Notes: generated from the sequence alone by a model not told the origin. Counted from the first letter of the stretch, positions 1 through 64,000 are shown. The stretch: 64,000 nucleotides of DNA from Oscillospiraceae bacterium (GCA_015064855.1 SVRK01000006.1:6698-70697), one strand, 5' to 3'. Made by a program: numbers and translations.

Positions 1-1
1 A

Positions 2-376
2 AAGGATACATCTATTACCTCTTGTACTATAAATGAAAATACTAAATTTATACATAGTGAAGCGTTCAGAGGTTGCACAAGCTTGACAAGTGTAGCAATA
101 GGCGATAGTGTAACAAGTATAGGATACGGTGCGTTCTTGGGTTGCACAGGCTTGACAAGTATAACAATAGGCGATAGCGTAACAAGTATAGGAAGTGATG
201 CGTTCCGTGGTTGCACAAGCTTGACAATTTACTGCGAAGCGACAAGTGAACCAAGCGGTTGGTATTCAAACTGGAACAGTTCAAGTCGCCCTGTATATTG
301 GTATAGCGAAGAAGAGCCGACAAGAAGCGGCAACTATTGGCACTATGTTGACGGAGTAGTAACCGTTTGGGAATAA
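2..376 (+). CDS. BspA-type leucine-rich repeat protein, C-terminal part (5'-truncated at window edge)
   Basis: Frame is open from base 2 (KDTSITSCTINENTKFIHSEAFRGCTSLTSVAIGDSVTSIGYGAFLGCTGLTSITIGDSVTSIGSDAFRGCTSL). 23-aa/69-bp TpLRR repeats, then a Trp/Tyr-rich cap. Confidence 0.85.
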   Translation, partial: KDTSITSCTINENTKFIHSEAFRGCTSLTSVAIGDSVTSIGYGAFLGCTGLTSITIGDSVTSIGSDAFRGCTSLTIYCEATSEPSGWYSNWNSSSRPVYWYSEEEPTRSGNYWHYVDGVVTVWE

Positions 377-391
377 GAATCAAATAAAAAC

Positions 392-418
392 AAAAAGAGA
401 CCGCAGGGTCTCTTTTTT
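392..418 (+). terminator. Intrinsic terminator
   Basis: aaaaagagacc-gcag-ggtctcttttt hairpin with T-tract just after the stop codon. Confidence 0.75.
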
Positions 419-421
419 GTT

Positions 422-684
422 GCCTCCCTTTACAAGGGAGGCATGCGGGACGTCGAGGGCGCCGTCCCCTACGGCGTATTGTTAATTTTATTGGTTATTT
501 GTAGGGGAGTGGTTTCCGCTCCCGTTCTGTTTTTTGTTTTCTTTTGTTTTCGGGAAGAGCAAGCCCTTCCCCTACGATGTGCCGTTAATTTCATTTATCG
601 TTTGTAGGGGAGGTTATTCCCCTACGAGGGGAAATGTCGCGTTGCGACAAAAGGGTTGCGCCCTGCTAAGGGTATATCCTCCCG
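422..684. repeat. Cluster of GTAG-type REP sequences (446-472 rc, 501-524, 551-575 rc, 604-684 interrupted) plus double-hairpin element pieces (422-442, ~618-670)
   Basis: GTAGGGG-stem-loop-CCCG units in alternating orientation; 551-575 is near identical to the REP inside the RAYT gene. Confidence 0.8.
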
Positions 685-697
685 CTTTGCGCCCTTT

Positions 698-1189
698 TTA
701 ATTTAACCTTATCGCTTCAATAACTATATCAAATTCGTACTCCTCGGACAATATTTCTATGCGCTTTGGCAGCTCGTTTTTGCCGAGTGTTACTTTGTAC
801 GTGCCGAGGGAGCTTGTAAATTCCATACAGGTGGCTTCGCTTGTGCCGGTCACTGACCCAAGATTAGATTCGTCCAAGGAAAAAATAGATAAAATAGCAC
901 AAATTCCGTCTAAATTCATATTTTCAAAGGGAATTTCAACATCGCCCGCCCGTCCGATAATTTTTTCTCCCTCTTGTCTAAAAGATATGGAAGAAAGCGA
1001 GGACGGCTCTAAAAACGAAACGCTTTTTTCACTTTTTGTTTGGGTTACTGCGATTTTATATTCGTCATTCAAAAGGCACTCGGCATAAATATCTTTTTGT
1101 TGATATGATAAAATTCCATATCTCTGCCTGTGACATGCAGAGAGCGGTAAAAGACAGAGAATAGTTAGTAAAACAGCAAGCTTTTTCAA
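698..1189 (-). CDS. Hypothetical lipoprotein
   Basis: ORF 698-1237. Likely TTG start at 1189 after GAGGTG RBS, giving MKKLAVLLTILCLLPLSAC with lipobox LSAC. Confidence 0.6.
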   Translation of the reverse strand: MKKLAVLLTILCLLPLSACHRQRYGILSYQQKDIYAECLLNDEYKIAVTQTKSEKSVSFLEPSSLSSISFRQEGEKIIGRAGDVEIPFENMNLDGICAILSIFSLDESNLGSVTGTSEATCMEFTSSLGTYKVTLGKNELPKRIEILSEEYEFDIVIEAIRLN

Positions 1190-1229
1190 AAAAATCACCT
1201 CACAAAAGCATATGAGGTGATTTTTTATT

Positions 1230-3536
1230 TTATTCAAAAACTATAACGATAACGCTCATATCATCGCGCGTTTTTGCGTGGTGCTTTGCAAGAGATAGAA
1301 TTTCATTTGCTATATTTTCAGTGCTTTTTTCTTCGGTTTCCTTCAGATAGTCACAGAGCCAGCTGGAGTCCCCCTTGCCCGAGGCAATACCGTCGCTTAA
1401 CATAACGCAAATATCCCCGTGCTCAAACGAAAAGGATAATTTTTCCGCGTCTAAATTTCTCATAATTCCAATAGGTGCAGTTTTTGACATCAGCTTGAAA
1501 ACCTTGTCTCCACGCTTGATAAACGAGGGAGAAGCTCCGCTTTTTATAAAGCTTGCCCCCTTGCCGATTAAATCAATCTCAAGTAGGTCTATGCTTGATG
1601 AGCACTCCACACTTTTTGAGCGTACAAAGTTGTTAAGAATAGAGAGTGCAACCTCCTTTTCACTTGAAACCTTTAATATTTTTTCAAGGAAGGTTGTGCA
1701 CATCTCGGACGTTAGGTGCGCCTCGTCCCCTGTGCCCATTCCGTCACAAATTAGGAAATATTCCTTGTCGTTTCTTCCCTTGAAGGTGGAAATGCTGTCA
1801 CCGTTTGGCTCTTTACCAAATGAAACGGATTTTAAAGCACTTTGCGTTTTATATGAGGCAAGTCCATTAATTTCAAGAGTATAAATGCCGTCTTCTTCTG
1901 TCAAAATAGGTGCTTCTAACGGAATTTTCAATTCCGCCTCCAGATACGAGCATAGCTCCTCTTGCGAACAGCTTGACCTTTTGGGGTCAACGCCCGTTGC
2001 TATAATATGCTTTTTTGCCCCTCCCTTGACCTCGATTTTTTCGTAATAAAGACCAAGGCTGGACGCTATGCGCGATGCAATATCGGTATAGCGTAGGTTC
2101 TCCTCCTCATTTTCGTCGCTCAAAACCAAAAGGGAGTCTAGCATTTTAGAGGTCAATTCAAAATTACTTGCGCTTATGCTTAAGCGGTCGTTTTTTACAC
2201 TGTCTATGGTCATATTTTTTAAGCACCTTTCAATATCGGCTGTGATTTTTTCAACGTTTGGGCATCTGTGGATGAATTTTTCCTCAAGAGAACGCAAATC
2301 AATCTCGCTTTTTATAAATGCCTCGTCACTCATTTTTAGAATGTTCGCTTTTGTTGTTGGAACGTCACGCTTCCAACAAATATCGTTTTTGGGACAGGTG
2401 TAGCAGTAGCCCTCGGCAATTTCAAAGCTGCTTTTTTCAAGCGCTTTTCTTGTTGGATTTTTAGTTTTGCTTGACGTTTCGTATAGCATTTTTGAAATCT
2501 CCTCAAATGATAAGGACATATTTTTTAGGTCGTTTTTCGTTTTCTCGTCCTGTCTTTGAAGGACGATTTCAGAAACGCTTTTTGTTGCATCCTTCTTTGT
2601 AAGAAAGCTAGGGCGAGGTATTATTTCAAATTTCAAAATCGGATAGGCAATAAGCGAAGCACCCAAAATTTCAGGCAAAAGATAGGCAATAGCCTCGTAA
2701 CCGCTTGAAAAAATTGCGTATCCCATAACCAAGACAAACGAGAGCGTGATTGCAAGGGCGGAGGATAGCTTGAAAATAAGAGCACCGACAATTCCCGCTA
2801 TTGCATAAATAGGTGCAAATGCAATATTTCCGCAAATTCCCAAAAGTGCGCCCACAATAGCAGAAGCACCACCGGACACGTTTTTAGACACGTATAAAAT
2901 AATTAAATAGGAAAGAACTACTGATAAATCTATACCGCCAATTTCCCGTCCGCGTATAAGATAAATTATTGCAAATATAAACGTGCAGGACGCAATTTGA
3001 TATGCGCGCGTATGCTTTCCCTCAAACGCACCGGAAAAGCCATAAGTTAAAATCGAAGCAACGGCGGTAAAGAAAAACAGAGAGAATATATCAAAAAAAT
3101 CATATCCGTTTACAATAACGTGGTAAAGTCCAATTCCAAAGGCTGTAGCCAAGGAAATAAATATTCTTGTACGCACGTTTTCTTCAAAAAATCCCTCGAA
3201 AAGATGAGTGCTTGTCCGTTCACCTAAAAGCGGTAATTTTGAATCCGGCTTTTTTATTAAAGAAGCAATAACCCTTAAAATTAAAAGTGCGGAAAGCCCT
3301 ATAACGTAAACAAGGTCACCCTTCATAAAAATAAATATAGAGGATAATGAACCTGCGTATGCAAAAATCGTGTATTTTGTAGATGCTGAAAGCAGGGCAA
3401 TTCCAAATGGGTAAACGCCCATAGCGAAGCGCATAGGCGTGAAGAAAAAGCCAAGTAAAAAGACAAGACATTCGCAAATTATCATTTTTACGTCTTGGTT
3501 TTCCTTAATCTTTTTTAAAACGTTTATTTTAACCAT
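1230..3536 (-). CDS. spoIIE: SpoIIE-like membrane PP2C phosphatase
   Basis: About 10 N-terminal TM helices; CxxCxxxxxC middle region; PP2C motifs NGD, ICDGMGTG, SDG, DDMS. Confidence 0.8.
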   Translation of the reverse strand: MVKINVLKKIKENQDVKMIICECLVFLLGFFFTPMRFAMGVYPFGIALLSASTKYTIFAYAGSLSSIFIFMKGDLVYVIGLSALLILRVIASLIKKPDSKLPLLGERTSTHLFEGFFEENVRTRIFISLATAFGIGLYHVIVNGYDFFDIFSLFFFTAVASILTYGFSGAFEGKHTRAYQIASCTFIFAIIYLIRGREIGGIDLSVVLSYLIILYVSKNVSGGASAIVGALLGICGNIAFAPIYAIAGIVGALIFKLSSALAITLSFVLVMGYAIFSSGYEAIAYLLPEILGASLIAYPILKFEIIPRPSFLTKKDATKSVSEIVLQRQDEKTKNDLKNMSLSFEEISKMLYETSSKTKNPTRKALEKSSFEIAEGYCYTCPKNDICWKRDVPTTKANILKMSDEAFIKSEIDLRSLEEKFIHRCPNVEKITADIERCLKNMTIDSVKNDRLSISASNFELTSKMLDSLLVLSDENEEENLRYTDIASRIASSLGLYYEKIEVKGGAKKHIIATGVDPKRSSCSQEELCSYLEAELKIPLEAPILTEEDGIYTLEINGLASYKTQSALKSVSFGKEPNGDSISTFKGRNDKEYFLICDGMGTGDEAHLTSEMCTTFLEKILKVSSEKEVALSILNNFVRSKSVECSSSIDLLEIDLIGKGASFIKSGASPSFIKRGDKVFKLMSKTAPIGIMRNLDAEKLSFSFEHGDICVMLSDGIASGKGDSSWLCDYLKETEEKSTENIANEILSLAKHHAKTRDDMSVIVIVFE

Positions 3537-3560
3537 AATATCTCCTTGATTTTTTCTTTA

Positions 3561-3607
3561 AGTATAACCACCATACGGCATAAATTTTGTCGCTTTACGC
3601 TGTCGAA
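3561..3607 (-). promoter_or_regulatory. Putative Spo0A-dependent spoIIE promoter region
   Basis: -10-like TATACT (3561-3566, minus strand). Exact 0A box TGTCGAA at 3601-3607 and a degenerate TGTCGCT near 3588. Confidence 0.45.
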
Positions 3608-3709
3608 CGAATTTTTCATAATTTTAAGAAAATCTTAATATCATATTGTATTTGAAATTTAAAAATGATATAATCAAAATGGTGCAAATAATGCACTAAA
3701 GGAGAAAAT

Positions 3710-4180
3710 ATGGCGAAAGAAATTACGTGTTGCTTCACAGGACACAGGGACCTTGGCGCTTCCTTTAAAAAAGAGGACTTGAAAAGCGCGATTGAGGGAC
3801 TTATTGACCGTGGAGTTAAGATATTTATAGCGGGTGGAGCGCTTGGCTTTGATACCGAGGCTGCGCTTGAGGTTTTAAGACAGAGAAAAAAAGGCAAGGA
3901 CGTCGAGCTTCATATTTACGCACCTTGTCAGGAGCAGTCGAAAAGATTCTCGTTTTGGGACAAAATGCTTTATAACAAAATTTTAAAGCATGCAAATTAC
4001 GTTGACATGCCTGAAAGAACTTATTTTGATGGCTGTATGAAGATAAGAAACTATAAAATGGTTGACGCGTCAAGCTACGTTATCGCATACTATTCGGGGC
4101 AGTTTAAGTCGGGCACGGGTCAAACCGTTAGATATGCTGAAAGATGCGGACTTGAAATAATAAATTTATATAAGGAATAA
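3710..4180 (+). CDS. DUF1273/YspA-like SLOG family protein
   Basis: CCFTGHR, GGALGFD, RNYKMVD and SGTGQTVRYA motifs. Confidence 0.8.
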   Translation: MAKEITCCFTGHRDLGASFKKEDLKSAIEGLIDRGVKIFIAGGALGFDTEAALEVLRQRKKGKDVELHIYAPCQEQSKRFSFWDKMLYNKILKHANYVDMPERTYFDGCMKIRNYKMVDASSYVIAYYSGQFKSGTGQTVRYAERCGLEIINLYKE

Positions 4181-4182
4181 TT

Positions 4183-4761
4183 ATGGAAAAGGTTAGTTGG
4201 CGTGGTGGGGCTTTGGTTGCTCCTGTGCCTGCTGTTATGGTGTCACTTGGGGACATGGAAAAATCGAATATAATAACGGTTGCTTGGTGCGGCATAACTA
4301 ACACAGTGCCACCAAAAACCTATATTTCGGTGCGACCCGAGCGTCATTCATATGAAATATTAAAGAAAAAAAGAGAGTTTGTTATAAATCTAACGCCGTC
4401 CTCTCTTACTAAAAAAGCAGACTATTGCGGTATGTTTACAGGACGCAAGGTTGACAAATTCAAGGAGTGTGGATTTACAAAGGAAAAAGCGTCAAAAATT
4501 GATGCGCCAATGATAGGGGAGTGCCCAATTTCAATAGAATGTAAGGTTACTGATATAATTCCACTCGGCTCGCACGATATGTTCCTTGCCGACATTGTGG
4601 CGGTAAACGTAGAGAGGTCACTTTTAGAGGGCGATAAGCTCTGTATAAATCGTGCACATCTTTGCGCCTTTGCCCATGGGGAATATTATAAATTGGGCGA
4701 AAGAATTGGTAAATTCGGTTTTTCTGTAAAAAAGAAAAAGCCGATAAACAAGAAAAAATGA
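4183..4761 (+). CDS. Flavin reductase family protein
   Basis: PVPAVMVS, ISVRPERHS, EFVIN and GSHDMF motifs. Confidence 0.85.
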   Translation: MEKVSWRGGALVAPVPAVMVSLGDMEKSNIITVAWCGITNTVPPKTYISVRPERHSYEILKKKREFVINLTPSSLTKKADYCGMFTGRKVDKFKECGFTKEKASKIDAPMIGECPISIECKVTDIIPLGSHDMFLADIVAVNVERSLLEGDKLCINRAHLCAFAHGEYYKLGERIGKFGFSVKKKKPINKKK

Positions 4762-4809
4762 GCCTCCTTTGTAAAGGGAGGTGTCTGCCCTTGGGCAGAC
4801 GGAGGGATT
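4762..4809 (+). repeat. Double-hairpin palindromic element
   Basis: gcctcctttgtaaagggagg-tgtctgcccttgggcagac-ggagggatt, abutting the stop codon; related copies at 7630, 33957 and 7511 (rc). Confidence 0.75.
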
Positions 4810-4879
4810 TTTTCTAAATATAAATTCTAAATTAATAAGGGTGTTACCCATTAAAATAAACAACAAGGAGAAAAAGAAA

Positions 4880-5533
4880 ATGATTTTTCAAAACGGAGAC
4901 AGAATAGTATTTGCAGGAGATTCAGTTACCGACTGTGGCAGAAAACGCCCATACGGAGAAGGACTTTGGGAGGGACTTGGAAACGGCTATGTTCGTATGG
5001 TTGACTCAAACCTCGCAATTGATTATCCCGATAGATTTTTACATATAACAAACGTAGGCGAGAGTGGTGCGGCAAGCAAGGATATGCTTGCTCACTGGGA
5101 AAATAACGTTGAAGCGTGCAAGCCTGACTGGGTATTTGTTATGATAGGCGCAAATGACGTTTGGCGTCAATTTGACGAGCCAAATCTTGACAATAGCCTT
5201 TTAATGCCCGACTGCTACCGTGCTAACCTCGAGGCGGTTTGCGAGCGCACTCTTCCAAAGGTAAAGGGTATGTTTATTATCAGCCCATTCTACATGGAAG
5301 CAAACGATAACGACCCAATGAAAAAAATGATGGTAGAATACGCAAGCATTTGCCGTGAGGTAGTTGAAAAGTACGCAGAGAAGTACAACATTAAGTACAT
5401 AGACGTACAGGAGGACTTTAATAACCACCTAAAATTCCGTTACCCTGCTTATATCTCATGGGATAGAGTTCATCCTAACTGGGTTGGCGGAATGATTATT
5501 GCACGTAAAATACTCAAAGCAATCGAAGCTTGA
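4880..5533 (+). CDS. SGNH/GDSL hydrolase
   Basis: GDSVT, GANDVW and DRVHP motifs; ATG at 4880 after AAGGAG. Confidence 0.85.
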   Translation: MIFQNGDRIVFAGDSVTDCGRKRPYGEGLWEGLGNGYVRMVDSNLAIDYPDRFLHITNVGESGAASKDMLAHWENNVEACKPDWVFVMIGANDVWRQFDEPNLDNSLLMPDCYRANLEAVCERTLPKVKGMFIISPFYMEANDNDPMKKMMVEYASICREVVEKYAEKYNIKYIDVQEDFNNHLKFRYPAYISWDRVHPNWVGGMIIARKILKAIEA

Positions 5534-5544
5534 TAAAGGACGTT

Positions 5545-5885
5545 GACACAAAGGCATAAACACAGCCGAAAAATAATTAAGGTGTATCGTTTTGGGTACA
5601 CCTTTTGCTTTTTATAATGTTGAAAAGCCAAGGCTTTTCTTCCAATAATCGGCTGTTATCGTCGATTTTCGCTCTACCGTACAAAGTACGCCTACGCTTG
5701 AAAATCGACGATTTCTGCTCTTTGTCTCTTCGTCCTGTCGAAGTTGGGCGGTCGCACTCGCCCATTTCCACTCGCCACCTCTTCGCCCGGTTGAAGCATA
5801 CGCCTTCGGAAAAACTCACCAATTTTTCCGCCCTGTCTCTTCGCCAAAATGAAATTGCTTTTGTAGGGGCGACCATTGGTCGTCC
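5545..5885 (+). repeat. Composite repeat (CTCTACCGTAC core family) followed by a GTAG REP
   Basis: Core ctctaccgtacaaagtacgcc 5672-5692 is identical to 32090-32110. REP 5861-5885 is identical to 32703-32727. Confidence 0.75.
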
Positions 5886-5953
5886 TTTTTCATATTGACA
5901 ACCACCCGTGTTTGATTTATAATTAAATCAAGTATATTTTTGCGAGGTAATTT

Positions 5954-7501
5954 ATGGTAAGTATAGCGTATAGTGCGGGGCTTTTTGGCATTGACGGATA
6001 TTTGGTAACGGTTGAGTGCCATTCAGCGAGGCGTCTTTCTTGCTTTGAGATAGTAGGCTTGCCCGACAATGCAATAAAAGAGGCAAAGGAAAGGGTTAGG
6101 GCTGCCGCCATTAACTCAGGTCTTCCATTCCCACAAAACGAAATAATAGTGAACTTAGCTCCTGCCGACAAAAGAAAAGAGGGCTCGTCCTTTGACCTTG
6201 CAATTTTAATCAGCATCTTATCAAGCGGTGGGGTCTTTGACAAGCCCGAGCTTTTAGAGGACTCCTGCTTTATCGGAGAGCTATCTCTGTCGGGCGAGGT
6301 GCGCCGCACAAACGGAGCTTTATGTATGGCGGTTGCCGCCAAAAACGCAGGTAAGAAAAAGCTTTTTGTAGCCAAGGAAAACGCAAAAGAGGCAAGTGTT
6401 GTTGAAGGTCTTACTGTTTATGGTGTCAGAAACGTAAACGATATAGTAAACCACTTTAACGGAGTTAAGGAAATAACGCCCGAAATTTGCGAGCCGTTTG
6501 AGAGAAGCAAGGATTTACAATATCCCGATTTTGCAGACGTTATGGGTCAGGCACTTGTTAAACGCGCGGTGGAAATTGCCGCAGCGGGCGGACACAACAT
6601 TCTTTTGATAGGCCCACCCGGTACAGGCAAATCAATGATAGCCAAGCGCATACCATCAATTTTGCCGGAAATGACCTTTGACGAGTCTATTGAAACGACA
6701 AAAATACATTCCGTGTCGGGAATTTTGCCCGAAAACGTGTCCTTAATTAAGGAAAGACCGTTCCGTTCCCCACACCATACAATGTCAGCACCGTCACTCG
6801 TTGGTGGTGGCAAAATACCACAGCCGGGCGAGGTGTCTCTTGCCAATAACGGCGTTTTGTTCCTTGACGAATTGCCCGAGTTTAACCGCACAGTTACCGA
6901 GTCGCTCCGTCAACCGCTTGAGGACGGAAAAATTACAATCACAAGAACTGCGGGACGCATAACCTACCCTTGCTCATTTATGCTCGTTGCCGCTATGAAC
7001 CCTTGTAAATGCGGATATTACGGGCATCCAACCCACGAATGTACCTGTAAAAAAGAGGACATAAAGAAATACATTTCAAAAATCAGCGGACCACTTCTTG
7101 ATAGAGTAGATATTCAAATCGAGGTGCCGTCACTTGACTATACCGAAATTGCCGAGCGCAAAAAGGCGGAGCCGTCAAGTGAAATCAGAAAACGTGTAAA
7201 TAAAGCAAGACAAATTATGCAGGTGCGTTTCCAAGACGACCAAACGGAAAATGGTGTGAAAATCACAAGAAACGCACAAATGGAGTCAAAGCATCTTCGC
7301 AAATATTGTGCGCTTTCAAGCGATTGCTCCGCACTTATGGAAAGAGCCTTTAAGGCGCTTGGATTGTCCGCCCGCGGACACGATAGAATCTTGCGCCTAG
7401 CAAGAACAATTGCCGACCTTGATTCAAGCGAGGAGATAAAGCCGAACCACATAGCAGAGGCAATAGGGCTTCGCTCACTCGACAAAAAATATTTTAATTA
7501 A
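5954..7501 (+). CDS. comM: YifB/ComM Mg-chelatase-like AAA+ ATPase
   Basis: IVGLPD, NLAPAD, GPPGTGKS, RSPHH, LFLDELPEF, NPCKCG and LSARGHDRILRLARTIADL motifs. Confidence 0.92.
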   Translation: MVSIAYSAGLFGIDGYLVTVECHSARRLSCFEIVGLPDNAIKEAKERVRAAAINSGLPFPQNEIIVNLAPADKRKEGSSFDLAILISILSSGGVFDKPELLEDSCFIGELSLSGEVRRTNGALCMAVAAKNAGKKKLFVAKENAKEASVVEGLTVYGVRNVNDIVNHFNGVKEITPEICEPFERSKDLQYPDFADVMGQALVKRAVEIAAAGGHNILLIGPPGTGKSMIAKRIPSILPEMTFDESIETTKIHSVSGILPENVSLIKERPFRSPHHTMSAPSLVGGGKIPQPGEVSLANNGVLFLDELPEFNRTVTESLRQPLEDGKITITRTAGRITYPCSFMLVAAMNPCKCGYYGHPTHECTCKKEDIKKYISKISGPLLDRVDIQIEVPSLDYTEIAERKKAEPSSEIRKRVNKARQIMQVRFQDDQTENGVKITRNAQMESKHLRKYCALSSDCSALMERAFKALGLSARGHDRILRLARTIADLDSSEEIKPNHIAEAIGLRSLDKKYFN

Positions 7502-7674
7502 AAAGAGAAACACCTCATCCACCGCTTACAAAGAAAAACGCAAATATAGTACGGTGGTTGCGGTCCCCCTTCTCCCACTGGAGAAGGCGAAAAGGGCTTC
7601 GCTCACTTGACAAAAAATACTTTAACTAAGGCTCCTTTGTAAAGGGAGCTGTCGCCATTGGCGACTGAGGGATT
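7465..7674 (+). repeat. Duplicated comM 3' end (7465-7501 / 7593-7629) interleaved with two double-hairpin elements (7511-7588, 7630-7674)
   Basis: 37-bp direct repeat, 34/37 identical, all three differences synonymous. Confidence 0.85.
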
Positions 7675-7680
7675 TAAAAC

Positions 7681-7890
7681 ATGAAAAAGAACAAAATTTT
7701 AAAAATTAAATTAAGCGAGGACGTTGCAAAGAAATTTGCAGTAGTTTCCGAGAATGAAAAAATGACTCTCCAAAACGAAATCCTTCAAATGATTCGTCAA
7801 AAAATCTCATATTACGAAAGAGTAAAGGGTAACATTAAAAGGGAAGCCCTCGACTCCGCCAATATGACGGAATATACAGACGAGGAATAA
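7681..7890 (+). CDS. Small hypothetical protein, possibly ribbon-helix-helix/Arc-like
   Basis: 69-aa ORF with a beta-strand-like LKIKLS followed by helices; TAATG overlap with the downstream RAYT. Confidence 0.55.
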   Translation: MKKNKILKIKLSEDVAKKFAVVSENEKMTLQNEILQMIRQKISYYERVKGNIKREALDSANMTEYTDEE

Positions 7891-8390
7891 TGGAAAACAC
7901 GGATTTTCCAAAAAGAAAACCAAATAGGTTAGGTGGGTTTGATTATAGCACACCAAAAGGCTATTTTATAACAATTTGCACCGAAAATAGAAGTAAGATT
8001 TTATCTACCATTGTAGGGGAGGGGCTTGCTCCTCCCGAAATACAATTAACACAGTATGGCAAAATTGTAAAAGAACAATTATTATTGCTAGAAAATAGAT
8101 ATTCTAATTTACAAATAGATTCTTATGCTATAATGCCAAATCATATACATATAATATTTGTTTTGCTTGAAAACACGGGAGGAGCAAGCCCCTCCCCTAC
8201 AATATCAGATATTGTTTGTGCATTTAAATCTCAATGCGTGCGAAATTGTAGGAGAACAGGCTTCGAGGGAAAGCTTTTCCAACGCTCCTTTCACGACCAC
8301 ATAATAAGAAACCAAAACGACTACGAGGAAATATCAAAATACATCTACGAAAACCCGATTAATTGGAAAATGGATGAATTTTACAGTTAA
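7890..8390 (+). mobile_element. REP-associated tyrosine transposase (RAYT/TnpA-REP, HUH Y1 family)
   Basis: RLxxFDYS, YFITICT, MPNHIH (HUH), QRSFHDHIIRN and YIYENP (catalytic Tyr) motifs; contains internal REP pair. Confidence 0.9.
8010..8203. repeat. Perfect 28-bp inverted repeat (REP pair) inside the RAYT ORF
   Basis: attgtaggggaggggcttgctcctcccg at 8010-8037 and its exact reverse complement at 8176-8203. Confidence 0.92.
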
Positions 8391-8413
8391 AGCCCGAGAA
8401 AATCGGGCTTTTT
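8389..8413 (+). terminator. Intrinsic terminator
   Basis: aaagcccga-gaaaa-tcgggcttttt. Confidence 0.7.
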
Positions 8414-8613
8414 GTATTTTATGTTAGATAAGAAATAAAATTTACTCTTAATTCTATATAAATATTACAAAAATTTAAAAAATAGCATATTTCTCTTGAA
8501 ATTTTATATTAAAAGTGCTATTATAACTATGAACGTGCTCGCGCACGTGATTTTTCTGCGCGTATTTTTCGCGTTTTTGATGTTGCAAAAAAATAAAACT
8601 GGAGGGTTTTTTT

Positions 8614-11600
8614 ATGATAACAAGAAAAAAACAGTCAATGGATGGTAATACCGCTGCCGCTACTGTCAGCTATGCGTTTACAGAGGTTGCTGCGATTTAC
8701 CCAATCACACCATCAAGTGTTATGGCTGAGCTCACCGACTCATGGAGTGCTACAGGCTTAAAGAACATTTTTGGTGAACAAGTAAAGGTTACAGAGATGC
8801 AATCTGAGGCTGGTGCTGCTGGTACAGTACACGGCTCACTCGCTGCTGGTGCCCTTACAACTACTTACACCGCATCACAAGGCTTGCTCCTTATGATTCC
8901 TAACATGTATAAGATCGCCGGTGAGCTTCTTCCAAACGTAATTCACGTTTCAGCTCGTTGTGTAGCTTCTCATGCACTTAACATTTTCGGAGACCACTCC
9001 GACGTATACGCTTGCCGTCAAACAGGTTACGCTATGATGGCTTGCACAAACCCACAAGAGGTTATGGACCTCGGTGCAGTAGCTCACCTTTCTACAATCA
9101 AGGGTAGAGTTCCTGTTCTTAACTTCTTTGACGGTTTCCGTACATCACACGAAATCCAAAAGATTGAGGTTTGGGATTACAATGATTTAGCTGAAATGGT
9201 TGACAAGGACGCAATCGCAGCATTCCGTGCTCGTTCAATCAACCCTGAGCACCCTGTTCTTCGTGGTTCTGCTGAAAACGGCGACATCTTCTTCCAACAC
9301 AGAGAAGCATGTAACCAATACTACGATGCATTCCCTGCAATCGTTGAGGACTACATGAACCAAGTAAACGAGAAAATCGGTACTGACTATAAGCTCTTTA
9401 ACTACTACGGTGCACCTGATGCTGAAAGAGTTATCGTTGCTATGGGTTCAGTATGTGACGTTTGCGAAGAGGTTATTGATTACTTAATGGCAAAGGGCGA
9501 AAAGGTTGGTCTTGTTAAGGTAAGACTTTACCGTCCATTCGTTGCAGAAAAGCTTGTTGAAGCAATCCCAGCAACAGCTAAGAAGATTGCTGTTCTTGAT
9601 AGAACTAAGGAGCCTGGCTCACTTGGTGAACCACTTTACCTTGATGTTGTTACATCACTCGCAATCAAGGGCGTACAAGCTAAGGTTGTTGGCGGTCGTT
9701 ATGGTCTTGGTTCTAAGGACACAACTCCTGCTTCAATCTTCGCAGTATATGAGAACCTAAGCGCTGACGAGCCAAAGGCTAACTTCACAATCGGTATCGT
9801 TGACGACGTTACAGGTCTTTCACTTCCTGAAACAACAAACGTTGACACCAGCGCAAAGGGAACAATCTCTTGCAAGTTCTGGGGTCTTGGTGGTGACGGT
9901 ACTGTTGGTGCTAACAAGAACTCAATTAAGATTATCGGTGACTACACAGATAAGTTTATTCAAGCTTACTTCCAATATGACTCAAAGAAAACAGGCGGTA
10001 TTACAATTTCACACCTTCGTTTCGGCGATTCTGTAATTAAGAGCCCATACTATATAACAAAGGCTGACTTTGTTGCATGTCACAACCCTTCATACATGCT
10101 CAAGGGCTACAAGATTGTAAATGACGTTAAGCCTGGTGGTACATTCCTCCTTAACTGCCAATGGACAGAGGCAGAGCTTGACAGCCATCTTCCTGCAGAA
10201 GTAAAGAAATATATCGCAGAAAACAATGTTCAATTCTACATTGTTAACGCTATTGATAAGGCAATCGAAATCGGAATGGGTAAGAGAACAAACACAATTC
10301 TCCAATCCGCATTCTTTGCACTTGCTAACATTATGCCTATTGACGAGGCTATCGAAAAGATGAAGTATATGGCTAAGAAGTCATATCTCAAGAAGGGCGA
10401 AGCAGTAGTTGAAATGAACTACAAGGCTATCGACGCTGGTAAGGAGGCTCTCGTTAAGGTTAACGTTCCTGCAGCTTGGGCAAATCTCGACGTTGTTGAT
10501 ACTAAGGAAACAGTTGAAGGCAAGCGTCCTGAGCTCGTTAAATACGTTGAAAACGTACTTCTTCCTGTATCTAAGATGGAGGGTGACAAGCTCCCTGTTT
10601 CTGCATTCGTTGACTATGTTGATGGTACATTCCCACAAGGTGCTGCTGCATACGAAAAGCGTGGTGTTGCAGTTACTGTTCCTGAGTGGATTCCTGAAAA
10701 CTGTATCCAATGTAACCAATGCTCATATGTATGTCCACACGCAACAATCCGTCCATTTGCTATGAACGCTGATGAGGCTGCTAATGCTCCTGAGTCAACT
10801 AAGTTCGCAGCAAAGATGATCGGTAAGGGATGCGAGGACTACAAGTTCACAATCGCTATCAGCCCACTTGACTGTATGGGTTGTGGTCTTTGTGTAAACG
10901 TTTGTCCAGTAGCTCTTAAGGCTAAGGCAAACGGAACTCCTGAAAAGACACCAATTAGAATGGTTGCACAAGCTAGCCAGCTTGACCAACAAGCAGCATT
11001 TGACTATGCAGTTGCTAACGTTTCAAAGAAGGAGCTTCCATTCCAAGAGGTTTCCGTTAAGGGTAGCCAATTCAACCAACCACTCCTCGAGTTCTCTGGC
11101 TCATGCGCAGGTTGTGCTGAAACATCATATGCACGTCTTATCACTCAGCTCTTTGGTGAGAGAATGTACATCTCTAACGCAACAGGCTGTTCATCCATTT
11201 GGGGTGGCTCAGCTCCTGCAACACCATACACAGTAAACAAGGATTCTCTCCGTGGTCCAGCTTGGGCTAACTCACTATTTGAAGACAACGCAGAGCACGG
11301 TCTTGGTATGTTCCTTGGTCAAAAGACTCTCCGTGAAAAGCTCATCCGCAAGGTTGAGGAAATGATGGCAAGCGATAAGGCTTCTGACGAGTTTAAGGCA
11401 GCAGCTCAAGCGTTCATCGACACTAAGGATGACGGAAAAGCAAACGAGACAGCTACTAAGGCTCTTATCGTAGAGCTCGAAAAGGCAGCAGAGGCTGGTT
11501 GCCCAACTGCTAAGGAAATCCTTGCAGAAAAGACATACCTCTCAAAGAAATCCGTATGGATCTTCGGTGGAGACGGTTGGGCTTACGACATCGGCTTTGG

Positions 11601-12201
11601 TGGTCTTGACCACGTTCTTGCTTCCGGCGAAGACGTTAACGTAATGGTATTTGACACAGAGGTTTACTCTAACACAGGTGGTCAAGCTTCTAAGGCTTCT
11701 AACCTCGGCCAAGTTGCACAATTTGCTGCAGCTGGTAAGGCTATCGGTAAGAAGAACCTTGCTGAAATCGCTATGTCCTACGGTTACGTATACGTAGCAC
11801 AAATCGCTATGGGTGCAGACCCAGCTCAAACAATCAAGGCTATTGCTGAGGCTGAGGCTTATAAGGGTCCATCACTTATCATCGGTTATGCTCCATGTGA
11901 AATGCACGGACTTAAGGGTGGTATGACAAACTGCCAAGGCGAAATGAAGAAGGCTGTTGAGGCTGGTTACTGGGATCTCTTCAGATACAACCCATCACTC
12001 AAGGCTGAGGGCAAGAACCCATTCTCACTTGACTCTAAGGAGCCAACAGGCGACTACCGTGCATTCTTGACAAACGAAACACGTTACAGCCGTCTTGCTC
12101 AACAATTCCCAGAAAGAGCAGAAGTACTCTTTGCAGCAAGCGAAGAAGCTGCTAAGGCTAAGTACGAAAGACTTAAGAGATTCATTGAACTCTACAAATA
12201 A
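8614..12201 (+). CDS. nifJ: Pyruvate:ferredoxin (flavodoxin) oxidoreductase
   Basis: YPITPS, QSEAGAAG, two CxxCxxCxxxCP ferredoxin motifs, GDGWAYDIG TPP motif. Confidence 0.96.
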   Translation: MITRKKQSMDGNTAAATVSYAFTEVAAIYPITPSSVMAELTDSWSATGLKNIFGEQVKVTEMQSEAGAAGTVHGSLAAGALTTTYTASQGLLLMIPNMYKIAGELLPNVIHVSARCVASHALNIFGDHSDVYACRQTGYAMMACTNPQEVMDLGAVAHLSTIKGRVPVLNFFDGFRTSHEIQKIEVWDYNDLAEMVDKDAIAAFRARSINPEHPVLRGSAENGDIFFQHREACNQYYDAFPAIVEDYMNQVNEKIGTDYKLFNYYGAPDAERVIVAMGSVCDVCEEVIDYLMAKGEKVGLVKVRLYRPFVAEKLVEAIPATAKKIAVLDRTKEPGSLGEPLYLDVVTSLAIKGVQAKVVGGRYGLGSKDTTPASIFAVYENLSADEPKANFTIGIVDDVTGLSLPETTNVDTSAKGTISCKFWGLGGDGTVGANKNSIKIIGDYTDKFIQAYFQYDSKKTGGITISHLRFGDSVIKSPYYITKADFVACHNPSYMLKGYKIVNDVKPGGTFLLNCQWTEAELDSHLPAEVKKYIAENNVQFYIVNAIDKAIEIGMGKRTNTILQSAFFALANIMPIDEAIEKMKYMAKKSYLKKGEAVVEMNYKAIDAGKEALVKVNVPAAWANLDVVDTKETVEGKRPELVKYVENVLLPVSKMEGDKLPVSAFVDYVDGTFPQGAAAYEKRGVAVTVPEWIPENCIQCNQCSYVCPHATIRPFAMNADEAANAPESTKFAAKMIGKGCEDYKFTIAISPLDCMGCGLCVNVCPVALKAKANGTPEKTPIRMVAQASQLDQQAAFDYAVANVSKKELPFQEVSVKGSQFNQPLLEFSGSCAGCAETSYARLITQLFGERMYISNATGCSSIWGGSAPATPYTVNKDSLRGPAWANSLFEDNAEHGLGMFLGQKTLREKLIRKVEEMMASDKASDEFKAAAQAFIDTKDDGKANETATKALIVELEKAAEAGCPTAKEILAEKTYLSKKSVWIFGGDGWAYDIGFGGLDHVLASGEDVNVMVFDTEVYSNTGGQASKASNLGQVAQFAAAGKAIGKKNLAEIAMSYGYVYVAQIAMGADPAQTIKAIAEAEAYKGPSLIIGYAPCEMHGLKGGMTNCQGEMKKAVEAGYWDLFRYNPSLKAEGKNPFSLDSKEPTGDYRAFLTNETRYSRLAQQFPERAEVLFAASEEAAKAKYERLKRFIELYK

Positions 12202-12220
12202 GATAAACCTTCATAAAAAC

Positions 12221-12250
12221 AAAAAGCCACGGATTTTCCGTGGCTTTTTT
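12221..12250. terminator. Bidirectional terminator
   Basis: aaaaagccacgga-ttt-tccgtggctttttt between convergent genes. Confidence 0.75.
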
Positions 12251-12482
12251 AGTCTGATAAATCAACTCCAAACATTTGGCTTGGAGAAAAACCAAATTCC
12301 GTTTTTATTTTGAATACGGTGCTTGCCGTAAAACGAGGTGGTAAAATTCCATTTTCGAGTGCGTTTAAGGTTTTTATTCCTATGCCGAGTTTTACTGCCA
12401 TTTCCTTTTTGGTCAAATTGTTTTTCAGACGAAGGTGTTTAAGATTTTTAGCGAATGTTTTTACGTCAATATCGGTTTTCAT
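12249..12482 (-). CDS. XRE-family HTH transcriptional regulator
   Basis: NLKHLRLKNNLTKKEMAVKLGIGIKTLNALENG HTH_3 pattern; AGGGAG RBS. Confidence 0.75.
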   Translation of the reverse strand: MKTDIDVKTFAKNLKHLRLKNNLTKKEMAVKLGIGIKTLNALENGILPPRFTASTVFKIKTEFGFSPSQMFGVDLSD

Positions 12483-12574
12483 AACTACTCCCTATTACTT
12501 TTTAAATAATTATAATATAAAATTTTGCGAATATTGATTTTTAACCTGAAACAGGTTAGAAATAATTTTATCTT

Positions 12575-12693
12575 GTATAGGGATAACGCCCTCGACATCC
12601 CGAAGAGAGGTACGCACCGATAAAACGGGAGGATAATATCACCCCTTGCACGAACAATATTGATACATCGTAGGGGAGGCAATCTGCCTCCCG
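12575..12693. repeat. Degenerate GTAG REP cluster
   Basis: 12575-12602, 12626-12650 (rc) and gtaggggaggcaatctgcctcccg at 12670-12693. Confidence 0.65.
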
Positions 12694-12897
12694 TAGAAAA
12701 TGTAGGTTGCGATAGAATAATATCATTTCCTTAATGTGTCGACGTTTTGCGAGGATAAATTATTACAAAATTTTTATTAGTAAATGTTGACAAAATTAAC
12801 AAAAAATAAATATTTTTATGCTAATATAATTAATATACAGTTAATATTACACTATTAATATAGTATACTAGAAAAGAATTTAAAGGAGGGCGGAGAA

Positions 12898-15800
12898 ATG
12901 GAATTTTATCGTGTTGGCATAGATATTGGCTCAACCACTGTAAAGATAGTGGCGATTAATGCGAGTGGTGAGATTGTTTTCGGCAAATATGAAAGACATC
13001 TTTCTCACACCAAAGAGAAGCTCTGCCAGCTTTTGAAGGAGCTTTATTCAACCCTTGGTGATTGTAAAATCAAAGTGAAAATCACAGGCTCAGGCTCTAT
13101 AAATCTTGGCGAGGCACTTGGTATTGGCTTTGTCCAAGAGGTTAGCGCGGTTGCAGGCGCTTTAAAGTATTTAGCACCAAATACCGACGTTGCTATCGAG
13201 CTTGGCGGTGAGGACGCAAAGATAATATATTTCGATGGAAACAACATCGAGGAGAGAATGAACGGCATTTGTGCAGGAGGAACCGGCTCATTTATCGACC
13301 AAATGGCAGCACTCTTGCAAACTGATGCAACGGGACTAAACGAGGAAGCCAAAAACTACGAAAGAATATACCCAATTGCGGCTCGCTGTGGTGTGTTCGC
13401 TAAAACCGATATTCAACCGCTTATAAACGAGGGCGCAACAAGGGCAGACTTATCCGCTTCCATTTTCCAAGCGGTTGTAAACCAAACGGTTTCGGGTCTT
13501 GCGTGTGGCAAGCCTATTCGCGGTACGGTTGCGTTTCTTGGTGGCCCACTCCATTTCTTAACAGAATTAAAGGGCGCATTTATTAGAACCTTAAAGCTAA
13601 CCCCCGAAACAACCGTTGACCCCGATAACTCCCATCTTTTTGCCGCTTACGGCTCGGCGCTTGAGGCGGACGATGCAGACGAGCTTCTTCTTTCAAGCCT
13701 AATTGACAAGCTTGACTCGGGAATAGAAATGCGCTTTGAGCTTAAAAGACTTCAACCGCTTTTTGAAAACGAGGATGAGTATAATGAGTTCCTTAACCGT
13801 CACGAAAAGGCAAGAGTAAAAAGAAGCGATATAAGAGAATATAAGGGTAACACGTATTTAGGAATAGATGCAGGCTCAACCACCACAAAGGTTGCTTTGA
13901 TAGGAGAAGATGGTGAGCTTTTATATTCCTTCTATTCAAATAACCAAGGCTCGCCTGTAAACACGGCTAAAAGAGCTATGAGGGAGCTATCGGAGCTTAT
14001 GCCCGAGGGTGCGACTATAAAATACGCTTGCTCAACCGGTTATGGCGAAAAGCTCTTAAAATCAGCATTTAATTTAGATATGGGCGAGGTTGAAACTATT
14101 GCCCACCAAACGGGCGCATCATTCTTTGACCCACAGGTTGACTGTGTGCTTGACATTGGCGGTCAAGATATGAAGTGCATTAAAATCAAAAACGGCTCGG
14201 TTGACAACATTCTTTTAAACGAGGCTTGCTCGTCGGGCTGCGGCTCGTTCATTGAGTCGTTTGCGAATTCCCTTGGATACACAGCCAAGGATTTCGCCAA
14301 GGAAGCGATTTTTGCCAAAAATCCAATAGACCTCGGCACTCGTTGTACTGTTTTTATGAACTCGAACGTAAAGCAAGCACAAAAGGAGGGGGCATCTGTG
14401 CCCGATATTTCAGCTGGTCTTGCTTACTCGGTTATTAAAAACGCAATGTTCAAGGTAATTAAATTAAATACCGCATCCGACCTTGGCGCTCACGTTGTTG
14501 TACAGGGCGGAACGTTTTATAACCACGCGGTTTTGCGTGCGCTCGAAAAAATTTCGGGCGTCAACGTTACCTGTCCTGATATTTCAGGCATTATGGGTGC
14601 GTTTGGTGCGGCACTCTTGGCGCGCAATCACCAAAAGGGTGCAAAAAGCTCAATGCTCCCGTTTGATGAGATAGAGAAGCTGACCTATAAGAGCACAACT
14701 GTAAGATGCAAGGGCTGTTCAAACAGCTGTATTTTAACTGTAAATACCTTTGAGGGTGGCAGACGATACATAACAGGCAACCGCTGTGAAAAGGGCGGTG
14801 AGGTTGATAAATCAGTAGTTAAGGGCGAAAATTTGGTAAGCTATAAGCTGAATAGAATTTTCGGCTACGAGCCACTACCGGAAAATGAAGCAAGGTTCGG
14901 CAAAATCGGCATCCCAAGGGTTCTTAATATGTATGAGAACTATCCGTTTTGGGCAACGTTTTTCCGTCAAATCGGATTTAGTGTAGTCTTATCCCCATTA
15001 TCAACCAAAAAAATATACGAATTAGGCATGGAAACAATTCCGTCAGAATCGGAATGCTATCCCGCCAAGATGGCTCACGGACATATAAAATGGCTCATAG
15101 AAAATGATGTAGATACTATTTTCTACCCTTGTATTTTCTATGAAAATCAAGAGTCATGTGTGGCGCAAAACCACTACAACTGTCCAATAGTTGTTTCCTG
15201 CTCGGAAAACATAAAGAATAACGTAGAGGAAATCGTCGAGGGCAAGGTTAATTACCTTCGTCCGTTTATCGCCTTTACGAGTGAAAAAATTGTATCCGAC
15301 CGTCTTGTTAGGTTTTTCAAGCACGAGAAGGGCTACGACCTTACCGAAAAAGAGATAAGGTTAGCCGTTAAGCTTGCTTGGCGCGAGCAAAGGGAAGCGA
15401 AGGAGGATATAAGAAAAAAGGGTAAAGAGATACTTAACTTGCTTGAAAAATCAGGTGGGCGCGGTATTGTTTTGGCAGGTAGACCATACCATATTGACCC
15501 CGAAATTAATCACGGTATACCCGAGCTTATTTCGTCTTATGGATTTGCGGTTTTGACCGAGGATTCTCTTCCTGAAGTTTATGACGAAATAGAAAATTTA
15601 AGAGTAAACGACCAATGGGTTTACCATTCTCGCTTATATAATGCGGCAGCTTACGTAAGAAAGCACGAGAACCTTGAAATTATTCAGCTAAACTCGTTTG
15701 GTTGCGGTATTGATGCCGTTACAACCGACCAAGTTTCTGAAATACTTTCGGGCTCGGGTAAGCTATATACTGCGCTTAAAATTGATGAGGTTAACAACCT

Positions 15801-17163
15801 TGGCGCAATTAGAATTCGTGTAAGAAGCTTAATTAGCGCGGTAAATATGCGCCACGAAAAGGGTATAAAGGCAAAGGAAGCGCCTATTAACTATAAGCGC
15901 GCTGAATTCACTAAAAAAATGTACGAGGAGAAATATACAATTTTAGCTCCTCAAATGTCACCTATACACTTTGATTTAATCGAGCCTGTTTTCAAATCCT
16001 ATGGCTATAATCTTGAAATTCTTTCAAACGCGACAAAGGATGCAATTGACATAGGTCTTAAATACGTAAATAACGATGCCTGCTTCCCGTCAATCACTAT
16101 GGTTGGACAGATTATGGAGGCGGTTTTGTCGGGCAAATATGATACGCACAAGCTCGCTGTTTTAATGACTCAAACCGGTGGATGCTGTCGCGCAAGTAAC
16201 TACGTTGGATTTATCCGCCGTGCGCTTGACAAGGTCGGTATGTCTTATATCCCTGTAATTTCTTTAAACCTTGGCGGAATAGAGAAAAACGAGGGCTTTA
16301 AAATACCGCTTCCTGCTTTATTTAAGGCAATTAAAGCGGTTGTTTATGGCGACCTTTTGATGAAATGCCTATATAGAACGCGCCCATACGAAAAGGAAAA
16401 GGGCTCGGCTAATGCATTATGGCAGAAGTGGAAAAGCATATGCGTTGACAACCTCTTAAATAAAAAGGGTAAGCGCTCGTATAAAAAAATCTGCAAAGGA
16501 ATTGTTGAGGACTTTGACACTTTGCCAATAAACGAGGACGTTATTAAGCCTCGTGTTGGCGTGGTTGGCGAGATACTTGTAAAGTATATGCCGCTAGCCA
16601 ACAATCACCTCGTTGACCTACTCGAAAGTGAGGGGGCAGAGGTAAAAGTTCCGGATTTTCTTGACTTTTTCAGTTACTGCGTGTATAATTCAGAGTATAA
16701 GCATAAATTTTTCGGCTTTAAGGCATCAAGCCTTGTAATTTCAAAATTGGGCGTTGGCGCTATTGAAAAATTGCGTATGCCGGCGACCAAGGCACTGAAA
16801 AGAAGTAAGCGCTTCGATGCTCCTATGGATATACGAAGGGTTGCAAAAATGGCAAAGCCATTCCTTTCAATAGGAAACCAATATGGTGAGGGATGGTTTT
16901 TGTGTGGAGAGATGCTTGAGCTAATAGAGCACGGCACACCCAATATCGTATGCATTCAGCCGTTTGCATGTCTACCAAACCACGTTGTTGGAAAGGGCGT
17001 TATCAAGCGCATACGCATAGCACATCCAGAGGCAAACATCGTTGCCGTTGACTACGACCCTGGTGCTTCTGAGGTTAATCAGCTGAACAGAATAAAGCTT
17101 ATGCTATCAGTAGCAAGAAAAAACATAAAAAACGAAGAATTCAAAGAAAAAATCGAGAAATAA
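12898..17163 (+). CDS. 2-hydroxyacyl-CoA dehydratase activase-related fusion (2x BcrAD/BadFG + DUF2229 + dehydratase-like)
   Basis: GIDIGSTT and GIDAGSTT ATPase motifs, CAGGTG/CSSGCG, RCGVF/RCTVF, CYPAK, QPFACLPNH. Confidence 0.85.
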   Translation: MEFYRVGIDIGSTTVKIVAINASGEIVFGKYERHLSHTKEKLCQLLKELYSTLGDCKIKVKITGSGSINLGEALGIGFVQEVSAVAGALKYLAPNTDVAIELGGEDAKIIYFDGNNIEERMNGICAGGTGSFIDQMAALLQTDATGLNEEAKNYERIYPIAARCGVFAKTDIQPLINEGATRADLSASIFQAVVNQTVSGLACGKPIRGTVAFLGGPLHFLTELKGAFIRTLKLTPETTVDPDNSHLFAAYGSALEADDADELLLSSLIDKLDSGIEMRFELKRLQPLFENEDEYNEFLNRHEKARVKRSDIREYKGNTYLGIDAGSTTTKVALIGEDGELLYSFYSNNQGSPVNTAKRAMRELSELMPEGATIKYACSTGYGEKLLKSAFNLDMGEVETIAHQTGASFFDPQVDCVLDIGGQDMKCIKIKNGSVDNILLNEACSSGCGSFIESFANSLGYTAKDFAKEAIFAKNPIDLGTRCTVFMNSNVKQAQKEGASVPDISAGLAYSVIKNAMFKVIKLNTASDLGAHVVVQGGTFYNHAVLRALEKISGVNVTCPDISGIMGAFGAALLARNHQKGAKSSMLPFDEIEKLTYKSTTVRCKGCSNSCILTVNTFEGGRRYITGNRCEKGGEVDKSVVKGENLVSYKLNRIFGYEPLPENEARFGKIGIPRVLNMYENYPFWATFFRQIGFSVVLSPLSTKKIYELGMETIPSESECYPAKMAHGHIKWLIENDVDTIFYPCIFYENQESCVAQNHYNCPIVVSCSENIKNNVEEIVEGKVNYLRPFIAFTSEKIVSDRLVRFFKHEKGYDLTEKEIRLAVKLAWREQREAKEDIRKKGKEILNLLEKSGGRGIVLAGRPYHIDPEINHGIPELISSYGFAVLTEDSLPEVYDEIENLRVNDQWVYHSRLYNAAAYVRKHENLEIIQLNSFGCGIDAVTTDQVSEILSGSGKLYTALKIDEVNNLGAIRIRVRSLISAVNMRHEKGIKAKEAPINYKRAEFTKKMYEEKYTILAPQMSPIHFDLIEPVFKSYGYNLEILSNATKDAIDIGLKYVNNDACFPSITMVGQIMEAVLSGKYDTHKLAVLMTQTGGCCRASNYVGFIRRALDKVGMSYIPVISLNLGGIEKNEGFKIPLPALFKAIKAVVYGDLLMKCLYRTRPYEKEKGSANALWQKWKSICVDNLLNKKGKRSYKKICKGIVEDFDTLPINEDVIKPRVGVVGEILVKYMPLANNHLVDLLESEGAEVKVPDFLDFFSYCVYNSEYKHKFFGFKASSLVISKLGVGAIEKLRMPATKALKRSKRFDAPMDIRRVAKMAKPFLSIGNQYGEGWFLCGEMLELIEHGTPNIVCIQPFACLPNHVVGKGVIKRIRIAHPEANIVAVDYDPGASEVNQLNRIKLMLSVARKNIKNEEFKEKIEK

Positions 17164-17174
17164 AGGAGATTTTT

Positions 17175-18230
17175 ATGAAAAACAAAGCGCTGAAAATATC
17201 ACTTATAGTTTTAGTAATGCTTTTGCTCTCAGTGGTTATGCTTTTAACAGCTGTTAGGCTTGGAGAAAGACTTATTTTTGCACCATTTTTTGCAAATGCA
17301 GAGACTCAATTCAAGGTTCCTGGTATTGCCGATGGCTTTATTCAACAGGGCTTTGACCATATAGGCGCCGACACTGAAACCACGGAGGATGACAGATTTT
17401 TGGTTTCAGGCTACATGAAGGACGAGTCCTCATCTCGCGTTTACGTTCTTGACAAGGATGGCGATGTTTTGCACTATGTTAAATTAAGAGATAAAAACGG
17501 CAAAAGATATACAGGTCATAGCGGTGGAATTACCCATAACGGCAATTATGTTTACGTTTCAAATGACGATGACGGACAAAACTCATTAAACGTTTTCTCA
17601 CTTGATGAAATTCTTTCGGGCAAGAGCATCACTACAAATATGCTTGGCTCTGTTTATGTTTACGTTAGTCCTGCATTCTGTTATATACATGATGGCAAGC
17701 TATACACAGGCAACTTCCATAAGCCCGGCCACAAGGATTATAAATCTCCCGAGAGCTTTATTATTTCAACAGAGAACAATAATAACACCGCAATGATGCT
17801 CGCATTCGAGCTTACCGAAATTGGCGAAAACTTTGGCGTTGCAAAGGAGCCAACCTGCGCTTATTCAATTACAAGTATGGTTCAAGGTATGTGCGTGGCA
17901 GACGGTAAGCTTGTGCTTTCAACATCTTGGTCAATAAATCCATCACATCTGTATTTCTACGATATTGAAAAAATAGAAAAGACGTCAATCCCGACAAGTA
18001 TATTTACCGATAAGGAACTATATAAGGATAAGGCAATGAATAATCCAATCCCTCTTTACATAATTGATAAGGACGAGCATCTTATAAAGGATGTTACAGC
18101 CCCACCAATGGCAGAGGAATTAGTTTATAACGACGGCAAGGTGCTCGTTATGAACGAGTCCGCATCCTCAAAATATATCTTCGGTAAATTTACAAGCGGA
18201 AATAACGTATACGGATATATAGTAGACTAA
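17175..18230 (+). CDS. Membrane-anchored or secreted hypothetical protein (beta-propeller-like)
   Basis: N-terminal hydrophobic anchor; beta-rich repeats (QQG, HSGG, VQG, PPMAEE). Confidence 0.6.
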   Translation: MKNKALKISLIVLVMLLLSVVMLLTAVRLGERLIFAPFFANAETQFKVPGIADGFIQQGFDHIGADTETTEDDRFLVSGYMKDESSSRVYVLDKDGDVLHYVKLRDKNGKRYTGHSGGITHNGNYVYVSNDDDGQNSLNVFSLDEILSGKSITTNMLGSVYVYVSPAFCYIHDGKLYTGNFHKPGHKDYKSPESFIISTENNNNTAMMLAFELTEIGENFGVAKEPTCAYSITSMVQGMCVADGKLVLSTSWSINPSHLYFYDIEKIEKTSIPTSIFTDKELYKDKAMNNPIPLYIIDKDEHLIKDVTAPPMAEELVYNDGKVLVMNESASSKYIFGKFTSGNNVYGYIVD

Positions 18231-18256
18231 AAAGAGAGGCATCGCCTCTCTTTTTT
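18229..18256. terminator. Bidirectional terminator
   Basis: aaaaagagaggc-atc-gcctctctttttt. Confidence 0.75.
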
Positions 18257-18665
18257 ATATGGTTGTAATATTTATTTGGTTGGCAATAGATTTTATAGCC
18301 TTTGAAAGTTTTTTTCTTATTCCTTCCTCACTGTAACCTAGTTCAATGCCAATTTTCCAATATGGCACGCCGTTTATGTACGTGTCAACAATAATGCTTT
18401 TTTCAATAGGGTCAAGCGCCATTATTGCTCCCATATATTTTTCTTCAATTTCGCGAGCCTTGTCAATTTCCTTGCATATTGGCAAAGCCTCTAGGTGTGC
18501 CATTTCCTTTTTTATGAGCTCATTCGCCTTGTCGCTGGGTAGCATTCTTTCGAGCATTTTTATTCTTGCCATATGTGTGCTTTGTAAAGACTTTAATCTA
18601 TCTATTGCGTGCGCGTGCTTTTTTAGTTCTCTTAAATCCTTTTTTACCTCATCTAATCCTTTCAT
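18255..18665 (-). CDS. Sigma-70 region 4-like HTH protein (DUF1492/ArpU/RinA-like)
   Basis: Coiled N-terminus; C-terminal LDPIEKSIIVDTYINGVPYWKIGIELGYSEEGIRKKLSKAI. Confidence 0.6.
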   Translation of the reverse strand: MKGLDEVKKDLRELKKHAHAIDRLKSLQSTHMARIKMLERMLPSDKANELIKKEMAHLEALPICKEIDKAREIEEKYMGAIMALDPIEKSIIVDTYINGVPYWKIGIELGYSEEGIRKKLSKAIKSIANQINITTI

Positions 18666-18999
18666 TTTCTCGCTTCCTACTTACCTTTGGTATACATAAA
18701 ATAAATAGCCGATGATAAAAGTCAAGGTGGAGAAGAGTACGCTTGACTTTTCTTTAATTCAACCCTATAATAATTATAAGGCGTGTCCATAAAATATTTT
18801 GTCAAAGCGTGTCAATAAAATAAAAAATTTTTAAAAATTTGACAAAAAAGGGCAAACGGGGTGGGTGCCCCTCGACAAAAAATTCTTTGGACACTTATAT
18901 TCTAATATAAGTGGTACTTAAAATCAACCAAGCGGGAAGTGAAAATTTTGTCACTTGCTGACTTGTCATAAATTAAAGACAAATGAGGATAAAGATAAA

Positions 19000-19554
19000 A
19001 TGCAGGTATACGTAGGAAGACCAAAAAATGAAGAGGGAAGACTCCCAAAGGAAATTAGGGTTTATGACTTTTTAGATAACTTGGGGGTTGAATATTATCG
19101 CGTTGACCACGGGGAGGCTGGTACAATGGACGAGTGTGCAAAAATAGAGAAGGAGCTTGACACAGTGATTTGTAAAAATCTATTCCTTTGCAACCGTCAA
19201 AAGACAAGGTTTTATCTTCTTATGATGCCAAGGGATAAGGTTTATAAAACGAAGGACTTTTCGCCGCTTGTCGGCTCGTCGCGCCTTTCCTTTGCAGGCG
19301 AGGAGGATATGCTGAAATATTTAGACGTAACGCCCGGCTCGGTTAGTATAATGGGACTTATAAACGACAAGGATAAGGTCGTGCATTTAGCTATTGACGA
19401 GGACGTACTAAAGCCGGATTTTGTCGGTTGTCACCCTTGTATAAACACCTCAAGCCTAAAAATAAAAAAGACGGATATTTTGGAAAAGTATCTTCCTGCG
19501 GTAGGACATACGCCACAAATAGTTACGTTACCGAAATACGAGAGTGAGGAATAA
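19000..19554 (+). CDS. Prolyl-tRNA editing protein (YbaK/ProX family)
   Basis: CKNLFL, SRLSFA, PGSVS and HPCINTSSL motifs; ATG at 19000. Confidence 0.85.
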   Translation: MQVYVGRPKNEEGRLPKEIRVYDFLDNLGVEYYRVDHGEAGTMDECAKIEKELDTVICKNLFLCNRQKTRFYLLMMPRDKVYKTKDFSPLVGSSRLSFAGEEDMLKYLDVTPGSVSIMGLINDKDKVVHLAIDEDVLKPDFVGCHPCINTSSLKIKKTDILEKYLPAVGHTPQIVTLPKYESEE

Positions 19555-19555
19555 T

Positions 19556-21460
19556 ATGGTTTTTGAAAATTCAAAATGGATTTGGATAGAAAAAACGAGC
19601 GACAAAAACACCTATGGCGAGTTTTTTTCTACGTTTAAGGCAACAAACGGTGCAAAGATTAATATAAGCTGTGATGGCGACTACACCCTTTTTGTAAACG
19701 GGAAATACGTAGCGTCTAATCAATATGGCGACTACGAGCATTATAAGATATACGATACTCTTGATATAAGCGAATATCTAAATGACGGAGAAAACAAGAT
19801 TGCCATTTTGGTTTGGCACTTTGGCGAGGGAAATTCTCGTTATATATTGTCAACTCCCGGCTTGATTTTTGAAATCTACGACCAAAACGGCTTGATTTTA
19901 TCAAGCGATGAAAACGTGCTTTCACGCAAGAGTCGCACTTATAAGAGCGGAGAAATTGCAAGAATTTCCCCTCAGCTTGGATTCGGATTTGAATATGACT
20001 CAACAAACGAGGATGGTTTTCCAAATAGCTTGGGTGATGGTTTTTCAAAATCACAGCTGATAGACAAAAAATGTGAATTTTATAGCCGACCATTTGATAA
20101 GCTTGATGTTGGAAAAATCACAACGACTAAGTGCATAAAATGTGATGGCAAAACACACTTTCTTTATAGCCTTGGTGGGGAAACCGTTGGATTTATTTCA
20201 TTTAATATAAAGGCACAAGAAAAAACAAAGCTTATAGTTGCTTACGGTGAGCACATTGTTGACGGCGGAGTAAGACGATTAGTTGACGGGCACGATTTTA
20301 GCATAAAATATACGGCAAAAGCGGGCGAAAACAAGTTCACAAACTATATGCTCCGCTTGGGCGCAAAATATATTGAGGTTTTTTCGGAAAAGCCAATTGA
20401 GATTGAATCAATAGGAATAATCCCCCATTATGTTCCTGTGAAAAGAAAAAAGACAAGCCTTGTCGGCGTTTGGGCAGAGATATACGATATATGCGTAAAT
20501 ACACTCGAAAAATGTATGCAGGAGCACTACGTTGACTGCCCTTGGCGAGAGGGCTGCCTATACGCATTTGACTCACGCAATCAAATGATGTGCGGATATT
20601 ATGCATTTGAGGGTGGTAACTTTGATTACGCGCGCTCGAACCTTGTTTTGATGAGCAAGGACAGGCGCAATGATAACCTTATGTCAATTTGCTATCCTTG
20701 TGGCATTGATTTGACAATCCCATCGTTTTCACTCCACTATATTTCCTCGGTTCTCGAATATCTTTTATACACAAACGATAAATCGCTCGCTTATGAGGTT
20801 GATTTTAAAATGAAGAAGCTTTTAAGCACGTTTTTAAAGAATCGAAAGAATGGTCTTGTGACCAAATTTTCGGGCAAGGAGCACTGGAATTTCTACGACT
20901 GGTCGCCATATCTTGAGGGTAAAATTTGGCATAGCGAGGAAGAAACAGAGGACGCAACCCTTTCACTTATGGTGATAAACGCATTAAAGGCTTACAAAGA
21001 GATTTGTTCACTTCTTGGTTGGAATTTTGAGTATGATAATGAGCTAAACGAGATTTGCGTGAGAACTAAAGAAGAATTTTTTGATAAGGAAAACTACGTT
21101 TTTACAAACAAAGAAAATCCATTAGAGCCACTTGAACTTACAAATAGCCTTGGCGTTTTGTCGGGGATTTTGGAAAGAGAAGAGGCAGAGGGCGTTTGCC
21201 GACGCCTGATTGATGGCTCACTTATCAAAGCCTCGCTCAGTGCAAGAAGGTTTGTTTACGACACGCTTTTGTCAGTTGATAAGGATAAGTACGCTTCCTT
21301 TATTCTTGATGATATAGAAAAGAACTATAAGATAATGCTCGACCAAGGGGCGGATACCGTGTGGGAAACCATAGTCGGAATAGAGGACTTTGGCGGAGCA
21401 GGTAGCCTTTGCCACGGGTGGAGCGCTATACCAGTATATTATTACAATATTCTAAAATAA
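19556..21460 (+). CDS. GH78 alpha-L-rhamnosidase family protein
   Basis: KWIW start, DCPWRE, GADTVWE and SLCHGWS motifs. Confidence 0.8.
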   Translation: MVFENSKWIWIEKTSDKNTYGEFFSTFKATNGAKINISCDGDYTLFVNGKYVASNQYGDYEHYKIYDTLDISEYLNDGENKIAILVWHFGEGNSRYILSTPGLIFEIYDQNGLILSSDENVLSRKSRTYKSGEIARISPQLGFGFEYDSTNEDGFPNSLGDGFSKSQLIDKKCEFYSRPFDKLDVGKITTTKCIKCDGKTHFLYSLGGETVGFISFNIKAQEKTKLIVAYGEHIVDGGVRRLVDGHDFSIKYTAKAGENKFTNYMLRLGAKYIEVFSEKPIEIESIGIIPHYVPVKRKKTSLVGVWAEIYDICVNTLEKCMQEHYVDCPWREGCLYAFDSRNQMMCGYYAFEGGNFDYARSNLVLMSKDRRNDNLMSICYPCGIDLTIPSFSLHYISSVLEYLLYTNDKSLAYEVDFKMKKLLSTFLKNRKNGLVTKFSGKEHWNFYDWSPYLEGKIWHSEEETEDATLSLMVINALKAYKEICSLLGWNFEYDNELNEICVRTKEEFFDKENYVFTNKENPLEPLELTNSLGVLSGILEREEAEGVCRRLIDGSLIKASLSARRFVYDTLLSVDKDKYASFILDDIEKNYKIMLDQGADTVWETIVGIEDFGGAGSLCHGWSAIPVYYYNILK

Positions 21461-21535
21461 AAGGGACGGCATGCGCCGTCCTTTCGTTTGTAAAAAAAAT
21501 AAAGGGTGTCGCAAATGCGACACCCTCTTTGGTTA

Positions 21536-23170
21536 TTATTCCTCGTCGTCCTTAACCTTCTTAGACTTAACAATCATAGAAGCGTCAGCTTCGAGTGCTT
21601 TAATGAGCTTCTTTGAAAGAAGCTCTTCTGTTTCTGCGTAAGGGAATGCCTTAACGTAGTCAACTGTTTTAGCCTTTGGATCTGGCTCAATGCCAAATTT
21701 AGCCATTGTGATGGCAACGATTTCCTTTGCTTTACGGAGTCCCAAACCACTCTTAATCTTTAAGAGCATTGGAACCTCTGCAAATATCTTTGCATCAATT
21801 GCATCGTGGTGGTACTTGGATTTATCAAATTCCTCAGGGTCAAGAGCACAGTATAGACAAATTGTCTTACCGCGAAGCTTAATCTTGAATAATTGGTCTC
21901 TGCCTCTGCCATAGCTGTCAAACTTCCAGCTAATCTTTGTCTTAACTCCCTTGTAAGAGAGAATGTGGTTCTTTAATTCACTATAAAATTCTTTAACAGA
22001 ATCTTCGCTTTGAATTAAGTTGGCAGTAAAGCTACGGCTATACTTAATTTCAATTTTATTTCCTTCATTATCAAAGTATGTAGGAATAATAGTAGGAGTA
22101 ACCTCGCCAACGTCTTCAATAACTGTTTCTTCAACAGCGGAGTCGTCAACAACTGTTTCTTCAACAACCGGCTCTTCAGTTGTTTGCTCAACAACATCTT
22201 CAACAGTAGCTTCCTCGACAGTAGCTTCCTCAGCTACAGGCTCTTCAACTACCTCTTCAACTACAAATTCTTCTACAATAGGTTCTTCAACAATTTCTTC
22301 TTGAACAGCCTCTTCGCTTTCTTCGATGATTGTTTCTGCAACAACGTCTGCTTCAGCAGCATCGTCTTCTAATATGGAGTAGAGTTGAATTGTAAATACA
22401 GACTCTGCGTCGCCCTTTTCAACAACGGCTTCGCCATCAGGTGTAACACCCCAACCGACAAATTTTTGATTTGTGTCGTAGGAGTTAGGAGCATCAAGAC
22501 TGATATAGTGGGACTCCTTGTAAATTACCTTGTCGGTTTCGCTATCATTAAAGATAAGCTCAACAATAGCGTCGTTGTTTATTGATTCGTTGCTTGCTTT
22601 TGCATCATCCTCGAAAATAGGATATAGATTGATAGCAAACACCGCACTAACGTCACCGCCCTCAAGGACAGCCTCGCCACCCTTTTCAAAGCTCCAACCG
22701 TTTGTGTTCGGATTTTCTGGGAGAACGTTATTAATCTTGGTTGTTGAAACCTTGAAAATCTCTTCGCCCTTTTCATCTATATAGTTGAACTGAACAAATA
22801 CACCGTCCGCCTTCTTTTTAGCAGCCTCAAGCTCCTTCTCATCTGCCCAAATAGCGTAGAGAACAACTGTGTGAGTGAGTAAAAACTCGGGCTCGGAGAT
22901 AATGTTTTGTCCCTCTGGGTCAAGGCTCCAACCAACGAAAACCTTTCCCTCCTTGATAGCGGGACGAACAACCGCCTTTGAAAGCCATGGCTTTTTCTCA
23001 TAATCGATTTCGTAATCGCCCTCGGTGTCAACGTAAACCACTTGACAACGGATTATGGATGCGATAATAGCGGCAATAACACAAACAGCAGCAACTATAG
23101 CGCAACCAATGACGCTGACGTTAAAAATGTCAAGACCAGCGCCAAATAGAATTGTATTTGCAAATTCCAT
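21536..23170 (-). CDS. Membrane-anchored protein: InlB-B-like repeats, E/V-rich linker, conserved basic C-terminal domain
   Basis: N-terminal TM; FVGW..LYAIW-type repeats; acidic repeat tract; YSRSFTANLIQS..YSELKNHILSYKGVK domain. Confidence 0.65.
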   Translation of the reverse strand: MEFANTILFGAGLDIFNVSVIGCAIVAAVCVIAAIIASIIRCQVVYVDTEGDYEIDYEKKPWLSKAVVRPAIKEGKVFVGWSLDPEGQNIISEPEFLLTHTVVLYAIWADEKELEAAKKKADGVFVQFNYIDEKGEEIFKVSTTKINNVLPENPNTNGWSFEKGGEAVLEGGDVSAVFAINLYPIFEDDAKASNESINNDAIVELIFNDSETDKVIYKESHYISLDAPNSYDTNQKFVGWGVTPDGEAVVEKGDAESVFTIQLYSILEDDAAEADVVAETIIEESEEAVQEEIVEEPIVEEFVVEEVVEEPVAEEATVEEATVEDVVEQTTEEPVVEETVVDDSAVEETVIEDVGEVTPTIIPTYFDNEGNKIEIKYSRSFTANLIQSEDSVKEFYSELKNHILSYKGVKTKISWKFDSYGRGRDQLFKIKLRGKTICLYCALDPEEFDKSKYHHDAIDAKIFAEVPMLLKIKSGLGLRKAKEIVAITMAKFGIEPDPKAKTVDYVKAFPYAETEELLSKKLIKALEADASMIVKSKKVKDDEE

Positions 23171-23424
23171 TTAAAAACCTCCATAAATAACAATATTTTG
23201 ATAGTTTAATTATACATTAGTTAACTTTTTTTGTCAATGTTTTTTTATCCTTTTTTTGAAAAAAATCGCACACTCTGTGCCACTTTTTTTGGTTTTTAGC
23301 CTAAAAACGAATAAAAAAGGCTCGGGGGAGGGTAAGAAAATAAAATTGATTTGAAATTTTGTATTGATTTTGGAGTGGTTATAATGTATAATTATTGTAT
23401 GATTTTATTATTTTGGAGGCATAT

Positions 23425-24666
23425 ATGGTAAACAGTATTATTGAAAAGCTTGGTGCTTACGACAAGGACGTTGCGGACGCGGTTGGAGCAGAGCTTAAAA
23501 GACAAAGACGCGGACTTGAGCTTATCGCATCAGAAAACTTGGTTTCTGAAGCAGTTATGATAGCTATGGGTACTCCTCTCACAAATAAATATGCGGAGGG
23601 TTATCCTGATAAAAGATATTATGGCGGATGTGAGTGCGTTGACGTTGTTGAGAAAATCGCAATTGAGCGCGCGTGCAAGCTCTTTGGCGCTGACCACGCA
23701 AACGTACAACCGCACAGTGGCGCACAAGCAAACACAGCGGTATATTTCGCACTTTTAAAGCCTGGCGACACGGTTCTTGGTATGAACCTCGCTCACGGTG
23801 GACACTTGACACACGGTAGCCCTGTAAATATGTCAGGCTCATACTTTAATTTCGTTCCTTACGGAGTGAGTGACGACGGCTTTATTGATTACGACGAGCT
23901 TGAAAAAATTGCAAAGGAAGCAAATCCAAAGCTTATCGTTGCGGGTGCTTCTGCTTACCCACGTGTAATTGATTTTGAAAGAATTTCAAAAATCGCTAAA
24001 GAGGTTGGCGCAATCTTTATGGTTGATATGGCGCACATTGCAGGTCTTGTTGCTGCAGGACTTCATCCATCACCTGTTCCTTATGCTGATATAGTTACAA
24101 CAACTACACACAAGACCTTAAGAGGTCCTCGTGGTGGTCTTATCCTTTGTCGTGAGGAATATGCAAAGGCGATTGATAAAGCAATCTTCCCAGGCACACA
24201 GGGTGGACCATTAATGCACACAATTGCATCCAAGGCAGTTTGCTTTGGCGAGGCATTAAAGCCTGAATTTAAGACATATCAAGAGCAAATTGTTAAGAAC
24301 GCAAAGACTTTGGCTGACACACTTCTCGAGGAAGGCTTTGACCTTGTTTCCGGTGGTACAGATAACCACCTTATGCTTCTTGACCTTCGTCCATTCAAAA
24401 TCACTGGTAAAGAGCTTGAAAAGCGTCTTGACGAGTGCTACATCACAGTTAATAAGAACGCAATTCCTAACGACCCGGAGAAGCCATTTGTTACAAGCGG
24501 TGTAAGAATTGGTACTCCTGCAGTTACATCTCGCGGTCTTAAGGAAGAGGATATGGTAAAGCTTGGTAAGCTTATTAAGCTTTGTGCAACAGAATTTGAA
24601 ACCAAGGCGGACTACATTCGTGCCGAGGTTACAAAAATCTGCGAGAAGTATCCAATTTATCAGTAA
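23425..24666 (+). CDS. glyA: Serine hydroxymethyltransferase
   Basis: [22 protein letters not shown] and [13 protein letters not shown] motifs; ATG 23425 after GGAGG. Confidence 0.97.
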
Positions 24667-25115
24667 TGAAGCGTGAATATTCCACAAAGCAGAGAACGGT
24701 TATTTTAAATTTCTTGCGTCAAGCCTCGACCCACACAACCGCAAAGGACATTTTATTGCACCTAAAGAGTCAAAATATAAAGGTTTCATCTGCAACCGTA
24801 TATAGGACTCTTGAAAAGCTTGAAAAAGAGGGCGCGGTTAGAAAAATGTCGATGGGAGATGGACTGGGTGCTTGCTATCAATATACGGAAAGCGCCTCGT
24901 GTCATGGACACTTTCACCTTAAATGTATTGAATGCGGTGAACTAATACATTTAAGCTGTCAGTTCCTTGACGAGATGGAAAAACACATTTTTGACGAGCA
25001 TAGCTTTACTATAAGCTCAGGCAAAACCGTGATTTATGGCAAGTGTGCAAAATGTATGGGCTTAACCGAGGAAGGCAACGATTGCCTCTCTAAAGATAAC
25101 TGTAAATGCCGATAA
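24666..25115 (+). CDS. Fur-family transcriptional regulator
   Basis: TKQR, ATVYRTL, HFHLKCIECG and GKCAKC motifs. Confidence 0.88.
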   Translation: MKREYSTKQRTVILNFLRQASTHTTAKDILLHLKSQNIKVSSATVYRTLEKLEKEGAVRKMSMGDGLGACYQYTESASCHGHFHLKCIECGELIHLSCQFLDEMEKHIFDEHSFTISSGKTVIYGKCAKCMGLTEEGNDCLSKDNCKCR

Positions 25116-25255
25116 AATAAGGCTTTTGGAACAAATTTGTAAAAAAATAAAAATTAGTATTGATTTTTTGAAATGTTTATGTTATAATGTCATTCGCTTA
25201 TGATTATAACGATATTTTAAATTTGCTCGTTGAGGGCGAATGATAGGAGGATTTT

Positions 25256-25591
25256 ATGGGACCTTTAGAGATATTCTATCTAATTGCCGGAATAGTATTG
25301 TTTATTGGTGCTATTGTTTTGGTGGTTATGGTACTTCTTCAAAGCAATTCTTCAAAGGGGCTTTCAGGTACAATCGTGGGCGGTTCTGAAACCTATTTTG
25401 GTAAGAATAAGAAAAAATCAATAGAAAAGAAGCTTTTGATTGCTACTATAGTTGTTGCTATTACATTTTGCGTTTTGGCGCTTGTTGTTTTCGCACTTAC
25501 TATGAATGCAGAAACACAACAAACCTTGTATAATGAGTGGCTTGAGCAAATCTTTGGTTCAAACACGAACATTCAAATCAACGGCAACTAA
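25256..25591 (+). CDS. secG: Preprotein translocase subunit SecG
   Basis: Two TMs with VLLQ..GLSGTIVGG linker; lies upstream of rnr. Confidence 0.88.
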   Translation: MGPLEIFYLIAGIVLFIGAIVLVVMVLLQSNSSKGLSGTIVGGSETYFGKNKKKSIEKKLLIATIVVAITFCVLALVVFALTMNAETQQTLYNEWLEQIFGSNTNIQINGN

Positions 25592-25710
25592 TCTATTAAT
25601 TTAGGTAAGCTTTAATAATTAACCGCTTTGGAAATACTACCAAGGCGGTTTTTTAAAACTTAATTATAAATAAGGAAAAACATATTTTGAATTAACAAGG
25701 GGGTAAATAT

Positions 25711-27954
25711 ATGGATATTAAAAGACTTATCATAGAAACTGTAGAATCCACAAGCTATACACCTCTTTTGCCATTTGAGATGCTTGAGCTTTTTTCGGAA
25801 TATGAAATAAACGATAGTGATTTTTGGCGTGCACTTTCTTCCTTGGAAATGGAATATGAGATTCAATTTACCAAAAAAGGGAAAATTGCCAGCGCAAAGG
25901 AGATGGGCTATTTAAAGGGTGAGTTTTCCGCATCCTCTAAGGGTGCATTTGGCTTTGTTACAACCGACAACGGCGACTTTTTCATTCCGCCTAAATTTAC
26001 AAACGGTGCATATCACGGCGACAAGGTCGTTATCAAAAGAATAGACTATTTATCGAAATATTACGGCAAGGGTAACGAGGCGGAGATAATTGATATAATA
26101 GAATATGGAATAAAGGACGTTGTCGGCACGATAACTATTTATTCAAATGGCAGGCGTCCCGTGGCGTACGTCACCCCCGACAACGAAAGAATTCATTTCA
26201 AGGTTAAAATACCGTATAAAACGCTCATTGACGTGCGTGACGGGTATAAGGTAATTGCAAAAATAAAATCGTACCCGAGGAACGAAAACGACTTTGCAAG
26301 CGGAGATATTGTAGAGGTTCTTGGTGAGTCCGATTCGCTGGAGGGTAACTATAAAGCAATTTTATATTCAAACGGCATAAGCGTATCGTTTTCTCAAGGC
26401 ACGCTTGACGAGGCGGAAAGGGTAAGCCGCGAGCCACTTGATATAAGAAACAGACTTGATTTAAGAAATGAAACGATTTTTACAATAGACGGGGCGGATG
26501 CCAAGGACCTTGACGACGCAATTTCCTTGAAGGAAACAGAAAATGGCTATATTTTGGGCGTTCACATTGCGGATGTTTCAAATTATGTAAGGGAAGGCAC
26601 GTCGCTCGACAGAGAAGCTATTGAAAGAGGAACAAGCGTATATTTTACGGACAAGGTTGTTCCTATGCTCCCAAAATCACTTTCAAACGGCATTTGCTCG
26701 TTGAATGGCGGAGAGGACAGGCTCACTCTTTCCGCGTTTGTCACGCTAGACAAAAGTGGAACGATTTTATCAACCGAAATTAAGGAGTCCGTTATAAATT
26801 CCAAAATGCGTGGCGTTTATTCCGAGCTTAACGATATTTTAGAAAACGGCGAAAACAGTGAGTTTTATCAAAAATACGCACACGTCCTTGAAGATTTTTA
26901 TAAAATGATGGATTTATATAGAATTTTGAAATCCAAAAACGAGCAAAAGGGCGCTATGGAGCTTGAAAGCGAGGAAGCAAAAATTTTGCTTGACGAGGCT
27001 GGGCATCCGATAGATATTATCAAGCGTGAGCGCGGTGAAAGCGAAAGACTTATAGAGCAGTTTATGCTCACTGCAAACGAGGGCGTTGCTACCTATATGT
27101 ATAATGTGGGCATACCGTGCGTTTATCGTGTGCACGACGAGCCGGACAGAGAAAAAATAGATGCGTTTGCTTTGTTTGCAAGAAATTTAGGGGTTGACAC
27201 AAGTCCATTGAAGGCGAAAAACACAATTACTCCAATGCAACTCTCGAAAATTTTAGAAAGCGCAAAGGAAAAAAACTATTTTTCGATAGTTTCAAGCATA
27301 CTTTTGCGTTCTCTTATGAAGGCGAGGTATTCTTCCGTTCAAAAGGCACACTTCGGCTTGAATACCGAGTTTTATTGTCATTTTACCTCACCGATAAGAA
27401 GATATCCCGACCTTACGGTGCATAGAATTTTGAAGTCGTTTTTAAATGGAGAGATTACTGAAAAAACGATAGAAAAATATGAAAAATTAGCTACTCTTTC
27501 GGGGGATTTATCAAGTGAAAACGAGATAAAGGCAGTTCACGCCGAAAGAGAAATTGACGAGCTTTATAAATGCGTTTATATGGCGGATAGAATCGACGAG
27601 GAGTTTGATGCGGTGATTTCATCTGTTACCTCGTTTGGCTTTTTTGCAAGAACGGAAAATCTATGCGAGGGACTTGTTCCTATTGAGGCACTCGGCAATG
27701 GCTTCTATTACGATAAGGATAACTATATGCTCTTGCGCGGAACTGTCAGCTATCGTCTTGGTATGCCTGTAAAGGTCAGGGTATCGGACGTTGATATAGC
27801 GTTAAGACAAATCAATTTTGAGCTTGTAAGGGAAAACGGAAGCAAGGAGCCAAGGCCACGGGCGGATAGGTCTGTTGTGCGAGAAAAAATCGCCGCAAAG
27901 CGCGAAAAAAGAGCATATTCACATAATAAAAAGACTCGCAAAAGAAGAAAATAA
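25711..27954 (+). CDS. rnr: Ribonuclease R
   Basis: TIDGADAKDLDDAI, HIADVS, HFTSPIRRYPDL, S1 domain and basic tail. Confidence 0.93.
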   Translation: MDIKRLIIETVESTSYTPLLPFEMLELFSEYEINDSDFWRALSSLEMEYEIQFTKKGKIASAKEMGYLKGEFSASSKGAFGFVTTDNGDFFIPPKFTNGAYHGDKVVIKRIDYLSKYYGKGNEAEIIDIIEYGIKDVVGTITIYSNGRRPVAYVTPDNERIHFKVKIPYKTLIDVRDGYKVIAKIKSYPRNENDFASGDIVEVLGESDSLEGNYKAILYSNGISVSFSQGTLDEAERVSREPLDIRNRLDLRNETIFTIDGADAKDLDDAISLKETENGYILGVHIADVSNYVREGTSLDREAIERGTSVYFTDKVVPMLPKSLSNGICSLNGGEDRLTLSAFVTLDKSGTILSTEIKESVINSKMRGVYSELNDILENGENSEFYQKYAHVLEDFYKMMDLYRILKSKNEQKGAMELESEEAKILLDEAGHPIDIIKRERGESERLIEQFMLTANEGVATYMYNVGIPCVYRVHDEPDREKIDAFALFARNLGVDTSPLKAKNTITPMQLSKILESAKEKNYFSIVSSILLRSLMKARYSSVQKAHFGLNTEFYCHFTSPIRRYPDLTVHRILKSFLNGEITEKTIEKYEKLATLSGDLSSENEIKAVHAEREIDELYKCVYMADRIDEEFDAVISSVTSFGFFARTENLCEGLVPIEALGNGFYYDKDNYMLLRGTVSYRLGMPVKVRVSDVDIALRQINFELVRENGSKEPRPRADRSVVREKIAAKREKRAYSHNKKTRKRRK

Positions 27955-27974
27955 CTCTAAATTAGAGGTGCTTT

Positions 27975-29051
27975 ATGATAAAAATGAACAAAAGACTAAT
28001 AATTAATTTTATTTTAGCCATAGCTTTAGGCGTGTGCGCGCTGCTTTTGCTCGCGGGCACATCGTCTGCCGTTACAAGCGTTCCAAAGCCTGAAAGAGAT
28101 ACGACAATCTATGTTTATAATGGCGAAGAGCAAGTCTACAAAATTGCAGAAAGCGAATACTATACCGTTGAAAACAACGTAAGGACCAATGCGGGAACAC
28201 AGTACGTAAAAATTTCTCTTGTTGACAAAACAAATTACGTGTGGGCAGATGGCACAACCGACGATATAACAGATTATGCCTTTACGATAGATAAAGCTAG
28301 ATATCCAATGCTCGGTGTGAAATTTGAGAGAAAAACCTTCGTCGCTGACGGAAATAAATATTCTCTTAAAATTGAGGGTGAGCTTCCAGAGGGCATAACA
28401 GTATCTTATTCCGATAACAATCTTCAATCAGAGCCCGGCGTTTATAATATATTTGCCAATTTTAGCGGAGAAAATGAAAACTATTATAAAATACAGGCAA
28501 AGACGGCGCAGCTTGTGATAAGACAACCATCTGTTTCGGGTGCACTCGATAAGGATGGCAAAAACACCGTAACAGCTACCTCTTCAATAGGAATAGCACC
28601 TAAATGGACGCTTTCTATATCGGAAAAGGACTATTCAAAGAGCCCATCACTGATTCAGCGCCTTGGCGACCACGAAAAGCTTTATAACACCTATGATATT
28701 AAGTTTATGAATGGCGACGTGCCAAGACAACCGGATACCGAGGTTGAGCTTACGATAAAGCTTCCCGATGAAATTAAGGGTAAGGATATAAGAATAATTA
28801 ACTTCAAGCCTACGGGAGAAATTGAAGAATTAGAGATTACAAAGAAAAAAGGTACAGTAACCTTCAAAACCGACGACCTTTATGATTTTGCAATAATTTA
28901 TGATGACACACCCGTTGTTTTATGGATTTTAATCGCGGTAATAGGCGGAGCTATCGTGTTAGCTGGCGGAGCGATAGTCGTTATGATGATAAAGGCGAGA
29001 AAAAAGACCGCAAATGAAGAAGAAAACAAGACTGTAAAAAAGAAGAAATAA
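27975..29051 (+). CDS. Cell-surface protein (MBG-like repeats, C-terminal TM anchor)
   Basis: Signal peptide, YNGEEQ..TNAG repeats, C-terminal TM and Lys-rich tail. Confidence 0.65.
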   Translation: MIKMNKRLIINFILAIALGVCALLLLAGTSSAVTSVPKPERDTTIYVYNGEEQVYKIAESEYYTVENNVRTNAGTQYVKISLVDKTNYVWADGTTDDITDYAFTIDKARYPMLGVKFERKTFVADGNKYSLKIEGELPEGITVSYSDNNLQSEPGVYNIFANFSGENENYYKIQAKTAQLVIRQPSVSGALDKDGKNTVTATSSIGIAPKWTLSISEKDYSKSPSLIQRLGDHEKLYNTYDIKFMNGDVPRQPDTEVELTIKLPDEIKGKDIRIINFKPTGEIEELEITKKKGTVTFKTDDLYDFAIIYDDTPVVLWILIAVIGGAIVLAGGAIVVMMIKARKKTANEEENKTVKKKK

Positions 29052-29311
29052 TATAAAAAACGAGTGAGATGAACAGCTTGCTCGTTTTTTATATTGAAAA
29101 TACACAAAAAATGCAAGGAAATATCTATTATTATATGTTGAAATATAAAAAAATAGATTAAATTGAAAAAATTTAAAAAAAATATTCCATTTTTTTGAAT
29201 ATTATGTTATAATACCAATGTGCGCGTATAAATAATTTGTGAACAAATTGCAAATTACATCACCGCGACATAAAAATTAGTTAGTCAAATATTTATATGG
29301 AGGTACTTTAA

Positions 29312-31948
29312 ATGAGTACAAAGAAGTATGTTTACCTTTTCTCTGAAGGTAATGCAAACATGAGAGAAATTCTCGGCGGTAAGGGTGCTAACCTTGCTGA
29401 AATGACAAACATCGGTCTCCCTGTTCCTCAAGGCTTTACAATCTCAACAGAGGCTTGTACACAGTACTATGAAGACGGCAGACAAATCAACGATGAAATC
29501 CAAGCGCAAATTATGGAATACATCGACAAGATGGAAGGCATCACAGGTAAAAAGTTCGGCGATAAGGAGAATCCACTCCTCGTTTCTGTTCGTTCAGGTG
29601 CTCGCGCATCAATGCCTGGTATGATGGATACCATTCTTAACCTCGGTCTTAACGAAGAGGTTGTTAACGTAGTTGCTGAAAAGTCAGGCAATCCACGTTG
29701 GGCATGGGACTGCTACAGAAGATTTATTCAAATGTACTCCGACGTTGTTATGGAGGTTGGTAAGAAGTACTTTGAAGAGCTTATCGACAAAATGAAGGAA
29801 GAAAAGGGCGTTACTCTTGACGTTGAGCTTACAGCTGACGACCTCAAAGAGCTCGCTAACCAATTCAAGGCTGAATATAAGTCAAAGATTGGTAAGGACT
29901 TCCCATCTGATCCTAAAGAACAACTTATGGGTGCTGTAAAGGCAGTATTCCGTTCATGGGATAACCCACGTGCTAACTACTACAGAATGCAAAATGAAAT
30001 TCCTTACTCATGGGGTACAGCCGTAAACGTACAAGCTATGGCGTTCGGTAACATGGGTGATGACTGTGGTACTGGTGTTGCATTTACTCGTGACCCAGCT
30101 ACAGGTGAAAAGAAGCTTATGGGTGAATTCTTGACAAACGCACAAGGTGAAGACGTTGTTGCGGGTGTTCGTACACCAATGCCAATTTCTGAAATGGCAA
30201 AGACATTCCCAGAGGCTTACAAGCAATTCGTTGAAGTATGTGGCATTCTTGAAAACCACTATAGAGACATGCAAGATATGGAATTTACTGTTGAACACGG
30301 TAAGCTCTATATGCTTCAAACAAGAAACGGTAAGAGAACAGCAGCTGCTGCTCTTAAGATCGCCGTTGACCTCGTTAACGAGGGTATGATCAATAAGGAA
30401 AAGGCTATCCTTATGATCGATCCAAAGCAACTTGACGCACTCCTCCACCCACAATTCGACGCTAAGGCACTCAAGGCTGCAAAGCCAGTTGCTTCTGCAC
30501 TTCCAGCATCTCCTGGAGCTGCTTGCGGTAAGGTTGTATTTACAGCTGAGGACGCAGTTGAAGAGGGCAAGAAGGGTGAGAAGGTTATCCTTGTTCGTCT
30601 TGAAACATCACCTGAAGATATCGAGGGTATGCACTACGCTCAAGGTATCTTGACTGTTCGTGGCGGTATGACATCACACGCAGCCGTTGTTGCTCGTGGT
30701 ATGGGTACTTGCTGTGTATCTGGCTGTGGCGAGATTAAGATGGACGAAGAAAACAAAAAGTTCGTTCTCGCTGGCAAGACATACGTTGAGGGTGATTACA
30801 TTTCACTCGACGGCTCAACAGGTAACATCTATGGCGAGGCCATTCCTACAGTTCCTGCTACTATCGGTGGCGAGTTCGGTACAATTATGGCTTGGGCTGA
30901 CGAATATAGACAACTCAAGGTTAGAACAAATGCAGATACACCAAAGGATGCTACACAAGCTAGAGCATTCGGTGCAGAGGGTATCGGTCTTTGCCGTACA
31001 GAGCATATGTTCTTCGAGCCTGAAAGAATCGGTGCATTCCGTGAAATGATTTGTGCTGACACAGTTGAAGAGAGAGAAGCTGCACTTGCTAAGATTCTTC
31101 CAATGCAACAAAGCGACTTTGAAAAGCTTTACGAAGCACTCGAGGGCAACCCTGTTACAATTCGTTTCCTTGACCCACCACTTCACGAGTTCGTTCCTAC
31201 AACTGAAGAGGATATCGCTGCTCTCGCTGCAACACAAGGCAAGACAGTTGAGGACATCAAGGCTCTTATTGCTTCACTCCATGAGTTCAACCCAATGATG
31301 GGTCACCGTGGATGCCGTCTAACAGTAACATATCCTGAAATTGCAGTAATGCAAACAAGAGCTGTTATCCGTGCGGCTATCGCAGTTAAGAAGAACCATC
31401 CAGACTGGGATCTTGTTCCTGAAATTATGATTCCACTTGTTGGTGAATATAAAGAGTTTGTATTCTGCAAGAAGCTCGTTGTTGCTGCTGCTGATGAGGA
31501 AATCTCAAATGCAGGCGTTGAGCTTAAGTATGAAGTAGGTACAATGATGGAAATTCCACGTGCTTGCTTGACAGCTGACGAAATTGCAAAAGAGGCTGAA
31601 TTCTTCTGCTTCGGTACAAACGACCTTACACAAATGACATTCGGCTTCAGCCGTGATGACGCAGGTAAGTTCTTAACAGCTTACTATGAGAGCAAGATTT
31701 ACGAAAACGATCCATTTGCAAGAATCGACCAAAACGGTGTTGGTAAGCTTATGGATATGGCAGTTGGTATGGGTAAGACAGTACGTCCTGACATGCACAT
31801 CGGTATTTGCGGTGAGCACGGCGGTGACCCAACATCTGTTGAATTCTGCCACAAGATTGGTCTTAGCTACGTATCATGCTCACCATTCAGAGTTCCGATT
31901 GCAAGACTTGCTGCTGCACAGGCTGCTATTAAGAACCCACGCAAATAA
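29312..31948 (+). CDS. ppdK: Pyruvate, phosphate dikinase
   Basis: GGKGANL, SVRSGA, GGMTSHAAVVARG, GLCRTEHM and FGTNDLTQ motifs. Confidence 0.97.
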   Translation: MSTKKYVYLFSEGNANMREILGGKGANLAEMTNIGLPVPQGFTISTEACTQYYEDGRQINDEIQAQIMEYIDKMEGITGKKFGDKENPLLVSVRSGARASMPGMMDTILNLGLNEEVVNVVAEKSGNPRWAWDCYRRFIQMYSDVVMEVGKKYFEELIDKMKEEKGVTLDVELTADDLKELANQFKAEYKSKIGKDFPSDPKEQLMGAVKAVFRSWDNPRANYYRMQNEIPYSWGTAVNVQAMAFGNMGDDCGTGVAFTRDPATGEKKLMGEFLTNAQGEDVVAGVRTPMPISEMAKTFPEAYKQFVEVCGILENHYRDMQDMEFTVEHGKLYMLQTRNGKRTAAAALKIAVDLVNEGMINKEKAILMIDPKQLDALLHPQFDAKALKAAKPVASALPASPGAACGKVVFTAEDAVEEGKKGEKVILVRLETSPEDIEGMHYAQGILTVRGGMTSHAAVVARGMGTCCVSGCGEIKMDEENKKFVLAGKTYVEGDYISLDGSTGNIYGEAIPTVPATIGGEFGTIMAWADEYRQLKVRTNADTPKDATQARAFGAEGIGLCRTEHMFFEPERIGAFREMICADTVEEREAALAKILPMQQSDFEKLYEALEGNPVTIRFLDPPLHEFVPTTEEDIAALAATQGKTVEDIKALIASLHEFNPMMGHRGCRLTVTYPEIAVMQTRAVIRAAIAVKKNHPDWDLVPEIMIPLVGEYKEFVFCKKLVVAAADEEISNAGVELKYEVGTMMEIPRACLTADEIAKEAEFFCFGTNDLTQMTFGFSRDDAGKFLTAYYESKIYENDPFARIDQNGVGKLMDMAVGMGKTVRPDMHIGICGEHGGDPTSVEFCHKIGLSYVSCSPFRVPIARLAAAQAAIKNPRK

Positions 31949-31964
31949 TAGTGCAAGGACGCAA

Positions 31965-32727
31965 TAGAGGGCACAGAACAGAAAAGCAATAATGCTTGTC
32001 AAATCTGTAAATCTAAAATAATAAAGTAGGGAATTTTGCGAAAGCAAAATTCCCTTTCTTTTTAATGCTTTTCTTAACGGCGATTGCTACTCTACCGTAC
32101 AAAGTACGCCGACGCGTACGCACTCGCCGTTTCTATACCCACTCTTGTTCCTTGCAAGAGGCTGTCGGTTAGGTGTGAAACCAAAATCACACGAAATAGT
32201 TAATTAAATAATTTAATAAAGTAAGGGAGAACTTGTTTCTCCCTTTTCTTTATTTCTGTAATTTAAGGTTGAAAAGAGGTATATGACCTCTTTTCTCTAT
32301 GTGATTTCTATAAACGACCACTTCCTCCGACGTACGTCAGTACGCCTCTCGGTCGTGTTCATTCATTTTTCCTCCGCCCTCGTCACTCTCGATAAAGCAT
32401 ACCCACTCTTGTCCCTCTTGACAGGGGCGCATTAGTAGGCATAGAACAGAAAAGCACGAACTAATTAAAAAAGCTTGTGCAAACTTAATGTTTATCTTAC
32501 TGAATAAAGTTAAATATAAGGTAGAAAACACGCACTTCGGTGCGTGTTTTCTTTTTATGTGCTTTTCTTAACGGCGATTGCTACTCTACCGTACAAAGTA
32601 TACCCTAAAAGGGCACAGGCGCCGACGCTCCTTTCTCGTGCATTTTTCCGACCTCTTGAAGGCTCTAATTAAAATCGGTGCGGATTTTCAGAAATAGTAA
32701 CATTGTAGGGGCGACCATTGGTCGTCC
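31965..32727 (+). repeat. Array of composite repeat units alternating with AT-rich, terminator-containing spacers; ends in a GTAG REP
   Basis: 41-bp identity between 32066-32106 and 32560-32600; motifs shared with the 61.3-62.0 kb array; hairpins near 32028, 32223, 32271 and 32523. Confidence 0.8.
32028..32063 (+). terminator. ppdK intrinsic terminator
   Basis: agggaattttgc-gaaa-gcaaaattccct followed by T-rich tract. Confidence 0.8.
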
Positions 32728-32769
32728 GCCAAAAAAATCCACCAGCTTGGCTGGTGGATTTATATTTAA

Positions 32770-33837
32770 TTAATTTTTCTTTTTCGGGTTTTTGCCGATG
32801 ATATAGCAGGCAATTGTTCCCGCTGATGTTAGGAAACATAGGATGGTCAGCGCAATTGTAAGTCCTAGGAAAATGAAGTTGCCAACTCCCAAGATTAGGT
32901 TTACTATGGCAAAAATAGATAATATTCCTGAAATCACGCATTCAGCGATTGGATGTGTATATACCTTAGCTGAGAAGAGTCTTGCCTTATGCTTTACGTG
33001 TTTATCGTAAAGGAGCTTGAATGTGCTTTGCTTTACTTGGTCTGTTGTTGGTATAATCAAATATGCTGAAAGAGCCCAAATAATTAGATATGCAAATAAA
33101 ACGTATATGGTTGTGAAGCCTGTTGTGGCGCTTGAGGACGTCAACATGTCAAAGCTTGATAAAGCCCCTGCAGGATAGTCGGAAAGTGACATAAACATAC
33201 AGAGCAAGAAAACGGATAAGCCTGTAAGCAAGAATAATGAATCCTTTATAAAAAGCGCGATTTTTTGCTTTCCTTGGAAAACAAACTTTCTATTTCCGAT
33301 AGCACAAATTACCATTGATGCAAAAATTAGTAAAAGTGCGAAAAGGAAAGTAATTTGCATTAAAACAGAATATCTAAATGAAACGCATGGATTTGAAAAC
33401 AATGTGAAGAAAATTCCCAAAGCCATAGTGCCAACAACAAGACGGTTTGCTTTGTTAACAATTTCGCATGAATCTCCCTTAACCGCTCTTATTATTGTGA
33501 GCACGATAGCAACTAGTGATATAATCATTTGTACTAGTGCGTAGATAAAGAAGAACACGCAAAGAAACATACCCATATATTTACAAATCAAATAGTAAAG
33601 GTCGGATGATTCTGGCATATCCTTAAGTGAGAAGAATGCTCTAATTGTTCGATAGAAAAAGTGAAAGAATCCTCCGCCTAGATTAAAGCTGCTTGGGTCT
33701 AGAATGTAGTCAACGCGCGCAAACGAAACAAAAGGCATAAGAGTTAGTGCCATTGTTGCCAAAAGAACAAGCCAATCTGCAATTTTTCTGTAAATTGGGC
33801 GTGGACTATCGTTTTGGTTTAAATCTTTGTTGTCCAT
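32770..33837 (-). CDS. Hypothetical polytopic membrane protein
   Basis: 355-aa ORF with about 8 hydrophobic segments; AAGGAG RBS. Confidence 0.7.
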   Translation of the reverse strand: MDNKDLNQNDSPRPIYRKIADWLVLLATMALTLMPFVSFARVDYILDPSSFNLGGGFFHFFYRTIRAFFSLKDMPESSDLYYLICKYMGMFLCVFFFIYALVQMIISLVAIVLTIIRAVKGDSCEIVNKANRLVVGTMALGIFFTLFSNPCVSFRYSVLMQITFLFALLLIFASMVICAIGNRKFVFQGKQKIALFIKDSLFLLTGLSVFLLCMFMSLSDYPAGALSSFDMLTSSSATTGFTTIYVLFAYLIIWALSAYLIIPTTDQVKQSTFKLLYDKHVKHKARLFSAKVYTHPIAECVISGILSIFAIVNLILGVGNFIFLGLTIALTILCFLTSAGTIACYIIGKNPKKKN

Positions 33838-33904
33838 TTAAAGTCTCTCCTTAATTTATTTGTGCATACCCCTCCAATGGAGGAGAGGTATGCTTTTTAT
33901 TTAA

Positions 33905-34055
33905 TTATTTAACAGTAACAACAACTGTGTGCTTCTTGCCGTCCTTGAAGTTATAAGCCTCCTTTGTGCAAAGGGAGGTGGGTTGCGATAGCAACTCGGA
34001 GGGATTGATTATTTAACTACTACTGATACCTTGTGAGTTTTTCCGTCCTTGAAGT
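33905..34055 (-). repeat. Alternative GH94 3' end (33905-33951) separated from the gene end by a double-hairpin element (33957-34007)
   Basis: 13-bp exact repeat ccgtccttgaagt at 33939-33951 and 34043-34055; the copy reads FKDGKKHTVVVTVK* versus FKDGKTHKVSVVVK* in the gene. Confidence 0.8.
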
Positions 34056-36348
34056 CAGGAAGGATAATGCCATCTATTGCCTTGCCGTCAACGGTAATAT
34101 CAAGTGCGTCAGCCTTGAATTTACCGTCGGGGTTAGAAATTGAAATTTCATACGTTGCGCCACGGAACTCACGTGTGATTGTAGCCTTGTCAAATGGGAG
34201 ATGTGGGTCAATCATAAGTCCCTCATAGGTAGCCTTTGCACCAACCAAGTAGCTTTCCATAGTGTTTGTGTACCAAGCAACAGAGCCTGTAATCCAGCTA
34301 TATTCCATTTGGAATGCGCTGTTTCTGTGCTCAGGGCCAAAATAGCAGTTAGAGAACATATATGGTAGGCACTTGTTCTTAATTTCTGTATTATCACCAA
34401 ACATATATCCGGGAGCTATCTTCTTAAAGAGCTCGTAAGCGAGGTCAGCCTTGCCGTATTTAAGAAGACCAAGAATCATCCAAATATTTGTATGTGAGTA
34501 AATTGTACCGTTTTCGCAAATGCCAGGCTCCATTGAGGAGATACGTCCGATGGTTGGGTCAAATTCCTTATATGAAGGAGTTAAGAGCAAGTAACCAACA
34601 GGAGTTGCCATGTGCTCGTTCATAGCGCTGATAATTGTGTTAGCACGCTCCTCGGATGCAACACCCGAGATAAGTGACCAGCATTGTGGCTCCATAAACA
34701 TTTTTGCGTATTTGTTTTCCTTTGAGCCAAGAGGTGAGCCGTTGTCTGTGTAGCAACGTCTATACCATTCTCCGTCCCAAGCGTTATCATTAATAGCAGT
34801 CTTTATAGCCTCTCTGCGTGCTAAATAGTTTGCTTCCTTTTCGGGCATACCAAGGAATTTAGCAAGCTCAGCCATTTCAAGAAGAGCCTGTGAGTAAGCG
34901 ATTGAAAGCCAAACACTCTCGCCACGGCCCTCTTTACCAACACCGGTGAGTGAGTCGTTCCAGTCACCGAACTTGATAAGGAGTAGGTTGTGCTCGCCCT
35001 TGTTTGACTCAAGGAAGTCAAGAGCCCTGTCCATATGACCAAGAACAGTAGCCTCGCCCTCGTCTCTAAACGGATAAACCTCGTTTAAGAAGTCGATATC
35101 GCCTGTCTCACGTAGATAAGCGGTCAATGTAAATTCAAGCCAAAGAGCAGAGTCGGAGTAAGCTTTAGTGTCAACAGGGTTCCAGCCACGAACAGCCATA
35201 CCGCTTGCGTATTGGTTTTGAATAGCTTCCTTTAAGATTTGCTTTGTTCTTTCGTTCTTGAAGGATACAACGCCGAAGCCGTGTTGAACAATATCACGGT
35301 AGCCGTTATAGCCCCAACGGCACCAAGTAGCACCAAAGTGTGTTGCATGCTTGCCCCAGAAGTTGATTAGACGGTCGAAATGCTCGTCGTTTGTTGTTAT
35401 GTGGTTCTTATTGTAAAGAGCCTTATAATAATTCTTTGTAGCCTCAAAATACTCGTCTTGATTTGCAAGATATTTGTCAGCAAATCTGATGCTATCATCC
35501 TCACACTCGCCTGCACCAAGAAGAAGGGAAATATCCTTGTTTTCGCCCACGTCAAGCTCAATATCAAAGCGGAGTGAGCAGATTGTAGCGTTAGCTGAAC
35601 CGATAGAATTCTTGCTTTCACCCGTGCGTACAACCTCGGGGGAAGCAATTGTTCCATATTCACCGATAAATACGTTTTGACAACCCTCACTGCCTGTAAT
35701 CTTTTCATCAGCTACCATAAATGCAGTTAGGTAGTTATGAGGCTTGATGAATGGGTGCTTGTTCATATAGAAGGTGTTTCTGCCCTCGTCAAAGCGTGTG
35801 CCACGGAACATAGTGTCACCGTAGCTATCAAAGCCCCATTTGAATTTGAATTGAATTTGGCTGTATGTAAAGATAGAGTAAGAGCGCTTCTTTGCACCCT
35901 CGTTCTTTACTGAAAGCTTCCAAATTTCGCACGCATCGTTGCCGGTTGGCACGAAAAGGCGCAATTTTGCCATTGTATCCGAGGTTTTATTTTCAACTAT
36001 TGTGTAGCCAAGACCTTGTGTACATTTGTAGCTTTGGTATGGGTGGCAAACAGGCTCCCAGTTGAGAGTCCAAAATTCACCTGTTTCGTTGTCGCGGATG
36101 AAAACAAGGCGGTTGTAGAGGTGGTCCTTGCCAAAAACGTCATAGTCGCAGATACGACCAACACCTGTGTAAAGCTGAATACCCTCAGTGCCGTTAATTT
36201 GATAGTCAAAGCATCCGATACCTGTTTGGTGAACGTTTGCATAGCAAGCGTCGTTGAACAAGAAGTTGTCAAACGGACGTGGTGTGTTTGGCGCGGTTAT
36301 GATAAATTCATCTCCGCTTTCGTTAAAATAGCCGTATTTATATTCCAT
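34009..36348 (-). CDS. GH94 glycoside phosphorylase (cellobiose/cellodextrin phosphorylase family)
   Basis: YGYF..EFII..TPRP, YRDIVQ, GDWND catalytic motif, ESVW, ENGTIYSH, WITGS. Confidence 0.85.
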   Translation of the reverse strand: MEYKYGYFNESGDEFIITAPNTPRPFDNFLFNDACYANVHQTGIGCFDYQINGTEGIQLYTGVGRICDYDVFGKDHLYNRLVFIRDNETGEFWTLNWEPVCHPYQSYKCTQGLGYTIVENKTSDTMAKLRLFVPTGNDACEIWKLSVKNEGAKKRSYSIFTYSQIQFKFKWGFDSYGDTMFRGTRFDEGRNTFYMNKHPFIKPHNYLTAFMVADEKITGSEGCQNVFIGEYGTIASPEVVRTGESKNSIGSANATICSLRFDIELDVGENKDISLLLGAGECEDDSIRFADKYLANQDEYFEATKNYYKALYNKNHITTNDEHFDRLINFWGKHATHFGATWCRWGYNGYRDIVQHGFGVVSFKNERTKQILKEAIQNQYASGMAVRGWNPVDTKAYSDSALWLEFTLTAYLRETGDIDFLNEVYPFRDEGEATVLGHMDRALDFLESNKGEHNLLLIKFGDWNDSLTGVGKEGRGESVWLSIAYSQALLEMAELAKFLGMPEKEANYLARREAIKTAINDNAWDGEWYRRCYTDNGSPLGSKENKYAKMFMEPQCWSLISGVASEERANTIISAMNEHMATPVGYLLLTPSYKEFDPTIGRISSMEPGICENGTIYSHTNIWMILGLLKYGKADLAYELFKKIAPGYMFGDNTEIKNKCLPYMFSNCYFGPEHRNSAFQMEYSWITGSVAWYTNTMESYLVGAKATYEGLMIDPHLPFDKATITREFRGATYEISISNPDGKFKADALDITVDGKAIDGIILPDFKDGKTHKVSVVVK

Positions 36349-36366
36349 AATAAAGGTCCTTCCTTT

Positions 36367-38157
36367 TTATAATATTTGATCGTCAGGTGTTACTCTCTCG
36401 CCCGAGAGGAGTAGGTCAATAGCCTTGCAAACCTTGCGTATTTGAGTCATTTTTGCGGTAAAATCATAGATTGGCTTCTCAAATGTGACAGAGCCATCCT
36501 CATTAATCGTTCCCGCCTCTGCCTTTTCAAATGCAAAGTTTACGTCTATTTTATAGTATGTGTATCTAACGACTGTGCCGTCGTTTTTATAAGCGGTAAT
36601 AGAGTATACAATGTTTTCATCACTCTCGTATTTCGCTATTTCTTCCTTTGACATCGTATTGAATTCGTCAATAAACGGATAGTAAAGGAAATAAACGTAT
36701 AGGTTTCTAAACCAGTTTTTATCGTATGAGCTTTCGGCTTCGTTGTTGTCCTCAAATTTAAGTCCTGAATTTAAAGCATCAACGGATAGAAAATCTGTTT
36801 TCGTATTGTAATTAAGAATGAACGTTTCTTCATTAAACAGATTGCTTGAATCGTCCTTGCTAGCCTTAATTACGATTTTATTAACGCCGGGCTTGTTTCT
36901 CTCTATATCAGGATTGATAGTTTCATAAAAGCCCGAGGTTATGGAGTTTGTATCAGTCCACTTTATTAGTGAATAGGGGTCCTCGCCAAGGAATGCAAGT
37001 GTTTCACTTGAAATTTTCACAATTATATCCTTATCAAAATATTTTGAAAGAATATAATGTGAGTCCTCAATTTTTTTACTAATCAAAAGCTCCGGTTCGC
37101 TTTGCTGGGCTAAAGAATTTGCAAAGCTTGCCGTGGAGGCAAAGTCCACGCTTAATAAATATTTTTCATCATCATCGGAAAGCCCAAATTTTTTAAGCTC
37201 CTCCTCGGTTGGGGAAAGCGCCACAACCTCGTCACCTAAAAACGTGAGATATATAGTGCTGAAAACCTCTGTCAAATATAGGGTTGATGCGACGGTTGTT
37301 TTGTCGCGTCCGCTATCATCCGTTGGGTAAATTGCATTAAAGGTAACGGTTGCCTTCGTTTCGTCCCTTTCGGTTGCAATTATTTTTACTATTGATTTGA
37401 TAGCATCCTCTTTTGCTGAATATATTTGGAATCTGTCTATTCCCAAAAGAGCGTGCGTTTCGTTTTCAAAGAACGAGTTGATTGAAGGAGATAGGTAATA
37501 TAAAAGAGATTTGTGGGTGTAATTTGTCATATCGCCCGCAAGCTTGTATATGTGGTTACGTCCCTCGATATAAGCATAGTAAGTACCGTCCGAGGAGTTT
37601 GTTCTATTGCCGATTCTTACAGTATATGAATTCTCCTTGCCATCTCTTTTGTAATAGAGAGTATAGACGTTTTTACAGTCTTCGTCAACGCCACAGTCCT
37701 TTAAATCCTTTTGGGATGCGTTTCTTATAGGGGACTTTGTTGTCGCTGTGGTAAGATGCATACGAAGCATTTCAAAGCTGGTTTTGTTAAGAGCAATGTC
37801 CGTACAGCTGTCTATACGCCACTCGTACTTTGCAAGGCTTTCGTCCCATACGGAAACAAACGAATAGCTACCGCTTTCGTTTTTAATATCTATTTTTGTA
37901 ACCTCGTTGTTTTCAATCAATGGGTATGCTAGGTGCGCTGCATTGCCGAACGCCGCTTCGCCCTCCCATATGTCAAATCGTGGCTTTTCCTCAGGCTCAC
38001 GCAAAAAAACTATGGCAAGGACAAGACCTGTTATTAATCCGACCAGAACGACACCTAATATTACGAAGGTAATAATAGTTTTTGTGGCAATAGCACCGCC
38101 TGTCGCTGCGGTAGTAATTGCTAATGTGCCTTTTTCATTTTTTTGTTGCTTACTCAT
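36367..38157 (-). CDS. DUF4340-like extracytoplasmic protein
   Basis: N-terminal TM, repeated LKxxGL motifs, last gene of a Gld-like ABC operon. Confidence 0.65.
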   Translation of the reverse strand: MSKQQKNEKGTLAITTAATGGAIATKTIITFVILGVVLVGLITGLVLAIVFLREPEEKPRFDIWEGEAAFGNAAHLAYPLIENNEVTKIDIKNESGSYSFVSVWDESLAKYEWRIDSCTDIALNKTSFEMLRMHLTTATTKSPIRNASQKDLKDCGVDEDCKNVYTLYYKRDGKENSYTVRIGNRTNSSDGTYYAYIEGRNHIYKLAGDMTNYTHKSLLYYLSPSINSFFENETHALLGIDRFQIYSAKEDAIKSIVKIIATERDETKATVTFNAIYPTDDSGRDKTTVASTLYLTEVFSTIYLTFLGDEVVALSPTEEELKKFGLSDDDEKYLLSVDFASTASFANSLAQQSEPELLISKKIEDSHYILSKYFDKDIIVKISSETLAFLGEDPYSLIKWTDTNSITSGFYETINPDIERNKPGVNKIVIKASKDDSSNLFNEETFILNYNTKTDFLSVDALNSGLKFEDNNEAESSYDKNWFRNLYVYFLYYPFIDEFNTMSKEEIAKYESDENIVYSITAYKNDGTVVRYTYYKIDVNFAFEKAEAGTINEDGSVTFEKPIYDFTAKMTQIRKVCKAIDLLLSGERVTPDDQIL

Positions 38158-39932
38158 TTGCGCTTTCTCCTAAAAATAACTACAAAGCCCACAATAAGAG
38201 TTAGTGCCGGTAATATAGTCAAGGAAGCTACGAAAATTGCAATAGCTTGTGTTTGAGTAATAGCAAGCGTATAGTTGTTGAACACCTTGAATTCAACGTC
38301 TGTTGGGAATGCTTGCTCGCCAAGAGTTGCATAAACAAGACGGCGAAGCATTTCTGTGTTAACGCTTGAAGAAATGATATGATAGTCATCGGCAAAATCA
38401 CCGCCGGCACATACCATAAGATACGAGTCAAAGTCGGCATTACCCTGATGACCGCCTCCCGGATTGGTTAGAGTACTTACCATATTGGTAATTGTCATAA
38501 GTGCAACCGGGGATTTGTTACCGGGAAGAACTCTTGATGGGAATTGCATAAGAATCTCGGATTGAGTAAATACGTTGTCACCGGTCCCTGCATTGCCGGG
38601 AAGATATTTTTCGTCAATGGTTAAATATACGGTATCGTTAACGATTGGCTGTCTTTCGGAGATTGAAAGCTCGTTGAAATAAGTGTTTGTAGCCTCGTTT
38701 GATGGGATAGTAGCCTTGAAGCCGTCGGGAGTTTTGTTAAGCGGGTCCTCTACCTTGCTTGTGTGAACGTTGATTCCGCCCACACTCTTGAAAAATCCAT
38801 AAAGATTTGTCATATCGCTAGATGGCACCTCAGGGTCTAGGAAGCACATAATGGTTTTATTATTATAAAGATAGCTTTCAAGTAGCTCTATCTCGTCGTC
38901 GTAATAGTCGCCCTGTGGCTCGTAAATAACTACCGCATCAGCATCGCTTGGAATAGAAGCTCTTTTTGCGAGGTCTTCACGATAAATGCTTGCTTTTTCA
39001 CCCTTGCAAGCGACACCATTAATGGTTCCGTCACACTCGAATGAGCTTGCGACTAAAGTTTTTTCTTCACCGCCAACGTTTATAACGGGCAATTTGGGGT
39101 CGTCAATGTCTATTCCCCAATCCCAAGTAGGGCTATATTGCTTTCCACACTTATCACAGGTGTATATTTGCTCCTCTAAATCAATCGCACGATATACGTA
39201 TCCTGCGTTTGTAAAGATTTTTGCAAGGTTAGAGAAGGTTACAATTTTAACGGGAGTGCCGTTTTCGTCATAGGCAAAATCAGAGCCCTCATCGTGATTT
39301 ATAACAAAGTAAACGGTGGGAACCCTATTCGTGGTTAGACGGATAACCGACTCAATAAGCACGACCTCGCCATTATATGCAAACAAAGAGGAGCTTGAGT
39401 CAGCAACGTAGAAGTCACCAGCTTGGAAAATTTCAAATTGTGTGTATTTTTCGCCCTCTGGCTCGGGAATGTCAGTACGTCTGACAACGACGCATTGGTC
39501 AATCATTTCCTTTTCAGCAATACCGAGTGAAAATTTGTTCACAAAATCGTGGTCGTCTGATGAGCGGTATGAAACGGTTATATTATCAAGCTCGTCTGCC
39601 AGATGCGTTACTGTTTGGTTAACGTAGGCAAGACCAACCTTGCCGTCAACTGATGAATAGTCGGATTCGATTTTGTCACGCGCCTGGAAGAAAATAATTT
39701 CAAGGCTAATTTCCTTATCAACAACCTGCTCCTGCATAACGGAAAGAAACTCGTCGGAGGCGGAATAAAATTGCTCATCGGTCATATCAACGAAAAGGTT
39801 GAAACGCTCGCAAAGGAAGGTGACGAGTGCGTTAAAAACAATTGTAATAACTATAAGTATAGCTAAAAAGCCTGCCAAAACTGCGCCGTATTTCATTTTG
39901 CGCTTGTTTGAAAATTTCTTTAGAAAATCCAT
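38154..39932 (-). CDS. GldG-like ABC transporter auxiliary component
   Basis: N- and C-terminal TMs; DMT..FYS, YNGE..ESVI and VYFVINHDE motifs. Confidence 0.75.
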   Translation of the reverse strand: MDFLKKFSNKRKMKYGAVLAGFLAILIVITIVFNALVTFLCERFNLFVDMTDEQFYSASDEFLSVMQEQVVDKEISLEIIFFQARDKIESDYSSVDGKVGLAYVNQTVTHLADELDNITVSYRSSDDHDFVNKFSLGIAEKEMIDQCVVVRRTDIPEPEGEKYTQFEIFQAGDFYVADSSSSLFAYNGEVVLIESVIRLTTNRVPTVYFVINHDEGSDFAYDENGTPVKIVTFSNLAKIFTNAGYVYRAIDLEEQIYTCDKCGKQYSPTWDWGIDIDDPKLPVINVGGEEKTLVASSFECDGTINGVACKGEKASIYREDLAKRASIPSDADAVVIYEPQGDYYDDEIELLESYLYNNKTIMCFLDPEVPSSDMTNLYGFFKSVGGINVHTSKVEDPLNKTPDGFKATIPSNEATNTYFNELSISERQPIVNDTVYLTIDEKYLPGNAGTGDNVFTQSEILMQFPSRVLPGNKSPVALMTITNMVSTLTNPGGGHQGNADFDSYLMVCAGGDFADDYHIISSSVNTEMLRRLVYATLGEQAFPTDVEFKVFNNYTLAITQTQAIAIFVASLTILPALTLIVGFVVIFRRKRK

Positions 39933-39944
39933 TTTGGCACCTCC

Positions 39945-40679
39945 TTATGACAGTCTGCGTGCTTGGAAAACACGCTCACTTAAAAATAGAAAGATACCTG
40001 TTACCGATAGATAATAAATCAGTGCACCGATGTCAAAATATCCGTAAACGAATGCATCAAATCTGGCAAATGGTGAAAACCAGTCTATAACATATCTAAA
40101 AAGATATAAGCTGTCAGCGTTTAAAAGCGTGCTTGTGCCGTTTATGACAAGAAGGCCAAGTAAAATACCAACTGTAATAACAGCAGAGGCAAACATATTT
40201 TCGGTCAAGGTTGAAACGAAAATGCCTATTGCAATAAAGCACATTCCAAGCAAAATAAGCGCTGTAAAATTACCTATAATCATAGCAACATTAGGCGGTG
40301 TTGTACCTTCGGGAGTGAAAACGAACAACGTTATGAAATTCAAAAGAGAAAGTGCGATATAAATTATGTACATAGTAAAAGCACTTAAAAATTTGCCCAT
40401 GACAAGCGAAAAAATTGAATTCGGAGAGGTCAAAAGAAGCTGTTCGGTTTTAGTTCTTTTTTCCTCGCTGAAGCTACGCATTGTCAAAATGGGTAAGAAA
40501 ACTATCATAACGAAAAGAATAATAGAGAAGTAGCTTGAGGTATCCGAGGTGGGAGTTGAAGCTAAAATTGTGGAAACGGAAAATACGAAGCTCGATATGA
40601 TAAGCGCAATAGCTAGAAAAATATATCCTGTGGCTGTTGTGAAATACGAGCGCATTTCCTTTTTATATATCGCTAGCAC
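39945..40679 (-). CDS. ABC-2 permease (GldF-like)
   Basis: MLAIYKKEMRSYF, PILTMRSFSEEKRTKTEQLLLTSP and GKF motifs. Confidence 0.88.
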   Translation of the reverse strand: MLAIYKKEMRSYFTTATGYIFLAIALIISSFVFSVSTILASTPTSDTSSYFSIILFVMIVFLPILTMRSFSEEKRTKTEQLLLTSPNSIFSLVMGKFLSAFTMYIIYIALSLLNFITLFVFTPEGTTPPNVAMIIGNFTALILLGMCFIAIGIFVSTLTENMFASAVITVGILLGLLVINGTSTLLNADSLYLFRYVIDWFSPFARFDAFVYGYFDIGALIYYLSVTGIFLFLSERVFQARRLS

Positions 40680-41623
40680 TACTGATTATCTCCTTTCTCG
40701 TCTATTAGCTTAACGAACAAGTCCTCAAGCGTGATTTCAACGCCCTCCATAGCAAGGATAGGCCAGCCTCTTGAGGCTAGGGCAGTAAAGAGCATTTTTC
40801 TTATGTCAACTGCGCCCGAATATTCAATTATATAATTGAAGGCATCACCGTCGCGCACGCCGTCCTGAGTTACGCGAGTAACACTGTGTATACCCCTTAA
40901 GAGATTGAGAACCTCGCGGTTCGGACCTGCAATTTTGACGCGGAAACGGTTGTTTTGACCAAGAGTTTGGTTTAGTTGCGACGTTTTTTGGTCGGCAATT
41001 ATTTTTCCTTCGTTAATGATAACGATTCTGTCACAGATGGCTTGCACCTCTGTCAAAATATGGGTTGAGAGAATAACCGTGTGGTCCTTGCCTAGCGAAC
41101 GAAGTAGGTTTCTAACCTCTATAATTTGCTTTGGGTCAAGACCAACCGTCGGCTCGTCGAAAATAATTATTTCAGGGTTTCCGATAATTGCAGAGGCAAT
41201 ACCGACTCTTTGCTTGTAACCCTTTGAGAGATTTTTAATTAAACGCTTTTTAACATCGGCGATTTTTACAAGCTCGCATATCTCGTTAAGATGCGCCTTC
41301 TTGTTAAACGTGCAGGATTTAAGGTCGAAAACAAAAGAGAGATATTCCCAAACCGTCATATCGACGTAAAGCGGTGGCTGCTCAGGCAAAAATCCAATTT
41401 TGCTTTTGACTGCCTTCGGTTGTGTAAACACGTCGATACCATCAACTAAAACTGTGCCTGCGGATGGTGAAAGGTAGCCTGTTATTATATTCATTGTGGT
41501 TGATTTTCCTGCACCGTTAGGGCCGAGAAAACCAACGATTTCGCCCTTTTTAACTGTGAAGGAAACGCCATCAAGTGCATACTTGTTGCCAAATTTTCTA
41601 ACAAGGTTGTTAATTTCTATCAT
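40679..41623 (-). CDS. ABC transporter ATP-binding protein (GldA-like)
   Basis: GPNGAGKST, LSKGYKQR, DEPT and STH motifs; ATG 41623 after AGGAG. Confidence 0.92.
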   Translation of the reverse strand: MIEINNLVRKFGNKYALDGVSFTVKKGEIVGFLGPNGAGKSTTMNIITGYLSPSAGTVLVDGIDVFTQPKAVKSKIGFLPEQPPLYVDMTVWEYLSFVFDLKSCTFNKKAHLNEICELVKIADVKKRLIKNLSKGYKQRVGIASAIIGNPEIIIFDEPTVGLDPKQIIEVRNLLRSLGKDHTVILSTHILTEVQAICDRIVIINEGKIIADQKTSQLNQTLGQNNRFRVKIAGPNREVLNLLRGIHSVTRVTQDGVRDGDAFNYIIEYSGAVDIRKMLFTALASRGWPILAMEGVEITLEDLFVKLIDEKGDNQ

Positions 41624-41810
41624 GCTTTCTCCTAATAAACGCGCATATAATGCGCACATAATATTACAAAATAAAGTATAACATATATAATTGTAGAAAT
41701 CAATAACAATATTTTACAAAAAAATATTTTTCATTTATTTTTCACTTTGTTGACACAGGCTATATTTAGTGATAAAATAAACTATATAAACAAAAAAATG
41801 GAGATTTATT

Positions 41811-42728
41811 ATGATATACAAGTCTATGGAGGAATTGATAGGCAATACACCTCTGGTTGAGCTTTCAAAAATCCGAGAGGAGCTTTCCTTAAAAAGTAGA
41901 ATTATTGCAAAGCTGGAATTTTTAAATCCGGCGGGCTCTTCAAAGGATAGAGCCGCGAAAACAATATTAGACGAGGCGGAAGCCAAGGGACTTTTGAAAA
42001 AAGGCGACGTGGTAATTGAGGCAACCTCCGGCAACACAGGCATAGCGCTTTCCATGCTTGGCGCAATTCGCGGGTATAAGGTTATAATAGTTATGCCGGA
42101 TACTATGTCAAAGGAAAGAATTTCCATGATGAAGGCTTATGGTGCAGAGGTCATTTTGACGGATGGCGAAAAGGGAATGGCAGGGGCTAACCAAAAAGCG
42201 CTTGAAATCAAAGAGAAGACAGAGGGTGCATTTATGGCTTTGCAGTTTGAAAATCCATCAAATCCACACGCGCATTATCTTACAACAGGGCGAGAAATTT
42301 ATGAAAACACCGGGGGGAGTGTCGATATTTTTATTTCGTGCATTGGCACGGGCGGGACTCTTAGCGGAATCGGTAAATACCTCAAGGAGCAGAATCCTAA
42401 TATTAAAATTTATGGTGTTGAGCCTGACGGCTCGCCGCTTTTGACAAAAGGTATTAGCGGAAAGCATAAAATTCAAGGTATCGGTGCAAACTTCGTCCCC
42501 AAGACTTATGATGCATCGGTATGCGACAAGGTGTTTACAGTTAAGGACGAGGATGCATATGAGATGGCTAGGCTGATTTCAAAAAAAGAGGGCATCTGTG
42601 TCGGAATTTCCTCGGGCGCCGCGCTAAAATGCGCTATTGAAATAGCAAAAACAGAAGAAAATAAAAATATAGTAGTCCTTTTGCCCGATACAGGTATGCG
42701 ATATTTGTCGGACGGACTTTTTGACTAA
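41811..42728 (+). CDS. cysK: Cysteine synthase A
   Basis: NPAGSSKDR, TSGNTG, GTGGT, HKIQGIG and PDTGMRY motifs. Confidence 0.93.
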   Translation: MIYKSMEELIGNTPLVELSKIREELSLKSRIIAKLEFLNPAGSSKDRAAKTILDEAEAKGLLKKGDVVIEATSGNTGIALSMLGAIRGYKVIIVMPDTMSKERISMMKAYGAEVILTDGEKGMAGANQKALEIKEKTEGAFMALQFENPSNPHAHYLTTGREIYENTGGSVDIFISCIGTGGTLSGIGKYLKEQNPNIKIYGVEPDGSPLLTKGISGKHKIQGIGANFVPKTYDASVCDKVFTVKDEDAYEMARLISKKEGICVGISSGAALKCAIEIAKTEENKNIVVLLPDTGMRYLSDGLFD

Positions 42729-42752
42729 AATTAAGGAAACGGAGAAAATACA

Positions 42753-43451
42753 ATGGCTTCATATGGAGTAATATTCGACCTAGACGGAACGCTAGCTTAT
42801 ACGCTTGACGATATAATCACCGCCGTTAATAATATGCTTTCAAAATTGGGTTATAAGACTCGCACGAAAGCAGATATTCTTAAATTTATAAACAACGGAG
42901 CAAGAGAGCTTGTGCGCCGTGCTTTGCCAAAGCTAGTGCAAGAGTCTGAATTTATTGTTGACAGCGCCCTTGAGGTTTACGGAGATGAATATAAAAAATG
43001 TTATCTTGAAAAAACACATCCATACGACGGAATAATAGAGGTTCTTGAGGAACTAAAAAACGACGGTGTTAAAATTGCCGTTTTATCAAATAAGCAAGAC
43101 AAATTTGTTAAAGATATCATTTATAAGCTTTTTGGCAAGAATTTCTTTTCGTGCGTTCAGGGACAGGCATCGGGCATGCCGGCAAAGCCTGACCCAACGT
43201 ATAGCTTTTCCATCTGCAAGCAGATGGGAGTAAAGCCGTCAAATTGTTTTTTTGTTGGCGACTCTGATGTTGATATGAAAACCGCAAAGAACGCGGGTAT
43301 GGCCTCAATAGGTGTTCTATGGGGATACAGAGAAAAAACAGTTCTAGAGGAAGCCGACGCAACCTTTACAGCGGAAGCACCGGTTGATTTGCAAGAGATA
43401 TTAAAGGAACAAATTGCACTGAAAAAGCAAAATTCGAAAAAGAAAAAATAG
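42753..43451 (+). CDS. HAD-family phosphatase (Gph-like)
   Basis: FDLDGTL, SNK, KPDP and VGDSDVD motifs. Confidence 0.88.
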   Translation: MASYGVIFDLDGTLAYTLDDIITAVNNMLSKLGYKTRTKADILKFINNGARELVRRALPKLVQESEFIVDSALEVYGDEYKKCYLEKTHPYDGIIEVLEELKNDGVKIAVLSNKQDKFVKDIIYKLFGKNFFSCVQGQASGMPAKPDPTYSFSICKQMGVKPSNCFFVGDSDVDMKTAKNAGMASIGVLWGYREKTVLEEADATFTAEAPVDLQEILKEQIALKKQNSKKKK

Positions 43452-43715
43452 CGATACTTCGGTGTTTTAATCCTATATGTATAAAAAACGCGCGAAATTA
43501 ACAAAAAAATTAACATTAATCTGTAATTTGTTAATTTCGCCAAAAAATATAATAATTTTGAGAGAGATTCGGTCCTAAAACAGTAAGAAACAGACAGGTT
43601 TTTGTGCACATTTCACAAAAACCCATCTGTTTTTCTTTTTTGTTCAACTTGACAGTTTTCCACATATGTGTTAATATTATAAAGTAAAATAGAAATTTAA
43701 TTAGGAGAATTGTTT

Positions 43716-45743
43716 ATGAAAAAGAAAATTCTACTCGGCACTATAATAGCGATAGCAGTAATGTGCTTATTTGCTATTTCAATTTCCGCAACTGTTGTTA
43801 CAATAGACGACATCCAATATGACGTTTATACTGACGAAAGCGGAAACAATTTCGCTACAGTTTCAAACAAAAACAGAGGCACCTGCTCTTTGGAAACTGT
43901 AATAATTCCAAAAACCATTGACTATGAGGGTACTACCTACACAGTTAACAAAATGGAAGATTATGCGTTTGCAGGAAACTCAAGCATTGTTACATTTGTT
44001 GTTAAGCCTGCGCTTGCAAGATTTCCAAACTCTATGATTGAATCATCGCGTAACATTAAAAAGGTTTACGTTGATTTTTCTAACGTTACCGAAATCGGTT
44101 CAAGAGCATTTACCTTTGCTGAAAGAGATGACACAAACCCGGTAGAGGGTCAAGAGTTCAAGTTTTATACAGTTGCATCTTGGGAAGCCGGCAGTGACGT
44201 TGAAATTACGGAGGTTGATTTTGACAAGATAGTGTCTATCGGTTCTGGTGCGTTCAACAATGCAAGTCTTAAAAAGGTTACAATCGGAAAAAACTGTAAA
44301 TCTATCGGCATACAAACCTTTAGATTCAGTGACCTTGAGGATGTTACTGTAGAGAGCAACGTTGATATTCCGTACTACTTTGCTGCTCATGCACAACTTA
44401 AATATATAAAATTCGGTTCGCCATCAAGTATAGGCGGCTCTGCGTTCTCTACCAACACAAAGGTGATTTCCGTTATAGGCGATTTATCTAACTGTACGTC
44501 AATCGGTGGCGGTGCTTTCATTTTTGCAACGCAATATGATAGAGGTAATTCAACTGTTCAATGGTACAACCTTAAAGGCGAGCAGGTAGTTGACCTTTCC
44601 AATGTTACAAAAATTGAGGGCTCAGGTTTTGCAAGCTCAAACGTTGGTTCTGCAAAAATCATTTGGCCTAAGGCTCTTACTTCTATATCTGATCAAGCAT
44701 TTAGAAAAGCAAATATAAACCAACCTATTTATATCAATGCAGCGGCAGGTGCCAACGTTGAAATTACTCGTTGGATGTTTGATAGCAACCCATCAAATCT
44801 TTACGTGTATGGTCCTGGCGTTTATAGAGCAAACGGAATTTACAGTGCAGGTACTACGGTTGTTTCTCTTGCTGACCATTTAGAAATCCGTTATGACGCT
44901 TTCCAAGGAACAGGCTGCACACTTTACTCTAAATCATATACAATAACAGAGAACAACTCAGCGGTGGAAAAAGAGCTTAAAAATGCACCAACCGTTGTTG
45001 AGATCGCAAGCGGCACAGCAACTCCTTATAAGGGATGTGGCTTGGTTGTTGACTTGGTTTTGGCTGACGAATCAACTGTAAAAATCGACCGTGTTGTTCA
45101 CGAATATAAGGATTCGCTTGATATGACGGTTTGTCCTGCCGGCTCCGCTACTATTTATAAGTGCGATGGCTGTGGCGACACATATAAGGTAACTGACGAA
45201 GACGCATATATCTCCGATACGCACGAATTCAACGTTGAAAACGGTGCTACTATAATAAACATCGTTTATGAAAATTACTTCGCAAAGGGCGTTATTACAA
45301 AGGCTTGCGCTCATTGTGACGCAACCACAACACCTGATATTGAGGTTGAATCTGCAAAGCCTATGTTTGCACCTCTTGGATATTCAATGTCTGAGGAGGA
45401 ATCGAATGTTAAGTTCGTTGCTCACTTTGTTCAAGCGAATAGCGATGCTATCAAAGCATATGAAAATCTTACCGGAAAAGAGGTTAGATATGGAGTGCTT
45501 GGAGCTATCGCAGATGAATCCTGCAATCCACTTGAGGTTGATGAGAATGGCGTAATTATCACAAAGCCGGGTGCGGTTTACGCAAATATGACAGATACTG
45601 ATTATACAAATATCACTGTAAGAATTAACGGTATTTCATCCGGAGCAAAGGTACACTGTGGTGCTTACGTTATAGTTGACAATGTTCTTTCATATATATT
45701 TGACGACCAAATAAGCGACAAGGCGCACGTGTTTGAGCTATAA
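43716..45743 (+). CDS. Secreted BspA-type LRR protein
   Basis: Signal peptide; SIGxxAF LRRs; CxxC pairs; C-terminal PLGYS domain. Confidence 0.75.
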   Translation: MKKKILLGTIIAIAVMCLFAISISATVVTIDDIQYDVYTDESGNNFATVSNKNRGTCSLETVIIPKTIDYEGTTYTVNKMEDYAFAGNSSIVTFVVKPALARFPNSMIESSRNIKKVYVDFSNVTEIGSRAFTFAERDDTNPVEGQEFKFYTVASWEAGSDVEITEVDFDKIVSIGSGAFNNASLKKVTIGKNCKSIGIQTFRFSDLEDVTVESNVDIPYYFAAHAQLKYIKFGSPSSIGGSAFSTNTKVISVIGDLSNCTSIGGGAFIFATQYDRGNSTVQWYNLKGEQVVDLSNVTKIEGSGFASSNVGSAKIIWPKALTSISDQAFRKANINQPIYINAAAGANVEITRWMFDSNPSNLYVYGPGVYRANGIYSAGTTVVSLADHLEIRYDAFQGTGCTLYSKSYTITENNSAVEKELKNAPTVVEIASGTATPYKGCGLVVDLVLADESTVKIDRVVHEYKDSLDMTVCPAGSATIYKCDGCGDTYKVTDEDAYISDTHEFNVENGATIINIVYENYFAKGVITKACAHCDATTTPDIEVESAKPMFAPLGYSMSEEESNVKFVAHFVQANSDAIKAYENLTGKEVRYGVLGAIADESCNPLEVDENGVIITKPGAVYANMTDTDYTNITVRINGISSGAKVHCGAYVIVDNVLSYIFDDQISDKAHVFEL

Positions 45744-45849
45744 AATCAAAAGAAACCGAGAAATCGGTTTCTTTTTTATAAAAATTGATTTTCACAAAAA
45801 AACAAAATCACCCTGCCGTGGCAGGGTGATTTTTATTGCTAAATCCAAA

Positions 45850-46221
45850 TTATTTAACTTCTGCTTTTGCGCCAGCTTCTGTAAGTTGCTTAGCGATGTC
45901 TTCAGCTGTTTCCTTAGAAACTGCTTCCTTGATTGTCTTAGGAGCGCTCTCAACGAGTTCCTTAGCTTCCTTAAGACCAAGACCTGTAAGCTCTCTTACA
46001 ACCTTGATAACGTTGAGCTTGGATGCACCTGCTTCAACAAGTACAACGTCAAACTCTGTCTTCTCCTCAACAGGAGCTGCAGCAACAGCTGCGCCAGCAA
46101 CTGCAACAGGAGCTGCAGATACGCCGAATTCTTCCTCAACTGCCTTTACAAGATCAGCAAGCTCGAGAATTGAAAGTGTTTTGATTTCTTCAAGAATATT
46201 AGTAACCTTTTCGTTAGCCAT
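45850..46221 (-). CDS. rplL: 50S ribosomal protein L7/L12
   Basis: [16 protein letters not shown] and [12 protein letters not shown] motifs. Confidence 0.97.
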
Positions 46222-46294
46222 GATAATTTATCCTCCGTAATTTAGATAATATAATTTTTCTTTTTAATTTGCGTTTTTTAAAGTAACGTTAAAC

Positions 46295-46807
46295 TTATTC
46301 AGCAGCTTCTACGCCGTTCTTTTGGTCGATAACTGCTTGGATAGCGCGAGCAAAGCCTGAGATAGGACCTTGGATGCTACCGAGGAATCTTGCAAGAAGA
46401 ACTTCCTTAGAAGGAATATCAGCAAGAGCCTTAACTGTGTTTGCATCAACAACTGCGTTCTCAAGGAAACCGCCTTTGATTTCAAAGGTTTCAACCTTGT
46501 CAGCAAATTCTTTTGCAATTTTTGCTGGAGCAATTGGATCGTCGTAACCGATAGCGATAGCGCTCATACCGTTAAGATTTTCCTTCATTGCTTCATAGCC
46601 TACTTCATCACAAGCACGACCAATAAGAGTATTTTTAATTACCATATAGTCAACGCCTGCTTTTCTGAAAGCGGCACGCATTTTGGTATCGTTTTCAACT
46701 GTGATACCTTGGTATTGAACAAGAACACCACTTTGCGCTCTCTTGATTTTTTCAACAAGATCAGCAACGATGGCTTGCTTTTGTTCAAGAACTGATTTAC
46801 TTGGCAT
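46295..46807 (-). CDS. rplJ: 50S ribosomal protein L10
   Basis: YQGITV..MR, VIKNTL and IKGG motifs; ATG 46807 after GGAGG. Confidence 0.95.
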   Translation of the reverse strand: MPSKSVLEQKQAIVADLVEKIKRAQSGVLVQYQGITVENDTKMRAAFRKAGVDYMVIKNTLIGRACDEVGYEAMKENLNGMSAIAIGYDDPIAPAKIAKEFADKVETFEIKGGFLENAVVDANTVKALADIPSKEVLLARFLGSIQGPISGFARAIQAVIDQKNGVEAAE

Positions 46808-46811
46808 AATA

Positions 46812-46970
46812 ACCTCCTTGTAAAATTTTGCAGGAGAAAAAGAAAAATCTTTTTCCGGGAAAAGCATAAATATCCACACCGAAAAAAGATTTATTAACTA
46901 TAAAATTATATAAATTCTTCCTCGGCAGGGAGCTAAATGCAATTACTGTGACCTGCTGTCTTTGGATTTG
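46812..46970 (-). ncRNA. L10 leader (rplJL autoregulatory RNA)
   Basis: Minus strand ccaAAGACAGCAGG...CCTGCCGAGG (46920-46965), between the promoter and rplJ. Confidence 0.75.
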
Positions 46971-46977
46971 CCTCAAC

Positions 46978-47006
46978 ATTATAGCATAGTGAAAATGCTT
47001 TGTCAA
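46978..47006 (-). promoter_or_regulatory. SigA promoter of rplJL
   Basis: TTGACA-17bp-TATAAT exact consensus. Confidence 0.85.
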
Positions 47007-47019
47007 GAGTTTTTTAAAA

Positions 47020-47973
47020 TTATTTTTTAATTTTTCTTATGTCGTTTCCAGTGAATAATTTAATATTAAATTCACCAAAAAGACGGCTTGTGATTCTGTC
47101 GTGATACTTGCTTCTGATTTCCTTGGAATTTAGGTTTGTGCTTGCAATTATTGGTAAATTCTTATTCAATCTTGTATTAATTATATTGTATAGACAAGCA
47201 ACAGTAAATGAGTTTACCGCCTCTGCGCCTAAATCGTCTATAATCAAAAGGTCGCAGTCAAGATACTTTCCCGAAATTGGCTCTTCTTCTGAAAATCTAT
47301 CTCTGAAACGGTCGTTATCAAAGTCGAAAAAGATATTTTGTGCCGTTTCGTAAATTACGTTGTAGCCCTTTTCGATAAGCTCCTTTGCAATAGCGGTTGA
47401 TAGGTGAGTTTTTCCAAGTCCTGTGCCGCCGACAAACAAAATATTTTCCTTTATTGTTCCAAAATCCTTAACGTAATTTTGGGCATAGTGAAGAAGCTCA
47501 CTCATTTCCTCCGAGTTTTCGTATTTTTCAAGAGAAAACGTTTGGAATGATTGTGTTTTTATTAAATTTGAAATGCCCGAGAGCTTAAATTGCTCCTCGA
47601 TAAGTCTGTTTTTGTAGCAGGAGCATAGCTTTCCGTTAGAAGACCCCCAGTCCTGGCACTTTGGGCAGTCGTGGTGAAGGTCAGTATAGTCCTCACTGTA
47701 TCCGTTTGCGAAAAGAAAGGATGCGCGATTCCTTTGAAGCTCAAAATTGCGCTCCTTTAGGTCATTTATTCGTTCAGTCAAGCCGTCCTTGCCCTTCAAG
47801 GCGCAAGCCATAATGTCAACGCCTGTTCTTGACAATTCCTTATCAATAGCTCTGATTTCGGGGATTTTGGAGTAAATTTCTAAAAGGCGCTGGTCACGAA
47901 TAGCCTCGTTTTTTAGCCTTTTTTGTTCAAACTCTTCATTAACTATATTAATAACTCTTTTTGAAAAGCTCAT
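47020..47973 (-). CDS. DnaC/IstB-like ATPase (helicase loader)
   Basis: CPKC..CSC zinc site, GGTGLGKTHL, LLIIDDLG and RITSRL motifs. Confidence 0.85.
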   Translation of the reverse strand: MSFSKRVINIVNEEFEQKRLKNEAIRDQRLLEIYSKIPEIRAIDKELSRTGVDIMACALKGKDGLTERINDLKERNFELQRNRASFLFANGYSEDYTDLHHDCPKCQDWGSSNGKLCSCYKNRLIEEQFKLSGISNLIKTQSFQTFSLEKYENSEEMSELLHYAQNYVKDFGTIKENILFVGGTGLGKTHLSTAIAKELIEKGYNVIYETAQNIFFDFDNDRFRDRFSEEEPISGKYLDCDLLIIDDLGAEAVNSFTVACLYNIINTRLNKNLPIIASTNLNSKEIRSKYHDRITSRLFGEFNIKLFTGNDIRKIKK

Positions 47974-48920
47974 TTTTTACTCCTTTCCTTTATTCTTTCG
48001 CTTGAACGCTTAAGTGCTGCCTCAAAAAAGTCGTCTGTGTCAAATGACGACATTGACAGCTTTTCCTTGTGGCTTTCCATAAGCCTTTGTGCATCCTCAA
48101 CCGTCTTAACGCCCGAGGCGAGCCAGTTTTCAAGAATTTTATTTGCGTAATTCCAGTTGGCGCCCTTGCCGTTGTCAACGGATATTTCGTACGCCATTTT
48201 AATGAGCTCGTAGCTTATTTTTGCATTTGCCCAAGCATCGAAAATTCCTTTTTCGCGCGCGGTGAACTCACGTCCGCCGACACCGAAAAGCTTTCTTACC
48301 TTATATTCAAGTGAGCGCTTGTTTCTACGTGCAGCAAAGTGCTCCTCTAATTTTTCGTAGGTGTCAATCCCCTCGTCGTAGAGAATTTTGGAGGTTTTTC
48401 TTATGTATGCCCAGTTCGAGGTGTTGTTTTCAACACAGTAGGCAAGAAGCATAAGAATATATTCGTCACTAAACTTGTAGTAATTTTTAATATGTAAAAG
48501 TGAGTTGTAGTCGGTAGGCGTAAAATCCTTTCCGAGTACGTTTGCGGCACAATCTGCAAGCATTTTGAAGCTTGGATTTGCATCAATTAATGCGGTGATT
48601 TGCGCGCCGGTGAATGAAGGAACAGAGTTGTCGGCTTCTGTAACTGATGATACAGTGTCCGGTGAAATATTATCAACGCCATCAAGCTCTAATATTCCGT
48701 TTTTTGCCCAAAAGCAAAGCGCACTTGTTACCTCGCTTGCAGTTAGGTCTAATTGCTTACATAAAGCGGGAATAGCCTTGTCAAAGTCGCAAAAATGACT
48801 TGAATAAGCGGATAAAACAAGGATAACCTTAAGCTCGTTTTCGCTGGCATTCTTGGCTAAATCAATAACGCCTGAGGGAAGATTTATGATGCTTCCCATA
48901 TATTTAATAGAAATCTTCAT
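47970..48920 (-). CDS. DnaD-domain replication protein
   Basis: Two DnaB_2-like repeats (YIRKT..GIDT; YANKILENWLASGVKT). Confidence 0.82.
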   Translation of the reverse strand: MKISIKYMGSIINLPSGVIDLAKNASENELKVILVLSAYSSHFCDFDKAIPALCKQLDLTASEVTSALCFWAKNGILELDGVDNISPDTVSSVTEADNSVPSFTGAQITALIDANPSFKMLADCAANVLGKDFTPTDYNSLLHIKNYYKFSDEYILMLLAYCVENNTSNWAYIRKTSKILYDEGIDTYEKLEEHFAARRNKRSLEYKVRKLFGVGGREFTAREKGIFDAWANAKISYELIKMAYEISVDNGKGANWNYANKILENWLASGVKTVEDAQRLMESHKEKLSMSSFDTDDFFEAALKRSSERIKERSKK

Positions 48921-48932
48921 TTTTCTTCTCCG

Positions 48933-49934
48933 TCAGCTTGGATATGCGTTTAATGCTTCGTCGGCACGCACTCCGTCTAAAAATTCATAATACCCCTGTG
49001 CGCCAATCATTGCGGCATTGTCACCGCAAAGAGATAATTCGGGCGCGTAAAATGTTGCGCCAATCTCGTTAGCGACCGAGGTGAGCGCTTCTCTTATATG
49101 TGAATTTGCGCTAACTCCACCGGCTAAAACGATTTTATCGTAGCCTGTTTTAATAAGGGCATCACGCACCTTTTGTCTTATAGATTCGGTTATGGTGTAG
49201 GTAACGGAGGCACAAACGTCCTCTTTGGAAAATTCCTCGCCCTTTTGATTTTTCGTGTTTAAGTAGTTTATAACCGCGGTTTTAAGTCCACTAAATGAAA
49301 AGTCAAGAGTATCCTTATTTATGCTTGGAGAGGGGAAGGAAATTGCGTGCTTGTCCCCTGCCTTTGCTAGCTTATCAACCATAGCTCCACCCGGATAAGG
49401 CAGACCCATAACGCGACCGATTTTATCGAAGCATTCGCCCACCGCGTCATCACGCGTTGATGCAATTTCGGTGAACTCTGTGTATGATTTTATATCAAAA
49501 AACGATGTGTGACCGCCCGAAACAACGAGCGAAAGAAAGGGAGGCTCAAGCTCCTTGTGAGTTAAGTAGTTTGCCGCCACGTGTCCTTTGATGTGGTCAA
49601 CAGGCACAAGAGGAATGTTGTTTGCGTAGGCAAGAGATTTTGCAAAGTTCACGCCCACCAAAAGAGCACCAATAAGCCCGGGGCCGTTTGTAACCGCAAT
49701 TAAGTCAATGTCCTTGATAGTGACGCCTGCAACATCAAGCGCCTCGTAAGTTATTTTTGAAATTGCCTCGATGTGTGCACGACTCGCAATTTCGGGCACG
49801 ACTCCGCCGTAAAGTGCCTGTATGTCAACGGAAGAGGCAATAATATTTGATTTTACCAAGCGAGAGGACTCGCTCATTTCCAAAACCGCACAGGCGGTTT
49901 CGTCACAAGAGGATTCAAAGGATAAAACTAACAT
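48933..49934 (-). CDS. tsaD: tRNA N6-adenosine threonylcarbamoyltransferase
   Basis: ESSCDET, GGVVPEIASRAH, HIKGH, SGGH and DNAAMI motifs. Confidence 0.95.
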   Translation of the reverse strand: MLVLSFESSCDETACAVLEMSESSRLVKSNIIASSVDIQALYGGVVPEIASRAHIEAISKITYEALDVAGVTIKDIDLIAVTNGPGLIGALLVGVNFAKSLAYANNIPLVPVDHIKGHVAANYLTHKELEPPFLSLVVSGGHTSFFDIKSYTEFTEIASTRDDAVGECFDKIGRVMGLPYPGGAMVDKLAKAGDKHAISFPSPSINKDTLDFSFSGLKTAVINYLNTKNQKGEEFSKEDVCASVTYTITESIRQKVRDALIKTGYDKIVLAGGVSANSHIREALTSVANEIGATFYAPELSLCGDNAAMIGAQGYYEFLDGVRADEALNAYPS

Positions 49935-49953
49935 AAAACCTCACTCCTTTTTG

Positions 49954-50403
49954 TTATTCTAAAATTAAGTTCATCAGCAGTGCATCTTCTGTGGGTAGAG
50001 AATAATGATTTTTAGACACTCCCACCGCCGAAAAGCCGAAATTTTCGTATAATTTAATGGCTGGTATATTTGACACGCGCACCTCTAAAAACAGCTTGCA
50101 AACCTCATTTTGCTTGCAATGCTCAAGTAATTTTTCAATTAGAAGAGTTCCAATGCCCATTTTTCGCGTGTCGGGACTAACTGCAACGTTTACAATTTGA
50201 CATTCGTCAAGAATTTTTGTAAAGCTAATGTAACCAAGTACGTTTTCACCTGCTTTAGCAACGAAAAAATTCCAAATTGGATTGCTTATATATTCTAAAA
50301 TATTAGCCTCGGAAAAGGGTGTTGAAAAGCATTCCTTTTCAATTTTTGCGACACTGGGTGCGTCTTTTTCGGAAATTTGCTCTATTTTTATATTGCTTTT
50401 CAT
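49954..50403 (-). CDS. rimI: Ribosomal-protein alanine N-acetyltransferase
   Basis: NVAV..RKMGIG, LEVRVSN..AIKLY..GF and EDALLM motifs; ATG 50403. Confidence 0.85.
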   Translation of the reverse strand: MKSNIKIEQISEKDAPSVAKIEKECFSTPFSEANILEYISNPIWNFFVAKAGENVLGYISFTKILDECQIVNVAVSPDTRKMGIGTLLIEKLLEHCKQNEVCKLFLEVRVSNIPAIKLYENFGFSAVGVSKNHYSLPTEDALLMNLILE

Positions 50404-50404
50404 A

Positions 50405-50893
50405 TTAATAGCCGAATTTTCCCGAAAGGCTGTCATCGTCCTTAATCCAGTCGCCAACGATAACCTCGGTGTAATCGGTTTTTGTGTTTCTGATGATTAC
50501 CCTTGAAATGCCGGCGTTTATAATTTGACGCTTACACATCATACAGCTGTTCATACCGCCTATAATCTCGTCGGTTTTTGGGTCGGTACAGCACATATAT
50601 AGGGTTGCACCAAGCATTTGCTCACGGGAAGCTGCAATTATAGCGTTTGCCTCTGCATGCACGCTACGGCATAATTCATATCTTTCGCCCTTTGGAATTC
50701 CTAGGGTGTCACGGTAGCATGAGCCAAGCTCGTTGCAGTTTACACGTCCTCTTGGTGCACCGTTATAGCCTGTTGAAACGATAACGTCGTTTTTAACAAT
50801 AATTGCACCGAAGCGACGGCGAAGACAGGTGCTTCTTTCAGATACTGTCTCTGCAATATCAAGATAGTAGTTGTGTTTAGATACTCTTTCCAT
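50405..50893 (-). CDS. dCMP deaminase family protein
   Basis: STCLRR, GYNG, HAEANA and CMMC motifs. Confidence 0.85.
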   Translation of the reverse strand: MERVSKHNYYLDIAETVSERSTCLRRRFGAIIVKNDVIVSTGYNGAPRGRVNCNELGSCYRDTLGIPKGERYELCRSVHAEANAIIAASREQMLGATLYMCCTDPKTDEIIGGMNSCMMCKRQIINAGISRVIIRNTKTDYTEVIVGDWIKDDDSLSGKFGY

Positions 50894-50903
50894 AGTAGCT
50901 CCT

Positions 50904-53009
50904 TTAATTAAAATCAAATACGACCTTGCCGTTTTCATCTAGCCTTAAGACCGCATCGAAGGATTTTCCGTTTTTTGAAACGAAGCCTTGAATTTTGCTC
51001 GTTTTTCCCGTAGCCAAAAGCATTTTCACGTTTGAAAGGGAAATTACGCGCTTGCAAATTGATTTATTGATTGAGAATTTACAGCCTTCCTTGTAGCCGG
51101 TACAGCCGTAGCCAAATTTGGTTCTTATAACATCTCTCTCACAAAGAGGACATTTGCCGACAACCTCACCAAAAATGCCAATGTTTGTGTCCTTTTCTGG
51201 CTCGGCATCCTTGGAATTTTCAAAAACCTCGCCGATTTCACGCTTTGCAAGGTCAACGCTGTCGTCAATGGTTATTTCACTTCTATATACCTTTTTAAGA
51301 GCCTGACCCATTTGGCTTGTTTTATATTTGTCCATTATAATTCCAAGCTGTGAAAGCGCTTCGATTAGATATTCGCCATCTGGCAAAATGTAATACGAGT
51401 CTTTTTTGAGCATTATGTATGCGCTTTTGCACGCATTTTCTATTATTCCCGTTCTTGTTGCCTCTGTGCCAAGCTCCAAGCCCTCGAATATAGCCTTGTA
51501 GTCCTCGTCGTCACTCTCGTCTGCATTTGCCTTATCCTCTTTAAATGGATTTTTAAGATAGTTATTAAGAGTTTCAATTGTGTAATGCTTTGGCGGAGTG
51601 GTTTCCTTTTCTTGAGGCTTGAAATTAATGTTTACCTTGTCGCCCTTTGAAAGCTTTGGCAAAATTTTATCCTTTGGAGTATAGTCGTCAAATTTTGTCC
51701 AACCGGCTTGGGTAATAACCGTGCCCTTTAAAACAAACTCCTCGTAGTCGCCAACCTTGATTTTGATTTCACTACGCTCAATTTTACATTCTTCAGCGCA
51801 GAAAACCGCAACAAAACGACGTAAAATTGTGGAATAAACCTGTCTTTCTCGCTCGGTTAACGACTTGGGGTCCGGAATTTTATAAGTAGGGGTAAGAGCA
51901 GAGTGGGACTCGATTTTCGAGTCGTCAAAAATTGATTTTGAAAATCTAAACTCCACAGGGTAGCCCATTTTTGCTACGTTTGCAATGATGGACTTCATCT
52001 TTCCCTGCTCAGCGGTTGCTAAATATTCGGAGTTAGTACGTGGATAAGTTACGTAGCCCTCCTCATAAAGCTTTTGAACGGTGGATAATGAATCATCCAT
52101 TGACATTTTATATTTTTTACCAAGATAACTCTGCAATTTTGAAAGTGAAAATAATTTCGGCGGGGAGAGTGTGTCTTTTTTTGTTTTAACCGAGGTTACA
52201 ATCGCATCAGCACCGTTGTATTTTGTGCATTCGTCAAGCGCCTTTAAATATTCGTCCTTGGTGAATTTTTGCTTTGAGGTTAAATCGACAAACTCGTCGT
52301 TTGTTTTTTCATGCGATGAGATAACGTAATATTTTTGAGGAACAAAGTTCCTAATTTCCATATCTCTGTCGTAAATCGCCTTAACAATAGGTACAATAAC
52401 TCTGCCTACACGCAAAAGCTTTCCTGTTTTCAGCGTTGCAAAACGAGTTAGGTTTACACCGTAAAGCCAGTCAATATATGTTCTTGCAAAGCCCTCGTTT
52501 GCCAAGGAAATATATTCCGTTTCATTTTTCATATCCGAAAGTGCCTCTGAAATTGTTTCGGGCGTTTGGTCAGGAAGCCATAAGCGAACAAAGCTCTTAT
52601 CACTTTCCAAAGCGTGCTCAACGCAAAGTCGCACAATGATTTCACCCTCGCGGTCTGCGTCTCCCGCGTTTACTATGGTGTCAATGTTGGCTCTGTTGCA
52701 GAGGTATTTTATAGTGTTGAATTGTTTTTTTACACCAGGGTCAACTTCCTTGCTTGCGTTTCTTTTTAGATTGAACTTAAACTTGTTAGGGAAGCATGGA
52801 AGATTGTCCATTGTCCATTTTGGTTGTGGATTTTCTACGTAATCCTCAATGTCGGCAAGGGAGAATAAATGACCGAAAACCCAAGTGACAACGTAGTCGC
52901 CACCCTCGTAATATCCGTCACGCTTTACCATTTTGTTGCCCTGCAAGCGCGCAATTCCAGCAAGAATGTTTCTTGCAAGCGATGGCTTTTCAGCGATTAT
53001 GAGCTTCAT
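50904..53009 (-). CDS. topB: Type IA DNA topoisomerase (topoisomerase III-like)
   Basis: IIAEKPS, DADREGE, YPRT catalytic Tyr, GTEATR, C-terminal zinc-ribbon repeat. Confidence 0.85.
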   Translation of the reverse strand: MKLIIAEKPSLARNILAGIARLQGNKMVKRDGYYEGGDYVVTWVFGHLFSLADIEDYVENPQPKWTMDNLPCFPNKFKFNLKRNASKEVDPGVKKQFNTIKYLCNRANIDTIVNAGDADREGEIIVRLCVEHALESDKSFVRLWLPDQTPETISEALSDMKNETEYISLANEGFARTYIDWLYGVNLTRFATLKTGKLLRVGRVIVPIVKAIYDRDMEIRNFVPQKYYVISSHEKTNDEFVDLTSKQKFTKDEYLKALDECTKYNGADAIVTSVKTKKDTLSPPKLFSLSKLQSYLGKKYKMSMDDSLSTVQKLYEEGYVTYPRTNSEYLATAEQGKMKSIIANVAKMGYPVEFRFSKSIFDDSKIESHSALTPTYKIPDPKSLTERERQVYSTILRRFVAVFCAEECKIERSEIKIKVGDYEEFVLKGTVITQAGWTKFDDYTPKDKILPKLSKGDKVNINFKPQEKETTPPKHYTIETLNNYLKNPFKEDKANADESDDEDYKAIFEGLELGTEATRTGIIENACKSAYIMLKKDSYYILPDGEYLIEALSQLGIIMDKYKTSQMGQALKKVYRSEITIDDSVDLAKREIGEVFENSKDAEPEKDTNIGIFGEVVGKCPLCERDVIRTKFGYGCTGYKEGCKFSINKSICKRVISLSNVKMLLATGKTSKIQGFVSKNGKSFDAVLRLDENGKVVFDFN

Positions 53010-53147
53010 AAAAATTCTCCTTTCCTATTGAAAATTATGCGACAAAAAATGTCGATACAAAATAATTTTAGCATATAATTTTATATTTTTCAAGTAAAAT
53101 ATATAAAATATAGAAGCGCAGGGTGGTAAACCTCTGCGCTTTTAACT

Positions 53148-53354
53148 TTATTTTTCTTTCTTTTCTAGCTTTTCTCGGGTCCCGTCAGGACGTTCAATTA
53201 CGGTGCTTCCAAGGGTTGCACGCAGATTTCTGCGGTATCCCTCCAAATATTCCTCATAAAGCGCCTTTTGCTCGTCTTGTTCAGCTTGGGTTAAACCCTC
53301 GGCTTTCTTTTTCTTTGCCAGAAAATTAATTCTATCTATTTTAGCTTGTTCCAT
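53148..53354 (-). CDS. DUF896 (YnzC/UPF0291) protein
   Basis: KIDRINFLAKKKKAEGLT..EQKAL..EYL. Confidence 0.85.
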   Translation of the reverse strand: MEQAKIDRINFLAKKKKAEGLTQAEQDEQKALYEEYLEGYRRNLRATLGSTVIERPDGTREKLEKKEK

Positions 53355-53402
53355 AAAATTTCCTTAATTTGCTCGTTTCACTCCCGCAAGACATGGTGAC
53401 TT

Positions 53403-54497
53403 TTAATCTAATTCAGTTTTGCAAATTATTCCACCGCCGATTACAGTGTCGCCATCATATAAAACCACGCTCTGTCCCTTGCAAATTGCCCTTTGCGGTT
53501 CGTCAAAAACAACGTGTAAAATGCCGTTTTTTAGACACGCAGTGGCACTTTTTTCAATTTGATTATATCTAACCTTTGCAAAACAACGGATAGGCTCATC
53601 TATTGAGTCAACTGCTGTTAAATTTACGTTATCCGCCCAAAGCTCGTGAGAAAAGAGGTCCTCGTTTTCGCCTATTACAACCTCGTTTTTCTCCAGGTCC
53701 TTTTTTATGACGTACATAGAGTGGGGAAGCGCTAGCCCAAGTCCCTTTCTTTGTCCGATAGTGTATCTTATTATACCCTTGTGTTTGCCTAAAAATTTGC
53801 CGTCTTTTGTGACAAAATCTCCCACAGGGTAGGACTTTTTTGTATAATCCTCTATAAATTTGGCGTAATCTCCATCTGGCACGAAGCAAATATCCTGACT
53901 TTCCTTTTTCGCCCCCAATTCAAGCTCGTATGCGTCTACGATTTCACGCGTTTCCGTCTTTGATTCGATTTTTCCGAGCGGAAAAATGGTCTTCTCAATT
54001 TTCTCGCGAGAAAGCCTGTATAAAACGTAGCTTTGGTCCTTTGATAGGTTTTTTGCCTTCTTCAAAACCTTGCGACCATACTTTTCGTCGTATTCAATTA
54101 TTGCATAGTGACCGGTGGCAATTAAATCGCAGCCGATTTTTTTTGCAAACTCAAAAAGCCTGTCAAATTTTAAGTGAAAATTGCATTCAATACAAGGATT
54201 GGGAGTTGCACCGTTTTCATATGAAGAAATGAAATTAGAAATAACGTATTTGTCAAAATCCTTTGAAAAATCAACCACGTGGTGCGGTATTTCTAATTTT
54301 TTACATATTTTTTGTGCATCCAAAATATCACTCTCGCCCGAGCATTTGGAGCTTTTATCGGTGTGTAGGCGCATTGTTGCACCTACACACTCATATCCTT
54401 CATTTTTTAATATACACGCACAAGCGGAGCTATCAACACCGCCACTCATGGCTACTAATAATTTTTCCAATTTAAAATACGTAGCTTCCTTTCTCAA
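53403..54497 (-). CDS. mnmA: tRNA 2-thiouridylase (true start may be TTG 54470)
   Basis: AMSGGVDS, TPNPCIECN, ATGHY, KDQSY, ESQDICF and TIGQRKG motifs. Confidence 0.95.
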   Translation of the reverse strand: MRKEATYFKLEKLLVAMSGGVDSSACACILKNEGYECVGATMRLHTDKSSKCSGESDILDAQKICKKLEIPHHVVDFSKDFDKYVISNFISSYENGATPNPCIECNFHLKFDRLFEFAKKIGCDLIATGHYAIIEYDEKYGRKVLKKAKNLSKDQSYVLYRLSREKIEKTIFPLGKIESKTETREIVDAYELELGAKKESQDICFVPDGDYAKFIEDYTKKSYPVGDFVTKDGKFLGKHKGIIRYTIGQRKGLGLALPHSMYVIKKDLEKNEVVIGENEDLFSHELWADNVNLTAVDSIDEPIRCFAKVRYNQIEKSATACLKNGILHVVFDEPQRAICKGQSVVLYDGDTVIGGGIICKTELD

Positions 54498-56607
54498 CGC
54501 GCATTTCCTTGCCGTCTATTATGATTGTTGTGGGAGATGGCGTAGTTATTTCGTATCTGAACTTACCTCCCTCGTTAAACCAAGCGGAGGAAACAGTTCC
54601 GTATTTTGTTTCTATTTTTGCGCTTAACCATTTCAATTTCTTTGTAGGCTTTGGCGCAATTATGATTTCTTCAAATCCCGGCTTTTCTTCTACTGTCTTT
54701 ATACCGCAGGCAACACCGTAAACCCAGTCCGCAACGCTACCGAAGGCGTAGTGGTTAAAGGAGTTCATATCGCGCGACCAAAATTCGCCCTTGTCATTAA
54801 CTCCGTCCCAGTGCTCCCAAATAGTGGTTGCACCTTGCTTAACAGAGTATAACCAAGATGGGAATTCCTCCTGTAAAAGTAAATCATATGCAAGCTCGGT
54901 ATATCCGTTTTCGGATAGAGCGTGGAGCAAATAAGGAGTGCCGACAAAGCCTGTTTTGAGCTTCTTGCCATTTTCTATAATCATATTTGCTAGTTTATCT
55001 GCAACAGCCTTTTTATCCTTGGCAAAATCAAAATAAAGAGCAATTACACATTCGGTTTGCGTATTAAACTCAGTGAACCTTTCTCTGCCTTTTTCTAAAA
55101 TCTTTTCGTAAAGCTTTTCATATTTTGACACGTTTTTGCCAAGAACCTTACCCGCCTTGATAACAAGGCTGACAGAGTAAGCATAGAAAATTGTAGCAAT
55201 TATATCGGGATTGCTTGAGCCCTTATAGCTACCGGCAGGAGCATCAAGACCGAGCCAATCTCCAAAGTGCCAGCATCCGTACCAAAGGTATTTTTCCTTG
55301 GTAATTCTGCCAATTTCAGCTATATAGTCGCACATAGACTTAAACTGTCTTGCAAGAATTTTTTTATTGGCATAGGTTAAATAAATTTGCCAAGGACATA
55401 TGGTTGAAGCGTCGCTCCAAACAGCTGTTGAGCTTCCCGGACGGTCGTGCACCTGAGGAATGCAGAATGGAATTCGTCCCTCACGCTGTTGCTCAAGACG
55501 AAGGTCCTCAAGCCATTTGTCAAAGAATTTTTCTACATTATAGTTATATGACGCGGTTTTTATAAATACCTGCGCATCTCCCGTCCAGCCAAGTCGTTCA
55601 TCTCTTTGAGGACAGTCGGTGGGAACGTCAAGGAAATTGCCCTTTTGTCCCCAAATAATATTTGAAAACAGCTTGTTAAGAAGTGGACTTGAAGAATTTA
55701 GGTAGCCGGTTCTTTTTATATCGGAATGAAGAACGATTGCCTTAATATTGTCTTTTGTAATTTCACAGGGAAACTTGTCAACGCGGATATATCTAAAGCC
55801 CCAGAAGCATAGCTTTGGCTTATATACCTGATGTCCGTTTGCACATATATAATCAAACTTAGCCTTTGCGCTGCGGTAGTTTTCCGTGTAGAAATTGCCG
55901 TCCTTGTCAAGCACCTCGGCAACGGAGAAGGAAACCTTATCGCCTTTTTTTGCATCAAGGCTGATTTCAAAATATCCCGTCATATTTTGACCGAAATCGA
56001 TGACCGTTTCACCTTTTGGAGTTTTAAATATGCTTTTGGGGAAAATGATTTCTTGCTCTTTAACAATTTCGCCCTGTTGTTTAACTATTTTAAATTCGCC
56101 GTAGTCTTGTACCTTTACGGGAATAAATTTTTCCTCATACGTAGCATCATAGCTTTCGCCGTCGTAAATATCAGAAAACGTAATTTTGCTAAGAGCACAT
56201 TCCCAATTTTCGTCTGAGTAAATATATTTCCTTGAATTATCCTTATATATAATCTCAATTTCGCAAATAAGTGCAGGATAAACGTCGGGAAGCTCTTTTC
56301 TTGTTCTTATATTAATTCTGCCGTTAAACCAACCTGAGGCAAGCGTTACTCTGATTTCGTTTTCACTCTTCAACATAGATGTAATATCATATTCTTGCAT
56401 TTGAGTGCGCTTGTAGTAGGTCCAGCCCGGTGCCAAAATAAAATCACCGATTCTATCTCCGTTAAGCTCGGCGTAGTAGCATCCGAGGGATGTGATTTTT
56501 AAGGTTGCTTTTTTTATTTCCTTAGAAAAGGTGAAATTCTTTTTAAATACGGGGCAGGTGTAGTCCTGTTTAGTGGGATAGGAAATCCATTTGGAGTTAT
56601 TTAACAT
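54472..56607 (-). CDS. GH78 alpha-L-rhamnosidase
   Basis: LAPGWT, DFGQN, PTDCPQRDERLGWTGD, GATTIWE and NSFNHYAFG motifs. Confidence 0.9.
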   Translation of the reverse strand: MLNNSKWISYPTKQDYTCPVFKKNFTFSKEIKKATLKITSLGCYYAELNGDRIGDFILAPGWTYYKRTQMQEYDITSMLKSENEIRVTLASGWFNGRINIRTRKELPDVYPALICEIEIIYKDNSRKYIYSDENWECALSKITFSDIYDGESYDATYEEKFIPVKVQDYGEFKIVKQQGEIVKEQEIIFPKSIFKTPKGETVIDFGQNMTGYFEISLDAKKGDKVSFSVAEVLDKDGNFYTENYRSAKAKFDYICANGHQVYKPKLCFWGFRYIRVDKFPCEITKDNIKAIVLHSDIKRTGYLNSSSPLLNKLFSNIIWGQKGNFLDVPTDCPQRDERLGWTGDAQVFIKTASYNYNVEKFFDKWLEDLRLEQQREGRIPFCIPQVHDRPGSSTAVWSDASTICPWQIYLTYANKKILARQFKSMCDYIAEIGRITKEKYLWYGCWHFGDWLGLDAPAGSYKGSSNPDIIATIFYAYSVSLVIKAGKVLGKNVSKYEKLYEKILEKGRERFTEFNTQTECVIALYFDFAKDKKAVADKLANMIIENGKKLKTGFVGTPYLLHALSENGYTELAYDLLLQEEFPSWLYSVKQGATTIWEHWDGVNDKGEFWSRDMNSFNHYAFGSVADWVYGVACGIKTVEEKPGFEEIIIAPKPTKKLKWLSAKIETKYGTVSSAWFNEGGKFRYEITTPSPTTIIIDGKEMRVEKGSYVF

Positions 56608-56710
56608 AAAAACCTCGCATAAACATAGTTATATATCTCAATTATACCAAGGGCAAAAATAAAAATCAACAAATTACTTATAAATAAGTAAAAAAATAAT
56701 TAAAAACCTA

Positions 56711-56763
56711 TTGACAAACCTGTTTTGCTGTATTATAATGAACATATGAACAACTGCTCATAT
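56711..56763 (+). promoter_or_regulatory. SigA promoter plus SmtB/CzrA-type operator
   Basis: TTGACA(56711)-17bp-TATAAT(56734); imperfect palindrome ATATGAACAACTGCTCATAT at 56744-56763. Confidence 0.8.
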
Positions 56764-56776
56764 TTAGGAGGATAAT

Positions 56777-57103
56777 ATGGAAAACGAGAGCGTAGTATCA
56801 AAAATTCAAGGGGCTATTACCCGTAACAGTGAGCTTTTTGAGGAGCTTGCAAATCTTTACAAAATCTTTGGGGACGCATCGCGCGTTAAGATTCTTTGCG
56901 CTTTGACTCAAAGTGAAATGTGTGTTAGCGAAATCTCCGAGTTTTTATCGATAACACAGTCAGCTGTTTCGCATCAGCTCCGCATTTTGAAAACAAGCAA
57001 CCTTGTAAAAACAAGAAGAAACGGAAAGTCAATAATTTATTCCTTGACCGATGATCACGTTCGCACTATCATCGACTGTGGTATGGAGCACATAGCAGAA
57101 TAA
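56777..57103 (+). CDS. ArsR/SmtB metal-sensing repressor
   Basis: SQSAVSHQLRIL-type HTH; alpha5 site D-x-H-x10-H-x2-E. Confidence 0.9.
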   Translation: MENESVVSKIQGAITRNSELFEELANLYKIFGDASRVKILCALTQSEMCVSEISEFLSITQSAVSHQLRILKTSNLVKTRRNGKSIIYSLTDDHVRTIIDCGMEHIAE

Positions 57104-57105
57104 TA

Positions 57106-58950
57106 ATGAAAAAAACAATGCGTGAAAACAAGGCAATGATTATTAGGCTTTTAATATCCGTTTGCCTTATCATTGCAGGGCTTATACTAAACGGATTTAA
57201 TGGCTATTTCGCAATGATTTTATATCTTTGTGCGTATTTCCTTTGTGCCTATAAAATAATCGGCGGAGCTATTAAAAAGCTTTTAAAACAGGGTGAAATT
57301 GGCGAAAAAATGCTCATGACTGTTGCAACGCTGGGTGCAATAGCGACAGAAGCGTATTTTGAAGCTTCGTTTGTTATCGTTTTATATTTACTTGGCGAAT
57401 TAATTGAAGAGAGTGCCGAGGAAAAAACAAAAAGCTCTATAAAAGCATTAACCGAAATTCGTCCGATTACCGCTCGTATAAAGGGCACAAAGACTATGGT
57501 CGATATTAACAAGGTGAAGATAGGCGACGTTATTGAGGTTTATGCAGGTGAAAGAATTCCGCTTGACGGAGTTGTTTTAGAGGGCTATGCCGATATAGAT
57601 ACCGCTGTTGTCACAGGCGAGAGTGAAGCTGTGCCTGTGAGAGCAAATTCGCTTGTCTATGCAGGATATATGAATCTAAACGGCGCATTGACCATCGAGG
57701 TTCAAAGAGAGAATAACCAAAGCATGGTTCAAAGGATAATAGATATTTCCTTGAACGCCGAGTCAAAAAAATCAAAGCGTGAAGCATTTATAAAGAAATT
57801 TGCAAAAATTTATACACCGATAGTTATGGCTTTAGCGGTTTTGATAGCCGTTATACCAACGCTGTTCGGTCTTGATATGGGCACTTGGCTATATAAAGCC
57901 TTTTCACTTCTTGCAGTTTCTTGCCCATGTGCTATTGTAATTTCCGTACCGCTAGCGTATTTTTGCGCTATTGGATATGCCTCACGCAAGGGAATTTTGA
58001 TAAAGGGTGCGCGCACTCTTGAAAAGCTTACCGAGCTTAATACCATGGCATTTGATAAAACGGGAACTCTTACAAAGGCAGAGGTTAGAATAACCAAGGT
58101 TGAGTCGTTTAACGGCATTACTAAAATGGAGCTTCTTGAAATTTTAGGTATTGTTGAGAAGAAATCAACTCACCCTGTTGCACAGGCTGTGCAAAAAGAG
58201 GTTGAACGCTTTAAATTGAATATAGAAGACGGTGAAAATTATCATGAGGAGCTTGGAAGGGGAGCTGAATGTGATTCTAGCAAGGGTCATATAAAAGCAG
58301 GCACGTTTGCTTTTGCCGGAGGCGACGAGCAGTTTTCAGGCGCTACCATTTATATTTCACTTAACGGAAGATTTATTGGCTATTTCGGAGTTGGAGATAG
58401 CATTAAGGAAAACGGCAAAATCTCATTTGATAAATTGAGAACGTGCGGAATAGAGAAAATTTATATTATAAGCGGTGACAAGCAATCAAAGGTTGATGCC
58501 GTTGCAAGCACGCTTTATGCTGACGGTGCATATTCACAGCTTTTGCCGGAGCATAAGCTTGATGCTCTTGAGGACATCATAAAAACACACGAAAACGTTA
58601 AAATCGGCTACTGCGGTGATGGAGTAAATGACACCCCGTGTCTTTCCCGTGCAGACGTTGGATTTGCAATGGGTGCGCTCGGCTCTGACGTTGCTATTGA
58701 GAAGGGCGACGTTATAATAGCAGATGACGACCTTGAAAAAATTCCAAAGGCGATAAAAATTGCAAAAAGCACCAAAAGAACGATTATCACAAATATTGCC
58801 TTGGCGATTGGAATTAAGGCGTTGGTGGCTGTACTTACCTTGTCCTTGCCGTCATTCCCAATGGCACTTGCTGTTTTTGCAGACGTGGGCGTTATGTTAA
58901 TAACAGTTTTAAACGCACTTCGCGCAGGCAGAAAAATGAAAAATAAATAG
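57106..58950 (+). CDS. cadA: P1B-type heavy-metal (Zn/Cd) translocating ATPase
   Basis: TGES, CPC, DKTGT, HP, GDGVND; TM7 Lys and ADVG typical of P1B-2; no N-terminal metal-binding domain. Confidence 0.85.
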   Translation: MKKTMRENKAMIIRLLISVCLIIAGLILNGFNGYFAMILYLCAYFLCAYKIIGGAIKKLLKQGEIGEKMLMTVATLGAIATEAYFEASFVIVLYLLGELIEESAEEKTKSSIKALTEIRPITARIKGTKTMVDINKVKIGDVIEVYAGERIPLDGVVLEGYADIDTAVVTGESEAVPVRANSLVYAGYMNLNGALTIEVQRENNQSMVQRIIDISLNAESKKSKREAFIKKFAKIYTPIVMALAVLIAVIPTLFGLDMGTWLYKAFSLLAVSCPCAIVISVPLAYFCAIGYASRKGILIKGARTLEKLTELNTMAFDKTGTLTKAEVRITKVESFNGITKMELLEILGIVEKKSTHPVAQAVQKEVERFKLNIEDGENYHEELGRGAECDSSKGHIKAGTFAFAGGDEQFSGATIYISLNGRFIGYFGVGDSIKENGKISFDKLRTCGIEKIYIISGDKQSKVDAVASTLYADGAYSQLLPEHKLDALEDIIKTHENVKIGYCGDGVNDTPCLSRADVGFAMGALGSDVAIEKGDVIIADDDLEKIPKAIKIAKSTKRTIITNIALAIGIKALVAVLTLSLPSFPMALAVFADVGVMLITVLNALRAGRKMKNK

Positions 58951-59027
58951 AAAAAGAGGGTTTGAAAGCCCTCTTTTTTGTATAATGAAAACCACCATCC
59001 TAAAACGGGTGGTGGTTAAAATTTTAA

Positions 59028-59762
59028 TCAGTCCTCAAGCTTTTTCTTTTCGTCCTTGGAAAACTTATATTCAACGGATTTTCTGTCCTTTGTGTGGATA
59101 GGGTCATTGTCAACTATGGTGATGGCGCCTTCCTTTTCAATCATATAGGATTCGCCATTTTCATTTATCATTTCAACGCCGTGTATTTTCATTTCAATTT
59201 CAAGCGATTCGCAGTCTAGCAAAACACCATCACATTCAAATTTGTAGTAGCGGTATTGATATTTGTCGGCTTGGTCGCTCGCGGATAATGGGTATCTTGC
59301 AATCTCCTTAAGCTCGCTTTTGCCTTCCTCATTGGTTACATAATCGTAGGCGATAAGGTCGTATGAAACGTCGTCATAGGAAATGCCGTTTACGTTGTCT
59401 GCTTTGATTTTCGTGTTTACCTCATCAATATGGGTTTTATTGTAGCGCACACCGAATTGGATATATCCAAGACCTGTTTTCTTGCCGTTTTCATCAAGCT
59501 CGTTTATATAAACAAGCTTGGTGATTTTGATAACGCCTTGTTCACCAAGGCCCTCTGTACCAACTGAGTGGGTGCGGATGTCGTCATTGTTTTGTAGGGC
59601 ACTTTCAAGCTTTTCGGTTATAAAAACCTCGTCAAAATAGTCAAAAATAGTAGAGCGATATAGTTGTATGCCGAGGAAAATTAGAAACGTGGCAAGAGCA
59701 ACAATAAAAGCAATAGTGAATATTCTACCAACAATACTTGGTTTTCTTTTCTCGTCGTCCAT
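59028..59762 (-). CDS. Hypothetical membrane-anchored protein
   Basis: ATG 59762 after AGGAGG; single N-terminal TM. Confidence 0.65.
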   Translation of the reverse strand: MDDEKRKPSIVGRIFTIAFIVALATFLIFLGIQLYRSTIFDYFDEVFITEKLESALQNNDDIRTHSVGTEGLGEQGVIKITKLVYINELDENGKKTGLGYIQFGVRYNKTHIDEVNTKIKADNVNGISYDDVSYDLIAYDYVTNEEGKSELKEIARYPLSASDQADKYQYRYYKFECDGVLLDCESLEIEMKIHGVEMINENGESYMIEKEGAITIVDNDPIHTKDRKSVEYKFSKDEKKKLED

Positions 59763-59849
59763 TTTGCGCCCTCCTTTAGTTATTTTCCTAACTATTTTAG
59801 CACATATTTTAGTCGTGTGCAAGTTTTTTGAAAAAAATACTTAAAATAC

Positions 59850-59878
59850 TTGACAAAAGATATATTTTTATTTATAAT
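59850..59878 (+). promoter_or_regulatory. SigA promoter of yceD-rpmF
   Basis: TTGACA-17bp-TATAAT exact consensus. Confidence 0.8.
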
Positions 59879-59909
59879 AGGTAGGCAAGATGGAATGAAG
59901 GAGATTTTT

Positions 59910-60431
59910 ATGGTTTTAGATATCACCTCTTTAATCAACGGTAAATCATCGAAAATTGATTTTCAATATGAAATTGATAATTCCGATGAAGATACCTATA
60001 TTCTCCCTCCAGACGACGTTTCTTTTACAGCGCCTGTAAGAGTTAGTGGCTGTGTTACCGATAATGCGGGCTATATGGCACTTTCTTTAACTGCAGAGAT
60101 TGATTATGTCTCACGCTGTGCAAGATGTCTTGAGGATATTTCTGGCACATTTACCCTCAATTTCAATCGCAAGGTGGCAACTAAAGGCACACTACAAGAC
60201 GAGGACAATGACGAATATGTTATTGTCAGAAACGGTTTCTTGGACATCGACCGTGAGCTTGTGGACGATTTACTCCTTGAGTTTCCCGCGAAGCTCCTTT
60301 GTGAAGAGGAATGCAAAGGACTTTGTTCAAAATGTGGTAAAAACCTTAATTTTGGCGAGTGCGATTGCCCGAAGAAAAAAGAAATCGACCCCAGACTTGC
60401 AATTTTTCAAAAACTACTTGAAAATGATTAA
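59910..60431 (+). CDS. DUF177/YceD family protein
   Basis: CARCL, LCEEECKGLCSKCG and IDPRL motifs; lies upstream of rpmF. Confidence 0.9.
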   Translation: MVLDITSLINGKSSKIDFQYEIDNSDEDTYILPPDDVSFTAPVRVSGCVTDNAGYMALSLTAEIDYVSRCARCLEDISGTFTLNFNRKVATKGTLQDEDNDEYVIVRNGFLDIDRELVDDLLLEFPAKLLCEEECKGLCSKCGKNLNFGECDCPKKKEIDPRLAIFQKLLEND

Positions 60432-60489
60432 ACTTTGTAGTATAATAGTTTAGAAATTAAGATATAAAGGCTAAAGGAGGTTACTCAAG

Positions 60490-60675
60490 ATGGCAGTTCC
60501 AAAGAGAAAACAATCTCATGCTCGCACAAACAAAAGAAGATCAAACAACTCAAAGCTTACAGCACCAACAATGGTTAAGTGCTCAAAGTGTGGCGAGTAC
60601 AATCTTACTCATCGCGTATGCTCCGCTTGCGGTTACTATGCAGATAAGCAAATTGTAAACAAAGAAAACGCATAA
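60490..60675 (+). CDS. rpmF: 50S ribosomal protein L32
   Basis: MAVPKRK, CSKCG..HRVCSACGYY. Confidence 0.97.
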   Translation: MAVPKRKQSHARTNKRRSNNSKLTAPTMVKCSKCGEYNLTHRVCSACGYYADKQIVNKENA

Positions 60676-60732
60676 TTTTAAGGCACCTGTAAAACAGGTG
60701 CCTAAATTATAATTTAATCTTATGGAGTTATT

Positions 60733-61266
60733 ATGAATTTCACACCAAAGCGCAAAAACGGAAACGTGCGCGCTATATATCTTGGACTTTTAGCGCTTGG
60801 ACTCATTTCCATTGTTGTAAGCGGAGAGTGGGCTTCTCGAAGAATAGCGCTTATTTGCATTAGTATGCTGTCCTTAGTTGGCGGAGTGTATCTAATGGTT
60901 AGATATGAGCTAACAACCTATTCATATATATTAAACGCCAAGGAAAACGACTTTGAGTTTTTTGTAAACAAGGCAACAGGCAAGCGCGGAAGCTACGTTT
61001 GCTTTTATATGATTTCCGATGTGGCAACGTTTTTGCCATACGAAAAGAACACCAAGGAAGAGCTTATAAAAAAGTATCAAAATATTTCGTTTTTCACCTA
61101 CACAAATAACGTCTCGTGCAAAACAAACGTTTTGGTTTTTGCAAATGCCGGTCACTATGATGCTGTTATAATGGAAAGTGACGAAGCGTACGATGAGTAT
61201 ATAAAAAATGCCATCGCGCTTGTAAGAGAGAAGCAGAACACGCAAGAAGACGAAGACGACGATTAA
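60733..61266 (+). CDS. Hypothetical membrane protein
   Basis: Two N-terminal TMs followed by a soluble domain. Confidence 0.65.
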   Translation: MNFTPKRKNGNVRAIYLGLLALGLISIVVSGEWASRRIALICISMLSLVGGVYLMVRYELTTYSYILNAKENDFEFFVNKATGKRGSYVCFYMISDVATFLPYEKNTKEELIKKYQNISFFTYTNNVSCKTNVLVFANAGHYDAVIMESDEAYDEYIKNAIALVREKQNTQEDEDDD

Positions 61267-61332
61267 TAAATACATAATAAAAAGCACCCAACGGGTGCTT
61301 TTTGTTTTGCCTTCTTTGAGTTTTATCGTTGC

Positions 61333-61982
61333 GTGGCGCAGATGATTGTAAAATCGTTGTGATTTCGGTTTTACCCGTCGTTGCGCATCTAACCTCAGCG
61401 CTTGAAAAAACGCCGAGTGGGGAGGCGTTTTTTAGCGCAAGGCTTTACCTCACATAGAGAGACAAGGGCGGAGGAAAAATGCGCGAACGTGGCAACGTTG
61501 GCGTACTAGTGTACGGTAGAGGGCACGGTCGCGTATAGAAATCACATAAAGAAAACACGCGTTTTTGACGCGTGTTTTTTCCTTAATTTGCTTAATTGGG
61601 TAGCACCAAATAAAATAGTTGGTTTGTTTTGTGTGGTGCAGATGATTGTAAAATCGTTGTGATTTCGGTTTTACCCGTCGTTGCGCATCTAACCTCAGCG
61701 CTTGAAAAAACGACGAGTGGGGAGGCGTTTTTTAGCGCAAGACCGTGCCTCACATAGAGAGAAAAGGGCGGAGGAAAAATGCGCGAACGTGGCAACGTTG
61801 GCGTACTAGTGTACGGTAGAGGGCACGGTCGCGTATAGAAATCACATAAAGAAAACACGCGTTTTTGACGCGTGTTTTTTCCTTATTTTCTTGATTGAGA
61901 AACGCCATATAAATAAGTAGTTTGACTTATGTGGCGCAGATGATTTGGGAATAATTGTGATTTCGGTTTTACCCGTCGTTGC
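61333..61982 (-). repeat. Tandem array of ~300-bp composite repeats (two full units plus one partial)
   Basis: 61333-61585 vs 61633-61885: 7 mismatches in 253 bp; ~47-bp diverged linkers; partial third unit 61931-61982. Confidence 0.92.
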
Positions 61983-61987
61983 TCGCT

Positions 61988-62449
61988 CTATTTTTTAAAG
62001 AGGTTGTTTTCGCTAGCATCTCCAAAGCGCTCCTTGATAAACTTTAAAGCCTCATTAAATATCAGCTTGTCATTATCAAAGGTGCGTTCATATGGAAACT
62101 CATCCTCGAAAAACCAATGGAATGATGAAATTTCCTCCGCCTGTGGAACTACATATGCGCGAGTTGTTAAGGCGGTAAAATAAACAACCTTTTTCTCGGT
62201 GTTTTTCTTTTTACCAATAAGATAAATTGACTCCATTCTGAAGCCGTTTTCTATTTTAACGTCAATGCCTGTTTCCTCTTTTGTTTCGCGAATAGCTGTT
62301 TGGTATTCGTTTTCACCCGGCTCAACGTGACCCTTGGGGAATGACCAAAAATCGGTATATTTATTTTTTATGAGCAAAACCGCGTATTTTCCACGCGTCT
62401 TGCGAAATACGATAGTACCGCAAGATTTCTCATACCTCATATGGTTCAT
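61988..62449 (-). CDS. Nudix hydrolase (Ap4A hydrolase-like)
   Basis: EKSCG, WSFPKGHVEPGENEYQTAIRETKEETG Nudix box. Confidence 0.85.
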   Translation of the reverse strand: MNHMRYEKSCGTIVFRKTRGKYAVLLIKNKYTDFWSFPKGHVEPGENEYQTAIRETKEETGIDVKIENGFRMESIYLIGKKKNTEKKVVYFTALTTRAYVVPQAEEISSFHWFFEDEFPYERTFDNDKLIFNEALKFIKERFGDASENNLFKK

Positions 62450-62515
62450 CTCCCTTCGTAGTGTAAAACAAAATATATAATATTGTAGACCTAAATTTCT
62501 AATATGTCAATAGAA

Positions 62516-63535
62516 TTAGTTAAAATATTCTATTTCAAATTGAGAAAGTTCGCTCTTTTTCGTCTTTGTGAGCAAAAGAACGAAAATAGCAACAACCAAT
62601 ACTAAAGTAAATGCAACGCCCGCATTAATGCCGTAAACTTCACCACCGCTTATTATGTCAGCAAACTTATAATTAGGTAGAAGAATTGACGGTGCTTCCA
62701 TCAATGACATAAGTGGAGAGCCGAAGATAACAGAGCTAACGTACGTCCACACAAAGCTTATTATAGTTGCACCCCAAATGCTGCCGCGCTTGAAAACGTA
62801 AAGTCCCAAAAGGAATGAAAGTAAAAATGAATTAATAATAATGAAAATGTTTAGCGAGAGCGCATGAAAGGCGGCATATAGAATAGAGGTTATAAGAATT
62901 GCAAAAATCGGCTTTGTATCTCTTGCAAGAGATACCATTAAAACTCCGTGAAAGAGTAGCTCGTTTGCAAAAGCATCTATTAAGCACGCAAAGATTAAAA
63001 CAACAAAAACTGTTGAAAACGGCTTATATGGCTCAAAGCTGATAGCTCCCGTAACAAGGGAGAATCCAGCCACCGCTGAAACAATAAGCGCGCCGACAAA
63101 AATGCCTAAAAGCAGCTCAACTAAAACGCCTTTTTTTCTTATTCCCAATGAGGGAACAGGTCTTTTTTCAAATTTTATGCAGAAGAAAATACACGCACCG
63201 ATAATAAGTGCGGAGGCAAAAAGCTCAACGCAAACAAACCACCAAGGTATAGACGTTAATTCGAGCATCTTATCAAGCACCTCTTCAAGTGCCTCGGCGT
63301 TTTGGCTCTTTGTCGCATCGTAATATTCGGACATAAGACCGCTTTTTATAAAGGTGTAGAGGTTATAGCCCAGGTCAACAGCAAAGGTTATAATGCTACA
63401 TAAAAAATTAGCAACAAAATAGAAAAGAATAAACGATAGAACAGTTTTTCCAGGTGTTCTCGGTGCGTGTCTAAATGCCGCATCGTCTATCATTTTTGTT
63501 CTTTTTATATTAAATAAATCCTTCATTTTATTCAC
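62516..63535 (-). CDS. CPBP/Abi (CAAX protease) family membrane protein with degenerate active site
   Basis: EKRPVPSLG, NELLFHG, YAAFH and GSIWG motifs; polytopic. Confidence 0.7.
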   Translation of the reverse strand: MNKMKDLFNIKRTKMIDDAAFRHAPRTPGKTVLSFILFYFVANFLCSIITFAVDLGYNLYTFIKSGLMSEYYDATKSQNAEALEEVLDKMLELTSIPWWFVCVELFASALIIGACIFFCIKFEKRPVPSLGIRKKGVLVELLLGIFVGALIVSAVAGFSLVTGAISFEPYKPFSTVFVVLIFACLIDAFANELLFHGVLMVSLARDTKPIFAILITSILYAAFHALSLNIFIIINSFLLSFLLGLYVFKRGSIWGATIISFVWTYVSSVIFGSPLMSLMEAPSILLPNYKFADIISGGEVYGINAGVAFTLVLVVAIFVLLLTKTKKSELSQFEIEYFN

Positions 63536-63998
63536 CGAAAAAATATTTTTCCGCTTTTAAAATAGCGATTTGGGTTTTGGAGTCCTTGATTTCTCCGTCC
63601 ATTACCATTTTTACAAGCGTTTTTAGTGGAATTTTTGTAACCTCTAAAAATTCATCCTCGTCCGGGTGAGAATTTATAAAGGTCAAATCAGTAGCTATAT
63701 ATAGCTGAATTTTCTCATCAAAAATAGCAACGGTTGTGTAAATTTCGCCAAGGTGCGTAATTTTGCCCGCTACCGCACCGCTTTCCTCCTCAAGCTCACG
63801 CTTGACAGCCTCAAGTGGGTCTTCACCCGGCTCTAATTTGCCGGCAGGGATTTCAAGAAGCACCTCGCCAAATGGGTATCTAAATTGCTTAACCATAATT
63901 ACGCTTCCATCTTCTGTTATAGGAATAACGCAAACAGCCCCCGGATGGCGCACAATTTCGCGCGTTGCCTCTTGACCGTTTGGAAGCTCAACCGTATC
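63528..63998 (-). CDS. nudF: ADP-ribose pyrophosphatase-like Nudix hydrolase (5'-truncated)
   Basis: Frame open to the window edge (DTVELPNGQEATREIVRHPGAV); QFRYP, EIPAGKLE..RELEEESG, DEDEFL. Confidence 0.82.
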   Translation of the reverse strand, partial: DTVELPNGQEATREIVRHPGAVCVIPITEDGSVIMVKQFRYPFGEVLLEIPAGKLEPGEDPLEAVKRELEEESGAVAGKITHLGEIYTTVAIFDEKIQLYIATDLTFINSHPDEDEFLEVTKIPLKTLVKMVMDGEIKDSKTQIAILKAEKYFFGE

Positions 63999-64000
63999 AA

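Follow-up and report, generated by a model that had tools for sequence, protein, structure and literature searches.

An inverted pair of REP hairpins lies in frame within a RAYT-like transposase gene of gut Clostridia

Results

A RAYT-like gene and its relatives in the source genome

The stretch of DNA analysed in this study, here called the window, comprises 64,000 nt from an Oscillospiraceae bacterium (GCA_015064855.1, SVRK01000006.1:6698-70697). Its features of interest are a gene with the motifs of RAYT (TnpA_REP) transposases, two REP-like arms within this gene and a distant cluster of dispersed REPs (Table 1). In an alignment of 49 sequences, H85, H87 and Y151 are invariant, and N155 is nearly so. 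The window protein matches Pfam PF01797 (Y1_Tnp) with 24 bits (cut-off 23) and NCBIfam NF047646 (REP_Tyr_transpos) with 65.7 bits, which is below the cut-off of 80. The sole meaningful match in a sequence search of the PDB was 4er8_A, the E. coli TnpA_REP (E = 3.6e-5). An AF2 model of the window protein was built on 49 sequences (pLDDT 89.4), and Foldseek returned 4er8_A as the best match to it (E = 2.3e-8, TM 0.55), with the ISDra2 and IS608 transposases next in rank. The C-terminus lies 15 residues past Y151, and a conserved C-terminal extension is absent. Motifs, predicted fold and the dispersed GTAG palindromes described below place the gene in the RAYT/TnpA_REP kind (class 2 of TnpA_Y1).

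Copy number is low. Two further full-length paralogues are present in the source genome, the three genes being 51-52% identical, and near-identical copies were not found. An IS200/IS605 insertion sequence was considered and rejected: the genome has no near-identical copies, and there are no subterminal hairpins outside the gene. Immediately upstream, a 69-aa ORF (window 7681-7890) overlaps the RAYT start with its stop codon (TAATG); it has no Pfam or NCBIfam match. Its candidacy as a conserved partner of the RAYT was rejected, the ORF being present only in the source genome and at the orthologous locus of one relative.

Table 1. Positions of the RAYT-like gene, its internal REP arms and the REP cluster, counted in nt from the first letter of the window.
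Feature	Position	Strand	Remarks
BIME-like cluster	446..625	.	four or five different GTAGGGG REPs in alternating orientation
Cluster member	446-472	-	neighbouring GTAG tags ~28 nt apart
Cluster member	501-524	+	neighbouring GTAG tags ~28 nt apart
Cluster member, class-A intergenic copy	551..575	-	one compensatory stem pair, G-C to A-T; neighbouring GTAG tags ~28 nt apart
Cluster member, 'double foot' palindrome	604-625		GTAG...CTAC
RAYT / TnpA_REP-like gene	7890..8390	+	single long ORF, 166 aa
Arm 1	8010..8037	+	REP, GTAG at 8013 on the coding strand; encodes (I)VGEGLAPP
Inter-arm segment	8038..8175	+	138 nt; helix 55-70, strands 74-81 and 85-92, including HuH
HuH motif N84-H-I-H87	8139-8150	+	within the MPNHIH codons
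Arm 2	8176..8203	-	same REP, GTAG on the template strand (iREP on the coding strand); encodes GGASPSPT
Catalytic Tyr Y151	8340-8342	+	in YIYENP, a Y-x3-NP motif

An inverted REP pair inside the coding sequence

A preliminary description of this DNA had reported a perfect 28-bp inverted pair, in frame and enclosing the MPNHIH codons, and every point of it was reproduced: the two arms are exact reverse complements over 28 nt with a spacer of 138 nt. Less perfect pairing (92%) extends over 36 nt (8002-8037 with 8176-8211). The in-frame translations are STIVGEGLAPPE for arm 1 and NTGGASPSPT for arm 2. Each arm consists of GTAGGGG and a hairpin, a character on which single-stranded DNA folding agreed with the preliminary description: the GTAG strand forms eight pairs, including one G-T, at -5.7 kcal/mol, and the strand opposite to GTAG forms six pairs at -5.0 kcal/mol. 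Allowing up to three mismatches, the 25-nt REP occurs three times in the window, against no occurrence in 100 shuffles. It had also been stated that GTAG REPs do not flank the gene; indeed, no GTAGGGG hairpin was found within 2 kb of it, and the nearest lie at window positions 5863-5886 and 12670-12693.

Read along the coding strand, the order is REP, linker, inverted REP, and it is identical on the other strand. The geometry is therefore that of a tail-to-tail BIME, or of a REPIN, with a long coding spacer. Both arms are predicted to encode surface loops, as the confident model places both arm peptides in loops, a point that had been left to structure prediction. Arm 1 encodes loop 43-49, at the tip of the beta-hairpin that strands 39-42 and 50-53 form between beta1 and the first helix. 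Arm 2 corresponds to loop 93-104, which links the HuH strand to helix 105-121; in the E. coli enzyme, the equivalent helix binds DNA (PMC8266576).

Dispersed REPs belong to the classes found in the gene arms

The source genome (2.02 Mb, 38 contigs, assembly 96% complete) contains 16 copies of the window REP with up to three mismatches, and control matches were absent (0). With up to two mismatches this class, here class A, has 14 copies; two are the arms and 12 lie outside the gene, 11 of these 12 also outside ORFs of at least 100 aa. The free copy in the BIME-like cluster has two differences, which are the two sides of one stem pair, exactly as had been proposed from the window alone. Two other classes are those of the paralogues: class B has 11 copies and class C 21, both counts taking in the arm pair of the respective paralogue. 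A fourth REP, class D (GTAGGGGACGGCGCC(C)TCGACGTCCCG), is likewise dispersed in the source genome (G000), for example at window 446-472; a RAYT carrying it was not found in this assembly, which is 96% complete. Class-D REPs are present in the RAYT arms of other genomes (L036, L056, L067 and L077).

When any GTAG followed by a perfect hairpin is counted, the source genome shows no excess (256 sites vs 366 in the reversed genome). GTAGGGG followed by a hairpin is found at 113 sites vs 74. Five congeners with a RAYT match have 8, 10, 71, 32 and 8 GTAGGGG...CCCG sites, and five congeners without a RAYT match (completeness 63-96%) have 8, 9, 2, 0 and 0. Among the latter, no RAYT was found in G001 (74% complete, 8 sites) or in G003 (96% complete, 9 sites vs 5 in the control). 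The proposal that the arms match the commonest REP of each genome holds in part. In G007, the commonest variant among the 71 sites is also the one found in the arms of a RAYT, whereas in G009 the arms fall in the commonest class, yet not in its commonest variant; in the source genome, dispersed REPs do match the arms. Sequence comparison thus shows that the gene arms are of the same classes as the dispersed REPs of their own genome.

Two further observations concern the surroundings of dispersed copies. At G000:C6:212764-212841 (- strand; ~465-542 of L129), a remnant resembling the class-A RAYT has a degenerate HuH strand, continues with ...ENTGGASPSPT and ends in a class-A REP, so that at least one 'dispersed' copy is the relic of a decayed RAYT. 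A tandem array (L126 389-1382; G000:C28:24288-25281) consists of 4.1 copies of a 240-nt unit, 94% alike, each of which holds one class-C REP. Arrays of a similar kind, with repeat lengths of 184 and 266 nt, are located at G000:C5:167673-168064 and C6:191621-191910. Rfam assigned no family to the REP-bearing arrays and only a tRNA nearby.

The two-arm layout in paralogues and homologues

All three paralogues carry a perfect inverted pair of 27-28 nt at these two sites, but the hairpin differs in each. Relatives were collected by a scan of one genome per species, in which 564 were recognised among 603 candidates and the best 80 were kept. Nearly all of these are gut or rumen Clostridia bins; they provide 79 genes, L062 being without an intact ORF. 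An in-gene inverted repeat with a score of at least 13 was detected in 72 of these 79 genes. Windows of equal length from the flanks of these loci reached this score in 2 of 268 cases, and codon-shuffled genes in none of 79. These controls were chosen because reversal of a sequence keeps its inverted repeats. Under a stricter hairpin test, both arms were recovered in 61 of 74 Bacillota genes. The arms hardly vary in location or distance (median offsets of -126 and +64 nt from the HuH codon), and the sites are shared across genes that are only 38-62% identical. Ten more genes of the same genus or order have this layout too. The two-arm layout is, on these counts, a trait of the family.

Complementarity of the arms in homologues, which had been put forward as a check, is thus present in 72 genes and has decayed in seven. 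The latter have lost one or both arms, and since they keep an open frame and loops of similar length, the arms were lost by mutation and are dispensable for the protein. Covariation of the arms between homologues, another check that had been suggested, is supported, as by the three hairpins of the paralogues. A protein tree was built with arm residues masked, and the REP class was mapped on it as a label. The class changes 21 times on the tree (minimum 13, shuffled mean 45.8, none of 200 shuffles as low); as kin share labels, this value indicates clustering and not a rate. The comparison shows that REP class tracks the protein tree inferred from the masked alignment.

Constraint acts on the nucleic acid

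Arm 1 is almost always read as GTA-GGx (Val-Gly) and arm 2 in most genes as CCT-ACx (Pro-Thr). In eight genes (L041, L045, L068, L075, L076, L078, L082 and L093) the reading of arm 2 is shifted to xxC-CTA-Cxx (Pro-Leu). One DNA element is thus read in two frames and yields unrelated peptides. Among the 72 genes whose arms could be compared, 18 have arms identical over 27 nt, and in most of the rest divergence is confined to positions beyond the REP. Stem differences between arms in these 72 genes comprise 18 compensatory double changes, found in 15 genes, vs 15 uncompensated single changes, several of which concern spurious pairs outside the true stem. The remaining differences are one double change with a wobble pair and three single changes that keep a wobble. 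With L051/L085 and L087/L097 being near-duplicates, about 13 compensatory events are independent. Compensatory doubles keep the local hairpin and lower the complementarity between the arms; the unit that is kept is therefore the single REP. Both the double reading of arm 2 and the compensation inside single hairpins confirm the earlier impression that the pair is kept at the level of nucleic acid. They show conservation of the arms as predicted DNA hairpins, not as peptides, and place the constraint on DNA or RNA.

Amplification of arms, rearrangements and RNA folding

In-frame tandem duplications were observed for arm 1 (L049 and L098), for arm 2 (L059) and for both arms (L093). A profile search of 1.84 billion representatives gave 4570 proteins at E <= 1e-30. 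Among the best 150 of these, ten proteins were sampled, and five (P0089, P0108, P0065, P0124 and P0126) contain long arrays of REP-type peptides precisely at the two arm sites; these proteins are 211-284 aa long and hold as many as six tandem units in frame at one or the other site. The E. coli TnpA_REP binds single-stranded REPs and cleaves C^T sites of the linker and of a 3' inverted REP, distant ones included; it also joins strands, by which units are added (Ton-Hoang, 2012; PMC3333891). By analogy, the duplications and arrays are as would be predicted by the strand-transfer amplification model for this enzyme.

Excision or inversion of the segment 8010-8203, which the preliminary description had raised, was not borne out. 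All 72 pair-bearing homologues have the same orientation and an open frame, and the contigs of four metagenome runs contain no clean joint for excision, inversion or nicking at this segment; in some runs parts of the gene were without cover, and the scope of these contigs does not extend to rare rearrangements or expression. Contig joints that link 7991/7992 to 8123, 8130 and 8289 were considered and are best read as diverged homologues which align at conserved blocks only. Summed depth was 130-1770 on the arms vs ~5-50 elsewhere, so the arms are highly repeated in gut samples. In many contigs the two arms enclose 11-37 unrelated letters, the arrangement of REPIN-type doublets with a short spacer.

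A single orthologue, L062 (1501-1807; identical to L119), from the related genome G004, has the same synteny and a 191-nt deletion corresponding to window 7992-8182. Lost with it are arm 1, 7 nt of arm 2 and the HuH segment between them, and the reading frame is shifted. Its ends show an imperfect 6-nt microhomology and do not coincide with the REP borders. Both this position and the frameshift point to decay rather than to a switch. On the RNA level, the mRNA segment with the 28-bp long-range stem folds at -83.7 kcal/mol (z = -8.75).

Relatives in other phyla

The RAYT gene of Aggregatibacter segnis served as outside comparator, and the 80 loci nearest to its protein formed a second sample, of which 73 could be analysed; four of the Bacillota loci lie on contigs already represented in the first sample. 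Among 47 genes from other phyla, 27 carry a REP in the loop that follows HuH; it is oriented as arm 2 in 22 cases, and in 12 it forms a close +/- doublet. None of the 47 was found to have an in-gene REP before HuH, whereas 65 of 74 Bacillota genes in one sample and 14 of 22 in the other do; nine of the 47 have their + strand partner upstream of the gene. A cognate-like REP within 300 nt of the gene was detected at 14 of 77 homologous loci, the other 63 being without one.

Discussion

RAYTs and their REPs have been a puzzle for a long time. That each RAYT services its own family of hairpins is assumed and, to our knowledge, has been demonstrated in vitro for a few pairs only. In this study, we observed REPs of the classes dispersed in the genome at two fixed sites inside the RAYT-like gene. 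It is probable, in our view, that the RAYT carries its cognate REPs in the coding sequence and that self-processing by the enzyme keeps the arms matched to the REP pool. By analogy with the E. coli TnpA_REP, the encoded enzyme would bind and nick the in-gene REPs on single-stranded DNA, and cleavage and rejoining, mostly at its own locus, would keep the arms in step with the genomic pool of REPs. The same activity might now and then duplicate arms in frame. Two surface loops that presumably tolerate almost any peptide would host the arms, and a 28-bp duplex between the arms in the mRNA, together with enzyme-bound hairpins, may limit expression, either as a side effect or as a selected brake. 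The preliminary description had called the gene its own substrate; this stands insofar as the gene carries cognate REPs, and self-processing is plausible by the E. coli analogy only. Several points speak against this reading: selection for a regulatory structure would keep the arms alike as well, REPs persist where a RAYT was not found (class D in G000, and the genomes G001 and G003), the arms in G009 do not equal the top variant of their class, and seven homologues with an open frame have lost one or both arms.

That the limit on expression is the whole function of the pair is possible, although we regard it as rather unlikely. The pair would then be an autoregulatory device which throttles the transposase through the mRNA duplex or through hairpins bound by the enzyme in the transcription bubble, with no processing of DNA; a 28-bp duplex around the HuH segment would be a target for double-strand-specific RNase and a block to translation. 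The minimum-energy RNA fold does contain the full long-range stem, arms are identical over 27 nt in a quarter of the comparable genes (18/72) and mostly differ only beyond the REP in the others, and their distances from the HuH codon hardly vary. However, arms that differ keep their local hairpins and give up complementarity to each other, and in relatives from other phyla the gene holds a single REP or a close doublet that is confined to the second loop and lacks a long-range partner within the coding sequence. A passive origin, in which REPs inserted into two permissive loops are merely tolerated as landing pads, with no role and no further processing, is improbable. It would agree with the view of Quentin et al. 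(2018; PMC6006769), who regard such insertions as peripheral and probably neutral, with the in-frame REPs of unrelated genes (PMC3733652) and with the decayed arms of some homologues. Neutral inserts should decay, however, and most arms are perfect hairpins, many pairs are identical, the same sites are used across genes that are 38-62% identical, and REP class follows the protein tree.

The perfect inverted repeats that bracket the catalytic motif, and the loss of this segment in L062, bring to mind an invertible or excisable cassette, in which recombination between the arms would flip or remove the HuH segment as an on/off switch. This is very improbable: the L062 deletion misses the REP borders and is frameshifted, as replication slippage would give, and every homologue with a pair shows one orientation and an open frame. 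It is hardly credible at all that the peptides were selected as protein motifs and that the complementarity of the DNA is a by-product. V42, G43, the nearly invariant P103 and T104, which is invariant in the three paralogues, recur in alignments, but these residues are what GTAGGG and CCCTAC encode. Moreover, arm 2 gives unrelated peptides in its two frames, residues between the fixed ones vary freely while the DNA stays palindromic, and the same DNA is also intergenic.

The in-gene pair could, further, be a protected, vertically inherited master copy of each REP family, from which the enzyme reseeds the dispersed REPs and which it overwrites from them; we consider this improbable. If it were true, any change of the REP would alter the enzyme simultaneously, as the same bases encode the loops beside the HuH strand and the DNA-binding helix. 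Substrate and enzyme would then be physically coupled in evolution, which could explain why REP class and RAYT lineage match.

For Clostridia genes that bear the pair, a single short gene suffices to read which enzyme goes with which substrate, fragmentary metagenome bins included. Tests of specificity and co-evolution thereby gain hundreds of naturally matched pairs of enzyme and hairpin. The gene also shows plainly how DNA hairpins can constrain a coding sequence, as seen from the two reading frames and the compensatory changes within genes. In-frame REPs in this subgroup are already in print, so that the gain is a refinement and not a discovery.

With the E. coli REPtron (RayT/YafM, PDB 4ER8), the window gene shares the predicted fold, the catalytic motifs and the GTAG-tagged hairpin. 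A REP and an inverted REP on one strand are also the configuration that is bound and cut in vitro (PMC3333891). Unlike in E. coli, where REPs flank the gene and linkers are short, the REPs lie inside the gene with a 138-nt coding linker, and the E. coli protein lacks the hairpin loop of arm 1. A REPIN as described by Bertels and Rainey (2011; PMC3116915) likewise consists of two inverted REPs, and short-spacer doublets occur in the own genome as well; in contrast, the spacer within the gene is coding and 138 nt long, and the unit is single-copy with no sign of moving. GTAG palindromes are tolerated in frame in loops of unrelated housekeeping genes (Di Nocera et al., 2013; PMC3733652). Those REP/RPE insertions are sporadic, whereas here the host gene is that of the presumed acting enzyme and the sites are conserved in the clade.

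Among the closest known systems is the subclass of TnpA_REP that Quentin et al. (2018; BMC Genomics 19:475, PMC6006769) number 2.4, which is group 4 of the RAYTs of Bertels et al. (2017; PMC5581495). In subclass 2.4, REPs are reported in frame within the tnpA_REP genes, where they leave the frame undisturbed; they predominate in this subclass and are generally located between HuH and Y, in the beta3/alphaC loop (PMC6006769). According to the same account, the subclass has NH[IFV]H, no C-terminal extension and a conserved N-terminal motif, as well as GTAGGG REPs with 8-bp stems and 'double foot' forms, all of which resemble the window gene. An in-frame REP in the beta3/alphaC loop corresponds to arm 2 (loop 93-104). 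Of the signature NH[IFV]H, WQ and YIxNNP, the window protein has NHIH, FQ and YIYENP, while most homologues have WQ and several YIxNNP. A link to the subclass is also given by the A. segnis RAYT, which is 36-41% identical to and collinear with the Clostridia proteins (profile E = 3.1e-44). Its inverted GTAGGG pair lies outside the gene, 588 nt apart, and its loops at the arm sites are short; the flanking REP is the one listed for the A. aphrophilus gene of subclass 2.4 (PMC6006769). Motifs, REP type and this indirect link fit a placement of the window gene in the subclass 2.4/group 4 kind.

Compared with the published subclass, the HuH-Y distance is shorter (66 aa vs a median of 88), flanking REPs (REPtron) are absent and the host clade is gut Clostridia instead of mainly Cyanobacteria and Bacteroidetes (PMC6006769). 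The window gene further differs from what the text on subclass 2.4 describes in having exactly two inverted REPs at fixed sites, one of them in the beta1/alphaA loop. A REP before HuH or a fixed inverted pair does not appear in that text, although its Figure S10 may show more, and internal REPs are not mentioned in the portions considered here of Nunvar (2010; PMC2817692), Bertels (2017; PMC5581495) and Ton-Hoang (2012; PMC3333891). In the literature searched, Quentin et al. (2018) and Di Nocera et al. (2013) give the only accounts of in-frame REPs. The caveat of the preliminary description that the arrangement might already be known for its subgroup is hence justified for in-frame REPs as such, and does not extend, in that text, to the arm before HuH and the fixed inverted pair. 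By sequence comparison, the fixed pair that brackets HuH, mostly without flanking REPs, is best described as a variant, specific to Clostridia and Tissierellia, of the known in-frame REPs. As far as the searched literature shows, this two-arm variant and the evidence for its maintenance at the DNA level are new.
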